Under the pieces are notes generated by a model. It was not told the origin of the DNA and did no database searches. It was given only the letters and a program-made list of their open reading frames with translations. Positions 1 to 64,000 of a stretch of 64,000 nt of DNA are shown piece by piece. Numbering within the stretch: position 1 is the stretch's first letter; every line of letters begins with the position of its first letter. The DNA is taken from contig ML992510.1 of NCBI GenBank assembly GCA_010093995.1, positions 1,181,339 to 1,245,338 on the forward strand, written 5' to 3'. The DNA comes from Elsinoe ampelina (taxonomy: Eukaryota). The translations under genes and the position numbers were made by a program.

Positions 1-160
1 GTCATCGTCCCTGGGACGGGAAATGTCTGTATATCCAAAATGTACAATAAACCAACTCTCATGAGAAACTCCAAAGGAACCCAGCGCCATCAGGCACTAG
101 CATGCTTTCTTTTCCACCATGTTGCGCTAAGAAATAAGAGACCAAAAATTTGTCAACCCT

Positions 161-847
161 CTATGCCTGACCCGGGAGCGAGTTCCAGCCAGTATCCTTG
201 CCAGTCCTCCTCCGGGCAGCTTCAGGCTCGGCATCAGCGTCCCTCTTCCTGGCCTGACCAGGCAGCGAGTTCCACCCGGTGTCCTTGCCCTGGCGTCTGC
301 GCCTAGCATCAGCCTCGGGCTCGGCATCGGGCTCAGGGAGAGCCTCCCTCTTGCGAGCCTGACCGGGGAGAGAGTTCCAGCCGGTGTCCTTGCCAGTTCG
401 GCGGCGAGCAGCCTCTGGTTCGGCGTCGGCGTCGCGCTTGCGAGCTTGGCCGGGGAGAGAGTTCCAGCCGGTGTCCTTGCCCTGACGGCGGCGGCGGGCG
501 TCGGCTTCTGGCTCGGCCTCTGGCTCGGGGAGAGCGTCGCGCTTGCGAGCCTGGCCGGGGAGAGAGTTCCAGCCGGTGTCCTTGCCAGTTCGGCGGCGAG
601 CAGCCTCTGGCTCAGCGTCGGCGTCGCGCTTGCGGGCCTGACCTGGAAGGGAGTTCCAGCCAGTGTCCTTGCCTTGGCGGCGGCGGCGGGGCTCAGCCTC
701 GCGCTTGACCATCTCGGGAACCTCGAAGGTCATGTCGTCGGCATAGTCGACATTGTCGATGGCGGAGGCGGAATCTTGGAGAGGGACAGCAACGACGGCT
801 GTGGTGTAGGCGAGGATCGCGGCGGCGATGAAAGCGTTGAACTTCAT
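161..847 (-). CDS. Alpha-factor-like pheromone precursor / Kex2-processed repeat protein (228 aa)
   Basis: Signal peptide MKFNAFIAAAILAYTTAVVA, then an acidic pro-region. Six copies of [Q/T]GKDTGWNSLPGQA are separated by KR (Kex2) sites and X-A/X-P dipeptide spacers (Ste13 type). The W-x-x-L-P-G-Q core resembles Pezizomycotina alpha pheromones (ppg1 type). Confidence 0.85.
   Translation of the reverse strand: MKFNAFIAAAILAYTTAVVAVPLQDSASAIDNVDYADDMTFEVPEMVKREAEPRRRRQGKDTGWNSLPGQARKRDADAEPEAARRRTGKDTGWNSLPGQARKRDALPEPEAEPEADARRRRQGKDTGWNSLPGQARKRDADAEPEAARRRTGKDTGWNSLPGQARKREALPEPDAEPEADARRRRQGKDTGWNSLPGQARKRDADAEPEAARRRTGKDTGWNSLPGQA
164..690 (-). repeat. Coding tandem repeat: three 192-nt (64-aa) dimers of Q-type and T-type peptide units
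   Basis: Near-identical blocks at 361 and 553 give a 192-nt period. The 3'-terminal dimer is synonymously diverged. Confidence 0.9.
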
Positions 848-1157
848 GTTTGCGATCGAACGATTGTCTTGATTGAGGTAGTATCAGACCCAAGCGGTCG
901 AGATGCTGGTGGAGATTTGGATGGAGAGAGATGTTGAGTTGTCTTATATGGTCGAAGACCCCCTCTGGAATGAATGCAGATAAAGAATGAATATGGTCAG
1001 TGGAAATGAGCGTGATGTAATGACACGGCAAGAAAAGGAGATGTGAACGGGGTAAATACTTATTCAGAGGCGACTTCTTTGAATGCCATTGAAAGGCTGC
1101 TAGACGCTGAGACGATCGAGAACAAGGTGGATGTGAAAGTACTCGCCAGAAGTGGTG

Positions 1158-1165
1158 CTCAATAG
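1158..1165 (-). promoter_or_regulatory. Putative MAT1-1-1 (alpha-box) binding site CTATTGAG upstream of the pheromone gene
   Basis: Plus strand CTCAATAG reads CTATTGAG on minus, about 310 nt upstream of the ATG. A variant CTTATTGAG lies at 1382-1390 and a TATAAG at about 943-948 (minus). Confidence 0.5.
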
Positions 1166-2082
1166 GGTTTCAGATGCGTTGGCTCGCCACTCAGCATCCT
1201 CACGATCTGCCTGCCATGCGATACAGCCAGTGTTTGTCTGGGCAAAGGTCAAAGGAAGGGCGAAGCGGACTCGCAGCGTGCCTGTAGAGTCTTGCATGTA
1301 TCTTTCGATATCGTAGCGGGCAGTGTGTGGTGGCTTTGGTGTGGTATGCGGCAGGAAAGGCCAAGATGTCCGAAAGTAGTCCTCAATAAGAATTTCACCT
1401 GCGCCCTCACAAAGGCCGATCACGGCTCAGTAATGATCCTCGCGCGTCGCCTGCGGTCAATGAATTTTGGGTGCGAAAGTCTGGAGGTTGGCCCAGAACG
1501 TAGCATTGTAAAGACTTCCGACCCAGACGGTGGTTATGTGAAGCTTTGACTGTGTGGCCGCTTCCCAACAATGAGCGGTTGGTTAACGCTCAGCTCCACC
1601 CGTCATAGATCATGCCAGGTATTCTTGTGTACTGAGTATACGCAAGGCAAATGATGGGTATGAAGAACGCATGTTGGGATGTTCAGGTAGGAAGAAGGCT
1701 AAGTGACACGGATGTTGTCGGGTGAAGTGGAGGAAGATCAAACGAATCTGACAAGATGTGATATTGTCCTCAGACTGATTGACCCTGCTCACGCATTGTG
1801 ATATATATTCTGCAGGGGTCTTTTCCAGTTCCCTGCAGGTGCGAGTATGAATGCCACGGAGTCATGTCCGCGTCCTCAACAAGGATGTAGAAGAGTCGAC
1901 GTGAAAGTGCATAAGGTATGCGGCTCAAACCTGGATAACGGTAGTCTGCGCCAAGACAACGGCAATGATCGGCAAGAGAAGGGAAAGGCTCGAAGGTTTA
2001 CCTCTCCAAAGCTTTTGCTTGCCCACTTTTCTCGACAATCAACACCTCAATCGCACCCCTAGAACTTGTCGAATTCCCCATA

Positions 2083-3399
2083 ATGTTGTCGCGAAGTAGC
2101 CAGAGGACCATGGCGGTATGAAATATTCCCTATATATCCCAATTGCCATGTATACTCACACGAGACAGTTCCTTCTCCGCGGCGCTCAGCCGGCCATCCG
2201 AACAGCCACTGGGCCTTCTCAGATTACGCGATGTATGGCAGCACAAAGAGATGGGATTGTCAAGTGCAGCAGACTAATTATGGACAGCGATGGCGACGAC
2301 TATCGGCAGCGACATTTTCAAGCCAACCAAGTTTGGCGGCAAATACACCGTCACTCTGATTCCAGGTCAGTCGACACGAATGGGAGCATGAGTCGGGTCT
2401 GATGGTCATATAGGTGACGGTATTGGTGCTGAAGTGTCCGAGTCTGTCAAGGAGATCTTCAAGGCCGACAATGTGCCCATCGAGTGGGAACAGGTTGACG
2501 TTACTGGTATGATGACTGGAGACAAGCACTCTGAGGAGCTCTTCCGCGAATCGATAGCCTCCCTGAAGAGAAACAAGTTGGGTCTCAAGGGCATTTTGCA
2601 CACACCTGTCGAGCGATCTGGTCACCAGTCATTCAACGTCGCCCTTCGACAAGAACTCGACATCTACGCTTCTATCGTCCTCATCAAGAATATCCCCGGA
2701 TACGAGACACGACACAAGAACATTGATCTCTGCATCATTCGTGAGAACACCGAGGGCGAATACTCCGGTCTCGAGCACTCTTCAGTCGCTGGTGTCGTCG
2801 AATCCCTCAAGATCATCACCCGTGTCAAGTCTGAGCGTATTGCCAAGTTCGCCTTTGCTTTCGCTCTCGCCAACAACCGTAAGAAGGTTACCTGCATCCA
2901 CAAGGCCAACATCATGAAGCTTGCCGATGGTCTGTTCCGCAACACGGTCAAGAAGGTCGGTGAGGAGTATCCCACCATTGAGACCAACGACATGATCGTA
3001 GACAACGCCAGCATGCAGTGTGTTAGCCGGCCACAACAATTCGACGTAATGGTCATGCCCAACTTGTACGGAGGTATTCTTTCCAACATCGGCGCTGGTC
3101 TTGTCGGAGGTCCTGGTATCGTACCAGGCTGCAACATGGGACGTGACGTTGCCGTATTTGAGCCTGGTTGCCGTCACGTCGGTCTCGATATCAAGGGCAA
3201 GGACCAAGCCAACCCGACCGCACTCATTCTCTCTGCAAGCATGATGCTTCGTCATCTCGGTCTCGATGACCATGCCAACAGAATCTCCAAGGCTGTCTAC
3301 GATGTGATCGCAGAGGGAAAGACCAGGACAAGAGATATGGGAGGCAACTCTACGACGCACGAATTCACTAGGGCCATTCTCAATTCCATGGAGGCATAG
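2083..3399 (+). CDS. IDH1: NAD-dependent isocitrate dehydrogenase subunit 1, mitochondrial (exons 2083-2115, 2169-2232, 2288-2365, 2414-3399)
   Basis: Three GT-AG introns restore KFGGKYTVTLIPGDGIG. Also IIRENTEGEYSG, HKANIMKLADGLF and FEPGCRHVGLDIKG (IDH1 type), plus an Arg/Ser-rich presequence. Confidence 0.93.
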
Positions 3400-3505
3400 T
3401 GAATTGCTTCTGTAGCGTTGACTTATCCTTACCTGAGTTTCAGTAGAACAAGTAGCGAGCTTGTAAATATTGTCTTGAATACCCAAGATGCCATTACATT
3501 CATAT

Positions 3506-4310
3506 CTATAGTGTCGGACGTGTTCTCTCTCCCTTCCAAAACCCCATAACCTCACCAGTCTCACCAATCCATTCTCGCACACCATTGACGGCCGCTTTGG
3601 CCATGCCTTGATTCGTGCCCGCCCGCTTCCTGCCAACCCTGCCGAAAGAACCATTGGATGCGCCAGAGTTCAAGCCATAGCCAGAACTAGACGGTTCTGC
3701 TCCAGGACTGACAAAGCTGCTGCCTGCTCCCGTAGCATATTCTGATCCCATGCTGGGTAGGACATATTCGCCAGCTGATAGCGAGACGAACAGCGAGAAG
3801 GGAACTAGCCAGACCTGGATGCCGAAGAATGCAGCAATCTCGGTGAATGTCGGCAGATCAGCTTGGGCGTATGGGTCGTAATAGTTGTAGCCGCCGGTCG
3901 GTTTAGGTGGCGCCGAGAAATGACGGAACCAGAAGAAGTGGTTGATGAGCACAAGGACTGCTCTACCATGAGCGAGACGATAGGTGTAGAGGGTTGGAGT
4001 AATACTTACCACATGATGTGAGGAAGATTGGATCTGTCAGCTTGACAATAGGGAAGCGTCGTAGATTCTGGAGGTAGACAACATGTGATCCGATACTGAG
4101 CAGTGACGGCCAGACTGGAAGCTTGTCGACGAGCAGCAACATCTGTACACCGATGACACCGTATATAAGTCGCGTGAGCAATTTCTTTGATAGCACAGAG
4201 TGCTCTTCGACCAGCTCCGATAGATAGTATAATCCGGAGGCAATAGCTAGGGTCAAAAAGGCAAAGCCCAATAGTAACCCTAGATAGCCGATGAGAGGTA
4301 AAATCCACAT
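3506..4310 (-). CDS. SVP26: Svp26/Erv26 (TEX261) family ER-Golgi membrane adaptor (intron 4009-3958)
   Basis: TLAIASGLYYLSELVEEHS signature, NHFFWFRHF and VWLVPFSLFVSLSA. A GTAAGT...CAG intron joins the two ORFs in frame. Confidence 0.85.
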
Positions 4311-4636
4311 GTTTGCTGGAACCAGAAATCGCTATCGCGGCATTGTTTGCATGTGGAAGTATCGCCAGTTGTCCGGATCGGTGGGAGAGGCCAGGGACAA
4401 GGAGTAGCAAAAGTCTCTACACACCACACGTCGAAAGGCGGCTGATGAAGAGCCAAAATCTGGGGAAGCTCTCCTCGCTACTGCGGCGGAATGTGCCGGA
4501 CGGCCCTAATTGGCTGAGAAGGGAAGGTGGCAGGGCCCGAGGAGAGCTGAAGCCGATTCGATTTTCATCATGCATGATCTTGAATGAACCAGCAAACTTC
4601 ATCCACTCGCCTTCCTTCTCACCCTTCTTCTCATCC

Positions 4637-7619
4637 ATGAGGCCTGGCCCGCTATTCTCGATTGGATCAATATCCAGGACAGCTGTCAAATACCGCGCCG
4701 CCATCTCCACTCGACCCTCTGCAAGCCCGTTTCCGCTACCACAGATCCCCCTCAGCAGTCACCGCTTTTCGACATCCCACCCCACCACTTCTCACGCCTT
4801 GAGCAGAGCTGCGAACCCCTGGATCTTGCGGTCAAGCAATCGGACCCAGCAGAACACACCCGAATATCAAAAGAAGCTTCTTTCTCGTCGTCAACTTAGA
4901 TTCTGCTCGCATAGACGCAATATGTGCAAACATTTCGATACCGATGCCGGCAATGGCAACATCATCAGTCAGGGCCGCGAGGTCTTACCTACCAATGTCA
5001 CGCCGAAGCATTACGACTTGACTCTGGAGCCAAACTTTTCCGACTTCACATATGAGGGCAAGGTCGTGATAGAGTAGGTACAGTACTGCAGAGAGTCGCA
5101 ATCTTGCACTGACACACGACAGCCTAGACGTCAATGATGACACCACCACCATTTCACTCAACACGATCGACATTGATATCTCCGAGACTCAAGTACACGT
5201 CGATTCCAAGAGTATCCCTACTACACCTCAATTACACTACAACAAGGATTCTCAGACCACCACTGTCACCCTGCAAGAGAAGATCCCAGCTGGCGCCAAG
5301 GCCAAACTCACCTATGTCTTTAAAGGCACTCTCAATGACAACATGGCTGGTTTCTACAGGTCAAGCTACAAGAACGCCGAAGGTCAAGAGAAGTTCATGG
5401 CAACCACACAGATGGAGCCGACCGATGCTCGGAGAGCGTTCCCCTGCTTTGACGAGCCAGCACTCAAGGCCGAGTTTACAATCACCCTCATCGCTGACAA
5501 GGGTCTGACCTGCTTGAGCAACATGGATGTCAAGTCTGAGACCGAAGTCGATTCCAAGATCTCAGGAGGCAAGAAGCAGGCTGTCACGTTCAACAAGACC
5601 CCACTCATGTCCACCTACCTCCTCGCTTTCATCGTTGGTGAGCTCAATGTCATCGAGACGAACAACTTCCGTGTACCCGTCAGAGTCTTTGCAACACCAG
5701 ACAAGGATATCGAGCACGGTAGATTCTCGCTGGAACTGGCCGCACGCACACTCGACTTTTACGAGAAGCAATTCAACAGCCCTTTCCCTCTACCCAAGAT
5801 GGACATGGTAGCTATTCCCGACTTCAGCGCGGGTGCCATGGAAAATTGGGGTCTGGTCACCTACCGCGTTGTGGATCTTTTGTTTGACGAGAAGACCAGC
5901 GGAGCATCAGTCAAGCAGCGAGTCGCCGAGGTTGTCCAGCACGAGCTTGCCCACCAATGGTTTGGCAACCTTGTGACCATGGATTTCTGGGATGGTCTGT
6001 GGCTCAACGAAGGATTCGCGACCTGGATGTCTTGGTACTCGTGCAACACCTTCTATCCCGAGTGGAAGGTGTGGCAGGGATACGTCACGGATGATCTGCA
6101 GAGTGCACTGGCTCTGGACTCGCTGCGTAGCTCACACCCTATCGAGGTTCCTGTCAAACGAGCCGACGAAATAAATCAGATCTTTGATGCCATATCCTAC
6201 TCAAAGGGCTCGTGTGTGCTGCGCATGATCTCCAAATACCTTGGCGAGGATACTTTCTTGGAGGGAATCAGACGCTACCTCAAGAAACACGCATACGGCA
6301 ACACTCAAACTGGAGACTTGTGGGCAGCTCTTGCTGACGCATCTGGCAAGGATGTCGAGAAGGTCATGACGATCTGGACCAAGAATGTTGGCTACCCTGT
6401 TGTGACTGTGACGGAGGATGGCAGCAACAAGATCCACGTCAAGCAAAACCGTTTCCTGCGCACGGCCGACGTCAAGCCGGAAGAGGACATGACACTTTAC
6501 CCCGTCTTCCTCGGTATCAAGGATAAGGATGGCATTGACGAAGAACTCGTCCTCAGTGGGCGCGAGCACACGTTTGAGGTCAAGGACAAGGATTTCTTCA
6601 AGATCAACGCCGACCACTCTGGTCTCTATCGCACGTCTTATTCTCCCGAACGCCTGACCAAGCTTGGTGAAGCAGCAAGGCAAGGCCTTCTCACCGTCGA
6701 GGATCGTGCTGGCATGATCGCTGACGCTGGAGCGCTCGCCGCATCTGGGTACCAAAAGACATCTGGCGTCTTGTCTCTGCTCAAGGGCTTCGACACTGAA
6801 AGCGAGTACGTTGTTTGGGACGAGATCACCGCCCGTATCGCATCTGTTCGTGCCGCTTGGGTGTTCGAGGATCAAAAGGTCAAGGACTCTCTGAAGGCTT
6901 TCCAGCGTGAGCTCGTCGCTAAGAAGTCGCACGAGCTTGGCTGGGACTTCAAGGAGTCTGATGGTCACGTGCTTCAGCAGTTCAAGTCTCTCCTCTTCTC
7001 ATCGGCCGCCCTCGCTGGTGACGAGAAGACAAGAGATGCCGCATTCGACATGTTCTCCAAATTCAAGCAAGGGGATAAAGCTGCAATCCACCCTAACCTC
7101 CGCGCTGGCGTCTACGCCGTAGTCCTTCAGAACGGGGGCGAAGAGGAGTACAACACCATCCTCGACATCTACCGCACCGCCAAGACCAGTGACGAGCGCA
7201 ATACCGCCCTCCGCGCCATCGGCCGTGCCAGCAAGCCCGAGCTCATCAAGCGCACTCTCGAACTCCCACTCAGCAAAGAAGTCAAGGAGCAAGACATCTA
7301 CCTCCCACTCGGCGGTCTGCGCACCCACAAGGAAGGTATTGTCGCTCTTTGGCAATGGATGAAGGAGAACTGGGACACGATCCAGAGCAAGCTCCCACCT
7401 GGCCTCAGTATGTTGGGTAGCGTAGTCAGTCTCTGCACGAGCAGCTTCACCAGCGAGGCGCAGATCAAGGAGATTGATAGCTTCTTCAAGGAGAGGAGCA
7501 CCAAGGGATTCGATCAGAGTCTTGCGCAGAGCTTTGATGCGATTAGGGCGAAGGAGGGGTGGTTGGGGAGGGACAGGGGGGATGTGGAGAAGTGGTTGAA
7601 GGAGGGTGGGTATTTATGA
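4637..7619 (+). CDS. APE2: M1 family zinc aminopeptidase (Ape2-like); intron 5074-5122; second ATG at 4922
   Basis: GAMENWG, HELAHQW(18)E zinc motif, TQMEPTDARRAFPCFDEP, and N-terminal REVLPTNVTPKHYDL. Confidence 0.92.
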
Positions 7620-9398
7620 ATTTCCGACGGGGAAAGGGTCAAGGGGAAGCTCTAGATTAGTGGGTGAGAGGGTTACACGCATGGTGTGTGTAGAGATAGT
7701 GGCTCAATAGAAGATGACTCCTCATTCCCGTCCTTTTCTGTCTCTCCTACTCCATTCCTTTGGACTCCCTCTCCGCCGTTCAGACGTATACTGCTCGCCG
7801 GCTTCCCAATAGCCTCAAGCAGCACCTCCCCAAGCTGAGTGGGGTACCCCTCCCCTTTCCTGTCCCTCCCTGACCCGACTCCGAAGAACAAAACCGCGGC
7901 ATGCAGTACAAAGAGCCATGTTACTATCCACCCAAGTCCGTCTGGAGTACATTTCATGTGGTAGGCTGGACAGGTCGTCTAGCCAGGTGCACGCCCGCTC
8001 CGTGAATGATGGGAATGCACACTCGTAGGCGGGACATGAGTCTATTGCGCAGTGTTTCGGATGCAGTCCCCAAAAGCATATTCCGATGCTCTTTCATCAA
8101 AGTATGCGAGTTGGAAAGAGATGAACCGTGACCCTACCTTTGACGTGGTACAAATGCATTTTTTAGGGCAGCAACGATAACGGCAACGCTACTCAGCATG
8201 CTGAGTAACATGGTGTCATTAACATCCCATGATCAAGGGTGGATGATGCTGTACGTGCTTTGACAACTAATCTGTGGCATGTACTGCACTGAACAATGTC
8301 GTCTTTGAGGGCGAGAAGATGAGTTGAAGTCGTTCGGCCAGACTCGGGACGGCGCACGGGCGTTTCTCGGTCAACCTGAATGTCCCGTTCCACTTTTTTT
8401 TTCTATTTTTTTTCTTTGGGATCACAGGGAAACGTGCTTGGGCATCGATGAAGCCCGACCATGTGATAGGACGGGCGGCTCTGACATTATTCGCGAGAGA
8501 CGAGAGAAGAAGATGAAGCATTTTGGAAAATGGGAGAAACAGTACAAGTGTACGAACCTGCTTCTGGAAAGACACCTGCAAGGGACAAGATCTGCTTGAC
8601 CGCGGCAGAGGAATTGAGTTGATCCATGGTAAGCTAGATGAATACTAGAGAGATGGCAAAGCCAAAATGCTTCCCGTCGTGTGACCATGCGCGAAGAGAG
8701 AAAGTCATGTGCTCGTGTGTACTTCTCACTGTATGATTTGCTTGATCTCTCCTGCCCGACGCTCACATGTACACGGTTTTGGGCATCAATCTCCGGGCAA
8801 TTGGACGCGAAAGGAACAGGTGGGAAGCAGGGGCAATCGTTTAACCCAGGGAGGGACAGGAGTGACAGGAGTGACGAACAGAGGGGCACTGAGAGGGACA
8901 TTTGCTCAAAATCCCACTTGCTTCCGCCCCCCGGTTCGCTACTTGGCGCATACCACAACCATCCTTTCTGCTTTGCTCTTGACGGTAGCTTCTCTTTCCA
9001 ATATTCGAGTCGTTGCATAGAGCAGACATCCTGCATTCATCCAAAGTCATCTCCGAAAGCATAGCGAGTCCAGCATCCTCAGCATTCAACCATCGAGCTC
9101 CGCGTTACTCGTTTCAAACAATCGAGACCCAAACAGTGACCATCACAATCGCAAAACCATATCGCATACCACGGCAGCTGCATTTGACGTCCGGGGACGA
9201 TCGCGAGACCATTATACAATTGGACACAACCCACGAACCTCTCACCGCCTTCTAGCTTCCAGATCCAAAGGATCGCCCCGCCTAGTCCCAGTCCTGTGTG
9301 GCTTGACTGCAAAACTGTCCTCCTCAGGCAGACGCTAGCGACAAACAAGGACGCACCACAGCACTGCCTGTGGTGTCTGTCTTTACCCATACCTCTTG

Positions 9399-11402
9399 AT
9401 GGCCGGAGAACCTTTGCGCTCACCCTCTCACCGCGCAAGCTTCTCTGACCACGAAGAGCGACCCTACATACCTTATCGACACGTCCCCAGACCAGGTCCA
9501 GCAGGATACCCCGCTTCTTCAGAATCGTCGGCATCCAGCATCTCCTCGATAGACGAAGGTCCCTCCGACCATATCGATCCAGGCGATTCAGCCTCTAGAG
9601 ACCGTATACCGCGATCGCACATTTCAGCGCGTTCGCGACACTCGGCTGCGCCGGCTGCGCATCGCGCTGCAAGTGCGCTATCCCGCCACTCCTCTTCACA
9701 TCACGGAGCCCCGATTCCGCCGCAAGCAAGACCGGAAAGTCGCGATAGTGGGCACTACCGACGGGTGGTAGAGAGGGAGGTGTCAAGAGAAAGGAGGGTG
9801 CACCACGAAGCACCGCCATACCCAGTAGACGACCACAGAAGACCGCATCCTCCTCCAAGAGGAGAGTCGGGGAGCAGTCTGGATTCAAGCGAGAGCTCGT
9901 CCTATGACGGGCCGCCACATGGTCGCCCGTACTATGGACATCCCGGGTATGGGCCGCCGCCAGGGTATCCTCCGCAACAGCCATATGCGATGCCGCGGAG
10001 GCCTTCTCACGACTACCCCGGTTACGGCGGACACGGCGCATTGATGCAAATCCCACCACCAGATCCTTACTACAGAGACCCGCGCGATCGATATGGCGGA
10101 CACAATCCTTATGCCATGTCACCACCTCCGGATCCGTACTACCCTGACATGCGCCCTCCACCGCGACATCACCGGCCTCGTCCTGGAAGTTATTACGACC
10201 CACACTACGCTGACGCTATAGTACCTGTGCACCAACACCATTACCCGCCTCCACAATACCCTCCACAACCCATCACATACATCAATCCACCTGCGCCACC
10301 GCCAGCAAAGTCTCCAGCCCCACCAACACCAAAAGAAGACGACCCAGAGCTCAAACGTCTACAAATGGAGCTGGCTATGATTCGTGAAGCACAGCAACGG
10401 GACAAACACGCTCAAGAGCAAGCTGAACGCGAGCGGAAAATACGGCTCGAAGCTGAGCTAGCCGCTCTGCAGAAGTTGACTGCCGACCAAGAAGCTCAAA
10501 AGAAGCGAGCAGCAGAGATCAGCGCAGCAGAGAAAGCAGCACGAGAAACGCTCGAGGCGGAGATGAAGGAGAAGGCCGAGAAGACGAAAGTAGAAAACGA
10601 CAAAAAGGCTGCCGAGGAGAAGAAGAAGATGGAAGATCTCGAGAAGAAGAAGAAAGAGCTCGAGGAAGACATCAAGAAAGCCAAAGGTGACCCAGACAGC
10701 AAGAAAGCCCCCGTCCGCCTCAAAGACAGCGTGCTCGACCGCAAATTCGACTTTCCCTGGGCCCTCGCGAAGAAATGGAGCGTAAGTCCTCTGCTTCCCC
10801 TCCCCTAGCAGCCTTCCCCAGACTAATCCACTCCCCAGGACACGCTCAAACTCCTCGAACAAGCCTACGAAGCCTTCCCCGAACTCCACCGCCGCGTGCT
10901 GGAAAACCGGTTCGAACTCGTCGGCCCAGACCGCCAAATCATCCTGCCTTCAGTCTGGGAAACCACCGTCCAACCAGGCTGGGAAATCACGCTCCTCATG
11001 CCGCCCGACCCACACCAACAAATGGATCCACTGATGGAGCAGATGATGATGATGGACCTCCACGGCGGGGGCGGGGGGAAAAAGAAACACAAATCCTCCG
11101 GCAAGCACAAAGACGGCAAATCGAGCAGCAAAGACAAGGACAGGCGGAAGAAGCGCGGGCCGGACCTGGTCGACGCGCCGATGGTGCCCATGCCGGGCCC
11201 TTACCCTGGTGGAATGGGGATGCCGAATGGGGCGTTGTTCGGGACGGGACCCCTGCCGCCGCCGCCCATGGATGGGTTGGTGGATATGGATCCTGCTGGG
11301 GGGAGGCTGGAGAAGGATGAGAGGGGGAGGAAGAAGAGGGAGAAGGAGAGGGGGAAGAAGAGTGGTCAGTCTGGAGGGTTTTTGGGGTTTGGGAAGAGGT
11401 AA
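9399..11402 (+). CDS. Pro/Tyr-rich coiled-coil protein with a C-terminal fungal ubiquitin-like domain (intron 10782-10838)
   Basis: A GTAAGT...CTAAT...CAG intron joins KAPVRLKDSVLDRKFDFPW..KKWS to DTLKLLEQAY...FELVGPDRQIILPSVWETTVQPGWEI, a pattern I recognise from fungal ubiquitin-like domains. Confidence 0.72.
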
Positions 11403-14139
11403 GGGGGGTGGGTCGTCGTGGATGGGGAGGTAGGGGGCAGGGAAGGGGAGGGAAGGGCAGGGTGTCTGCATTGTTCATTTGACGGCCGGTTTGCATTGGT
11501 TCTCTTGAGCGAGAAGGATTGGGATTTGAGGTTATGTGATGAGTTATGAGCGATCTAGTCATGGGATGTCATTGGGAATGGAGAATATTGATCCTGCATG
11601 CATTATACATTGAAGACTTACTGGCTGTTCCTTTTCTTGACTCGTGAGATCATTGTGAGACAGGAAAAGAAAGTGTTTCTGCCAGGGCAGAAAATGCGGC
11701 TCGGTAAGAAGCATGTTCCATGTCGCTCTCGCTGTGTGTGGGCTTGGCAGGGATGTCGACGGTAGACCAAGGTATGGATGACTAAGCCCCTCTACAGAAG
11801 CGAAAACACCAGCACACGAGAATGCACCTACTGTGACGCGGTACAATGATCGTCGGATCTGCCATCTCCTGGCTGAGCTGGACAAGGCAGCATGGAGCAT
11901 TCGCGGGCATGATCATGGCGTTTGTTCCTCCTTCAGGAGGCATGGTGCAGGTACTTGAGCTGGTGGCTGTTGTGTACGTTGCGCGTCAGTAGTCGATCAT
12001 GGCGCCTGGCAGGCTCACTGATCCACGTCGCTCAGAGATTCAGCGACGCCACAAGTCGAAGATCAAGATTCTTGTTCCGCAGCAGTCTCTCGCTGTCCTT
12101 GGGAGCTGGAATATGGCTGGAGGGCTCGGACAGCTACCTCTCGTCGGTCCGTTGGAAGCTTCTTGTCTTACCCCGGCCAGGAACAGCGGCCACTCATTCG
12201 TGGGCAGGTGCTTCGACGATGCGGTCCGTCTGTGTTTGGGCGAATGGTCCCTGATGCTCTCTGACTAGAGCTGGAGCTGGACTCGGGTGATGAGGTCTGC
12301 GTCTGGTCTGAGCCTTTCGTGCGAGCAGAAACGGACCTGGATGGTTGTCAGTAATCGGAGATACGGAGCTCAACGCGTCTTGCGTCTGGTTTGTGGTTGT
12401 CTGAGCGAGTAAGCTCGTATCCTTCTTTGTGTTGACTTCGTTTGTGTTCAGCTCTTTGTTCGTCCGGGTATATTTCCGTGTAGAAGGATCCCGCTGTTCG
12501 CTGTTGCAATCTTGTGTGGTCGTCGGACGTGCTCGGTCTTTGGGTTCTTTGACGTGTCCGTGGTCAAAAAGGCTGACGATCGTACGATATCTGCATGTTG
12601 GAGGAGGAGATGGTCTAAGCATCGATGCCAGGTGGGTGGTACAAAGTGGTCTTTGTGTTCAAATCGAGGTAGGCCGTCAGCCACGGGAATCCTTGAATAC
12701 TTCGTAATGAAGTGGTTTAGGCCCTGATGAATGCCTACAGAACTCGTGTCAGACTTTGATACTTCTTGTATTACCATTGATTGTGGATAGGGTTAGGACA
12801 TAATCATACGAATTCTCTTCCGAGCAAGCAGATGGGATGAACTATCGTGGTATGGCATCATGGTATGCTAGCAAAGAGGGCATCGTCGGGACCGGGAGAG
12901 AAGGTCTTCTAGTCGATGAGCGTGCCGGAAAGAGTCGTGATGCTCTCTGACAGACGTGTTTCCTGATCTGAAGACTCGACCAGGAGGTTCACTGTGAGCG
13001 AGAGCTGTTCAGATGTTGTGGACCACTGGGGTTTTCATCCGGTGTACACGCGGCTGGTTTGCCTTTGGGTCGCACGAATAGGCCTCAACGACCCGGCATA
13101 GGTTGTAGTCCGAAGACATGGCCACAAAGGGCCCCGTGTGGCTTGACGATATGCTGTTCTCGCTGAACAAGTGTACAGAAACCCATTTTGGGCAGTGATG
13201 TGCTCATGTGAGTCATTGTATCGTACGAATGATGGACCAGGGGTTTGCTCATAGGGTTGGGACCTGTGGGATCTGTGCCTCTGTTAGGCGTGTAGGTCAT
13301 TCAGGTTGGGAAGTGCGTAAACTCCGTGGAAGGTAGAGAAGTCGTGATCTAACGGTGAGATGCAGGGCCTCCCAGGATTGTGTAAAATAGTGCAACGACT
13401 GCAATCCTCGCTTGGGCACGTGTCGGGAGGCCGTAGGTCCGGCTTGACCTCTCACACGCGATCCTCCGTCGACGTTGTTCCAGGTCCGCGGATTCATTGT
13501 AGCACAATCTACCATCCATTGGCGTAGAATGCACGCGGTGGTCGGGGCAATGCCGTGCGATGCTCGTGTGTTATGCGCCGAGCACCACTCCTTAGCCTCC
13601 TTATTGGCCAGAGCCGCAATGGCTGAAAGAGGAAATCGCAGGAATGCTGCAGCATCAGACGAGCCGAGCCAATGAGAAGCAGGATAGGCACAGAGAGTGA
13701 AATACAGTAGGACCTGGAGAAAGAATTTTTCTTTTCGTACATACGCCATTATTGAACGGCTCCAAAGTCCGTCCGGCCGGCAAAAGCGCTATGCTGGTAT
13801 TGGTACATACATACATGTTCATTTCGCCTCGACCAAGCGAGAGGCGTTGTGGCATTGGCCTCGTCTCAGTGTGTGGGTGCGATGCGTTTGCGCACAAAGT
13901 GATTCGTTGATGTTGTGCGCTTGTGCGCAAGGTGGGTATCATTTTAGAACCGAAACGGGGCTGTTGTGGAGAGCAGAGATGCATGATTATTCGGCTCTGC
14001 TAGATTACCACGCGGAAGTGGTTGTGTTGTTCGTGCTGCATCCGTCAAAGCATGGATGCCAGTGTAGTGTGGTAGGCGTAGCCATATGCTGTGGCCATGT
14101 CGAATTGTTGCAGCTGTACTGCGACAGCTGCGCCTCGAG

Positions 14140-15370
14140 TCACGACGAATGCGCTTGCGATGGTCGTCTTACGCCAAATCTGGTCGGGTCTGGGAAAGGA
14201 TGAGGAACGGCAGACGGGAACTCGTTCTTCGAGAAGAAGACTTCGTAGCCGGTAATGTACGATGCATTCGCGTCCACCATGAGCAGCATCCTCTCCAGCA
14301 GCCCGTCCAACCCGAGTGTGTGGAGTCCCCCCTTCAAAGTCACCAACTTCTGCAAACCCTTCATGTGCGTCGCGTACGTTTCGGAATCGCCAAACATTGC
14401 CTCGTAAGTAGCCACGCTGAGAACTGCTCCGATCAGTTCATCGCTCAAGGATTTTGCGGGATCGTGCAGGCTGTCGTTGATGCTGCGGAGCGCCATTCCG
14501 CGAAGAGTGATTATATCGATATTGTGGACTCCTGGGCCCTTTACCGAGCTGCAGTGAGCTGCAGCCAGCAGCAGCACAGAGTGCAGCAATGTCGTATCGG
14601 TCAAAACAAAGGGAAACCAGACGTGTCGAAGCAGACCGCGGCTGTGTTCACCATCCAAGGCCGGATTTTCGGCTGCTAGATTGGCGAGATCTGTGCGGCG
14701 ATGCATGTCAGTTTATGCAATGTCAAACATGCGGCTAGTCCCGAAAAGGCTATTGCACGAATCCTCAAGCTTCGTCCCCACGGAGAAATCAACGGGAAGA
14801 GGGGAACTCTGCCAAAAACAAATCGAAACAAGTGCACGCAAAAGTGCGGCTCTACTCACAGTGATCGATAACAAGGGAAATAGAGGCGTGCCATTGCGGC
14901 GGATAAATGTCGTAGGGATCCAGTTGGCCGGGACCTGATAAACTCCCAGAAGGCGTGGGGCTCTGCAGGGGACTCGCAGATGTGGATGTCACGGAGGAGC
15001 TCGGTGCGGATCGTGACGACCGCATAGGTGATGTCTCAGGTCTTGGGGACATCTCGCCGGGTATGCCAATGGTATGGGATGTTTTGAGTCGCGGCGGTCG
15101 ACGTCCAAGATCGGGACTGGTGGCAGCTTGAGGAAAGCTCCTGCTCCGTCTGGCAGCGGCTTGTGCTTGTTGTTGTTCTCGCTGGTGCTGATGTCGAGTT
15201 ACATGTGACCGGACTGTCCTCCTGGCTCTCGAAGCCTTTGCTTCGTTCGGATGACTGAAATTAAGAAACTCGAAATCGATCTGCTGAGAGGGTGGACGTT
15301 CAGGAGAGGCGGCAACCTTGCCTTTGGCCGAGTCTGGGGAGCCAGGAGCGGGTGACGCTGACGGTGACAT
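14140..15370 (-). CDS. Fungal-specific transcription-factor-domain protein without a Zn2Cys6 cluster (intron 14859-14691)
   Basis: FEFLNFSHP...RRTVRSHVTR N-terminal motif, GQLDPY, WFPFVLTD..LLHSVLLLAA and HMKGL..LV.LKGGL..LG. Confidence 0.75.
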
Positions 15371-18111
15371 GTCAGGTGAGGAAGGAAGGTGAAGAAGGAC
15401 TGGAAGTACGGTGACTTGTCATGTCAGAGATGCACCAGCCACAGTCGAATGCCTGATATTTGAGTGCAGGGCAAGAATGTTGCAGCCTCATCGGGAGGGC
15501 AGCACCCTGCGTCTAGTTGGGGAAGCCAGTCGTGGCGGTGATGTCGACCCAAATACAGACCCGCATGCTCAGCTGTGTGTAGAATATGGGAGCCTACGAT
15601 ACGCACGCCATGTGGCCCAAGAGGATACAGAGATCGGGAATCGTTTAGTATTGACAAAAGGAATCAGACCTACTCGGACATGAACAACAAAAGTGGCAAG
15701 GTTTGCTTTAACCATTTCGGTGAAAGGCGCCTATGTCCGAGCGAGGGTGTGTGGTAGGAGTATCAGTTTAGGACAGGGAGCAGCATAAGGTTCGGAAGTG
15801 TGTTCGTGACAAATTGGGGCTCGTTCTGTGACAGGGGAGAAAAGAACAGTAGCAACCACGGAGTCGCCGGCAGATTGGGTCTTTGGTGCAGAGCCGTCAG
15901 AGCTGTAGCGGGAGATGATTGACGTAGCTTTAGATTCATCGGCCGAGTCCAGACCGCTAGGGCAGAGTCTTGTATTGTGGCTTGACAGTTGACTGAGCCA
16001 CATCAGGTGTCCATGTCGGAAGCCTATTCGTAGAAGTAAAATTCTGAATCTTCGGGGAATTTCTCTTCCATGGAACCCATGTCATACCATGGATCCGTCA
16101 ATCTAGGGCGTGATCCAATCACATGACACTCTTGAGCATGTCCGGAATCTCTCATGACTATCTGTCCAGTGGTTGTACCTCAGCCGCTTGTCATGGATCC
16201 GTCGTGGTGAAACTTCTGGAGAATCGGCCCTTTTCGAGGACCGTTGTGCACGAGTGACGATACCATGGTAGTAGTATCAGCATCGCAAGACCACTGCTAG
16301 TCACCTTGATAATCTCTTCACCGGGTCGTCGTCGTTGGTGTCGTTCTGCGAACTGGTCCATCGGCGAGCTGCGTTTCATTCGGATGTCAGTCCTTCCGCC
16401 TAAGTCGTCAACGGGTTGCGCCATCATCAGCGGCGATCAGCCTTAGGGGATTGAGCCCTATGAGATCTAACGGCGACGCCGTTCCTCTGGGCTGAGGATG
16501 AAGAGCATGTCAAGATCCCGTGTGTTGTCAGGTCCATGAGAGAATCGCAGCCACAAAGCCACAGGTAATTCTGCTGCCTTGTGGCTAGTGCATGGCTGTG
16601 CAGTCCCCACAGTGTGGTTATTGGTACGCGCCCTCGATCCCCCCACTTTACTAGCGCTTCCCTAGTGCATGTTGCTATTGATGTAACTTAAGGCATCGTC
16701 GTTGGGAATAATGTCGAGTCGTGCTTCCACCCGCTTGGAGCTCCTTGAGGATGCGTGTGCATGCCCTAGATGGCAGGTGGTCTCTGTCACATTCGCTAGG
16801 AAACAGTGTCCCGACGGATGCCAGTTCGGGTAGACGTCTTGCACGGTGTTCCTGGTCGTTTCCCTGCCCCTGGTTTGTGGCCCTGGATATGATCCGTCAA
16901 GTGGGATCGTCATTATCCAGATGATCTACCTGCGAATCGGGTCCCTCCCCCCACACAAAGCTGCAAGCCACATCGTCTAACCTGCCCTTACTGGGAAAAG
17001 GCAATCTCGAGTGCCGGTCAAGAGGAAAGTCAAGCACGGTTGGAAACGTGCTTGGGAGAGAAGTATAGAAGTGAGACTCAACAAATCGCAAAACCTCCGG
17101 TTGGAGATGACGACGATGCATGTCTTGCTTTGCAAGATGTAACCATGGAATGGACAACGGGCGAACTGAAGTCTATTCTCTTCCTCCGTGTCGTATTGGA
17201 AAGATACCGAGGGGCGTCTCGTTGCGAGATTTCTTGTCTTGGATTAATATTCTTCTGCATTGCAACCCACTGCTTGGGCAATCTTCTTTGTCCTGCGGGA
17301 TACTCGTATGCAGCCCTCGGACCTATCAAGTCTCACATTCGACGATCATCTGCAGGCCAAGTCTATATATTCGCGGCCCGCGGCACGGTTCAAACTCCTC
17401 TCGTCAAAGATTCGCGAGCTTAAGCCACATGATGCCCATCTGCTCAAAGTCCATCTTGTCCCCTGCCCTGCCCGCTGTACGCGCCGTCATCTCGCTAGAC
17501 AAACAGCGTGCTCGACAAGTATATGTGTATATAGGATACAGCCATCCCACCGATGCTTGTGTCATGCAGCGAGTCCTGTCCGATCAAACAGGATTCCATC
17601 ACTGTGGGTCTCTTCTTGATGGTTTCCCCGGTGCTTCTTGCATAGCCCTAGCAGCTGGCATGTCGGCAACCGTGGTATTGTCTTTGCACGTGCCTGCTCT
17701 AGTAATATTCCAAATCACAACGCCCTCATAGTGCTCGGCCTGAGTAGAAATTGCAGTCAAGGTGTAACAGCCTTCATCCTCCCTCTTTCCTCGCGGGACT
17801 TCTCGTGGGACCTGAGGCTGTCGCAATGACACTCGGGACAGCCATGCCCACCACCGTTATATTGCCTGCAATCTAACGTTTCCACTGCAGACAGGTCCCC
17901 CAGCTTCGGGTCAGATGGAGCAAAGCATCTTTCCTCCAAGCTGCCCCACCTGCACCTTGCAATCCCTTTCGCAATTACCCTGATATCCATTATGCTGGTG
18001 GGTTCGCATCACGACCTGGGTCCAGCAGCCTCTCCCACCTTCTATGGCTTCCCCTGAACAGTACCCATCCTCAAGGCGAGGAAGCATGGCAATGCTCGAC
18101 CACAACAGTAC

Positions 18112-20343
18112 TCACAACATTGGCCTACTGGCTTCTCCCACCTCCTTCTTCACGATTCCTCTCGCGATACCCCTAGCGACAGCCATACCGGTAATCATAG
18201 GATTGACTCCACTCGCAGCCGGGAAGACACTCGTATCAACCACATACAACCCTTTCGTACCCCAGACCTGCCCGTCCCCATCCACAGCGCTCGTCCTCGG
18301 ACTGCTTCCCATCCTTGAACTCCCCATCTGATGTGCCGATGCAAACTGAGCATCCCTGCTCGGTAGACCAGATTTGATGAGCGGAGCAATGTAGGTCCTC
18401 AACCACTTCTCCAGCCTCTCCTGCTCTTCATCCTCACTCCCATCCCCCCGAGCAAGAGGCGGCACAAAAGGCGCAGACACCCGCAGCTCCCTCGCGCCCA
18501 TGGTCCACGCAATACGCGCCAGAGCCTCGAGACCCCTGGCGATATGTCTCGCGTCCTTGTTGTTCACACTATACGCCAGCCTCGTGCGCCCAGCGTCTTT
18601 CGGATCCTCGTAGACCTTCCCCTCACCACTATCCCTCGCCAAACTGATGAACCCTACCGCATGGCCCATCTTGCCGCACCACTCTTTCCAGTCCAGCGCG
18701 TCGCGCCAGGGGAACATGGGCAGGAAGAAACCAGGCAGCATGGTCGTGGCTTCGAGCTTGACGCCGTGATGGCGTCCGTCTAGGTTTTCCAAGTCGGAGA
18801 CGACGGAGGTAAGGATGGGGCCGTCCCAGGGGGAGGTTCGCTCGGGCATGATGGCGCCGAGACTGTTGACCGGGTGGAGCTTGAGGTGGGAGCCGATGTG
18901 AGGGTTGGTCAGTCCGGAACGTTTGAGGAGGACGGGGGTCTGTAGAGCCCCGGATGCGAGGATGACTGCTTTGTTCGCGGAGAGGTGGACGCGGCGAGAG
19001 TAGGAGCCTGATGTGTTTGGGAAGCTGTCGGTTCCTCGAGAAGTCCAGATGCCTTCGACGCCGGTCGCTCGTCTTGATGACCCGTTTGCGAAGACGACCT
19101 TCGAACAAGCGAATCCTTCGAGGAATGTAGCGCCTGCCCTGGCGGCATCTGGCAGCCATGTCTCTGTCGGACCTTTCTTCCCGCATGAACCACATCCTAG
19201 GGTGCAGTAGCCGCACTGGTGTGCTTCGCCTCCCGTGTTCTGCGGTACCGCTTTGGCGTTCATGCCCAGTCTTCTGGCACCTTCGAGGAGTACGCGATTC
19301 GTGGCATTGTGTTCGACTGCGGATGTCGACACTCCCATGCGCTCACATACTGTGTCCAGATCTGATTGAAAAGCAGCGGACGTGAAGTATGGCAATCCTG
19401 ACAGTCGAGCCCATTCCTGTCGGATGGCTGACTGGAGCTGAAGAGAGGCTGACCAATTCACAGACCCCCCTCCGCCCCAGCAGCTACCTGATACCACACT
19501 AAGCAGTCCACCGTCGACTTGGGTGATCCCACCATTGTGAAAAAGGTTCTGTGTAGCCTGGAGCTCAGTCATGGGTAGATGCTTAGGTGACCAGTAATAC
19601 GACTTGTCTGCAACGATGACCGAAAGACCTGCTGTCGACAAGATGGATGCGGCGACTGCACCTGTACAACCAGATCCAATTATGATGACATCAGCCGTCA
19701 AAGTCTCTGGCGTTTCCGAATCCCTTAATGGAGGTATTTGTACAAACTCGAAGGGGTATCCTTCCCCGAAAGAGTGATTGATAGGAGTGTAAGGGTACGT
19801 GAGCAACTTCCCCAAGACAGGCGATGAGCGGATCCAGATGATGCTTGACAATTGAGTGAAGGATCTGTACAAGTTGCGATAGAATGGGATATATGCTTGA
19901 GACCATTCCTGAAGGATCTTCGTACGCTCCGCCAGAGGCAAATACGCCACGGGCATGGTCCGCCCCGTCAACAGTAGAGAGCCAGCTCGATTGCCCAGAG
20001 CAGTCAGGATGAACTGTAAGCCTTCTCTCGTCTCTGAATCGGCATAGAAGGTAATGAAGCGAAGGGCACAGTCCTTGAAGGCATCACATGATGTGATGGA
20101 CTCGGCAAGGTAGTCATCTACTAGGGCAGATTCTGTTCGGTCCGGGCTCGTAGTCTGTGTGATAGCCTGCTTGGTCTTCACGATCCGGTCCGAAGTGATC
20201 GAGAGCTGCTGGGTAGAGGCTTGTACTGTCGTCGACGCTAATGATGGTATCACAGCCTCGGCGAGTGCTGACAGTGTTTGCCACTGAGCTTCTGTGAGCC
20301 CATCAGCTGGTGGCGCAGGGCCTTCCGGTATCGTCTCTTGCAT
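18112..20343 (-). CDS. Long-chain fatty alcohol oxidase/dehydrogenase (GMC oxidoreductase, 743 aa)
   Basis: DVIIIGSGCTG FAD-binding motif, GSCWGGGGSVNWSASL, CGYCTLGC, SAHQMGSSRMG and SGVNPMIT. Confidence 0.9.
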   Translation of the reverse strand: MQETIPEGPAPPADGLTEAQWQTLSALAEAVIPSLASTTVQASTQQLSITSDRIVKTKQAITQTTSPDRTESALVDDYLAESITSCDAFKDCALRFITFYADSETREGLQFILTALGNRAGSLLLTGRTMPVAYLPLAERTKILQEWSQAYIPFYRNLYRSFTQLSSIIWIRSSPVLGKLLTYPYTPINHSFGEGYPFEFVQIPPLRDSETPETLTADVIIIGSGCTGAVAASILSTAGLSVIVADKSYYWSPKHLPMTELQATQNLFHNGGITQVDGGLLSVVSGSCWGGGGSVNWSASLQLQSAIRQEWARLSGLPYFTSAAFQSDLDTVCERMGVSTSAVEHNATNRVLLEGARRLGMNAKAVPQNTGGEAHQCGYCTLGCGSCGKKGPTETWLPDAARAGATFLEGFACSKVVFANGSSRRATGVEGIWTSRGTDSFPNTSGSYSRRVHLSANKAVILASGALQTPVLLKRSGLTNPHIGSHLKLHPVNSLGAIMPERTSPWDGPILTSVVSDLENLDGRHHGVKLEATTMLPGFFLPMFPWRDALDWKEWCGKMGHAVGFISLARDSGEGKVYEDPKDAGRTRLAYSVNNKDARHIARGLEALARIAWTMGARELRVSAPFVPPLARGDGSEDEEQERLEKWLRTYIAPLIKSGLPSRDAQFASAHQMGSSRMGSSPRTSAVDGDGQVWGTKGLYVVDTSVFPAASGVNPMITGMAVARGIARGIVKKEVGEASRPML

Positions 20344-20882
20344 TCTCTTATAACAACATCAAGTCTAAGAACAGTAGCATTCGCAGACGGGCTGCACGGG
20401 GGTTCGAGGTGAGGGAAAAGTTGTGCTAATAAGTCATTGAAACTACCGAAACATCCGACGCTAGTGGATGACCCCAGGACTTGAAAGTTGACGATGCGGG
20501 GATCTGAAACCTGCGAGAATCCCCGTTTTCTGGTCTTGCATGATCATTTACATGCCAGTGCCCTGTGCCCTTCTCGTTGCAGCGCAGCGATTGTGTATTC
20601 TTGCGATTCTTCAGAGACTCGGAAATCACCTATCCGCATAGGGTCACGCTCAATGTTGCCGTATTTAGTCCCGCCAATGGGCTGCGGCTGAATTTCACTT
20701 TGCCGTGATGGTCAGATGGTTTGACACAATGCGTTGGGACGAGGTAAGAAGACGGACGCCTTATTCTCTTGGGCTGACACCCGTCAACTCAGATTGTACA
20801 GCTCTTTCTCCATAAACCGACACAAGTCAAATCAAGCGGATAGAGAGCATTGCCTAGCACATTTTACAATCCACTTCGCAGC

Positions 20883-22041
20883 ATGGTCGACATCAAGACC
20901 GTGGCCCTCGTAGGGTACACGATACCACTGATACTGGCCCAAGTGCCCTTTCTGTTTTTGAAGCTCCTGATCAGACGCGCCTGGCTGGGCTCCGAGCTGA
21001 GCTTGTCCTCTGACTTTGGACGAACGCTGATACGAGAGTATGTATTGAACGAAGTGGCCAATTCCACTGCTTACCCGAGATAGACTGAGAGGCATACCGA
21101 TATCGTTCATACGCTTCATCGGGAGTCCTGAATTGATGCCAGACTTGGCCCAATCGAAGCGTTATGGCCCTATCGCTCAAGATACCTACCAATCGATATC
21201 TGCCCCGGGTTTTGAAGGGTGGTGGCATATCCAAGGTCCTCCCGGCGATCGGACCGCAGCGAAGGATTGCGACAAGGTCATCTACTTCATCCACGGTGGA
21301 GCCTATGTCATTGGAAATTCCAGGACTTCGCTGGTTCAGCATTTGAGGATGGCCGAGGTCTGCGCAAATAATAAGGTCAAGCTGGCCATTTTCGCACTTA
21401 GGTACCCGCTGGCACCAGAGGCGACATGGCCAGCCCCGATTGAAGCTGCAGTGGCCGGCTATCGGTGGCTTGTTGAGCATGAAGGCATCGATCCTCGGAA
21501 TATCATCCCATATGGAGAGTCAGCCGGTGGTCATCTCGTAGTCGCTTTGCTCTATGAGATTGCTCGCCAGAAGCTGGAGAAGCCAGGTCACGCAGTGCTC
21601 ATGTTCCCATGGCTCAACTTACACAATCGGTCGACATCATTCGATCGTAACAAATATCTCGACATACTCGGACGATCAAGCCTCGATGATGCAGCGCTTG
21701 CAGTACTCCCAGAGTCGCTTCGGGAGAAGTACAAGAATGTACTGGATTTTAGCCGGCCCAGCGATGGCCACTCTCTGAAGGAGATTCTGCCTGACAAAAC
21801 GTGGATGTCGGTCGGATCTCACGATCGGTTTGTCGACGACATCATCCGTTGGACGGAAATCGCGCGCAAAGATGGAGCGAAGGTCGATCTAGAAGTTGTG
21901 CCTGGATTTGCTCACGGCGGCACCATAGCTCGCGATGTATTCAAGACGACGTCGTTCCTGGCACTTGGGCCTGATCAGGACGCGGAGGGAATTATGCCGG
22001 GGGCAGAATACATGGCAAGTGGTGTCCTGTCGATCCTGTAG
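20883..22041 (+). CDS. HSL-like alpha/beta hydrolase (Say1/steryl acetyl hydrolase-like esterase); intron 21038-21083
   Basis: HGGAY oxyanion motif, GESAG nucleophile, D and H downstream (HDRFVD, FAHG), and a hydrophobic N-terminus in exon 1. Confidence 0.85.
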
Positions 22042-24347
22042 AACGGTGTGTCGACTGTGTAATGGAGAGATGATTTTTCAGGAGTGATTCCACAGCTCCG
22101 ATCGGTCCGACGGAATGTTGTGGTTGAGTGTATAGGCTGACGGTCATTTGGCTGTTGGCGCCAAAATTACATGACTTTTAGCATGTGTGCCTCGGTCATT
22201 GCCGTGCAGCGGACAGGTGATCACACCTGTTCGTTAGCTATCCGGTGGTGTAGGGCTGGACTAGACCGCCATTCGTCCACGAGGGTTTGCTCAGCCAGGG
22301 CTGACCTCGGGTGATTGTGATCTTCCTGCAACGTGATGAGAATCAGGGAACAGAAGCAGGCCAATTTGATCGTCAGGAGCAGTGTAAGATGATCTCCTCG
22401 GGTGCATGATCATCAAACACGTCGAGCAGAAGCGAGATATTATTCTCATTCAACTTTCCTATCTGCAGTCATGTGTTCCATGGTACTCGCCAAGGTATGA
22501 AGTCGTTGTCCTCCCTGTTCTGGAAGGATGGAATTCAAAGATACGGAATTCGGAGATGGACCCCGGCGTAAAGGGTCTTTCCGTCGGTGAGCTCCCTAGT
22601 GCCAGGTCGGCGGCTGAGTGTCGCGTGGTTTCTTTGATTTGAGATCGGGTTGCCTCGGCTGATTGCGATGCCAGCGGTCGGCAGCGACCTACCAAGATTT
22701 AAGCACCGCCCCGTCGGCGTGTCCACGTCGGCGTGACTGTCAGGTGGCAATCTTACAGAGTCCAGACGCACTCAAAAGTGGTCATACGAGGTTTGCGCCC
22801 TTTGGTTCGACAGCGTGGCGTGTGGTGCTCGGAATTCACGCGATCAAATTGTGAGCATGTCTGTGTCCGCGGACATGTGACTGGGACGGTTCACATCGGC
22901 TGATGTGTCATGGAAATGGAACCAGGAGACAGCCCTGAGGGCAAAGACAGGGAGGAACAGCGACGGGGTCTGCCCAGCGTCGCAGGTCTTGGGACTTTCT
23001 TTTCTCACATGCCTGGGTAAAAATAGGCGCGCGTCTGACGTCTGCTTCCTGCGAACTCCTGCATCAGGAAACATGTTGGTAGACTTGACGACACTCGGAA
23101 GATCGCGATGAGGATTGTTTGTATCTGCTGATGTACATGGCTGAAAGTTCCCAATCTCCAAAGGTCTCCAAAAATGGTGAGAGACATGTACAGCCGGAAA
23201 GGTAGAGGAGATAAGCCGGTTGTCAACGATCTGGACTTTTTTGGTTCGAGCTGGCCGTCAGGGTGTGCCCGAGCCAATGAAAATGCTCCGTTGCTTATCT
23301 CTGCTGGGCCCTTTGTGGTTAGTGGATTTTCCTGGCGCGGCACGATGATGCTGCGGGATCGACGTGGCAGGTCCTCGGCCACGAAATTCCACGAACTGTC
23401 CTGCATGCTCTCACCTGTCGCGTCGCTTGGATAATGGTCCAATGCTGTGTGCTACCAACATGCGACTGTGTAGCCTGAAGAGCAAGTCATGCGACCCGGG
23501 TTGTGACACGGTGTGGCTCCGAGAGGCTGTTCGAGATTGAAAAGCACATGTCAAGCGTGCCGAGCGGGTCCGGCGGGGAGCAGAAGCCCATGCGTCGCTG
23601 TCTTTCCCCATCATTATTGAACCTTTGAGCAAAAGACCCACTCGTCGTCTACAGAGCCATAAATCCCACCGCTGTGAGTGGTCGCCAACGGGAAAAACGA
23701 ACGTGACAGAGTGGAAAGCTTAGCAAACGGTGAATAAGGTGGTCGTGTGCCCTCGAGCTCCAAAGGTCCAAAGGGAAAGAGGAAAAGCAATCCCAGCGCG
23801 AGCAGAACTTAACACTGGCCGCATCCGTCGACAACAAAAAGATATCTCTGCGGTCCTGACACAGCGTCTCGACACAGTATCCCTGACTCGACAGTCTTCG
23901 TCCGATCTTTTCCCGCCTGTCGTACCGTTCGCATCCCTGTCGTCCTGCATCGCATTCCGCCCTCTTATCTCTCTCGCGCTCCCAGGACTGCCAATCGCTG
24001 CGCATCCGATCAGCAACGAGCCTTGCTTTTGCTCTCGCACAGATTCCACAAACGCTATCCCTTGCCAGGTGACTTGCAGACCGCCTCTTGAACGACAGGT
24101 CCGCATCTCTGTTCAACAAACATCCCGCATCCGCCCTGCACCTCACACGACCACATCTTCCTTCACACCTCTCACCCAGTCGACCACTTCTTCTCATCTA
24201 CCACTTCCTGCAATATACTCACGACACTCAATATAACTGTTCAACATGGTTTGCAACTGAGCGCCGTTGGCGTTCAAGTGTAGACAGACAGGCCGAGGAT
24301 ATTACATTCACCCGAAGCTTCACCTGACTTCCGACCATATCTTCACA

Positions 24348-25193
24348 ATGGCCACCTCTTTCCAGCAACCACAGAACGCTCACCAATTCCAACAACACAA
24401 CGCCTATTACCGACAGACATACTCGCAACCGGCGAACTTCACCCCGCCATCGTCAGTGACTCCACCGAACTCCAAGATCTCTCCAACAAATGTCGCCAAC
24501 CCACCCAAGCAGATCTATGCGCAAAGGTCTTGCGGTTATGTACCTGCAGCCTTGAGGCCGACAGTGCCCGCGCGAGTCCGCCGTCCTGACACTCCGCCAA
24601 GAAGCGCCCAGAGCAGCTTCGAGTCTCAATCTCCATCGCAGCAGTCTCGCTCGTCCAAGAGCCTCCCAGTCACACCAACCGATGATGTGAGCTCCTTCAT
24701 GGCACCTCTAAGCCAGGTGACTAGGGTTGTCACGGACGAATGGAACGAAGAGCTTGGAGAAGTCACTGGACAACCGACACGCGGTCACTGGAAGCCAGAT
24801 GCATCCGTCACTTGCTGCACATCCCCAACATGCGGTACAGTCTTCTCACTTTTGGCGAGACGCCACCATTGCCGTCGTTGTGGAGGCATTTACTGCTTCG
24901 TGCACAGCTCACGCAATGTTCCCCTCGACCAGGAAGCTCGCTTCCACCCCAAGGGTAGCCCCGGCCGCGCATGCGACAACTGCTACAGCGACTACAAGAT
25001 CTGGCAGTCCGAGCGCAAGAGCAGGGCAAGCAGCATCACTAGTGGTGGCACTTGTACACCACCAGTACACAGTATGGATGGTCCCGAGATCCGCGGTTCA
25101 GACTTCCTCGGCATCGAGCAGCGCAAGCAGCAGACCAACAATCACCTCACCAATCAGGAATCCGTCAGTGACTGGAACTGGAGCACCTTCTGA
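24348..25193 (+). CDS. FYVE zinc-finger protein
   Basis: HWKPD...C..P.C...F....RRHHCRRCGGIYC..HS...RACDNC. The ATG is in ACAATGG context. Confidence 0.88.
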   Translation: MATSFQQPQNAHQFQQHNAYYRQTYSQPANFTPPSSVTPPNSKISPTNVANPPKQIYAQRSCGYVPAALRPTVPARVRRPDTPPRSAQSSFESQSPSQQSRSSKSLPVTPTDDVSSFMAPLSQVTRVVTDEWNEELGEVTGQPTRGHWKPDASVTCCTSPTCGTVFSLLARRHHCRRCGGIYCFVHSSRNVPLDQEARFHPKGSPGRACDNCYSDYKIWQSERKSRASSITSGGTCTPPVHSMDGPEIRGSDFLGIEQRKQQTNNHLTNQESVSDWNWSTF

Positions 25194-25873
25194 TCTCCCT
25201 ACTTCCAACTCAGCAGCACATGACGCCACCACAAGTAGCAATGCCTGCTCAAGTGGCAAGGCGGAACTATCTTGCCGTTGACGTTATCTTCTCGGCAAGG
25301 ATCACGACACACCTAATGCATAACGAACTTTCTATTGGCATGTAAGCTAAGCAGCAGTCTTATTTTCGGAGTTTACTACAGGCCTGGGATGAGGAGGGGA
25401 TTCACGGCTTTGGAGCATCAATTGTACCATTACATTTTCTCTGACGGCTGGCAACATCCACGGCATCCACAATCACCACGACACTAGTGCGCCGACAAGG
25501 CCTTGACGGTCACTGTCGCTCCCCCAACACATTCAGCACCAAACACGTGATGTTTAATCCGCGTATACCCACAATAGAGACGCATCAGCTAGCGAGTGGC
25601 GAATCCAGCAATTTCCATATGAACCATGTGCACCAATCCTCGTGACACTGAACTCATTACCTTCATTAAATGTCATTCCTTCGTATGTCTCCGCTTCCTT
25701 ATCTCGTGGTCGGGGCATCTCCATGACATGGACGCATCTTGCGAGCCGCCACCGCATTTATCAAAATCCCATGTAAATCATCCGACCCACGAATTGCCTT
25801 GTGACAGCTGACCGACCAGTGGGTTTATCATAGGGGTGTTGTGTGCTTTCGTCACCCCCGTCAGTGTGATCCA

Positions 25874-26893
25874 TCATCCATCCTTGTCTCTTTGCTCAGC
25901 GACCTCACCCGGGGATCCTCCCTCCGACTTCCGATCACCACGTTCCGCAGCATCCGCGTCAACCTCACCATTGTGGTCATCATCTTCATCATCCAGCGCA
26001 TTCAGCGCAACAATCTTCTCCTCCGTCTCATCAATCTGCTTCAGCAGAAAAGCAATCGTCTTATCTCTCGCCTGATCCATGGCACGAAGGCGCTTCAGAT
26101 CCATTCCCGTGTAATCCATCTTCCTCGTCGGCGACGGCTGACCTTTATCCCCCGCCTCGCTCTTCCCCTCTAGACTCCCCAACAGCACCTTCTTCTGCTC
26201 GAGGAGCTTCCTCAGTGACAAGATCGACTCATCCCTCTCCTTGAGCTCCCGCACCAACCTCCCCATCTCTTCCGCCTGTGTCTCCCCTGCTCCTTCCTCC
26301 TGCACCTGGTGCGCCACCTTCCCTGCCCCAACCGTCGCGCCACTCTTCCCCTTCCCGAGCGAAGAGAAATACACCTTCACCGCCTCTCTCGCCACGTCCT
26401 CGATGTGCTTGAACCTTACCGGTCCGAGCATAACTCCTCCGTACCATCTCGCCACCACTAGACTCCCAACAACATTCAGATCCCCCAACACTCTCGCGAC
26501 GTGCTTGGCAGCGTACTGCTCCCCGTCGTCATCATGACCGGTCTGTAACGCACTCTTACTCATCCCAGCAGCGCCAAAAGCCAAGGTGGATTGCCGGCTC
26601 TTCTTCGTCGAGCTGAGTGGAGCTGAGACAGGGATGCGGTATGCTAGAATCTTGTGCGAGGCTGAGGAGAAGGAGGGGAGGTGTTGGAGGTCGTGAGGCG
26701 GGAGGGCAGGGGAGAAGAAGCCTTGGAAGGTGGACTTGCGGTCGTGGAGAGGGGAGGATTCGAAGATTCGGTCGGAGGCAGGTGGGGGAGAGGGGGAGCG
26801 TGTGCGCTTGAGGGATGTCGGCGGAGCTTGGATTGGTTTGGAGGGGTTGTCGGAGGGAGAGACGGTGAGATAGCCGTAGCGGGCTGATGCCAT
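25874..26893 (-). CDS. IMPACT/UPF0029-domain protein lacking an RWD domain, with a C-terminal coiled coil
   Basis: DRKSTF, ASHKILAYR, DDDGE and VARWYGGVMLGPVRFKHI. Confidence 0.85.
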   Translation of the reverse strand: MASARYGYLTVSPSDNPSKPIQAPPTSLKRTRSPSPPPASDRIFESSPLHDRKSTFQGFFSPALPPHDLQHLPSFSSASHKILAYRIPVSAPLSSTKKSRQSTLAFGAAGMSKSALQTGHDDDGEQYAAKHVARVLGDLNVVGSLVVARWYGGVMLGPVRFKHIEDVAREAVKVYFSSLGKGKSGATVGAGKVAHQVQEEGAGETQAEEMGRLVRELKERDESILSLRKLLEQKKVLLGSLEGKSEAGDKGQPSPTRKMDYTGMDLKRLRAMDQARDKTIAFLLKQIDETEEKIVALNALDDEDDDHNGEVDADAAERGDRKSEGGSPGEVAEQRDKDG

Positions 26894-27463
26894 TGATGTT
26901 TTGACGGCGCGCGGCCGAGTTTGTGTTTGTTCAATCCATAGCTGATGTGGTGAGAGAAAAGGAATCAATGTGAAGAGTTTGCTCAATGTTGTGAGTTCGC
27001 TTCTCCACCTTGATGGACAAATACCGGCTTCGCAGCTCGTCATCGCACTAGCCACATGCAGCCACTCGGTCGGGATCGGGGTGATCTACACTCCGTTGCC
27101 GATCAGACGCCACTCCACCCGCTCCCCTGCACTTTGCTCGACTACACCACTACAGGGCCGCGTGGCAATCGTCGCCTTTCCTCCACATGTTCCAGCTGTG
27201 ATCAGTACGCCTCGTCGAAGCTTCTTGAGGGTTCCGAACTTACTTTCCGATGTTTCGAGTCATAGATACACCGTTTTGGTTGGCTTGTGTCACCCGATAG
27301 GGGCACCAGCTTACGTCTTGCTCCACTCGTTACCTGGCTGCCTGGGAGCTTGAGCTGTCGTGGTTGCACAGGTGGGTGTCTATTTAGTTTCCTCCCTTTC
27401 CCTCTGCTGTTGCATCTCTACGTTTCATAACACTCCGAAAATACCTGCTTCTACACTTTAATC

Positions 27464-28717
27464 ATGAATTACAATCAACAAACACCCTTCGAATGGGCAA
27501 ACCTCTGGGATGTCGTCGACGACAACGTTCGTGCCAGCATCAACCCTACTGAAGGCGCTGACGGTCGTCGCGGCCGAGGTGGCAGACGCGGTGGCCGTGC
27601 CACTCAGCCTGATGAGTTCGCCGACTATTGGGCAAGTGCCTTTCGCGAGTGGGGTGCTCCATGGATGAACCTGCCAATGCATGGTGGTCCCCCTCGTCGT
27701 GGTCCTTACCCACCACCTCCAGGCCGCAGTGGCCCACCCCCACCACCACCACCTCCTCCTCCAGGTCATGAAGGCCCTCACCCTCCCCCACCTTGTCATC
27801 ATGGACCTCCGCCACCTCCACCGGGTCATGAAGGTCCTCACCCTCCCCCACCTGGTCATCATGGACCTCCGCCACCTCCACCAGGCCCTCACCCTCCCCC
27901 ACCCTGTCATCACGGACCTCCGCCACCTCCGCCAGGCCCTCATGGCCCCCCTCCTCCTCGCGACGACGACGATGGCCCAGTCGATCCTCCTTCCAGGTCT
28001 CCTACTCCACCCACTCCACCAACGCCGCCTGAAGAGCTCCCCGAGTATCCTGGACTCCCCCACGAACACCCCCACCATGGTCCTGGCGGCCCTCATCACC
28101 CGCGCCATTACCACCGCCACCACCCCCGCCACGGCAAAGGCAAAGGCCCCGAAGGTCACCACGACCACGACAAGTCGGGCGAACCCAGCCACCACCCCTG
28201 GCACCACCCCGGCTTCCCCTTCGGCCACCCAGGCCCCGGCCGCCGCGGTCGTCGCCACCGGGGCACCTTTGGCGGACCCCGCGGCCCCCGCGGCGGGCCC
28301 TTCGGATTCGAGTCCTGGAATCAAATGTTCCCCGACGGCGTCTTCGCCGAGGACAAGAAGACGGACACTTTCGAGCCGCAGTATGAAGTCTTTGACAAGT
28401 CCGACAAGGTCGTCGTTTTTGTTTCCCTGGCCGGCGCGAAGAAGGAGAATGTCGACGTCGCTTACGATGCGCCTTTGCATTCGTTGACGATTTCTGGGGT
28501 CGTGACGAGGCCCGAGGAGGTTGATGAGGAGATGTTTGCTCTCAGGACCGAGGGGAATAGAGATGTGGGGTATTTTAGGGTCGTGGTTGATTTGCCTGCT
28601 TTTTGGGGTGTGGTGGAGGATATCAAGGCGAAGATGGAGGATGGGGTGTTGAGGGTTGAGGTGGGGAAACCGGGGGATGAGGATTGGGAGGAGGTGAGGA
28701 AGGTCAGGGTCGAGTAG
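27464..28717 (+). CDS. Hsp20/alpha-crystallin-domain protein with a long Pro/His/Gly-rich N-terminus
   Basis: C-terminal FEPQYEVFD...VSLAGAKKENVDV...LTISG...GYFRVVVDLP...IKAKMEDGVLRVEV and a terminal V-x-V motif (KVRVE). Confidence 0.82.
   Translation: MNYNQQTPFEWANLWDVVDDNVRASINPTEGADGRRGRGGRRGGRATQPDEFADYWASAFREWGAPWMNLPMHGGPPRRGPYPPPPGRSGPPPPPPPPPPGHEGPHPPPPCHHGPPPPPPGHEGPHPPPPGHHGPPPPPPGPHPPPPCHHGPPPPPPGPHGPPPPRDDDDGPVDPPSRSPTPPTPPTPPEELPEYPGLPHEHPHHGPGGPHHPRHYHRHHPRHGKGKGPEGHHDHDKSGEPSHHPWHHPGFPFGHPGPGRRGRRHRGTFGGPRGPRGGPFGFESWNQMFPDGVFAEDKKTDTFEPQYEVFDKSDKVVVFVSLAGAKKENVDVAYDAPLHSLTISGVVTRPEEVDEEMFALRTEGNRDVGYFRVVVDLPAFWGVVEDIKAKMEDGVLRVEVGKPGDEDWEEVRKVRVE
27745..27960 (+). repeat. Coding tandem repeat, 51-60 nt units encoding PPPPPG(HEG)PHPPPP[C/G]HHG
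   Basis: CCCTCCCCCACC...CATCA[T/C]GGACCTCCGCCACCTCC recurs at about 27781, 27841 and 27892. Confidence 0.85.
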
Positions 28718-29527
28718 GAGGATGATGCATTTCTTGGTAGTATATAGCGGGCATGAATTTTACTTGTATTATTATCAGTCTACTCTTCTTGCACATGTTG
28801 ATTGGCCGCGCCTCGCATGTTTATGTCTGCTATACTCCCTCTCAATCAAATCTATACAACACCCCTCCAGACGATGTCTGGTTTGTCTCCGCCACGTTAA
28901 GCCCGGTGGAAGTTATGTACACCCTCCCTCGATCTCTCCTTCCCCTCCCAAGTGCCACACTCTTGGGAGGCAAGAAACAGCAGAACGAGAGAGATGTACA
29001 TGAGCACCATGATAGACACCTACGAGATGTATGTGAGGAGGAAGTCTAGACTTGCTTGCTCCAATATTCAAGGGTCATTGTCGCGTTTGCATAATGGGAA
29101 TGTCTTGCACCCGGACATGTTGCTGCTTGGCTCGAGATTGATCAACGAGCACGATTGTGGCCTCGCTTTGTTCTTGGCTGTTCTCTATACGAGTATTCGT
29201 GGTCGGCTTAGCTCATTAGTCTTCGGATCTTTGCACATACCGTGGACCTCGCATCGCACTCGGTATTCTATAATGCTAATTCAAGTTCTTTGTCGGCGAC
29301 TTGCGCTACAGGCATTGATGAGCGACGATGAAGAAAGGACGCATCCTGCCGCGAAATAGGGATATTTCCCCTCTTCGGAGCTCGGAGTTCGCCTTTGCTG
29401 TCGAGCGTGGGGTCCGATCTGATAACTTGTCGTTTATAATTTTTACCACGACATGTCCCGCCCTTTTCAACGTCTTTGAACTTCGTCTCTTTCTCCATCA
29501 CACACAAAAGGTAGGTATTACGGGAAC

Positions 29528-31060
29528 CTGCCACCAAGAGTATACAACACATCTCGCCGCTTGGCCTGTCGCGTACACGGCTTCAAAATTCCACCATCAT
29601 GCCTTGCACCCCAAACAGCCTCCTCTTCGAGACCGCCAGACTCCTCCAGAAGCGAGGTGTCAAATACGGGCTTGCATCATGAAGGACTGAAACAGACGAC
29701 GTCTCGTGACCCGCCCATCTACTTTCACGTCTCAGATGATGAGAAGACACCTACGCCATCCACGCCGACAAAGGATGAAACAGACGCCACCCCTCAAGAT
29801 GATGAGTCAAGCGGGGAGTGGTACCCAGAGGGCGGACGACAAGCCCGGCTCGTCGTCTTCGGAGCCTTCTGCGGCCTCCTGGGAGCACTAGGCGTCATGA
29901 ACACAGTCGGCACTTTTCAAGCCTATATCGCCCAAAATCAGCTCTCCGACTACACGGAAGCCGACATAGGCTGGATCTTCGGCCTCTACGCCTTCCTCTC
30001 CTTCTTCGGCGGCGTGCAAGTCGGCCCCATCTTCGACGCCAAGGGACCCCGCTACCTCGTCCTCGCCGGCTCGATCCTCTCCCTCCTCTCGACCTTCCTC
30101 CTCGGCTCCTGCACCAAATACTGGCACTTCCTCCTCGTCTTCGGCGTCCTCGGCGGCGCAGGCACCTCCCTCATCTTCACCCCCGCCATCTCCTCCATCG
30201 GGCACTGGTTCCTCGCCCGTCGTGGGCTCGCCACCGGCATCGCCATCTCAGGCGGCGGGCTAGGCGGCGTCATCTTCCCGCTCATGCTGCAGTCACTGTT
30301 CGACCGCCTCTCCTTCGCCTGGGCCACGCGCATCATGGGGATCATCTTCGTCCTGCTCTTCGCAGTCGCCAACCTCCTCATCCGCTCCCGTCTGGCCCCG
30401 AAACCAGGCTCGTCCGTCTTCCCGTCCCCTCGCGTCTTCCGCGACCCGGCATTCACCCTCACCACCTTTGGCACTTTCTTCCAAGAATGGGGCCTCTTCA
30501 CGCCCATCACGTACCTCACTTCCTACGGCATCCACAGCGGCGCAATGTCCACCGCCTTCGCCTACCAGCTCATCGCCATCTTCAACGCCGGCTCCGTGCT
30601 GGGGAGATGGCTCCCCGGTCTCATCGCCGATAAGCTGGGGCGGTACAACACCATGCTACTCGCGCTGCTGATTTGCGCCTTATCCTCTCTCGGGCTATGG
30701 TTGCCTGCCACCGTCCTCACGGGGCAAGGGGTGACGGATCCGGCGCTGATCCAGGGGCTGACGATCACGTTCGCGGCCGTCATGGGGTTCGGGTCCGGGA
30801 GTAATCTCTCGTTGACGCCTGTTTGTGTGGGCCAGCTGTGTGAGACGAATGAGTATGGGAGGTATTACGCGAGTTGTTACACCGTGGTGAGCTTTGCTAC
30901 GTTGACGGGGATTCCGATTGCCGGGGCGTTGGTGAGGGCTAGTGGAGATGAGTACTGGGGGTTGGTGGTGTTTACGGGGGTGTGCTACTTTGTGAGTCTG
31001 GCTGCGTTTGGGACGGTGAGGGTGCTGAAGGTGGGATGGGGTTGGAGAAGGGTGTATTGA
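29528..31060 (+). CDS. MFS monocarboxylate-porter family transporter (Mch4/Mch5-like); start uncertain
   Basis: [40 protein letters not shown] and about 12 hydrophobic segments. There is no in-frame ATG before TM1. Confidence 0.88.
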
Positions 31061-31676
31061 AGAGGTGTCGATGAGGTTCCGGGCGTGTCTTGGTGAGGAC
31101 GTTCAATGTTTCCATTGGATTGCTGCATCATTTCGCTTATTGTGACTCTTTCAAATGTCATGCTTTTATGTGTAGCATGGTTTGTACATGTCTTTATGCT
31201 ATATACATCCTCGGCACAAGCTACAATGGACCATTCTCTTATCAATAGAGCTCGTTTGTGAACTACTAAATTCTTAACCTCCCATGGTAAATTGACATGG
31301 CTTCATTCTGTCATCATTCCGATACGTCTGACTCTTGTCTTGTATTACCATTGTCGCGCCCTGCAGCCCTAGCACTGTCCGTGCCCGTTTCTGTACCACC
31401 TTATCCCTTGCTGACATGCAGGGACACGAATTTGACAGCTCGGTCGCACAAAGTAGACTGCCGGACTTGCCTGTCAGGGTGAGGGATACGCACATTCGAT
31501 AGCGTGGCTTGACAGGGACGCCAACATGTGGTGAAACGTCCTGTGCTTCGGACTTCTGCCTGACTTGTTCCTTCAGCTTGTGGACAGCGAGGCATGTCCG
31601 AGCCACAGGAATCTGTTGGCAGAACCATGATGATCATGGACACTTCTTTGCCAGCGTGCTTCATCCAATCCTCATC

Positions 31677-32843
31677 TCAGACAAGAAAGGTCCAAAAGCT
31701 AGGATATACAAATTCATCCTCGAAGATCCTCCGGACCTGCTCAAGGATGAACTTTTCAATCTTACCCACGTTCTTCAGGACCTGCTTGCCGCCATCCTTC
31801 TGTCCCACTTCGCTCTCCAGTCTGATCTCCTCGATCAGACCACCAACTCGTGGTCGTTCACCTGTGCCGCCCGTGTGATCGTTTGGGTCTAGTACTGCCT
31901 CGGCATCCTCGGGTGCTAGGAAGCAAAAGTGCGCTTTCTTCTTGATGTAGGCTACTATTCCGATGCCGTCGAATTTGAGGCCGGTGACGTTGAGGAGGAG
32001 TGGGATTCCGACGAAACTTTGAGTGGGGTAGTCCAGCAGGATCTCGGCCGTGAGTGACAGCTTGACATTGCCGTCGTAGGATATGTGAGCAACCACTTGC
32101 AAGTCTTCAGGGCTAGCGTCGAGGTTGCTCCGCTGTGGTTCAAACATTGGTGATTCGTGACCGTCATGGAGTGGGTGATCGTCCCTTGAGGACTGCCATT
32201 CTTGGTGTCGCGAAGTAGGTCGTGAATTAGGTGTCATGGTCGAAGGAGGAGTGATGGAACCGAATGATGTAGCACGATTGCGATCCTGACTGGTACGACC
32301 ATGCTGATCAGACCAGGTGGGAAACCGAGCTCCTGCTACAGCCGCGAGTGGAGTGCTCGTGCCAGAAAGACCTGCAGACAGAGGTAGATGAAAGTAGCCT
32401 AGATTTGACATGCCACCTCCCATCAATCGAGGAGTGCTAGACATTAGAGGAGTGCTATCTAGAAAGGATGAAAGTCGAGAAGGGCCTGTTCCAAGGGCGT
32501 CAGTCCTGAGACGCAGTGATCGAGGATCCTCTTTCCTCGACACGTCTTCGGTCAGCTTTGCGGACGTCAGTCCACGCGAAGTAGTCTCCGAGCCCTGAGT
32601 GCCATTTTCATCCAGTCCTTCTTCGTCGTCCTCATAGAAGTCCGGGAGTGGGTCGCAAACATCTTTGACCACGATGGTTGGAGGGATACTGCCGAACTCG
32701 AAGGAATGGACTTTGACGGATCTGATTATACGAGGCAAGGCAACCTTCTGGAAACGATCGTCTACGAAAGCTCGTATGTTCTCCGCCAGAACAGCGCCAT
32801 CTGATCCGCCAGTCAGCTTGTCCCAATCGATGTTGATGGACAT
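31677..32843 (-). CDS. MDM12: ERMES complex subunit Mdm12 (SMP domain)
   Basis: MSINIDW..L, LPRIIRSVKVHSFEFG, DVCDPLPDFYE, and KQVLKNVGKIEKF...EDEFVYPSFWTFLV. Confidence 0.93.
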   Translation of the reverse strand: MSINIDWDKLTGGSDGAVLAENIRAFVDDRFQKVALPRIIRSVKVHSFEFGSIPPTIVVKDVCDPLPDFYEDDEEGLDENGTQGSETTSRGLTSAKLTEDVSRKEDPRSLRLRTDALGTGPSRLSSFLDSTPLMSSTPRLMGGGMSNLGYFHLPLSAGLSGTSTPLAAVAGARFPTWSDQHGRTSQDRNRATSFGSITPPSTMTPNSRPTSRHQEWQSSRDDHPLHDGHESPMFEPQRSNLDASPEDLQVVAHISYDGNVKLSLTAEILLDYPTQSFVGIPLLLNVTGLKFDGIGIVAYIKKKAHFCFLAPEDAEAVLDPNDHTGGTGERPRVGGLIEEIRLESEVGQKDGGKQVLKNVGKIEKFILEQVRRIFEDEFVYPSFWTFLV

Positions 32844-33627
32844 CTGCGGTCAAGATGGGTGTCAAGGGCGGGCAGGCGTCCAGTGTGTTTAGATATCTCC
32901 AGGCTTATCATATGGCATCTTCCAACAGGATGTAGAAGCCGAGTAGGAGTTGATGGTAGGTAGTAGCAGAGTCGGTAATGGCACGTGTTTCTTGGCGGCA
33001 TGAGTCGACGGCCGGCATCGAGTCAGCTACGACGAGTCATTCAATCAGGGCACATAATGCCTTCCCAAAATGTGGTCCATCGCACCGCTGCACCCATATC
33101 CGGCACTAATTCAGTGGCCATTCTTCTGATCATCTGGTTGGTCTAGTGGAGTTGCTGCAATGGCATCAACCGCCCGGCATTGCAATTGCACGAGTGGAAG
33201 GAATCTCGCCGAAGGATCACCGCCAGGGAACATGACAGGTCTGCATCTGCATCTCGTCGCACGGATGCTTCGGATCATGTTCCGCGCCGCAGGTTCAAGG
33301 ACGATCCCTGCCGGGGTTCCACCTGTTCAGCGTTTGTGAAGACTGCAACAGGAAGGACTTGTTCTCGTCAAGGATTGGAATGCTACCTTCTCTTTGGGTA
33401 TGTCTATCGAATGCCGGGGGCTCAACGTGACCCATCCTTTTCCCTGCGCGCTTCCTCGTCAACCTCCCCCAAATGTCCCGCCTGTCGTCACTGTTCTCAG
33501 AACGCGTTCCGTGCGTGCCAAAGAAAAAAAAAGAGACGCTCGAGCACGGATGGCTGACGCCAAAACGCCATGACCAAATGCGAGACAGACGCCGGACAAA
33601 TGCTCTACTGCAAACCAACAACGAACG

Positions 33628-33918
33628 CTAGCAAGGATGTGCATGTAGACGTCCCTGTAACCCGGCCGACTGATTCTGACTGTGGCTGCTGTGGCCGCGT
33701 GATGAATGTCCACGCCTGCACCAAGGTTAGCAAAGTCGGCTTCTCCTGTGCCGCATGATAAAAGGCACTCACTTTTGTGGACAAGTCGGACAGCTCTCTC
33801 GGTGAGATACTGTGGTGTTTGTGACTCTCGAGCAGCGGCCGAAGCGACCGTCTGCGCATGGTTGTCGTTGAGTGAATCGATGACCACATCGAAAGACGTG
33901 TATGATGTCTACACACAT
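33628..33918 (-). CDS. Small Cys/His-rich putative zinc-binding protein (49 aa unspliced; 77 aa with intron 33772-33716 removed)
   Basis: GCCACCATG Kozak context, MC-x8-CGH-x7-C-x7-C-x13-CPTC pattern, and a canonical intron GTGAGT...GCTAAC...TGCAG. Confidence 0.65.
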
Positions 33919-36745
33919 GGTGGCTGGCGGTTGACCACGAAGGTCAATCCAAAGAAGATGGTGTGTAATGTGGTGGAGGGTGGTGCGGCGACTGCGCATC
34001 CGTCAGCACACAATGGTCCCATATCGGTACATGTTCTGGTCCTACCAAGGAGCTCAATCGAGCAATGCCGGTGCTGTCGCCGAGAAGCTTGATTTGCAGC
34101 GTGATGCTACCAGAGCTGGATTACGTTGCCGCGAGATTTCATAAAAGAGACTTTCGCCATGATCGATATGGATGTTGGTTTGCCTTATAGCTGGTGAATT
34201 GATGCGGGACCATGACAGTACAACGCGCTTGTTTGTCTCTTTGGTCAAAACGCCAGCAGAAGACGGAGCATGGGTCCTGGCGGCACGGCCAGTAGCATCC
34301 TGTACAGTCTTTGAGGGAAAGGAAAAGAAAAATCGGTGCTGAGCCTTGCTGCAAGGGTACAGTTGCGCCCCATTGACAATTTGAGAGCGCAACGATGCCA
34401 TGTATTCTACCGGCAAACGCACTACTGCAAGCTCCCGTCGCCTAAGGACCATGTGTCAAGCAGGCAAGGGCAGATGCTTCCTCCTGTCAAGGGGAAAAAA
34501 AAAAGGCTGGCCCAGCACGAGCCGAGCTCCGTGTGTCGTGACACTGTCGCGACATGTCATCGACCTGTCAAAAAGAGCCGTGCAAATCTCGGGTGTGACC
34601 TTGAATATAGTAGGTGCGAGCACGGGAAGTGGAGGTCAAGCGAGTGGAAGATGGCATGACTCCGGCAATCCTTCTTCGAGAAACGGGCCTGTTGGGAGGC
34701 CTGTTTGATATTGCAACCTGACAGCGAGCAAGGCGAGCTTGAGTGGGTGGGAAAACAGGTCCGGTCGATCATTCCAAATTGGTTCGACATGCGGCACAAG
34801 GTGCAAACGCTGTTTGATGAGTGGGAGAGGACTGGCATGATACAGGAATCATTGCGCTAGAGGGACGAACATCAGGTGGACGAGATGCAGCTCGACATGC
34901 CGCAGACAGTACGTCGTCAGCATGCAGAGATCAAGCCCTCGACAGTCCAGTATCAAAGGTTCTCAACTATGTACCGCAAGCGAGGCAAGTACAGACGAGC
35001 TACTGCATGCAGGGCGTCCGGATCTTTGACAGGTTTGCATGCAATCGCCGAGTGGCTTTGGACGGAGCAGAGCCTTGCGGGGGTTAACTTGGTGAAGGAT
35101 GCCACGCCTGGCAATCAAAAGGGCTTAGTCCGTTAGTGGTGGGCCGGCCATTATTTTATTACACGAGCACAAGCTTGTTGGTGACAGGTGGCCACGAGAT
35201 GACCTGCAGAGGTACGTACTGTAGCTTTGTCTGCACGACTCATTTGTCTGATGGTATACCCTGTTCTCAATGGGCTTCAATCTCATCAATCTGCTTCTCT
35301 ACTGTGTTTTACCAACGACTCCCTGAACTCACATGGACCATCTACTTCAATAGTCGCGAATGAGCTCAAGGACCTTTGAGCATTCCTTGTTTGGAGGTCG
35401 TCACGGTCGTTTCTCGGCCTGTATGCAGCGCCGTTTCGATGGACTTTGATGGAGCTCCTGTCACGTCCTCTTCGGGACGCTGCAAGCAAGGACGCGACCA
35501 AAGATAGGTCAAAAGCAGCTCGCAGACGCGGCCACTGACTTTGACGACGAGAATAGATACAGCACACCATCCGCATCTGGCCTTTCAAGAATGCGTCGAC
35601 GTTTGTCAACAGCCTGTCATCTGGTTGCGCGCCGATGACAGCTCTCGTCCCTGGTGCCTTGACTTGGAGCTACCCCTCTGTCGATGAAGCAGCTTCAAGC
35701 CGTGGCGGTTCTGCGGTTCTGGTCTTGCAAGACTGGTGGTTTTGACGATAGTCCCTCGCTCCAGCGGAACGAGTTGGAGATGCTCATTTCTCCGTCTTCG
35801 ATCTTCGGGTGTTTTAGGGAAGCACGCCATTGGTCCTCAAACACATTTGGCTGGCTACCTTGGCTGTTCACGCAACAAACCGAACGTGCCCTGGAAAAGG
35901 ATGCCTCGGCAGGCCCCATCTTCTACCCCGGATCTTCACTGCATCGTCATTAACGTCTTTCACTGTGATGATAACGAACGGCATTCTTCACAATTGTCTG
36001 TCGGTATCTTCTGGTTTGGTCGTGCGCATGATGACTGTACTTCGCGCGGCTGACAGACACGATCCTGCACGTCCGCATACCAACAACATCAAAAGAGTGA
36101 GGCCGCAACTGCGATCCACAATTCTTCCACAGCCATGACACCCCACCTTTGATTCACAGGTCAGATCCAAGGATCTTGAACCATGGAGCTTAAGCACAAA
36201 ACGCCTCGGGCCAGACCAGGCACATCACCACCACCTGAAGTCTCTCATCTGCCGCGCATAGCCGTCCGCTAGTTGTCAATCAAGCGCCCACACGACCTGG
36301 CCGTTTCCGTTTGCTTTTCGTTGTATTGTCTTTCCGTCATCATTCCTCCAATGAGAGGCCATCCTCATTTTCGATTCGTGATGTTGCGACTGTTTCTCAT
36401 TCTCGAGGTGCAGGCTCACGTCACGCTTGTCCCGCTTCTTGGTTGATGGACACTCTTCGTGCTCAGAGACATATAGGTAAGCACCTCTCCCACTTCCAAC
36501 TAGGCGAGTATCAACTTTGTATCTTTACGATCTCGACATCCCTGTCAGCATCCATCAACTCTTGCATCATAACACAGCCAGCCTTGGTCATTCGTGGCAT
36601 ATCCAAAGGACATTATAATAAGCATCTCTCACACCAGCCCAAACATCCATCCGACCTCATCTACCACCTCTTCCAAACACAATCCTAATTCACCACCACA
36701 ACTCCTACTACACCACTCCGATCACACCACCACAACACAACCACA

Positions 36746-37033
36746 ATGGCTTCACAACAACTCACCACCTCCCTCCCAAGCGGCTTCCTCTCCCTCGCCC
36801 CCGAGACCTCCCTCCCAGTAGCAGCATCCACATCCTCCGCCGCCTCCTCCCCCTCACTCGCACCAGTCGACTCCTCCGACTCACTCGCCACATCAGTCAA
36901 GAACACCCGCTCGCCGTCAACGGACTCCACGTCTTCCACAAGCGGTGCAGCCAGGAGGTTCCTGAGACTTGGACATACTCAACCCGAAGATGCGGTCGTC
37001 AAGGGGGACTTTGTTGAGGTTGAGGAGTTGTAG
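36746..37033 (+). CDS. Small Ser-rich hypothetical protein (95 aa)
   Basis: CACAATGG Kozak context, CA-rich leader, TATAAT near 36614 and C-ending codon bias. GFLSL and RRFLRLG...DFVE motifs resemble a small fungal protein family. Confidence 0.65.
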   Translation: MASQQLTTSLPSGFLSLAPETSLPVAASTSSAASSPSLAPVDSSDSLATSVKNTRSPSTDSTSSTSGAARRFLRLGHTQPEDAVVKGDFVEVEEL

Positions 37034-37651
37034 ATGTCGGTCTCGTTTGTGGGTCACGTCTTGTGGGACGTAGCACTGGGTATTGCAACGACGTATGGGA
37101 GGAATTGGTAGGGTCCGGATTGATTGATGAAGGATTTCGGCTGGATTTCACTATGAGCGTCATGGCATTAAGCGACGGTATTTCAATCAATGTTGATAAT
37201 TCATTGGCAACACTCTCATGAAGAGATACAACCTCACTATCCACCGTCTATTCGTGCTGTCTAATCCTGTATCGTGCTTCGCATCACAAACCACCCACAA
37301 AGCCACAGAACATTCCTGGCTCTTATCTCAACAAGGCATCTACATTGCTTCATAGATACGCATCCAACACCATCACGACTCGTGCCCCTCCATCAAGGAG
37401 CATCCCGGGATGATCTCGTTCCAGCCCTATTCAATTGCCCCACCACAGGTCTTTGACACAAGGAACCCCGCCCCACAAAAACGTTTCGGCAAGTGAGGGA
37501 CGAGCACACGTTCACATGCCTCGGTCGCAGATACACCGAGGGAAACAAAATCGACATGGAAAAGATGCCTGTTCATTCTGACTGTGTATCGATATTTGGG
37601 GTGGCATACAGCACTACTGATACGTTACATTCGGCACACTTGGACCGACAA

Positions 37652-39232
37652 TTACTGCTGATTTTCAGGTGGTGTCGGTAAGGAGAAGTAATCGTCTCCC
37701 TGTGCACCCTGCTGCGCTGGCGTCATCTCAGCTCTGAGGGGACTGATCTTTTTGACGCCCCCAAGACCGGGCAAGGGGAGTACCGTCTTCAGAATCTCCC
37801 TGATCGGTGTGCGAGGAGCCTTCGTCGGGCTTGGGATGGTCAACGCTTCGCCAAAGAGAGCCTCAGGATCAACGGCTGTGCTGTTGTCGGGCAGGACAGG
37901 AGGTGTGGGCAGTTCGATGCGGAGTCGGGATCGAGCCGCTTGTTTTGGTCTGAAGGCCGGAGCTGTAAGACGCTCGTTGAGGTTGATGGCCGGAGCATTA
38001 GGACGTGAGATTCCTGTCGTCATCATTTTTCCCTCGCCGCCTGCGGCTAAGCTCGTGTCTGGAAGAGGCTGGACCATGCGAACGGGCTCTCGCAAAGGCT
38101 TTGCTCGATGGAATGTGTTGTGCGTAAGACGAGTAACGTGACGGATTCGCTTGTACTCGGTGTAGTCATCGACCTCTTCCGCCGTCGGATGGCGGAGGAC
38201 TTCTGACATTGGTGGCTCTGTCGAACATCTCTCAAATCTGATGTCGTAGTTCCATGCCTTGGATTGCTGATCTTGCTTGATGCTCCAGCCGCTGACTTTG
38301 TATCTGGCTTGAGTGTCAGCAAAACCGCATATGCTCCCGCAGACATTGGCATACAGTCCGTCATATCTCAGTCCAGCTTTCGGTGCCCAAAAGCTGCGAA
38401 GAGAATGGGCTCGAAGCACACGAATTGGCTGACGAGATGCCGGAGTGGCTGCGGTCAACCTGAAACGTCCGGGCTCGGTCGACTTGGCTTTGTAGGTGAA
38501 GATATCCGGACGTGGACTGTCCAACTCGTCGAGCTCGTTCATGATAATGGCGTATGCCCCATGCTTGTCCGCAACAATGCGACCGAGAGGATTGCCGCTG
38601 TCGATGATACTAGCATGGTAAGCAAGCATGGTGTTGATCCACCAGCTGCAAAGTCAGTCAAACTCTACTTCCATTGGACGGGTCACGCACTCTCCAGGCT
38701 TGAAAACCCCAAGGTCGCCATGCCTGCGGGAAAAGGGTGGATTGGTCCTGGAGCCAGATGCCTTTGACCACTTCACTTCTAGCACTTCCTTGGTCAAGTC
38801 CGTGGGCAGACATATACCATGAAGTCTGCCACCTTCGTCGTACAGATCGATGCCAATTTCACTGATCTCTCCATACCGGATTGACCAGTTCTCTAGCAAC
38901 TTATCAGCCACATCAACGACCGATCCAGGCCATCTTGTAGCTTGGCCAGCAATGAGAGCGACAGCAAGGTGGATGCGAGAAGAGCGAATATGCCTTTCAG
39001 GCACGCGAGAACGGCGGAGCTGCTCGAGAAACTTGAAGACGGTAACGACTTGGTCTGGCTTGAGCCACTCGGGTCCTTCTTGGGAGATCTTCGGATCGAG
39101 ATCGTCGCGAATCCATCGAGCTTGGTTACGAAGGAAGTCAGGGTCGATACTATCATCGCCAGACGACTCAGAGTTGTCTTCGAACAGCTCATCCAAACGG
39201 AACTGCTTTCGCAGCAAAACTGGAAAAGCCAT
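37652..39232 (-). CDS. SRA/YDG-domain protein (introns 38690-38646, 38354-38304)
   Basis: HGDLG.FKPGDWW, GAYAI, and PIRVLR......WAPKAGLRYDGLYKV after splicing. Confidence 0.82.
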
Positions 39233-39701
39233 TGACACTGAAGTGGCCCTGCAGCATAAGTGTTCGAGTAGAGGGAGGCATGATTATGAAAGTGAGAGAC
39301 GAGATGTGGCCTCTGTCACGAATGGATGGCAAGAGCGATCTGATGACGACCACCTACCTTCACTGCTGTATAGGGAAGGACACGGAGTTGGCTGATGTCT
39401 TTCCGGTCATGATTGACAGCATTCTCGCATGAGATCACGTTTTTGAAGGAATCGAAGCTTTGAGTTGGTTGGAAAAGCTATGCTGAGCAAATGTCAATCA
39501 TGTAGAAAGTGGTCGTTGTTGGAAGGCCACAAGTCCGACTGGACGACAATTCTTGGCAAATCGGAAAAACTCAGCTTCCGAGAACCGCAGCCAAGACTTG
39601 CCGATTTTCTCTCCAACTTCATCAGAGGACGACGCTAACAACGACGACTGCACGAAACACACGACAACTCCCAGTCAATCCTTTCGCCAAACACCGCAAT
39701 C

Positions 39702-40491
39702 ATGTCGGACGCAGGCGAAGTCGAGGTCGAGACCCCCAACAACCAGAATGTTCTCCCAAAGGACGTCGTGTCGGAGATTGGCAGCATCAAGCTCTTCAAC
39801 AAGTGGAGCTACGAGGATGTCGAGATTAGGGATATCTCTTTGACGTACGACTCCCATAGCTCTGGCGACCAACATCAGCGCCATCACGAAGCGATTGAAA
39901 AAAGCGAGGGAACAAGAAGGCTGACATTGGCTGCAGCGATTACATCCAGATCCGCCAACCAGTCTACCTCTCACACTCTGCTGGCAAGTATGCCGCAAAG
40001 AGGTTCCGCAAGGCACAATGCCCGATCGTCGAGCGTCTCACCAACTCTCTCATGATGAACGGCCGCAACAACGGAAAGAAGCTCATGGCTGTCCGAATCG
40101 TCGCACACTCTTTCGAGATTGTCAGTCGCACACCACATCTGACTCCGGAGGGCAGGACTAACCTCGCACACAGATTCACATCATGACCGACCAGAACCCC
40201 ATCCAGGTCGCCGTTGACGCCATCGTCAACTGCGGTCCCCGCGAAGACTCCACCCGTATCGGATCAGCAGGTACCGTCCGTCGTCAAGCCGTCGATGTAT
40301 CGCCCCTCCGCCGCGTCAACCAGGCCATTGCCCTCCTCACCATCGGTGCCCGCGAGGCCTCATTCAGGAACATCAAGAGCATTGCCGAGTGCTTGGCGGA
40401 AGAGTTGATCAATGCTGCAAAGGGAAGCAGCAACTCGTATGCGATCAAGAAGAAGGACGAGTTGGAGCGTGTGGCCAAGTCTAACCGATAG
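39702..40491 (+). CDS. RPS5: 40S ribosomal protein S5 (uS7); introns 39845-39936, 40121-40173
   Basis: [33 protein letters not shown] and [14 protein letters not shown]. Confidence 0.97.
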
Positions 40492-40790
40492 AGTATTTGT
40501 GGATTCGGGGACGATTATGGAGAGAGATTGTGGGATGGTGGGCAAAGCATCACACCAGGCATGGCGTTTTCATGCGGCCAGCACATGGCTGAGTTCCTAC
40601 AAATGCTGAATGAAAACTTTGAACACATCAGGTCATGCTGGACAAGGACTGAATTGTGGCTATGTGATGGGTGCGAAACGACGCTTATGCAATTTGCGAT
40701 GTTGATGTACAGGGATCCAACGACCGTATAACGCCTCGCTGAGAATGAGAGATCTGTTTTGTTTCGCAACCACTCTTCCTCGACTGGCCC

Positions 40791-42078
40791 TCACCTCTTC
40801 CTGCCGACTGTCATGGTGACCATGGCTGGGGCACTGACGTCTCGCTTGTCAGCGACCCCCAGCGTCTTTGGCGTCATTTGAGCATTCATAAAGCTCCTCG
40901 CCCTCCCTCGTCGGTATTCGATCGCAGCCAGAGCAGCTGCTCGGTCCATGGTCATTGGGGTCTTGAGCACGTCAGCCACTGTCGCTGGTGCTTTGTTCTC
41001 CTTGTCCTCGACGTCGTCAAAGTTGACAGGCACTCGAATGACTTGCCTGGCAGGAGTAGCGAAGGGTCGGATTGGCATTGACGGTGGGCCTTCGGGTGTG
41101 ACTTCGCGGAGTGACTCGTGGTCGCTTTGAGGGTTGAGTCTGTCGTCTGTCTCTGACTGTGCAGTGTCGCTGCCTCGTGATACCGGTCGAGACTCAAGGA
41201 CGACCTCTTGCAGAGCCCTTCGTTGACGTTGGTCCGGTACCACGAGTGTCTTTTCGCCTTCCCCGTCTTCCTCCTCCTCAAGCACGATAGCTTCTTCGTC
41301 TAGATCCACGACCTCTGCTGTGACTTTGACAACTTCCACTTTCTTGTCCTCCCTGACCGACTCCCGTACAGCAGGCGCAGTCCACCTCCTCCTCACTTGC
41401 TCCATCTCGAACCGCTTCTCCAGCTCGACGAACTCTACCAACTCAATCGCCTCGACCCTCAACCTTCGCTCCCACTCCTCTGCCTCCTGCGCTAAAGCCA
41501 CGTTCCGCCAATGCCCCTTCTCCTTCTCCAAAAACTCCCCCTTCAAAGCATGCACTGCCTCCTCATTCCTCGCTCGTTGCTGCTTAAACCTTTCCTTTGC
41601 CTTTTCGTACTTTTTCTGCCTCACGTCAGCATTACCCCTGCAGTCCCACCGCAGATACCTCAACACTCACCTCATACTCCCCACACCTCTCCCTCAAACA
41701 ATCCCTCTCCCTCACCCTCTCATCCTGCACCTCCAGCAACTTCTCCCGCAATCCTCTGGCCTCGCTCTCCGCCTCCTCCCTCGCCACCGTCGCCCTCTCG
41801 AGCGCTTGCTTCAGCTTCGCAATCTGCCTTTCATACCGACTCTTCTCTTCGTCCCGGTCCGTGACGGACAGCGAGTTGAACTTGTCCACTATGCCGGAGA
41901 CGAGGTCGCCGCCTGAGCTGGGGCGGGGGAGGGGAGGGAGTCGGTACGGTGAGTTCGAAGGGTTGGGAGAGTAGGACCCTAGGACTGGCGAGGGGATGGG
42001 GCTGTAGTGTGTTCCTTGGCCGAGGGAGGGGGAGAGGGGAGTGAAGCCGTGGTGGGCGGCTGCTGGGGGGGAGAACAT
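40791..42078 (-). CDS. Coiled-coil hypothetical protein (intron 41670-41616)
   Basis: A GTGAGT...GCTGAC...CAG intron joins two coiled-coil ORFs. SP-rich N-terminus, a DKEN (KEN-box-like) motif, and C-terminal TPMTMDRAAALAAIEYRRGRARSF. Confidence 0.7.
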
Positions 42079-42599
42079 GGTTGCGATTTTGGGGGGATGG
42101 TCGCGATGGGAGAGGGGAGTGGTAGGGGAGAGTAGGTAGACGCGCTCGCTGCGAAGATGTGGTACCTGAAACAGATCGGTGGTGTGTCGACTGCGGAGGT
42201 GAATTTTCGGCGGTTGGAGTGAGCTGAGCGTGGAGCTCGGACGCGTTTGGGCGTGGCCTTGGGCGTCAACATTGGTTGCGCGGGGAAACGGGCGGCGATT
42301 AGAAGAAGAAATGGTCGGCGACGACGTGCCTTTTCGACTATCAACAATTTTTCGAATATTCGCTGCTATTAGTAGCTCCATGCAGAATATTTCCATACGG
42401 TAAATGACCATCTATGGTGCAGTCCCCAGCAAAGGTCGACGATTGAGGGCATGTTGAATTTTTTACAGGCTCGACCATGATGCTATCGATGTAGGTACCT
42501 ATGGCTGCAACGGAAAAGATAGATATATTGCTACAGTCTACGCCATCATGAAAATCCATGCCCGTCCCACACCGTCATCATGTCCAATACCTAGGATAC

Positions 42600-44435
42600 T
42601 CAGATCGCAACATAGAAAGGCAAAACCTTCGGATCCAAACACCTCCAAATAAACGGCATCCCATCACTCAACCCATCCCTATCAAACTGCCTCCCCCTAA
42701 CCTCCTCACTAAACGCCGCCATCTCCTCCCTAAACTTGCCCGCCGCCTTCTGCACCACCCCATTATACCTCTTCAACCTCAACTCATCCTCAAACATCTC
42801 CATCGTCGTCCTGTCTCCGTCTGCGAAACTCGGCCTGCCAAAAGCAGCTGCCAACTGGATACTCCCGATCGCTTGCCCTACCGTTGGCAAGGCAGCCAGG
42901 ACATCCTTCTCTGTCATGCCCTTCTTCTTGGGCAGAGGTTGGTAGAAGGCGGTGTTGTGCCACGGCACCACGAGTTGGGCGAGGGAGAGGTCATTGGTGT
43001 TGAGCACGCCATGCGCAACGGATGCGAGGTAAGCGTAATGCGTGAGGATCTCGACGAGCTCGTCGCGGCGGGTGAGGGATTTGGGGAAGAGCTGGACTTG
43101 TGCTGGACCGGAGCACTCGGCGATCCAGTTCTGAAGCTCTTCGTCTTGGAGGAGGGCGTTGTCGGAGAGGTAGTAGGAGCGGACGAAGGAGCGCATAAAG
43201 GTTCGGATGGGCTCAACGATACGTTTGCCGTCGGTGTAGAAGGGGAGGTGCTTGAGTGCTGGTCCGGGGGAGTCGATCAGGCCACGCGAGCGGAGTTCAG
43301 GCTCGAAGTAGTGAGATGACCAAGAGGTGGCGCCCTTCTTGAAGAGATTGACCGAGTATCGACCTGCTTCGGCGCCGGTCCAGGCGAAGACGCGATCGAC
43401 TGGTCCGCCTGGGTTGATCAGATTGCGGAGAGCAGATTGACGAATGGCAAAGTTCTGAAGACCAAGTCTGGAGAGGATATTAAAGATCGGGTGGGCATTT
43501 GACATTGTCCGCAGAGAGGCGAGGTAGGTTGCATCGATGACTTCATGGGTGTACAGGAGGTGGAAGAACTGGCCAAACCATAAATCGTTTTGGTTGAAGA
43601 GCATTTTGGCGTAGAGCCAGTCATACGTCGAGTCGAGAGGAGTGTAGATCAACTCAGAGCCTGCGTTGGGCCTGATCGCCAGGGGAAGAAAATTACCGGA
43701 CTTTGAGTGGATGTAGAAGAAGGCATCACAGGCGGCGGCGAAGCGACCTGCGGTCAGATTCAGAGAACCTTGATCCCGGTAGTCGACATAGAAGAGGCGG
43801 TGATCCTTGAGCAGCTCTTCTTGTGTGCTACCCGTAAGCTTCTGCACAATGCTGTCATCAACTTCAAAGGCAGGTGTCTCGAATGCAGGGAGACGTCTGA
43901 CTGTGAAAGGCTGGATTGACAATCTTTCCATGGAAAAGGTCAAGTCGTCGGTACCATTCTCAATCACTCCTGGGAAGGGTCCGTCTGGTAATGACGTTAC
44001 CCAGTCGCCTTCGTACAGCTTGAAGAAATCTTCTATCCGGTCAAACCTTTCCGTGGGCTTCGGAATGTCCGGTCGCGATGCAGTAAGATTGGCTTCTATC
44101 GAGATGTTGATGACAATTGGTTTGTGCTCTCCGATGAGATCGGCATACTGCAAATCAGCAAAAGCTTTTGCGTCTGCTGAGTTGACAATGTCTGGGTAAG
44201 GAAGGCCACCAAGACCATCGGTAATGATGTCTGGTCCGTACGGGAAAGCATCTCGTCTTGTGTTGACTTGTGCCTGTCGATTCTGTGTGTTCGCATAGCC
44301 GATGGCTGGGGCGAACGGTGTAGTATTGGTCGGTCCAATCTCGAAGAAGGGTATGAGGGATGGCGAGTTCACTAGCTTCTTTGTAGGATCGAGGTCAGTC
44401 GCCAGGAAATTGGCGAGAATGAGTTGTGACTTCAT
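42600..44435 (-). CDS. Lipoxygenase, fungal Mn-LOX-like lineage; start uncertain
   Basis: FSMERLS, LFYVDY, FLPLAI, W..AKMLFN.ND, metal ligands HLLYTH and HGVLN, and C-terminal PFYVAI. Confidence 0.9.
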   Translation of the reverse strand: MKSQLILANFLATDLDPTKKLVNSPSLIPFFEIGPTNTTPFAPAIGYANTQNRQAQVNTRRDAFPYGPDIITDGLGGLPYPDIVNSADAKAFADLQYADLIGEHKPIVINISIEANLTASRPDIPKPTERFDRIEDFFKLYEGDWVTSLPDGPFPGVIENGTDDLTFSMERLSIQPFTVRRLPAFETPAFEVDDSIVQKLTGSTQEELLKDHRLFYVDYRDQGSLNLTAGRFAAACDAFFYIHSKSGNFLPLAIRPNAGSELIYTPLDSTYDWLYAKMLFNQNDLWFGQFFHLLYTHEVIDATYLASLRTMSNAHPIFNILSRLGLQNFAIRQSALRNLINPGGPVDRVFAWTGAEAGRYSVNLFKKGATSWSSHYFEPELRSRGLIDSPGPALKHLPFYTDGKRIVEPIRTFMRSFVRSYYLSDNALLQDEELQNWIAECSGPAQVQLFPKSLTRRDELVEILTHYAYLASVAHGVLNTNDLSLAQLVVPWHNTAFYQPLPKKKGMTEKDVLAALPTVGQAIGSIQLAAAFGRPSFADGDRTTMEMFEDELRLKRYNGVVQKAAGKFREEMAAFSEEVRGRQFDRDGLSDGMPFIWRCLDPKVLPFYVAI

Positions 44436-45098
44436 TGCGTTGGAGTGTGGTGTCAAAGGATTTGAACAGGAAGAGGGCAAACGAAGGCATGTATATGCAC
44501 TTATACAAACCATACTGTACCGCTCTTGCCTTGAGCTAAGCTTTCGATACCAGAAATCTCGAGGCGTCAGCACGGGTAGCGGAACAAGACCATGTGATGG
44601 CTGTGAGGGCAGACTATGCTGAAATGGAAAAAGGTATGAGGTCAAAAGGCGCACAGAAGCTCTCCATGACACAGGCCAGCCATAGCTGCCGCGACATGGC
44701 CCACCAAACGCCGTCTCCGATGCAGTCACTCTCGATTCGAGGTCGACTTTTGGGTCAGCTAAAGATGAAGTTTGAAAAGAACAGGCAAAGTTGGTGGGAT
44801 GGCCTGACAGCTGAGCCCACGAGCTGGCTTGAAGGTCAACCAATCAGAGCCCCGAAATGGGACTGCGCCGTCCGAAGGAGTCAGCCTTGTCATGTCAAGG
44901 TGGTAATTTTGGGTCACTGGCTTGTATTGCAGAAATTCGAGCCTTTCTGCTGCAAGGCAAAGGTGAATGCGGCGTAGTAGACTGCTCGAAACATTTCCAC
45001 CTTGAGCCGCTCATTGGCTGACATAATCTAGGCATTTCGACATCGCTTGCTCATATTCGACAATGATGCCTTGCTATGAGTCGAATCTATGTACATGT

Positions 45099-46622
45099 CT
45101 ATTCTCCATCTCTCCTTTGAGTCTCGTATCGCTTGCCTCGGAAGGCCCATACGCCCCAATTTCCTGCGCTGACGTCTTGAGGATCAAGATCATTCAGGTC
45201 CCACCGCAGACTTCTGAAGCGATTCTCCCCTGGTTCCAATAGAATGTCCATCTCACCACCCACCGTGTCCTTGACCCACTTGATATCTCTGTCCATGTCC
45301 CATTGCGTGTACCCGGTACAGATAATGGGTACCTTTGTGTCCAGCATCGGCCGGATGCTCTCTGCCCATTCGTGGCTGCTCGCAGGATGACCGAGACCTG
45401 GATGGAACAGTACAAATGCGTCAAAGTATGGATCGTATGGATAGAAATGCTGTGCCGCATGTATGGTGTGGAAGTAGTCGACATAGGTGCTAATCTTCAG
45501 TTGTGGTGAGATTCGATCTTCCACTATCGCTCCAAATGGGTTCGACGGCGTCCGCTCCGGTAGTGGGAACTCTGCATCACGATTGGCCATCGACTCTGGG
45601 CCAATGAATACGAGGTGAAAGGAGGATCTTGGAAATAGACTCGACAGCTGTGTCCATACTTCCCTCGGCAGGGATGACTCGGCGCGTGCCCCCAGGATGA
45701 AAAGTCGTACAGGCGGTGGGTTCGGTCTTAGTCCCTTTATGTCTATGCCAGCGCCTGAACGTGGAGGATGGAGTGTATAGCGCAGGGCACTGAATGACTT
45801 GAGTCCTTCCGTTGTAAGACGTCCATCGCCACGAAGACTGTATGGGCTAAGCTCGTGAATGACGCTTCCAATCGTGATTGGATACGTGAGTAAACGTGTG
45901 ACCTGACGCATGCGTCTCTCATCATTGACAGCCTCGAATTGTCGTGAATACATGAGTGTATCCCAGTTCATCATGTTGACTTGTGCTTCGTCAATCTGTG
46001 GACCGGGGTATTCGAACTCCGTGAAGAACCGGCCCGATCTCAGGTCGTGGTCGTCCTCATTGATCTCTCGGAGCACATCGCAAATCTCCAGATGTGCCTC
46101 ATAGTCATCCACAAAGTGTTCCTCACTACATGACACCGGTATGCCGCAATCCGGACACTCATATCGCACGTGCGCTGGAGGTAATGTCCCACTCTTTCTT
46201 GCTTCCGGATCTTCTGGACCGTCTGGCTGCCGCGTTTGTTGATGTGCTGGATGTGAGCAATAAGCATTCTGTTTCATAAAGGCAGCACGCCTCCGTATCT
46301 CTGGAGAAGGAGAGTTTGAAAAGGGGTGGAACAGATTATTTTGTGCTAGCGTTGGTTGTGAAGATCCAGTATTGTGCCCCAGGGGCGGGGGGCTCCTCGC
46401 CTGTGTATTTGATTCAAACGCTAACTCTTGTGACTTCTTGCTGGCTCCCGAGAAACTTCTTCTCGCTTTCAAATCGATCGTTTTGTGAGACTTCGGCTTC
46501 GAATCATTGGTGATCGGACGAGCGAGGAGAGCTCTCCGAAGTCCTCGGTGTGTCGCAGTGGTCATAGGGACTCGTAACGATATGCGCTTCAAGCACTGAC
46601 CACATATCGACGGTGAAGCCAT
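45099..46622 (-). CDS. MSS51: Mitochondrial COX1 translational activator Mss51
   Basis: Presequence, FHPFS.SP.PEIR.RA, CPDCGIP..CSEEH, HDLRSGR.F.EF, LGARAESSLP and LFHPGLGHP. Confidence 0.92.
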   Translation of the reverse strand: MASPSICGQCLKRISLRVPMTTATHRGLRRALLARPITNDSKPKSHKTIDLKARRSFSGASKKSQELAFESNTQARSPPPLGHNTGSSQPTLAQNNLFHPFSNSPSPEIRRRAAFMKQNAYCSHPAHQQTRQPDGPEDPEARKSGTLPPAHVRYECPDCGIPVSCSEEHFVDDYEAHLEICDVLREINEDDHDLRSGRFFTEFEYPGPQIDEAQVNMMNWDTLMYSRQFEAVNDERRMRQVTRLLTYPITIGSVIHELSPYSLRGDGRLTTEGLKSFSALRYTLHPPRSGAGIDIKGLRPNPPPVRLFILGARAESSLPREVWTQLSSLFPRSSFHLVFIGPESMANRDAEFPLPERTPSNPFGAIVEDRISPQLKISTYVDYFHTIHAAQHFYPYDPYFDAFVLFHPGLGHPASSHEWAESIRPMLDTKVPIICTGYTQWDMDRDIKWVKDTVGGEMDILLEPGENRFRSLRWDLNDLDPQDVSAGNWGVWAFRGKRYETQRRDGE

Positions 46623-47020
46623 GATGACCTCGGGAGAAGAGTCGCAATGCTGGCGCTGGGAGTGCCTGGCGTAGCAGAGGGGTTTGATAGAAACTTGATG
46701 ATGCATTTCATCGGCAGCTGCAGATTTTAGCGCCGGACAGAACCGCTGCATCAAAGCTTGGCAATCAGCTCCAGCTCGCGAAAAAGTTCAGACCTTGCCG
46801 TCGCTACACTTCCCTCGCCACTAATATCTTCGCCGCTCATTCCGACTGTATCATTGCGAGCGCAACTTGTTGACTGGAGCACCGGTACTGGATTTTCCTC
46901 TCGAGATTCTCCCGAGAACAACATGCGCTGATCCCGTCAAGAAGATCTGAACGCGGATCTTGCCAAAGGCGACGAAGCCAAACTCATCTGCTTGGAGAAT
47001 AGTCGCCACAGTCTGCCGCG

Positions 47021-50000
47021 ATGTCGGTCACTTCGTCAATGTTCATGTACAGCTTGACGCTGCAGCCTCCTAGCATGATCACGCAGGCTGTAGTTGGAAC
47101 CTTCAATGCGGAGAAGCCAAAGGAGCAGCAGATTGTCACTATCCAAGGCGATCGTCTGCTCATCAGTACTGTTGACAAGAAGACTGGAGACTTCAAGACA
47201 CTACTCACTCACAATACCTTTGGTATCTTGCGACAATTAGCGACATGCCGCATACCGGGTACCCCTAGTGATCTTCTCATCATTTCTTCAGACTCCGGGC
47301 GTATCACGGTGTTGAAGTACGATGGAGTATCGAACAGGTTCGAGCGCATTCACCTGGAAACCTTCGGCAAGTCCGGTGTGCGGCGGACTATTCCTGGTCA
47401 GTATCTGGCTTCGGATCCGCGCGGTCGCTGTGTTATGCTGTCTTCTTCCGAGAAGAACAAGGTCGTGTACATCCTGAATCGAAATCAGGAGCAGGAAGTT
47501 ACCATCTCATCGCCTCAGGAGATCAACCAGCCACAAACTCTTACGTTCGACGTCTGCGCAGTTGATATGAACTTCTCGAATCCAGTCTTCGCTGCTCTGG
47601 AAGTCAACTACACAGATATCGACCAAGACCCGACAGATCAGTCGTATAACGCCCGGGAGAAGCTTCTTGTCCACTATCGCGTCGATCTTGGTCTTAACCA
47701 CGTCGTGCGTGAATGGGCTGATGCAGTTGACTACACCGCCAACAAGCTGTTCCCCACTCCTGGCGGATCAGATGGACCTGGAGGGGTGATTGTATGTGGG
47801 CTAGATTCTATCAGCTACCGACAGCCGAACCACGATGTCATCACGATGCCAATTCCAAGGCGGCGCGGCGCAACAGAAGATCCTGAGCGAAAGCGCCGCA
47901 TCATTTGTGGGCTTGTTCACAGAATCAAGAATGACTTTTTCTTGCTGCTCCAAACCGATGATGGCGACGTCTTCAAGCTGACGGTGAAGTTGGTCGAGGA
48001 TGAGCGCGAGAGGAAGACAGGCGAGGTCGAAGAGCTCAACCTTGTTTACTTCGATACCCTACCACCGGCCATCAACATGTGTATCCTGAAGTCCGGCTAC
48101 CTTTTCCTTGCAGCAGAAAACGGCGACAGCCATGTGTACCGATTCCTGACTTTGGGTACGGAGATCACGCCCGTTTGGAGCAGCAAAGAGCAGGCTGAGC
48201 GGGACTCACCCATCTACTTCATTCCCCATGCATACGAGAACCTCGACATTGTATCAAACGTCGATAGTCTAAGTCCACAGAAGCAGACGATTGTCGAAGA
48301 CGTCGCGGGCAAGGACGACTGGAAGATCTTCACGACAGCTGGCACTGGCAATCGAAGTTCCTTCAAAACCATTTCACACGGTCTAGCAGTGACGGAGCAC
48401 GTCAAGGCTGCGCTTCCTAGTCCGCCGACACAAATCTGGTCCCTCGCGAATGATCGATTTTCGGAATACGACAAGTATCTCGTTCTTTCTTTCAACAACG
48501 TCACCATGTTCCTGGAGATTGGCTCAGAGACGAAAGAAGTTTTTGACTCTGGTTTGCGGTCCGACGTTTCTACCTTACACGTCGGCCTCATGGGTGACTA
48601 CGGCATGCTTCAAGTATGGGATCGGGGGTTCAGGTACTACACTGGACCAGACAATCAACAACCAGATTGGACTTGTCCTCCACACCGCACGATCCTCAAA
48701 GCTTGCAGCAACCACCAACAGCTCTGTATCGCTCTTAGTTCTGGAGATCTTCTCTATTTTGAGGTCTCTCAAGATCTGAAAAGCATTCAAGAATACAACC
48801 AAGGTCCAAGCCCCGTCTCGATTTCCGGAGTCGTGCTTGCCATGAGTATGGGTGATGTACCTGAAGGTCGGGTACGTGCCCCATTCCTCGTGGTCGGCTC
48901 GGACGATTCGACTATTCGAGTCCTTTCCCTTGACCCTGGCGATGAAATGCTTGCGACACAGTCTGTGCAATCGCTCACATCTCCACCACGATCGATCGAG
49001 CTCATGGCCATGGAAGATCCTACTGGTATTTCTACCTTCGTCCATGTCGGGCTATATTCTGGTGTCTACCTCCGAGCAGTCCTCGACGACGTCAGCGGCG
49101 AGCTCGGAAATGTGCGATCTCGTTTCCTTGGAGCTGAAGAGGTCAAGATGAGCCCTGTCATGGTGAACCATCAGCCCGTCATGCTTGCCTGTAGTACGAG
49201 AACGTTCATGAGCTACCCACATCCAAACACCAAAGAGTTCCTCCTCACTCCACTGGACTACTATCCGTTCCATTCTGCCAGCATCTTCAGAACCAGCCTC
49301 TTTGCCAAGCAAGCTCCACAACTCGTGGCTGGTTTACATGGCTCCGAGCTGTGCATCTTCAATGTCCCAGAAATGGACTCAAACATCCTCACAAAGAGCA
49401 TACCCCTTCAGCATACCCCTCGCGGCTTCTGCCGGCAGCCAGACTCACCTTACTTCCATGTTGTACAATCCGACGCCAACACACTTCCACCTCAATTCAT
49501 CGCGAAGCTTCTCGACGATCCCTCCAAATCGGAGGAGGAGCGCGAAGAGGAGCGTAAGATCATCGGGGACAACCCACAATTTCGTCATCCACGTGGGAAC
49601 AACTATTGGTCCTCTTGCATCACCGTACTCAACCCGCTGGCTGGCGAAGATGAGAAGGCAGTCCTTGACAATGTAGTCCTGGAGAACAATGAAGCAGCTC
49701 TATGCTGTGCTGTCGTCTCATTTGAGTCACGAGGTGGGACTCCATATCTCCTCGTTGGCACTGGTAAGGATATGCCAACATCGGCAACCTCTACCGGTAA
49801 TCCACCAACCGGCGCAGTACATGTGTACACACTTGCTGAGAACGGAGCAAAGCTGGAGTTCCTGCAAAGGACTGCATTCGAAAAGCCAATTCTGACACTC
49901 CTACCGTTTCAGGGACGTGTGGCCATGGGCGTTGGTTCGGAGCTGTTCATCTACGATATCGGCAAGAAGAGCCTGTTGAGAAAGGCAAGGTGCAGGGTTC

Positions 50001-50698
50001 CAGGAAGCCAAATTGTCAGTCTCAACACTCAAGGGTCCCGCATCGTGGTCGGAGACGTCCAAGAAAGCGTCTTCTACGTTGTCTACAAGCATCAAGAGAA
50101 CAAGTTGATCCCGTTTGCCGACGACAGTATTTCACGATGGACCACGACGACAGCGATGGTGGACTATGACACCACTGCTGGAGGAGATAAATTTGGCAAC
50201 ATCTGGGTCGTACGATGCCCTGAAGACGCAAGCCAGGAAGCAGATGAGCCTGGCAGTGGCAACTTCCTTGCTCATGAAAAAGGGTACCTCGGAGGAACAC
50301 CACACAGGCTACAACTCCAGGTGCATAGCTTCTGTCAGGATATCCCAACGTCGATACAAAAGACAGCATTGGTCCCAGGAGGGCAAGAAGTCCTTTTCTG
50401 GGCAGGTTTACAGGGTACGATGGGTATTATGGTGCCGTTCGTGGACAGGGAGGACGTCGACTTCTTCACTGGGCTGGAAGGACATTTGCGAGCTGATGAT
50501 CCGCCAATCTGCGGAAGAGATCACCTGATGTACAGGAGCTACTATGCACCAGTCAAGGGTTGCGTAGATGGAGATCTCTGCGAAAGGTTCTTCTTGTTAG
50601 ATCGTGGTAGAAAGGAGAAGATTGCTGCAGAACTAGAGCGTGAGGTGAGAGAGGTGGAGAAGAAGATTGGTGAGATGAGGACGAGGGTGGCGTTCTAG
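47021..50698 (+). CDS. RSE1: Pre-mRNA splicing factor Rse1 (SF3B3), 1225 aa, intronless
   Basis: MYSLTLQPP, HLETFGKSGVRR.IPGQYLA.DPRGR, GRDHLMYRSYYAPVKG.VDGDLCE. Confidence 0.95.
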   Translation: MSVTSSMFMYSLTLQPPSMITQAVVGTFNAEKPKEQQIVTIQGDRLLISTVDKKTGDFKTLLTHNTFGILRQLATCRIPGTPSDLLIISSDSGRITVLKYDGVSNRFERIHLETFGKSGVRRTIPGQYLASDPRGRCVMLSSSEKNKVVYILNRNQEQEVTISSPQEINQPQTLTFDVCAVDMNFSNPVFAALEVNYTDIDQDPTDQSYNAREKLLVHYRVDLGLNHVVREWADAVDYTANKLFPTPGGSDGPGGVIVCGLDSISYRQPNHDVITMPIPRRRGATEDPERKRRIICGLVHRIKNDFFLLLQTDDGDVFKLTVKLVEDERERKTGEVEELNLVYFDTLPPAINMCILKSGYLFLAAENGDSHVYRFLTLGTEITPVWSSKEQAERDSPIYFIPHAYENLDIVSNVDSLSPQKQTIVEDVAGKDDWKIFTTAGTGNRSSFKTISHGLAVTEHVKAALPSPPTQIWSLANDRFSEYDKYLVLSFNNVTMFLEIGSETKEVFDSGLRSDVSTLHVGLMGDYGMLQVWDRGFRYYTGPDNQQPDWTCPPHRTILKACSNHQQLCIALSSGDLLYFEVSQDLKSIQEYNQGPSPVSISGVVLAMSMGDVPEGRVRAPFLVVGSDDSTIRVLSLDPGDEMLATQSVQSLTSPPRSIELMAMEDPTGISTFVHVGLYSGVYLRAVLDDVSGELGNVRSRFLGAEEVKMSPVMVNHQPVMLACSTRTFMSYPHPNTKEFLLTPLDYYPFHSASIFRTSLFAKQAPQLVAGLHGSELCIFNVPEMDSNILTKSIPLQHTPRGFCRQPDSPYFHVVQSDANTLPPQFIAKLLDDPSKSEEEREEERKIIGDNPQFRHPRGNNYWSSCITVLNPLAGEDEKAVLDNVVLENNEAALCCAVVSFESRGGTPYLLVGTGKDMPTSATSTGNPPTGAVHVYTLAENGAKLEFLQRTAFEKPILTLLPFQGRVAMGVGSELFIYDIGKKSLLRKARCRVPGSQIVSLNTQGSRIVVGDVQESVFYVVYKHQENKLIPFADDSISRWTTTTAMVDYDTTAGGDKFGNIWVVRCPEDASQEADEPGSGNFLAHEKGYLGGTPHRLQLQVHSFCQDIPTSIQKTALVPGGQEVLFWAGLQGTMGIMVPFVDREDVDFFTGLEGHLRADDPPICGRDHLMYRSYYAPVKGCVDGDLCERFFLLDRGRKEKIAAELEREVREVEKKIGEMRTRVAF

Positions 50699-51059
50699 AC
50701 CATGATGATGAGGAGAAGTTTCGTTGTCGGACGATACCCAGGGAGATCAACCAAGGCTTATGTAGACAAATCAGCAAATCTACCATTTGCATCATGAATG
50801 CTGCGACCACATGCGTGTCACTTTTAAGAGTGCTGTGAAAGTTGCCCCTCCATGCCAAGCCTTATCATCATAACTTCCCGTCATTGAGGCTCGGAGGATT
50901 GCCTCTACTTCACCTTCGTACCACTCCCACCTACTCGTCAAGCTGTTCTAGCTTCTCAATTACCACGATTCCTCAATCCTGTAGATCAGCAACCTCGCCA
51001 TAAACCGCGCATGATCTCATAACCACCCATCCCACGAGCGGACTCACCACAGCTCCACC

Positions 51060-52180
51060 ATGGAGTCCGCACGCAAGACGTGGGGTCAGTCCTCCCCTCC
51101 CCTCTCCTTTGATCCCCACTGACTCCCCTCTCAGAGCTCGAGAACGCCGTCCGCCTCGTCAACCCCACCCGCGACGCCCTCTGCAGCTACGACAACACCG
51201 CCCAACGCGCCCTCCGGGACGCCCGCCCCTGGAAGACCGACCCGCACTACTTCAAATCCGCACGCATCTCGGCCGTCGCGCTCCTCAAAATGGCCATCCA
51301 CGCGCGCTCAGGCGGGAGTCTAGAGATCATGGGCCTCATGCTGGGGAAGATCGAAGAAGGGACGTTCATCATCACGGATGCGTACAGGTTGCCTGTCGAG
51401 GGGACGGAGACGAGGGTGAATGCCCATCAGGAGGCGACGGAGTACATGTCGAATTTTGCGCAGCAGGGGCGCGAGGCGGGGAGGCCGGAGAATGTGGTCG
51501 GGTGGTACCACAGTCATCCTGGCTATGGGTGTTGGCTGTCCGGGATCGATGTGGCGACGCAGAGCCAGTGGCAGATGTACGATGATCCGTTTGTGGCGGT
51601 GGTGGTGGATCCGGATAGGACGATCAGTGCGGGCAAAGTGGAGATTGGAGCGTTCAGGTGCTTTCCTGAGGGCTATGTGCCTGGAGATGCTGGAGCTGGA
51701 GCGAGTGGAGAAGCGGCGGTCGGGAATGCTGCAGTGCCCATGGCCAAGGCGGCGGACTTTGGTGCGCATGCCAACAAATACTACCCGCTGGAGGTCAGTC
51801 ACTACAAGAGCGGGCTGGACAATACGATGCTGGAGTCGCTGTGGAACAAGTACTGGGTTCAGACACTGAGTGCATCTCCGCTGGTCAGCAACAGGGAGTA
51901 CGGGACGAAGCAGATCGAGGAGGTGGCAGGCAAGATCGGGCAGGTCAGGATCGGATGGAGGGCGAGGGGTGCTGGAGGGATGGCTAAGCCTACTGGGGGA
52001 GCGAAGCATGAAAGGGATCAGGCTATGGAGAAAGTGGTCAAGGCTGCTGAGAAGATCGCCGCCGAGGAGAAGACTGGACTGCTGGCAAACGAGGTCAAGC
52101 AGAAGATCTTTGGGGTGCAGAAGCAGCCGAAGGTCACAGAGCAGGAGGACGTCCAGATGCAGATGCAGGATGTCAAGTGA
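51060..52180 (+). CDS. CSN5: COP9 signalosome subunit 5 (JAMM deneddylase); intron 51085-51134
   Basis: [53 protein letters not shown] and LWNKYW. Confidence 0.95.
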
Positions 52181-52537
52181 AGGAGCATTTGGCGGGATCC
52201 GAGAGACGCATGACGACTTCATAGATCCGAGCAGGCTCGCTGTCCACTGCCTGACGAGAGCTTGATAGCTTGGGAGGAAGAACATATGACAATGATAGAC
52301 TTGCATGCATAGCGTGGACATGGCTTAATGAAACCACAAGATACCAATTCCCGATTCTAATATACTTCTCTTAACCTATACTGCCACTGTCCAGTCCAAA
52401 GCCACTTTCCCGCGTGCTGTGACGTGTGCCCACATCCCAGCATATGCTCCATCGACTCCATCCTGCTTGATGCATCCGCCTAGCAAATTCCCTCGACGTA
52501 CTTGTACCGTCTGTCCACGTTGCAGTGCGGTATCAAT

Positions 52538-53330
52538 TTACCTGTCCTTCTTCGGGGTTGGGTTGGATCCAGACACTTGATCGCCTAGGCGATTGTACTC
52601 GTCGCTGAGGCCCTGGCTCTGCTTCTTGAGAGTGTCGATATCACGATCACGGCGCTCAAGCTCCTTCTTCAGTCTACCAATCTCGCCAGCGTTGCCTGCC
52701 TCGTCCAGGCCCTTGGCGCTCTTGCCCTTAGCGTCAGGGGAACCCTTGAGGGTCTTGTTCTCCTCCTCGAGACGGAGGACATCCAAGATCATGACGTAAG
52801 TGCGGTTGAGGATCAAGGAAAGGAAGAGGGTGAAGCCGCAGAGGTACATGTTGCGTTGAGAGTAGAATTTGCGAGCCTGCACTTCCATTCTCTCAGAGCC
52901 GAGAGCAGCAGCGCTAGATCCTGGTTAGCATTGGTGTCCGATCTGTCCATTGAGCTACATACCCAGCGACCCCCGAACCCTGCTTGGTCGCTTGACGAAG
53001 CTCAATCTGCACCCTATACACGCGGTTGACACTGTCGATGAACAGGATCAGGATGAAGATGAAGGTGATCTATCTAGTTGTCAATACCAATTGGGTACAT
53101 ATCAAGACTGTACTCACCTTCATAGCATATTGTATCTTGGCTATTATAGGACTCTCGGAAATGAAGGTGAAGAGCTTGCGCTTCCAGGTGAATGGCATGG
53201 GCACAATGAGTGCCATGAACACTACCATCTCGAAGACGAGTAGGAGAAAGACCTGTACCGTAATTAGTATCATGTACCGGTATCGATTGATGCTCTTGCA
53301 GATGCTCACTAGACTGTAGTAGAGCGTCAT
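52538..53330 (-). CDS. BAP29/BAP31 (Yet) family ER membrane protein; introns 53309-53253, 53117-53070, 52962-52914
   Basis: MTLYYSLVF.LL..EM, LFIDSVNRV, ARKFYSQRNMYLCGFTLFLSL, and a C-terminal KKDR di-lysine signal. Confidence 0.92.
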
Positions 53331-53792
53331 GATGGCGGCTCAGTCGTCTGGTCTGTGTCTAGATATCGGGGCTTGAAATCGAGGTTGGTGGTCTCAATGG
53401 AGTTATCAGAGCTCCTCTGAGATCTCCAGAGATGTTTGAAGCGAGTTTAGGATGTAAATTGAGGATAGAGACACGTCTGTACAGGAGTGAGATGGAAACT
53501 TGGAGGTACGCGGCAGGCAGCTTTCGTTCCACTGAAACAAGCTACGTCACACCCACCAAGGCTCAAAATGGAAATCCCACCTCGGATGGAAAAAGCTTAT
53601 CGATAAGAGCTCCAGAACTTCACGTGCTCGCAATTTTGGAGTGAAGACACCGACGAGCTGTGCCCATCTTCCAATCTGAAACTTAAGTGCACGAAGTGAG
53701 GCGACTGTGAATACTGGTAGCAGAGATTCCGTTGCAGGGGCCGAACTCCTTTCATCCCAGCTATCGTTCAAGAACAGCACTCGTTCGCCACC

Positions 53793-56268
53793 ATGGAGAC
53801 CGGTGCAAACGGACTGAGCAATCCGGTCAACGGAGAATCCCAACTTCACACCAACTCGACCGACTTTGCCACCAAGAAGGCCAATGCGCAGTCAGAGATC
53901 TTTCCTCAAGATTCGTCGACGACAAAAGCGGAAAAGATTGAGAGACAGGAAGCATCAACGAATGGCGGCAGATCTCCCAAGAGAGTCAAGCTGGACGTCG
54001 ACATGGCCGACACTGCAGCAGAGCCGCCAGCCAAGCCGGAGAAGACATACACCAAAGGTGTGGCAGCCATCAAGGAAGAATACCTGATCCCGCACATTCC
54101 TGGACGACAGCAACAAGAAGTTCAATTCGACGATGATGCTGCTGAGGCTGGTGACAAGGGCGACAGGGCTGGCGATGATGGCAGAGGCAGAGGTGGCAAG
54201 GACAAGAAGAGCAAACGTCAAAAGGGCGAGCGCGGTCAAAACAAGTCACGCAAGTTCGGCAGCTCAAACGACGAGCTCAGACTATGTGCATCAAGAGCAC
54301 AGTCTGACGAATTCTCGCCTAAAGAGTGCCAATATGGCCAGACTTGCCGATTCGAGCACGACCTTCGAAAGTATCTGGAGTCTGGACGGCGAGAGGATTT
54401 GAAGACATTTGACGGCAAGTGTCCAGTCTTCGAAGTACGTGGCTGGTGCCTGGCGGGATGGAAATGCCGATTCGTCGGTGCGCACTCTGAAGAACGCAGT
54501 CTCGACGACGGCAGGAAAGAGCTCGTGCTCCTGGGCCGACCAGGCACCACGGACGAAGGAGAAGCGGAGGATGAGAAAGCGCCGGGCGTGGTCAATGTGG
54601 TACCGATCACGGACAAGATTCAACTACGCAAGAAGAAGCTATCACTCCCGAAGTCGGATCAGTATAACGACTGGCTCAACGAGCGACAGAAACGCATTGA
54701 CAAGGCGTGGAACGAGTCGTCCAAGCGAGGAGAATCGGCAGCAGACGTCAGAGCAGGATATGTTGAGGCGCCATTTCGACCATCCGAGAAGCGACGTATC
54801 TATTACGGTCCTGAAACTCCGATCCTTGCACCTCTCACTACCCAGGGCAACTTGCCTTTCCGGAGATTATGCGTTTCTCTCGGAGCTCAAGTGACGTGGT
54901 CAGAAATGGCCATGGGTATGCCGCTACTGCAAGGCGAAAAAGGCGAATGGGCATTACTCAAAGCCCATGAATCGGAGCTAGCGCCGCCGAAATATACGCC
55001 GAGCAGTATCTTGCAGGGTTACGACAACAGTAAAGACATTCGATTCGGCGCCCAAATTGCGGCTAACAAACCGTGGCTTGCGACCAAGACAGCCGAAGTT
55101 TTGACGAGTCTTTGCCCGCATTTACGCGCCATTGACCTCAACTGTGGCTGTCCCATCGACCTTGTATACCGCCAGGGAGCCGGGTCGGCACTTATGGAAA
55201 ACCCGGGACGGCTGGAGAAGATCCTGCGTGGCATGAATGCCGTTTCCAAAGAAGTCCCAATTACAGTCAAGATCCGGATGGGGACAAAGGACAACCAGCC
55301 GACGGCGGACAAACTCGTGCAGCGGCTGGTGTTGGGAGGCGGAGAGGCTCAAGAGCTGGGTGAAGGACCCGCAGGTGTGGCGGCAATAACTCTGCACGGA
55401 CGCAGTCGGCAACAGCGTTATACCCGAAGTGCTGATTGGGCATATATTGCGGATACTGCGGCAATTGTCGATCGACTACAGCAGGCAAAGGACGACCGCA
55501 CCGACACTATCAGGGAGGCTGACGCGCGTGATCAAGCTGCTGGGGCAGGCGGTGATGGTGGCAAAGTCTTTTTCGTCGGCAACGGAGACTGCTACTCGCA
55601 CCATGACTATCGGGCGCATATTGACAACGCCAAGGTGGATGCTGTCATGATTGCTAGGGGAGCGCTAGTCAAGCCATGGATCTTTGAGGAGATTGAGGCC
55701 GGACAGTATCTTGACAAGAGCGGACGCGAACGCCTGGACTATATCGAGCGGTTTGCCAAATCTGGACTGGAGTACTGGGGTTCGGATGAGGTCGGGGTTG
55801 GTATCACAAGGAGGTTCTTACTCGAGTGGCTAAGCTTCAGCTGTCGCTACGTGCCGATAGGGATTCTCGAACATCTCCCGCCGCGCCTCGGAGATCGCCC
55901 ACCTCCATTCAAGGGTCGGGATGATCTGGAGACGTTGCTGTGCAGTCCAAACTACAAGGATTGGATCAAAGTGAGGTAAGTCAGCATCATTCTTTGCTCG
56001 ATATCATCAGGGTGCATGTGACGGTTGGATCCGGATCGCCCGAGTTATCACAGGTCGCAACTCTTGCTGTAGGTGGCAAGATATTCCGGACCAAAATGCA
56101 GGGCACGAGTGGCAAAGGCCTATCACAAACGTTCCTGCATGATATTAATCAACGTCATCACGAGCTAACCATTACTCCAGCGAGATGTTCCTTGGACCGG
56201 CGCACAAGGACTTTCAATTCCAACCGAAACACAAGAGCAATAGTTACGAGATTGAGGCCGAAGGATGA
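53793..56268 (+). CDS. DUS3: tRNA-dihydrouridine(47) synthase Dus3; intron 55976-56180
   Basis: CCCH fingers, [32 protein letters not shown]. The last exon encodes [13 protein letters not shown]. Confidence 0.94.
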
Positions 56269-59200
56269 AAGGAGAAATGTGGGAGAGATAGGGAGGTACA
56301 TGGTACATACCCCGCAAAAGAAATAGGGGAGGCTGGAGGGGCGACTCCAAAAACGTTGCAATGGCTACATCAAGCGTGGTTGGATGGATGGCAATTTCCT
56401 CTGATGTGACGAGGATAGCTTCGATGCATTGCATTGACCCACACATGTCAGCTAGGAAAGGAAACCCGAGATATAACGTCGTGTCCAGAGGATTTTCGTG
56501 GTTCGTGGATCGAAAGTGATTAATTTAACGAACGTGTTTGCGACGCAGATCAGTTGTGGCACCGACGAACTTCGGAGTATGGCTCTTCGTGGCCGCCACA
56601 AGCGCCGTGGTTCATGCGGGTTCGGAAGTGTGATCAACTAGGTTGACATCCGACCAGGACGAAGGATGGAAAAGGTGGTGTGGAGCGGTCAAGGTATAGG
56701 GCGCCACCGGATTGGAAAACAGGCGGTGGACGAAAGGGCTGACAGTGGTACGAGGAAGATATGACGGTTCTGTCACTTGTCTAAAGAGCCTCATGAAGGT
56801 ACCTTGCAGTTAGTATCCCCCTAAACAGTAAGGCGAGATGTCGGGAGCCACGCGTGATCGCCACTCGGGCAATCTTCTGGAAAGGAAAATGCATGTCAGG
56901 AGTGGGAAGTTGACGTCGTGCCATCACTGTCTCGGATATCTCTCGCATGTCATTTGATACTATTCATATACAAACCCCGATCGGTGGAAGACACGTCTAG
57001 GGCTGGAAGCAATGGGGATCATGATTAAGACGAGATACGGTTCGTTGCCCGTCAATTGCAGGATTGGCACTGACACGAAGAAGCAGAAGAAGTAAAATAA
57101 TCAGCTTGCAAGGGCATGCACGTCATCAAAACGAGCGACAAGAGTCAAGAGTCAGGGACCAGGACCCAGGTCGGGTCGCTCTGGCTAAATTAGCGACACA
57201 TGGAATAGATCGACGAATGACGATAGGCTTGCAACCGAGCCAGCAACATCAACGTGGCATGGGATCGAGGTCTCGTATCATCACTCATCAACAGAGATGC
57301 ATCGGAATCTCAAACAGTGTTTCTCGTTTCCACTCTCACTCAACGAGCATGGCTCGGCACCTGCTGTATAAGGGTCGTTGACGTCTACCAGTGATTAGTA
57401 TTCTAAGCATTGACGATTGACGGAGTTCAGGACCGTTGGGAAGCTCTGGTGGGCACGTTTCAACTCTGGCCGCGCAGCAGTGTATAGCCTTAGGCTCTAC
57501 GTTTTACGTACAAGTGGCGGCTACACCAGACCCAGAGCGGCAGTTGACCGGGAATGCTCGCGTGCCTGGCTCAAGGTTGTGGATCCTGTATTTGGGCATC
57601 GCACTACTGGACAATCATCATGGGCGGTGAAGATCGGTGCCCTGGAGAACGTCTGGAGACTCGCGAGTCGCAGACACATGTTCAGCCGCAAATGACGGGA
57701 GGCTGCAGTTGCTGAGCAATTCCGAGCGTACATGGCAGGAAATCACCACGATAACAGGCACTGTACATGGTACAAGCAGGGCGGAAGGATCAATAAACTG
57801 GACCCGTCGAGGTGAACGCAGGCCGATCCGCCAACGGGACAAGACATGCGACGAATCTGGCGCCGGCCCTCCAGGGTCCAAAATGTTTTTTAATTGCAAG
57901 CAGGACAGCGCGGTGAACAGTGCGAGACCCGGTGTTCAGCAAATTGCGTCTGCTTCTCTGACACGAGTCAACCCTTTGGTCCGCCAGCCTTGTGAGTTTT
58001 CCCTCGGCCTTCGATTCAATCTTCCAGAAGGCTGTCTGGCCCCCAGGGCGGGTTAGTGGTTCCACCCGCAAGATCGGGCAGGTGGTGTGCAACAGCTCTG
58101 TGCCAACGTGGGATCTGAGGCCGTGGCTGTGACATGGGCGCGACGCGTTTGACAACGACGCCGAGGAGAGTTGTACGAGGACGTGTCGGTTACGACAAAC
58201 GTCGTGTCGCGGCCGAAGTCATCCGTGAGCAAAAAAGGATGGGCGACGACATGCAGGGTGAGCAGTAATGAGAATGTGATGAGACGTGTGATAGGTCGGA
58301 AGCAGAGGAAAAAACAATATCCAACCTGGAGTTACACCAAGAGTCATAGGGCAGGCAAGGAGCCTTGGGTACAGGGTACAGGCTGCAGCGGTGATTCACA
58401 CGCAGACTCCAGGCATTGCTGGAGCGTGGGCGGGAAGTGTTCAACGTGCTTCCCCGGTCACAGAGACTCATGCAGGGCGCGAAGCAAAAAAGTGGCATGG
58501 TCGCACGTCGAACGGATACTGTATCCTTAAGCGAAGCGAGATGAAGCTGGACCAGTGGTTCACAACCACTGTCCATGACTGAGGGTCAGATAGGTTACGC
58601 CAGATGACGGCTTTATTTCTGGTTCCTGGTCGGCTTGGTCGAACGACGAGAAGGAAGTTACCGGGGGCGAGGAGGTGAACGGGTATAAGGCTTCTCATGG
58701 TGTGGCAGCACCTGTGGACTCTATTCATCCATGGTGCGGGCGTGTCTCGATGCTTGCTGCGATTGACTACATCCGTGGCCGCACTAACAGCTGCACCTAA
58801 GCAGATCCCGCCGATCTGTCTGATGTCTGCCGCGACACTGAACGCCTCCACGCGCCAGTCATTTGGATGCAATGCTCCGAGGATGGGATGCTGCAGAGAC
58901 ACGGCTGGACATGGTAATCCGGCCCCCACGAGAAGCTGCACATGCTCCAGAGAGAAATACGGATAGGCTTTTGCCGCTACCGTCCATGGCTCCAAAGCCA
59001 GTCGGGACAGTGGAAAGCATCAACGCCTGAGCCATATTTCAGATCCCGACGGTTCAGGCTGATGCTTGATCGCTGGGCGGTGACATGGACCTGTCGAGGA
59101 CCTGTCGAGGGTACAGGGTACACCAGGATACGGAGTAATTAGAGACGGGGTATAGATATTCATGAGACGCCTCTTAAGGACACGGGGACAAATCTTGCCT

Positions 59201-59399
59201 TGGTTTTCAACTCACTACTGCATCGTGCTACCGTATATTCCTCTTCGAATATTCAGCCTGTCGCCGACAGTCGCCTCCCCAAGCTACACCAACCAGCAAC
59301 CAGATCCTATCCCGACGGCTCTGAGCAGCCGCAACATCCGCCTCGGTGTTCAGTGCACAGTACTTTCGTACAGTACAGTACTCGACGTTCGGTCCAAAG

Positions 59400-59597
59400 G
59401 TATGTCAGCAGAACCGCCACCCGGTGCCAACTCTCACATGCTGTCCCCGAATCCCAACAAGTCAGTCATCAAAGCAGCAGCAATGAGATGCCGGCCAAGT
59501 CCGTGGGTCCGATGCTTTTGTTAACAAGAGAAGTGTCTCGCTCGAGTCTACCCTTCTCGTCGATTAGAGTTTGGTGCTAACGTCGCTTTACGTGTAG
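59400..59597 (+). other. Putative 5'-UTR intron of SFP1 (198 nt)
   Basis: AAAG|GTATGT donor at 59400, GCTAAC branch at 59576-59581 and TAG acceptor at 59595-59597. Confidence 0.6.
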
Positions 59598-60088
59598 CGT
59601 GCTGGATTACTGTGGATTTTACTCCACCGATACGTTTAGTATTCCTTGTGATTAATCCACCCTGACGTCTCGTCGTCTCGCCCAACTTTTGACCATCTCC
59701 AACTTATTCCGTACCAACCATTTGACGACTACCAACATACACAACCGCTATCCTGGCTTCACACGCGAGACACACTCCTCCCTCTCTCTACCACTCGCCA
59801 ATCGTCCGCGACCGCGAGTCCACCGCCTCGCCCATCTCCACACCGCCGCCGCCGCCGAGTCACGCCAGTCGCACCACTTCTTCGGCTACGAGGTCGACCT
59901 TTACCTACTCCAAGCCTCGTCCCTTTGACGAGCCATTCTTTGCAGAGGATACGCTCTTCGGAGCTGGAGGCACAGCCGAGGAACTCATCTTCCTAGACGA
60001 CGACGATTTTGACAACGAGGTAATTTCACATCCCCCTCCCGATTTCACTTCCGCCGCCGCCGCCGCCGCTGCTCCGTCTCTCCCAACC

Positions 60089-61751
60089 ATGGCCACTTCG
60101 GCTTCTCCGATCGATATCGCCACACCCAGGAATAGTCCTCCGGTCCCACAGACTTCCAATCTTACTTCACAAATACAAGCTGCAGCTGGAGCGCAGGATT
60201 ACCAGCAACACAACCAGGGCAGGAACAATTTCACCGACGCCAGAAGAGGGTCCGAGTTCAAGCCCGAGTCGATCGGCTACGCACACAACATGTCTTCGAG
60301 GGCGATACCGTTCAGCGAAAGACAGCGCAGGGGGAGCAATCAGCCAGGCAGTCTCCTCACAGGTATGAGCTGGGGTGGTATGTCTATTGGCAGCTTCATC
60401 CGCGATGAGTGAGTTTCACCTCCATCAACTTGTACCCCAACATCACTGACCACGTACAGTATCATGATGGGCACCTCCCCTTTCAACTTCCAGTCCCCTT
60501 CCTTCCACTCCTCGTCATATCTCCCCAAGATGGAGGCCAACTTCATGAGAGACTACGTTTGCTGTGGCATCACCCTTGACTCGATGCACGAGCTGTTGCA
60601 GCACTACGAGGAGGCACATGCGGGACAACCAAATCAGACCATGGGGCGCACACCAAGGGATCAGCAGTCATACAACGAGGCCCGTCCGCAAGACAATGCC
60701 AATGCCGCCGCTCTCATGCAGCAGCAACAGACGTCTCACAACACCGCTGCGGGTCAGGGTAACATTCAACTCAACGGCATGTCAAACCCCCTCCAGTCAG
60801 CACAGGACATGGATGACCTCGATGCCATGGAGATGGATGAGCCTGCACCAGCAGTCCAACCGCCTCAACACCAGTTCCAACCACAGCCCCAATTCGGCAA
60901 GCAGCAGCCCCGTGCTCCAGCCCTGAATACCGGTCTTGGGAGTGGCTTCCAGACTTCACAAATGTCCACACCTACCACACCACAACCGAACCAGTCCTTT
61001 GGCCTATCGAACAACCCTACCGTCTCATCGGTTAACACCCCCACTTTCGGCCAGACGATCATGGATAGCGTACCCACCTCCCCGTCCGACTTCAACGGTG
61101 TCGACACCCCGAGGGCGGCACAGGGTGAGGGCTTCGACTATTCTGGTCTCGGTATGACAGACCAATTTGGCACCATCGACGACCCGGCCAAGCGTCTCCT
61201 CAGCAAACAGGGCTTCGGCAATATCAACCAGATGCAGAACCAAAGTGACATTGCCAAGCGCATCAGGGAGTCGCAACTCTCGGCTGGCATGGACCCTGCC
61301 GCGTTCAACTTTGGCAGCGACGAGATCAAGCCGTTCAGGTGTCCCGTTATTGGCTGTGAAAAGGCATACAAGAACCAGAATGGTCTCAAGTACCACAAGC
61401 AGGTGAGTTGAAACACACTCCTCTTTCCACTACATAGCTAACATGCAATAGCACGGCCACCAGAACCAACAGCTCAAGGAGAACCCTGACGGCACTTTCT
61501 CTATCGTCGACCCTGCCACATCTATCCCTTACCCCGGCACGATTGGCATGGAGAAAGAGAAGCCATACCGCTGCGAGGTGTGCGGTAAGCGCTACAAGAA
61601 CCTCAACGGTCTCAAGTACCATCGTCAACACTCTCCTCCATGCAATCCGGACCTCAAGATCAATCCCGGCATGAACATGTCCAACAACCTCAACGGCATG
61701 AATGTCAACGTGGCTGGCGCAGGTCTTGTCAGCGACGGCATGGGCATGTAA
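60089..61751 (+). CDS. SFP1: Split C2H2 zinc-finger transcription factor Sfp1; introns 60409-60459, 61403-61451; possible CUG start at 59753
   Basis: GMSWGG.S.GS.IRD, YLPKMEANFMRDY.CC...L..MHELLQHYEE.H, KPFRCPVIGCEKAYKNQNGLKYH and KPYRCEVCGKRYKNLNGLKYH. Confidence 0.93.
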
Positions 61752-62613
61752 CACCACTCCAGCATCTTTCGGCGTCCTTTCCGCAACAACCAAAAAGTAT
61801 CTCCTTTTTCCAGCGACCCAACACCTTTCTTGTTTCTCTCGGTGTTAACCTCTGTGGGCACAACGGACACCTTCTCGACCACCCGAGAAGAAAAACCACG
61901 AGCCGGTATTCCTCGTGCCTTTTTTCTCTTAATGTATACATATAGATGGGGGTCTGGACTCACAGACTTTACTTTCCCCTCCAGCGACAGCGACGAACAC
62001 CAATCCGCACCAAACAATGGATGAAGCGACCACAATACGCACATTCACACAGCCATCGATCCCCGACTTGTCGCTTTTCATCAACAACGTTCGGTGCGGA
62101 CCTTAATTACGATACCCACATAGACTTTTCACTGGGAGGGATGCATACACCACTGCGAACACACCATTCTTGTACAATCTGGTTTTTTTTTCTCATTTCT
62201 GCTTTTCATGTGCGCCACTCGGCCGGAGAAGGATAACAGACCATCACTACCAAAGCTAGGGTGCAAGGTGTGTTGGTTCTGACCATGATATCCACCTGAC
62301 CAGCCACGGGGTCAAGGGCCACGTTATCCGCGGCCGACCGAGGGTGGGCACGTCGTTCCATCAGCACACTCAGAAGGCTGCAAGGAGTTTTCTGGGGCAA
62401 ACAGGAGTCTTGACGGTCGAGTCGTTTTCCAAAAGCTGCCCAAGTGGCCGGAGACGCAGTGCTCTCTCGCTAGCTAGCTAGATGCTTTAGTACCAAATGC
62501 CAGTCGTGAATAGCGAGCGCGATAGACTTTTTGTTTCTCACTCTCATCAATTCTCTTTCATACCCTCGTCCTATGTACAACCCCTGCCTCGCCTACCTCC
62601 CCTTGACAAAAGG

Positions 62614-63792
62614 CTAATGATTCCTCTCCACAATCTCCATGGCAAACCTCGCAAAGTCTTTTCCCTCTTCCACCTCCTCCCACAGATTCGGCTGCGTGAA
62701 CACGGCCAACGTATTCCTCGCCACCCTCGCCCCCGCTCCCCCGGCCCCCGCCTTGACCCCCCTCACGAAATGGGGCACCGCGCGGAACTTGCCCCTCGTG
62801 ATCACCTCCAGCGCCTCCCCCGTTTGGAACGCCAGACAGTCTCTCGGTATCGCGACCTTTGTGACGGCGCCGGAGCGGGAGTGGATGTACAGCCCTGCTT
62901 TGGGGTCGGGGGAGCGGTCGAGTTCGTCGAGGGGAGGGAGGAGGAGGGGAGAGGACGAGGAAGAGGAAGAGGTGGGGACGGGTAAGGGCGTGGCGGGGCA
63001 CGCCGATTCGTCGATGAACATGGCGCTGGTCAGGCCGGTGAGGCAGCCGTGGTCGAGGTGGGTGGCGCACCAGTCGTCTTGGTCTTCCGGGCCGGAGGTT
63101 GTGTCTGCTTCGGTTGAAGGGGCGGTGGGGTCGGGGAAGTAGTGCAGGAGTCGGGCCTTGGTGGAGACACTGGTGCGGACTACGTGTTCGAGGTAGCCGG
63201 GGCGGTAGTCGGGGATGTTGGCTTGCGCGTAGAGGTCGCATGCTTTGGCTACGAGGACGGCGGTGGAAATGATGAGGTCGCAGAGGGAGTGGAAGGTGGT
63301 GTGGAAGCCCGGGAGGACTGAGTCGGAGGGCCAGACGTTGGGGGCGGTGTACTCTGGGAGGGAAGGGTAGAGGGTGCGGGCTTTAGTGGAGAGGGCGTCC
63401 GAGGTCACAGGGGAGGCGTAGTATGAGCCTTTGAGGGTGTCGTAGCGACCATCTTTGAGTGTCTCTTTGCCGCATGACCAGCCGACGAGGTAATGCGAGG
63501 TCTCGTCTTCGAGTTTGGCTAGCTCGGCAGCAGGGAGATTGGCGAGGTAGGAGGAGTATGACAAGAGGCGTTTCCGGAGATCGATGAATTGAGGAGCGAG
63601 GTCTTTGACGACGATGATACCGAGTGAGTCTGGTCCAAAGGCTTCCTCGAGTTTGGTAAAAGGAACGGTGCCTGGCATGGTCAGTATCTGCTATATCATT
63701 GAAGATGATCACTTACCATCTTCCAACTCCTTTGAGCTCAAAGTGACAGGCGACTGCGGATGGTTCGCCGCGCCATTGATCTGTACAGCCAT
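62614..63792 (-). CDS. 2-oxoglutarate/Fe(II)-dependent dioxygenase (IPNS-like); intron 63716-63672
   Basis: AFGPDSLGII.V, GWSCGKE, KARLLHYFP, H-x-D (THLDHG), distal His (AVPHFV) and R-x-T (RNTLAVF). Confidence 0.88.
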
Positions 63793-64000
63793 TTCTAATA
63801 TCGTCCTTGACGTGGTATTTTCCTCAGACACTTCTGGCTACATACACTCACTTTCAGACCGGATAGAAGAAGATCAAGTCCACAATCAGAAACCCAGATT
63901 CTCTCCTCTCCCCCATCTCCGTCCCCTCCAAACCTCTCCCCGCCATCACTTTTCTCCTCTCATCGGATCTCGCCGACCTCCTCCCACCACACCTTCCGCA

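Follow-up and report, generated by a model that had tools for sequence, protein, structure and literature searches.

Two subgroups of alpha pheromones have been described in the Dothideomycetes: all non-Pleosporales pheromones were reported to resemble a two-Cys type, and a Cys-free type with the motif PYG[LM]P[IV]G was found in 13 Pleosporales species and described as unique to them (Le Marquer 2019, PMC6339444). The published pheromone of Zymoseptoria tritici (Mg) is GNSFVGWCGAIGAPCA (Billerbeck 2018, Supplementary Table 1, PMC6265332), and the same work contains Cys-free alpha peptides of Tuber (WTPRPGRGAY), Capronia (GLSYWKGVNDGGSS) and P. nodorum (KYNGWRYRPYGLPVG). The F. oxysporum pheromone needs its GQ turn and is inactive in the form with the Cys2-Cys9 disulfide (PMC7289986), so the disulfide is not needed for signalling there. 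Upstream of the precursor gene, the A. fumigatus MAT1-1-1 protein binds TTATTGAG at -315 of ppgA, with the consensus YYATTGA[GTC] (PMC8022922).

An intact open reading frame in a 64 kb window of the Elsinoe ampelina genome (the window being the whole stretch of DNA that was analysed, 64,000 nucleotides) is very likely the alpha mating-pheromone precursor gene, that is the ppg1/ppgA orthologue, of this species, which belongs to the Myriangiales within the Dothideomycetidae. The frame runs from 847 to 161 on the reverse strand and encodes 228 amino acids in a single exon, with no need for an intron. At the level of sequence, the orthology is supported by the best database match, by the position beside IDH1 and by the presence of a single copy in the 28.27-Mb genome; a second genome match of the precursor (L002, E 1.14) was discarded as noise. 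The features of the locus are as follows.

161 to 847, reverse strand: probable alpha-pheromone precursor gene (ppg1/ppgA orthologue), 228 amino acids, single exon, single copy
788 to 847, reverse strand: putative signal peptide, about residues 1-20, hydrophobic N-terminus aligned with relatives, predicted cleavage site
689 to 787, reverse strand: acidic pro-region, with KR at residues 48-49 as the first Kex2 site and EAEP as Ste13 spacer
635 to 688, reverse strand: repeat 1, Q type, RRRR head and 14-mer core
548 to 601, reverse strand: repeat 2, T type, ARRR head and 14-mer core
443 to 496, reverse strand: repeat 3, Q type
356 to 409, reverse strand: repeat 4, T type
251 to 304, reverse strand: repeat 5, Q type
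164 to 217, reverse strand: repeat 6, T type, with the stop codon (161-163) immediately after
1158 to 1165, reverse strand: MAT1-1-1 (alpha-box) consensus site CTATTGAG, -311 from the ATG, predicted to be bound
1382 to 1389, reverse strand: second MAT1-1-1-type candidate site TTATTGAG, -535 from the ATG
2083 to 3399, forward strand: IDH1 (NAD-isocitrate dehydrogenase subunit), Pfam Iso_dh, predicted start codon, divergent landmark

The precursor consists of a hydrophobic N-terminus, an acidic pro-region, a KR site and six repeats parted by RKR and acidic spacers. Residues 3-20 are hydrophobic, as read from the sequence and from an alignment with seven relatives, and form a putative signal peptide. 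The 228 residues contain no Cys, so the cysteines that surround the turn in the two-Cys subgroup are absent, and the repeat core GWNSLPGQA differs from the Pleosporales motif PYG[LM]P[IV]G. The PGQ turn is present in the repeats, in line with the description of alpha-factors as short repeats (typically 9-14 amino acids) with a PG/GQ turn (PMC10569646). The DNA forms a tandem array (Tandem Repeats Finder score 718, period 192, 2.8 copies) that is the Q+T dimer present three times and is not due to chance. The six 39-nt cores differ from each other at 1-7 nucleotides, all of these differences are silent and the encoded 13 residues are identical, which suggests that the peptide sequence is under selection.

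Genome-wide, a codon pattern for a basic or related residue followed by R-[DE]A-[DE][AP] gave 100 matches versus 71 for a control pattern, and the sole same-strand cluster of the basic and Ste13 pattern was this reading frame, with four matches in a list read by eye. Pfam returned no true family for the precursor or five of its relatives, the matches being repeat-driven noise only. The top ESM Atlas matches scored 0.84-0.86, the third being an MF_alpha cluster, which provides a lead. Expression was approached with contigs from 4 of 24 listed runs: run X4 gave low-depth pieces over 522-989, runs X5 and X12 gave none on the reading frame, and run X3 covered positions 1-380 with a contig extending toward FCF1 and, in addition, the intergenic region at low depth.

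Processing was scripted as a cut after KR, removal of X[AP] and C-terminal K/R trimming, with a variant that adds a cut at RR. The script predicts two 18-mers, RRRRQGKDTGWNSLPGQA and ARRRTGKDTGWNSLPGQA, with three copies each in strict alternation, and after the additional RR cut two 14-mers, QGKDTGWNSLPGQA and TGKDTGWNSLPGQA, again with three copies each; the XA/XP register is exact in all six spacers. These results reproduce the six alternating Q and T repeats and the two peptide lengths given in a preliminary description of the locus, which had also noted a last copy ending at the stop codon and the absence of Cys, both seen in the reading frame. The significance it attached to two alternating isoforms is not supported, since the alternation follows from the duplicated 192-nt dimer and the repeat order in Sphaceloma is T,H,H.

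The 14-mers are slightly favoured as the dominant form, with Kex2 also cutting the RR run. RR counts as a listed Kex2 site, the first site in S. murrayae is RR, and Aureobasidium precursors carry RR after every internal repeat. Furthermore, the Z. tritici peptide was published without the basic run (Billerbeck 2018, PMC6265332), and inside the yeast Ste2 pocket the efficacy is set by the N-terminus of the ligand (PMC8942848). The Arg-headed 18-mers may well be the main or a co-secreted form instead: the Ste13 register is exact in 6/6 spacers here and in the 2/2 scored in S. murrayae despite substitutions, and two relatives (P0004 and P0005), locus L095 and one copy in locus L040 have no clear dibasic site at this point, with the Trp still about 11-12 residues from the end of the spacer.

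A phmmer search over 1.84 billion representatives gave 18 matches. The best was PNS17877.1 of Sphaceloma murrayae (P0002), a direct orthologue with 77% identity and three repeats of the form RRRR[TH]G[AK]DTGWNSLPGQA, in the order T,H,H and ending at GQA. NCBI/UniRef gives it the name "Protein EFR3", apparently a mis-annotation. P0004 and P0005 are Cys-free relatives with GWDSLPGQ and GWGSLPGE, respectively; one repeat of P0005 (KFTCHRYDIGWSSLPGE) carries a single Cys outside the ancestral Cys positions, the protein being otherwise Cys-free. Eight of the 18 matches (P0006-9 and P0011-14) are two-Cys precursors with basic heads, for example RRIRPGFCGAPGSAC and KGGKTGFCGVPGASC, and the remaining ones are unrelated repeats or other precursors. 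The heads of the two-Cys relatives are of the KKRR-, RRIR- and KKKK-type, with a net charge of +2 to +7 where scored with the head. The proposal that a polybasic head was added at this locus is thus not supported, and neither is the view that the absence of Cys is unusual in itself, Cys-free alpha peptides being published for Pleosporales, Tuber and Capronia.

A profile built from eight Cys-free precursors retrieved 19 proteins among 8000 scored candidates. These include proteins of Aureobasidium pullulans, melanogenum, subglaciale and mustum, a genus of the Dothideales, with repeats of the AFSSWGKKY...GWGDAPGQVY-type, as well as the Cercospora and Zymoseptoria tritici precursors at weak E-values. 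With PNS17877.1 as query, only the protein itself was recovered among 1676 candidates, and no orthologues from E. australis, E. fawcettii or Myriangium were among them. Three precursors have unusual repeats. P0034 (Paraconiothyrium brasiliense) combines a two-Cys repeat, NCRFPGMPCS, with a Cys-free one, WHSGFRRLPGQPIG, and may represent a transition from one pheromone type to another; P0010 likewise combines repeat types; and in P0024 (Aureobasidium subglaciale) the repeat ends in GWGDDSGMVY, so that the PGQ turn of the other Aureobasidium proteins is replaced.

When the Z. tritici precursor (P0037) was used to search the genome, the only match was this locus (E 4.2e-7), a match that could partly reflect shared spacer composition. 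A Leotiomycete two-Cys precursor gave no genome match, and since it missed even this gene, the genome searches are of low sensitivity. A search for a Cys-type ppg1 elsewhere in the genome, a check proposed in the preliminary description, found none with these two queries of limited sensitivity, and a permissive WC..G..C pattern at the DNA level gave no useful signal (612 matches versus 439 for the control).

The precursor and IDH1 are arranged head to head, with FCF1/RPB11 on one side and ERV26/APE2 on the other, and the flanking genes of the precursor are housekeeping genes. IDH1 itself is a synteny landmark outside the pheromone system. Its 5' part contains three short GT-AG-type introns within 2034-2412, which contigs from X3 and X5 span. 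Elsewhere in the window, 27464-28717 on the forward strand is a 417-aa Pro/His/Gly-rich reading frame with tandem repeats at 27752-27942, the C-terminal part of which we take, by eye, to be HSP20-like, and 42600-44513 on the reverse strand is a 637-aa reading frame that presumably, again by eye, resembles a secreted lipoxygenase.

The conservation of this arrangement was examined in the best 80 of 537 IDH1 loci from metagenomes, 47 of which were informative, having 2.5 kb or more of upstream sequence. In 16 of these 47 loci (11 of them distinct), the strand opposite to IDH1 carries a precursor upstream of it, with a signal peptide and KR/Ste13 repeats and with the ATG 1.2-2.5 kb before the IDH1 match; in the window this distance is 1.66 kb. 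No precursor was found at any other position in those loci. Nine of the 16 precursors are two-Cys, one of them with RCGHPGQPCG, which is a Leotiomycete alpha-factor (PMC10569646), and seven are Cys-free. An exact-sequence search with 10 of the locus precursors gave no match in the collection. The precursor of locus L057 equals A. pullulans P0022 exactly over the first 100 residues, and loci L040 and L041 keep the order RPB11-membrane protein-FCF1-precursor-IDH1-ERV26. The other 31 of the 47 informative loci among the best 80 contained no detectable precursor, including the sister-group loci L037 and L038, so the IDH1 synteny is not universal. Looser rules applied to re-examined negative loci still gave no precursor nearby, and an extra match in L054, a long unrelated reading frame, was dropped.

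In a tree of IDH1, a single-gene and therefore weak basis, the window, all Cys-free loci and L046 fall into one clade with a support of 0.77. This clade neighbours a group that contains the two-Cys loci with basic heads, and L046 is too short to score. In loci L083 and L084, the two-Cys precursor located 2.0-2.9 kb upstream of IDH1 is spread over two overlapping frames, probably because of an intron or a frameshift. Loci L055 and L077 have clusters of MAT1-1-1-type motifs 1.2-1.8 kb upstream of the IDH1 match and no detected precursor, possibly reflecting a divergent, spliced or lost pheromone gene. The Aspergillus gene numbers, as we presume them to be, suggest that ppgA lies beside idh1 there as well; this was not counted as evidence.

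Of 12 distinct precursor promoters, counting that of the window, 7 contain the exact 8-mer CTATTGAG within 800 bp, as against 3 of 272 control windows. None of the four distinct promoters of Cys-free orthologues contains the exact 8-mer, only looser sites. At least two loose sites were present in all 12 precursor promoters versus 15/272 control windows and 1/47 upstream regions of other reading frames (Fisher p 4e-14, which is optimistic because the loci are related). A single exact 8-mer is in itself unremarkable in the 64 kb window, where two occur and 1.45 are expected.

The genome contains one intact STE2 match, a candidate for the cognate receptor, which is identical to the E. ampelina Ste2 at 372/372 positions apart from a 36-codon in-frame intron. 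There are one kexin P-domain gene and two DPPIV_N genes (the Ste13 family). The suggestion that the repeats encode a divergent Ste2 ligand thus gains support, on sequence grounds, from synteny, best match and promoter. A complex prediction for Ste2 residues 1-290 with precursor residues 199-228 gave weak support, with a score of 0.49 versus 0.02 for the best control, a result that may stem from likeness to solved Ste2 structures; at least 64% of the contacts agreed between runs and the partner pLDDT was at least 47, with a method uncalibrated for peptides. Of 78 solved pairs, 51 attained the mark used, as did 2 of 108 mismatched pairs; at scores of 0.60 or below, it was attained by only 5 of the 78 solved pairs and by all four passing mismatches. 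The prediction adds little to the pheromone case, since peptides are outside its calibration and yeast Ste2 structures exist.

The extracellular charge of the Ste2 is -8 versus -6 to -9 in Aspergillus/Penicillium (segment borders by eye); the receptor is thus no more acidic, and a basic ligand is not favoured. As a marker for Elsinoaceae this charge was rejected, as it gives no separation from Aspergillus. The N-terminal segments of Ste2 (P0039-P0042) have charges of -6 to -10 in Elsinoe/Sphaceloma versus -1 to -3 in Aureobasidium. A MAT1-2-1-like HMG gene is located on contig C13 of the genome (G000) at about 700.7-702.2 kb (L120, L127 and L128) and adjoins APN2-like and APC5-like sequence, all labels being given by eye. 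The alpha-box family had no match in the genome in a search that included no positive control. The strain is probably MAT1-2, and the two results fit heterothallism.

If the gene works like its counterparts in yeast and Aspergillus, it would be switched on by the MAT1-1-1 alpha-box factor acting at the upstream ATTGA-core sites, and its pre-pro-protein would pass to the ER and Golgi, be cut after KR by Kex2, be trimmed at RKR by Kex1 and lose its XA/XP spacers to Ste13. The products, six unmodified linear peptides with the end GWNSLPGQA, would be secreted and would use their PGQ turn to activate the single Ste2 of MAT1-2 cells. The peptides probably derive from head-G[FW]CGxPGxxC, the two-Cys type of the Dothideomycetidae, by replacement of the first Cys position with N, G or D and loss of the second Cys, giving a Cys-free form common to Sphaceloma, Aureobasidium and further relatives. 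Since the Pleosporales motif is described as unique to the Pleosporales, the Cys loss here was probably independent.

In three Leotiomycetes, the alpha-factor was not expressed in a mating-type-specific way (PMC10569646), which counts against the proposed regulation and speaks for a ppg1 orthologue by descent that now acts mainly as an autocrine, quorum or chemotropic signal, or is partly decayed, instead of attracting mates, a possibility that has been raised for fungi presumed to be asexual. The same direction is indicated by Aureobasidium, which has the same peptide type and is homothallic with no sexual form described (PMC4227064), and by F. oxysporum, where the alpha-pheromone acts also in quorum sensing (PMC7289986). 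Such a change of function is nevertheless improbable in E. ampelina, where the predicted MAT1-1-1-type sites are retained at a conserved distance and the MAT1-2-1-like gene beside APN2, with no alpha-box match, fits heterothallism; autocrine and mating roles are, moreover, mutually compatible.

It is very improbable that the gene encodes a non-pheromone Kex2-processed repeat protein yielding a cationic membrane-active or cell-penetrating peptide similar to candidalysin or Rep1, as the preliminary description had considered. The net charge of the 18-mers (+3/+4) would suit this function, and Trp and Arg mediate the binding of the F. oxysporum pheromone to anionic lipids, a peptide that also affects growth independently of Ste2 (PMC7289986). 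However, the 14-mers have a net charge of 0 and the charge of the orthologue peptides (-1 to +4) is not conserved. The candidalysin and Rep1 products are amphipathic and hydrophobic, whereas all four peptide forms have a hydrophobic moment of at most 0.16, a GRAVY of -1.05 to -1.97 and a hydrophobic fraction of 0.17-0.22, and the Ste13 signature, the synteny and the promoter sites all indicate ppg1. A precursor of a cyclic RiPP of the ustiloxin/dikaritin type, suggested by a Kex2-processed repeat protein in a genome with UstYa/DUF3328 genes, can be dismissed as extremely improbable: contig C10 carries none of the 10 UstYa matches listed (a lower bound), the neighbours are housekeeping genes, the core has no Tyr, no DUF3328 mark is given for the S. 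murrayae orthologue (Umemura 2020, PMC7329392), and ustiloxin/dikaritin precursors are reported to be without Ste13 spacers (Le Marquer 2019, PMC6339444).

With the alpha pheromone as the preferred reading, the mechanism itself is textbook, and the gene is more widespread and less odd than in the preliminary description. The apparent novelty lies in a third type among the Dothideomycetes, GWxx[LMA]PG[QE], Cys-free and at the ppg1 position, in the Elsinoaceae (Myriangiales) and Aureobasidium (Dothideales). No published account of this type was found in a literature search that covered few subscription papers, and the Cys-free form common to the black-yeast relatives seems to have gone unrecognised in published pheromone catalogues. 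Aureobasidium proteomes were within the set of Le Marquer 2019 (PMC6339444), of which Table S2 or Fig. 6 may list the type, and the available part of the Aureobasidium genome paper reports Ste2 and Ste3 and no precursor (PMC4227064). A likely alpha pheromone can thus be named for E. ampelina, the sexual stage of which is poorly understood (PMC8295512), and for Aureobasidium too.

It is conceivable, if rather unlikely, that the Myriangiales/Dothideales ancestor lost both Cys and thereby gained a redox-insensitive signal without the disulfide off-switch of Fusarium, and that the all-Arg head of the Elsinoaceae created an 18-mer/14-mer processing switch. If so, the Arg-headed 18-mer (Ste13 route) would be surface-sticky and short in range, and the neutral 14-mer (Kex2 route) would be diffusible and differ from it in Ste2 efficacy. 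The group offers a natural test of whether pheromone cysteines act as a redox switch, new peptide/GPCR pairs for yeast sensors and a ready peptide for mating tests. The combination of IDH1 adjacency and the MAT1-1-1 motif provides a practical route to divergent pheromone genes missed by BLAST.

Among the known systems, the two-Cys Dothideomycetidae precursors (Zymoseptoria tritici MYCGRDRAFT_110066 with the core GNSFVGWCGAIGAPCA, Baudoinia with GWIGRCGVPGSSC, and Cercospora) share with this gene the signal peptide, the KR and XA/XP spacers, a polybasic run after the spacer (KRRR, KKRR), the G[WF] followed by an xPG/xxG turn and, in L036, L042 and L044, the IDH1 adjacency. In the Z. tritici precursor, GNSFVGWCGAIGAPCA is preceded by a Ste13 spacer and then a KRRR/KKRR run, the layout also seen here. 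Unlike these precursors, the present one has N at the first Cys position, no second Cys and a peptide end of PGQA, and lacks their long C-terminal Cys-containing region. The Cys-free pheromones of the Pleosporales are of the same class, linear, with a basic N-terminal part and a Kex2/Ste13 precursor, but differ in the core motif (PYG[LM]P[IV]G; P. nodorum KYNGWRYRPYGLPVG). The closest catalogued proteins, S. murrayae PNS17877.1 together with E. australis PSK43727.1 and TKX20333.1, form KEP type 365, catalogued without a pheromone mark (Umemura 2020, PMC7329392). Compared with the Aspergillus/Penicillium PpgA/Ppg1 type (WCHLPGQGC), a 9-mer that starts at Trp, the peptides here are longer (14-18 amino acids), with a hydrophilic arm on the N-terminal side of the Trp, and contain no Cys, as is also true of the S. 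cerevisiae alpha-factor. The LPGQ/PGQ turn is shared with both of these pheromones, and the predicted MAT1-1-1 site about 310 bp upstream of the gene corresponds to the site at -315 in A. fumigatus ppgA.

Follow-up and report, generated by a model that had tools for sequence, protein, structure and literature searches.

At this locus, the + strand of a 64,000-nucleotide stretch of Elsinoe ampelina DNA (the window) carries a gene for a putative Sfp1, the factor that adjusts ribosome biogenesis and cell size to nutrients. Since its spliced coding sequence translates into exactly the 520 aa of Elsinoe ampelina KAF2221623.1, the start of the public model is the very ATG at 60089 from which the original prediction had reckoned. 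Both coding introns appear as GT..AG joints (60408/60460 and 61402/61452) in the sequencing runs X1, X2 and X12; the second joint was tabulated as 61400/61450, which with a cut of +2 is 61402/61452. The name SFP1 holds up: PF17017 (zf-C2H2_aberr) scores 28.1 bits on KAF2221623.1 against a Pfam cut-off of 27, and relatives carry the database name ‘transcription factor SFP1’. A zf-C2H2 finger on the same protein, at 24.9 bits, lies slightly under its Pfam cut-off of 25.2. Going by these family names and by FgSfp1 of Fusarium, for which the available text of PMC11603076 gives a role in ribosome biogenesis, we infer that the gene is an Sfp1 orthologue, a split or aberrant C2H2 zinc-finger regulator of ribosome biogenesis. 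The features of the locus are as follows.

59400..59530, + strand: inferred 5’-leader intron with a GTATGT donor and its acceptor AG at 59529-59530 or 59532-59533, based on a junction in the close relative X6; holds the leader’s five ATGs
59531..59752, + strand: AUG-free leader exon 5’ of the CUG, with three stops in the SFP1 frame, from the X1, X2 and X12 contigs and the sequence
59723-59725, + strand: in-frame TGA that shuts the SFP1 frame 9 codons 5’ of the CUG, from the sequence
59744..59756, + strand: initiation context ACC GCT ATC CTG G (conserved C at -8, C at -7, G at -6, A at -3 and G at +4), from the comparison of 17 non-AUG lineage representatives
59753..59755, + strand: proposed CUG start codon of a long Sfp1 isoform; of 43 non-AUG ORFs, 34 have CTG and 9 have GTG at this position
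59753..60088, + strand: N-terminal extension of 112 codons, predicted to be disordered, without Met and without ATG in any frame, from the sequence, dN/dS, AF2 and profile homology
59774..59857, + strand: conserved Ser/Thr-Pro motif TPPSLYHSPIVRDRESTASPISTPPPPP, family consensus TPPPL(H/Y)YSP..DRGRESTxESTP(I/V)STP
59978..60013, + strand: conserved acidic-hydrophobic block EELIFLDDDDFD, family consensus D(D/E)L(L/I/V)F(L/P)xDDD
60089..60091, + strand: annotated AUG, proposed start of a short isoform, in the strong context ccaaccATGg; the internal Met is conserved, just 5’ of ASPIDIATP
60089-60408, 60460-61402 and 61452-61751 (TAA), + strand: annotated SFP1 CDS, with a translation identical to KAF2221623.1

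The original prediction had claimed that the SFP1 frame is open from the TGA at 59723 to the ATG at 60089 and free of AUGs in all frames, that a CTG with A at -3 and G at +4 follows shortly after that stop, and that the 112 residues in between contain Pro5, Ala7 and an acidic block. Re-reading the sequence agrees with all of this, down to the identical translation of the extension. The stop-to-stop ORF runs from 59726 to 60412, so that the SFP1 frame is open from 59726 past ATG 60089 to the end of the exon. The in-frame CTG at 59753-59755 stands between GCT ATC and GCT, which places an A at 59750 (-3) and a G at 59756 (+4), and it is the sole in-frame CUG, GUG or UUG of the extension. Further in-frame near-cognates are ATC at 59750, 59801, 59834 and 59987, ACG at 59888 and 59951, AGG at 59891, AAG at 59912 and ATT at 60023. 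Pro5 lies at 59843-59857, Ala7 at 60053-60073 and the acidic block at 59978-60013. Within 59100-60100 the + strand has ATGs at 59162, 59402, 59438, 59483, 59488, 59512 and 60089, and from 59513 to 60088 there is none in any frame. When positions 59165-60088 were shuffled by mononucleotide (n=20000), the mean was 9.3 ATGs and 2 shuffles were ATG-free; the real stretch holds five ATGs, every one of them within the inferred leader intron. A Pfam search with the extension alone returned no families, and AF2 on the extension plus exon 1 (20-row alignment) gave no fold, with a mean pLDDT of 51.1 and residues 1-121 without secondary structure. Within this disordered segment, acidic and bulky hydrophobic residues cluster in EELIFLDDDDFD and FDEPFFAEDTLF; the acidic block may serve as an activation domain or recruit a co-activator.

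Could the extension instead be read from an upstream AUG exon through splicing, from donor 59400 to an acceptor at 59945 or elsewhere, so that the gene is merely mis-modelled and has no non-AUG start? The original prediction had itself raised this for the exon with ATG 59162. The GTATGT donor at 59400 does exist and is used in the close relative X6, ATG 59162 does lie upstream, and some public models reach upstream ATGs (740 and 763 aa in E. australis, 695 aa in S. murrayae). Moreover, contigs lose rare variants, which leaves room for a minor alternative splice. Against this stand the contigs of X1, X2 and X12, three sequencing runs that we treat as RNA because their contigs lack both CDS introns. 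They extend without a joint from 59530 (X1), 59696 (X2) and 59709 (X12) to 60408, and since these spliced contigs cover the region without a joint, the TGA and the entire extension are part of the mature mRNA. The splice from 59400 to 59945 is absent among the joints, and all three runs cross 59945 unspliced. In X6, sequence matching about 59376-59397 is joined to 59531, which is 5’ of three in-frame stops, while the E. ampelina contigs end at 59456-59461 and resume at 59530, positions 59462-59529 being uncovered in X1. A leader splice of 59400..59530 thus presumably also takes place in E. ampelina itself. A leader intron from 59400 to the TAG at 59597 was ruled out, as X1 covers 59530-59597 and the X6 junction is at about 59531. 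With either acceptor of the leader intron, the ORF from ATG 59162 terminates before the extension. There is no AG dinucleotide between the TGA and the CTG, and therefore no acceptor can feed the frame there; the same closed, ATG-free frame is found in 35/43 relatives. Furthermore, joining to 59945 would remove TPPSLYHSP..DREST..STPPP, the best conserved motif. Upstream, the annotated proteins of E. australis and S. murrayae have little in common (19 identities, with only 44 residues alignable), and protein conservation sets in at (K/I/N/T)-L-(A/D/E)-S: between two strains of E. australis, 12/118 annotated residues 5’ of the onset Leu differ, as against 3/105 in the extension and 3/517 downstream. 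Taken with the unspliced contigs, this makes a spliced AUG exon very improbable.

Across several fungal classes, the extension is conserved as protein. In a protein search with an extension-bearing query, 5/7 matches span 92-99% of the query; a wider search gave 69 matches at E<=1e-3, with the extension in most of the 24 that were fetched. Across 15 computed pairs (L026/L046, L014/L027, L011/L014 and L055/L071 were left out), dN/dS in the extension is 0.12-0.50 in 14 (the remaining pair is identical), compared with 0-0.22 in the core, and values below 1 are what the original prediction had proposed to look for. Synonymous divergence in the extension reaches a pS of 0.27-0.73 in 11 of the 15 pairs and 0-0.10 in the other four, and differences cluster at third codon positions. 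In the 150 nt upstream, 10/12 alignable pairs have indels that are not a multiple of 3. X6 carries indels of -2 and -1 nt 5’ of the TGA, and within the extension a -3 nt indel and a net change of -6 nt; the frame-breaking indels in close relatives that would have spoken against the extension are thus seen here only outside it. An HMM built from the 43 non-AUG extensions matches residues about 2-100 in 14/17 named proteins (E 5e-21 to 2e-9, Z=1000), including those of Aspergillus, Talaromyces, Histoplasma, Coccidioides and Trichophyton. When the Elsinoe extension was compared by BLASTP with the protein of Aspergillus thermomutatus, only the part after the internal Met aligned, and because the extension stays unaligned there, the homology between Elsinoe and Aspergillus rests on the profile and on intermediates. 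By these profile matches, the extension is homologous to the AUG-initiated N-terminus of Sfp1 in Aspergillus, Talaromyces and the Onygenales.

These same data bear on the idea that the region is an untranslated leader, conserved as an RNA or DNA regulatory element, with an open frame that is incidental. The leader is indeed long, and nucleotides near the CTG are conserved. However, such an element would account neither for the third-position bias of substitutions and a dN/dS below 1, nor for indels that keep the frame within the extension and break it upstream, nor for the same region being the annotated, AUG-initiated N-terminus in Eurotiomycetes. A conserved RNA structure (a START-like hairpin) around or 3’ of the CUG was not found either: the consensus has -0.29 kcal/mol, 3 pairs and no covariation, and the window fold has a z-score of -0.96. 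We therefore regard an untranslated element as hardly credible.

To compare start codons, the loci of relatives were found by a motif in exon 1 (216 stretches, 163 relatives, 80 kept), and because this motif sits downstream, the choice of loci was blind to the start region. The DNA set comprises 66 distinct metagenomic orthologue ORFs plus the window, with Sordariomycetes and Leotiomycetes outside the comparison. The start could be located in 48 ORFs and the window, where the homologous codon is CTG in 34, GTG in 9 and ATG in 6; over 22 lineages at 60% identity this amounts to 14 CTG, 3 GTG and 5 ATG. None of the 43 distinct non-AUG ORFs has another Leu or Val codon at this position. Elsewhere in exon 1, CTG makes up 0.29 of Leu and GTG 0.27 of Val codons, which gives a probability of about 5e-10 for CTG and GTG only, a value that overstates independence because the lineages are related, even though most of the computed pairs have diverged widely at synonymous sites of the extension. 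The context is equally constant among 17 non-AUG lineage representatives: C at -8 in 14/17, C at -7 in 17/17, G at -6 in 16/17, A at -3 in 16/17 and G at +4 in 17/17. The three codons 5’ of the CUG (ACC GCN ANN) are conserved too, and we read these otherwise unexplained codons as an extended initiation context. Upstream, an in-frame stop shuts 35 of the 43 non-AUG ORFs at a distance of 9-134 codons (within 19 codons in 16 of them), and no in-frame ATG lies between. Two others (L066 and L068) have in-frame ATGs 42-89 codons upstream, and the remaining six reach the end of their contig.

It could be argued that the extension is translated from one or more other near-cognate codons, such as the AUC at 59750 or, elsewhere, a GUG at codon -2, and that the CUG is kept for another reason. 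ATC 59750 is in frame directly 5’ of the CTG, codons -3 to -1 are partly conserved, and the -2 codon is GTG in 5/17 lineage representatives. Conversely, the CTG or GTG at position 0 alone is present in all 43 non-AUG ORFs, and the -1 codon is AAA, which is not a near-cognate, in L011, L016, L027 and L056, and ACC in L001, L002 and L006. In the window, ATC is the only such codon between the stop and the CTG, and the conserved A at -3 and G at +4 are positioned relative to the CTG. Initiation from another near-cognate thus has little chance of being the explanation. Judging from the conserved codon and its surroundings, initiation of Sfp1 at a CUG 112 codons 5’ of the annotated AUG is very probable in Elsinoe ampelina, as is such a start in relatives from several fungal classes. 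Both the near-cognate codon with its A(-3)/G(+4) context and an open frame upstream of the AUG, whose conservation the original prediction had asked about, thus recur in the relatives. The CUG start proposed for Sfp1 is supported, although the comparison set originally envisaged was too narrow: as far as the compared sequences go, the CUG extension belongs to Sfp1 across Dothideomycetes, Lecanoromycetes and allied classes and not to one gene copy alone.

The six ORFs with ATG at this place provide a natural counterpart. In each, the ATG lies precisely one codon 5’ of the CTG position, and the following codon is CTC, TTC, TTT or ATC, never CTG. The context of this first-position ATG is weak in 5/5 lineages, with a pyrimidine at -3 and no G at +4. 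The Sfp1 proteins of Eurotiomycetes (Aspergillus flavus, A. niger, A. thermomutatus, Talaromyces, Histoplasma and Coccidioides) share with Elsinoe the N-terminal ~100 residues (TPPPLHYSP..D..STRESTP(I/V)(S/T)TP and the acidic block), an internal Met before (A/T)PIDIATR, and the zinc-finger C-terminus. Unlike Elsinoe, they start at an AUG (M-L/I/R-E/D-S-S..., with M-L-D/E-S-S in place of K-L-D-S-S), and the context of that AUG is poor in the 5 lineages for which there is DNA.

Are both starts used? Within the spacer between them, 20 lineages (6232 nt) together contain 1 ATG over all frames, where 53.8 are expected from base shuffles and 26.0 from shuffles of codon order; 0/5000 shuffles were as ATG-poor as observed. 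The exon-1 core directly 3’ of the spacer is not depleted, with 113 ATGs versus 74.1 expected. Such a shortage in the spacer but not in the core would be expected only where ribosomes have to reach the internal AUG by scanning, and as a trait of the compared sequences it argues for leaky scanning and two isoforms. The internal Met just 5’ of ASPIDIATP is conserved in 20/22 lineage representatives (our script did not locate it in L037 and L039), and across 20 representatives its AUG has a purine at -3 in 16/20 and a G at +4 in 17/20. With the depleted spacer, the conserved CUG/GUG and its context, and the purifying selection on the extension, the comparison thus favours the reading of a long (CUG) and a short (AUG) isoform already put forward by the original prediction.

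A single product would require either that the long form is the sole protein and the internal Met an ordinary residue, or that the CUG of Elsinoe is too weak, leaving the short form only and an extension that is a decaying relic. That a short form can suffice is suggested by 12 distinct orthologue ORFs without an extension within up to 2 kb upstream (including L058, L060 and L065, similar to the short models of Penicillium, as well as L007, L010 and L013), which means that the extension is dispensable in some lineages. The higher dN/dS in the extension than in the core points the same way. An ordinary internal Met, however, does not explain why spacer ATGs number 1 against 26-54 expected while the core is not depleted, or why the internal AUG keeps a strong context where that of the first-position AUG stays weak. 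As for a relic, the Elsinoe extension retains its open frame, both motifs and in-frame indels only, which speaks against decay. On balance, we consider a single product quite unlikely.

We regard it as probable, from comparison of sequences, that two starts are used in an ancient arrangement, with a long isoform from the CUG and a short one from the AUG by leaky scanning. The Sfp1 mRNA of Elsinoe ampelina would carry a long, AUG-free leader, and some of the scanning ribosomes would start at CUG 59753 in its extended optimal context, ACCGCUAUC CUG G. This would yield a long isoform of 632 residues, of which the 112 extra residues are predicted to be disordered and to carry the Ser/Thr-Pro and acidic-hydrophobic motifs. 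Other ribosomes would pass the 336-nt spacer, AUG-free in all frames, and reach the strong AUG at 60089, producing the annotated short isoform of 520 residues. The layout appears ancient: a weak start comes first, about 90-140 codons without an AUG follow, and the internal AUG behind them is strong. The weak start would be a CUG or GUG in optimal context in Dothideomycetes, Lecanoromycetes and allies, and a poor-context AUG one codon 5’ in Eurotiomycetes.

Building on two starts, one could speculate that Sfp1 has been kept as a sensor of start-codon stringency since the divergence of several Pezizomycotina classes. Acceptance of the weak start would set the ratio of the long isoform, with a phospho-regulated acidic activation region, to the short one, so that the eIF1/eIF5 balance and eIF2 availability would be read out as transcription for ribosome biogenesis. 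We consider this rather doubtful. In Saccharomyces cerevisiae, Sfp1 is reported to activate RP and RiBi genes under the control of TORC1 and PKA, and it binds Tra1/NuA4, with no domain mapped in the available text of that work (PMC13254600). The Elsinoe gene shares with it the family name, the zf-C2H2_aberr signature and a presumed role in ribosome biogenesis. The papers found describe no alternative start for S. cerevisiae Sfp1, and we found no literature linking Sfp1 to non-AUG initiation.

The closest known case is cpc-1 of Neurospora crassa and its homologues in Pezizomycotina, which carry a near-cognate-initiated N-terminal extension (Ivanov et al. 2017, PMC5487733); the main text of that paper contains no occurrence of Sfp1. 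[quoted passage not shown] It differs in that several near-cognates are interleaved with two uORFs, the extension serving to bypass an inhibitory uORF (PMC5487733), whereas Sfp1 has one conserved CUG/GUG and a spacer free of both uORFs and AUGs, and other classes carry an AUG at the adjacent codon. The bZIP protein IDI-4 of Podospora anserina, another fungal transcription factor, is mentioned in the same paper as having been proposed to start at a conserved CUG, but there the CUG is the sole start and not one of two, and the family is unrelated (PMC5487733).

In animals, c-Myc, FGF2 and PTEN-L/PTEN-alpha are CUG/AUG dual-start proteoforms made through leaky scanning. Like Sfp1, such genes have a weak near-cognate in good context followed by a strong AUG, giving one mRNA with two N-termini, although Sfp1 belongs to another gene family and kingdom and its case is known from comparison only. 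The weak-context AUG that replaces the CUG in a sister class offers an unusually clear natural control. For PTEN, NPR and conserved human extensions, accounts are given in PMC5376652, 10.1101/2024.02.16.580719 and PMC3105428.

If two isoforms do arise by choice of start codon, filamentous fungi would tie the fidelity and capacity of initiation to transcription of the translation machinery, forming a short feedback loop that is undescribed for Sfp1. The pairing of a CUG or GUG in perfect context with an AUG in poor context, each followed by an AUG-free spacer, makes clear predictions for reporter and tagging work. There are also consequences for gene models, as deletion, tagging and complementation constructs designed from short Sfp1 models miss about 100 conserved residues. 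Public Sfp1 models in Dothideomycetes and lichen-forming fungi are inconsistent, and some are flagged as partial. Those of Elsinoe ampelina, E. batatas, E. fawcettii and Friedmanniomyces are cut at the internal AUG, and many Penicillium and some Aspergillus models begin at the internal Met as well (about 570 aa). Others, in Pleosporales and allied Dothideomycetes, are stretched to arbitrary upstream ATGs and reach 643-921 aa.

Upstream of the annotated AUG at 60089, the SFP1 reading frame meets no stop codon until a TGA at 59723-59725. Nine codons past this stop lies a CTG (59753-59755, context ACC GCT ATC CTG G; -3 is A, +4 is G), and the 112-codon extension (59753..60088) has no other in-frame CUG, GUG or UUG. 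Between 59100 and 60100, the + strand carries ATGs at 59162, 59402, 59438, 59483, 59488, 59512 and 60089, leaving none in any frame from 59513 to 60088; base shuffles of 59165-60088 came out ATG-free in only 2 of 20000 cases, with a mean of 9.3 ATGs. Re-reading of the window sequence thereby confirmed the open frame, stop, CTG context and AUG-free stretch on which the original prediction was built. The spliced CDS translates into a protein identical to KAF2221623.1 of Elsinoe ampelina (P0013, 520 aa), which assigns the window to this species or a nearly identical strain and means that the public SFP1 model begins at the internal AUG. Pfam zf-C2H2_aberr is matched narrowly above threshold in this protein (28.1 bits versus 27), and a Pfam search of the extension matched no family.

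SFP1 features in the window
60089-60408, 60460-61402, 61452-61751, + strand: SFP1 CDS exons, translation exactly that of P0013
59400-59530, + strand: inferred leader intron, based on an X6 contig (run of a close relative)

Logan contigs from three runs of the window's species (X1, X2 and X12) lack both CDS introns (GT..AG, 60409-60459 and 61403-61451) and are therefore RNA-derived. Their joint-free cover to 60408 starts at 59530 (X1), 59696 (X2) and 59709 (X12), which places the extension in full, along with its CUG and the TGA ahead of it, inside the mature message. A rival splice from 59400 to 59945 was looked for in these contigs, which may overlook rare splice forms, and was not seen, the extension region being unspliced. 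The stretch from the TGA to the CTG lacks any AG dinucleotide, so no splice acceptor could feed the SFP1 frame there. Further upstream, an X6 contig, whose source is a relative diverged by about 3%, has its match to ~59376-59397 followed directly by 59531. The junction points to a leader intron at ~59400-59530, presumably present in the window's species as well, whose own contigs simply break on both sides of it. All five leader ATGs fall within this inferred intron, while the leader exons flanking it (59163-59399 and 59531-60088, 795 nt) are without any ATG. Should it be transcribed, the ORF that opens at ATG 59162 stops before the extension. Compared to the window, X6 has indels of -2 and -1 nt upstream of the TGA and, inside the extension, one of -3 nt and a net change of -6 nt. 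Separately, X2 yields a 1495-nt contig at ~57967-59461, at a depth of 24 versus 276 for SFP1, which covers 58900-59461 and reaches ~930 nt further upstream; short contigs upstream of the extension also occur in X1 (59179-59456) and X12 (59200-59447). They may come from unspliced precursor, from an SFP1 start further upstream or from a neighbouring transcript.

Relatives were collected from metagenomes with SWGG(L/V/I)S(V/M)GS as the seed motif; it is located downstream in exon 1, so that the start region had no influence on which loci were picked. Of 216 stretches matched, 163 were confirmed relatives and 80 loci were kept (L numbers below), giving 66 distinct exon-1 ORFs, window not counted. 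In 48 of these, the position of the first start could be determined. At the codon homologous to 59753, these 48 and the window together have CTG in 34 cases and GTG in nine, and six ORFs carry an ATG exactly one codon upstream. In 12 of the 66, no extension was found in the + frames of the flanking DNA.

Exon-1 ORFs with an upstream ATG or without a located start
ATG one codon upstream: L037, L039, L042, L052, L055, L071
Start not located, extension present, cut by contig end: L031, L062, L064
Start not located, cut, uninformative: L073, L079, L080
Without extension: L007, L010, L013, L058, L060, L063, L065, L069, L070, L072, L074, L075

Clustering at 60% extension identity resulted in 22 lineages, 14 with CTG, three with GTG and five with ATG. 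Among the 17 non-AUG lineage representatives, T at +2 and G at +3 are invariant, +4 is G in all 17, and -3 is A in 16 and G in L068. Elsewhere in exon 1, CTG makes up 0.29 of Leu codons and GTG 0.27 of Val codons; the chance of all-CTG plus all-GTG from this usage is ~5e-10, a figure overstated insofar as lineages are related. Furthermore, 35 of the 43 non-AUG ORFs meet an in-frame stop at 9-134 codons upstream (within 19 codons in 16 of the 35) before any in-frame ATG, the exceptions being L066 and L068, with far-upstream ATGs, and six that run off the contig. In L031, an in-frame stop 17 nt from the contig end, where relatives read ..SPRES-TAAS.., may reflect an error at the contig end or mean that the extension is broken. 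Conservation around the non-AUG start also goes beyond the usual -3/+4 context, with CCG at -8 to -6 (window 59745-59747; loci L001-L068; C 14/17, C 17/17 and G 16/17 in the representatives). This CCG could pair with the UGG of CUG-G, in three pairs only and without covariation, and no conserved RNA structure accompanying the CUG was found. It may be an extended context like the one reported in PMC13754004 to boost non-AUG starts in mammals.

A word-indexed search retrieved relatives whose public models cover the extension.

Public models covering the extension
E. australis, 740 aa
Sphaceloma murrayae, 695 aa
Dothideomycetidae sp. 11243, 646 aa
Vermiconidia, 720 aa

The segments upstream of the T-A-I-L-A-S motif are dissimilar among these models: E. 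australis and S. murrayae share 19 identities there, with 44 residues alignable, versus 68/99 in the extension. Likewise, two E. australis strains differ at 12/118 residues upstream of the start Leu, 3/105 in the extension and 3/517 downstream. As such, conservation starts at the CUG. In a full HMMER search, 69 of 1.84 billion representatives matched at E<=1e-3, many of them exon-1 ORF fragments bearing the extension (24 fetched and aligned). Relatives have in common (K/I/N/T)-L-(A/D/E)-S-S at the extension start, TPPPL(H/Y)YSP..DRGRESTxESTP(I/V)STP, D(D/E)L(L/I/V)F(L/P)xDDD and a Met a few residues ahead of ASPIDIATP; codons preceding the start Leu are always A-initial and those following always G-initial. 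Over the 15 pairs computed, out of 19, extension dN/dS is 0.12-0.50 in 14, the remaining pair being identical, versus 0-0.22 for the exon-1 core. Differences within extension pairs concentrate at third codon positions, and in the 150 nt upstream, 10 of 12 alignable pairs have indels that are not multiples of three. One 2332-aa protein (P0022) matched residues 86-125 of the HMMER query in 15 stretches, most likely as a low-complexity acidic/Ala repeat rather than a relative. Two near relatives of the GUG lineage, P0042 and P0033, agree from QD(L/I)FSQFT onward and are quite different upstream, which looks like a frameshift, real or from assembly.

The AUG lineages provide the natural control. 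Their ATG context is poor in 5/5 (-3 T/C; +4 C/T/A), and the codon after it is CTC, TTC, TTT or ATC, not CTG. Named proteins of Eurotiales, Onygenales and Chaetothyriales start M-(L/I/R/F)-(E/D)-S-S...PPPLHYSP, while those of Pleosporales, Lecanoromycetes, Coniocybomycetes, Sarea and Trizodia carry (V/A/E)-K-L-D-S...PPPL behind arbitrary annotated N-termini, some being filed as partial and beginning at K, V or L. An HMM built solely from the 43 non-AUG extensions was run on 17 named proteins and matched residues ~2-100 in 14 (E 5e-21 to 2e-9, Z=1000); those three without a match are annotated from the internal Met. Since the HMM matches AUG-started N-termini, the extension is the ancestral Sfp1 N-terminus in a large part of Pezizomycotina, where the kind of start codon alone would differ. 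Public Dothideomycetes models are inconsistent (P0002, P0003, P0004, P0009, P0012, P0013, P0055, P0084-P0109): those of Elsinoe ampelina, E. batatas and E. fawcettii (520-523 aa) and Friedmanniomyces (563 aa) begin at an internal AUG, two E. australis strains have 740 and 763 aa, lengths of 643-921 aa occur among Pleosporales and allied Dothideomycetes, and the Melanomma and Boeremia models are filed as partial, beginning at K or L.

The spacer that separates the first start from the conserved internal AUG totals 6232 nt over 20 lineage representatives and contains one ATG, counting all frames, where 53.8 are expected from base shuffles and 26.0 from codon-order shuffles; none of 5000 shuffles was as low as one. 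The exon-1 core downstream of the internal AUG holds 113 ATGs versus 74.1 expected. This internal AUG (ccaaccATGg in the window) was located in 20 representatives, of which 16 show a purine at -3 and 17 a G at +4. The combination of weak first start, spacer free of AUGs and strong second AUG is a leaky-scanning signature, kept both with CUG/GUG in perfect context and with AUG in poor context. Since lineages without the extension exist, the short form can stand alone. No extension is detectable up to 2 kb upstream in L058, L060/L061 and L065, which resemble short Penicillium models, nor in L007/L008, L010 and L013, which are close to the extension-bearing L006/L009; this distribution suggests repeated loss of the long isoform. 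It is quite probable, judging from these comparisons, that a CUG-initiated long and an AUG-initiated short isoform are both made, and the core of the original prediction, a CUG-started coding extension giving two isoforms, thus gains independent comparative support.

Such a mechanism belongs to a known kind, and the closest case is the near-cognate extension of N. crassa cpc-1, described in PMC5487733, a paper with no mention of Sfp1 in its main text. Full-text searches of mostly open-access papers found no link between Sfp1 and non-AUG initiation. Within the reach of these searches, what is new is the gene, how broadly the feature is conserved and the exchange of CUG for a weak AUG.

Of the two motifs conserved within the extension, one is a proline-directed Ser/Thr cluster; the other, an acidic-hydrophobic block, has the composition of acidic activation domains, which would be its putative function. 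Yeast Sfp1 binds Tra1 of NuA4 and SAGA, with no domain mapped in the passages on this in PMC13254600. AF2 modelling gave a mean pLDDT of 51.1 and no secondary structure in residues 1-121, and predicts a disordered extension. In the segment common to both isoforms, two RRxS motifs (ARRGSEF, window 60230-60250; RQRRGSNQ, 60325-60345) are kept in nearly all orthologues of the exon-1 alignment, RRxS being the consensus of PKA- and Sch9-type kinases.
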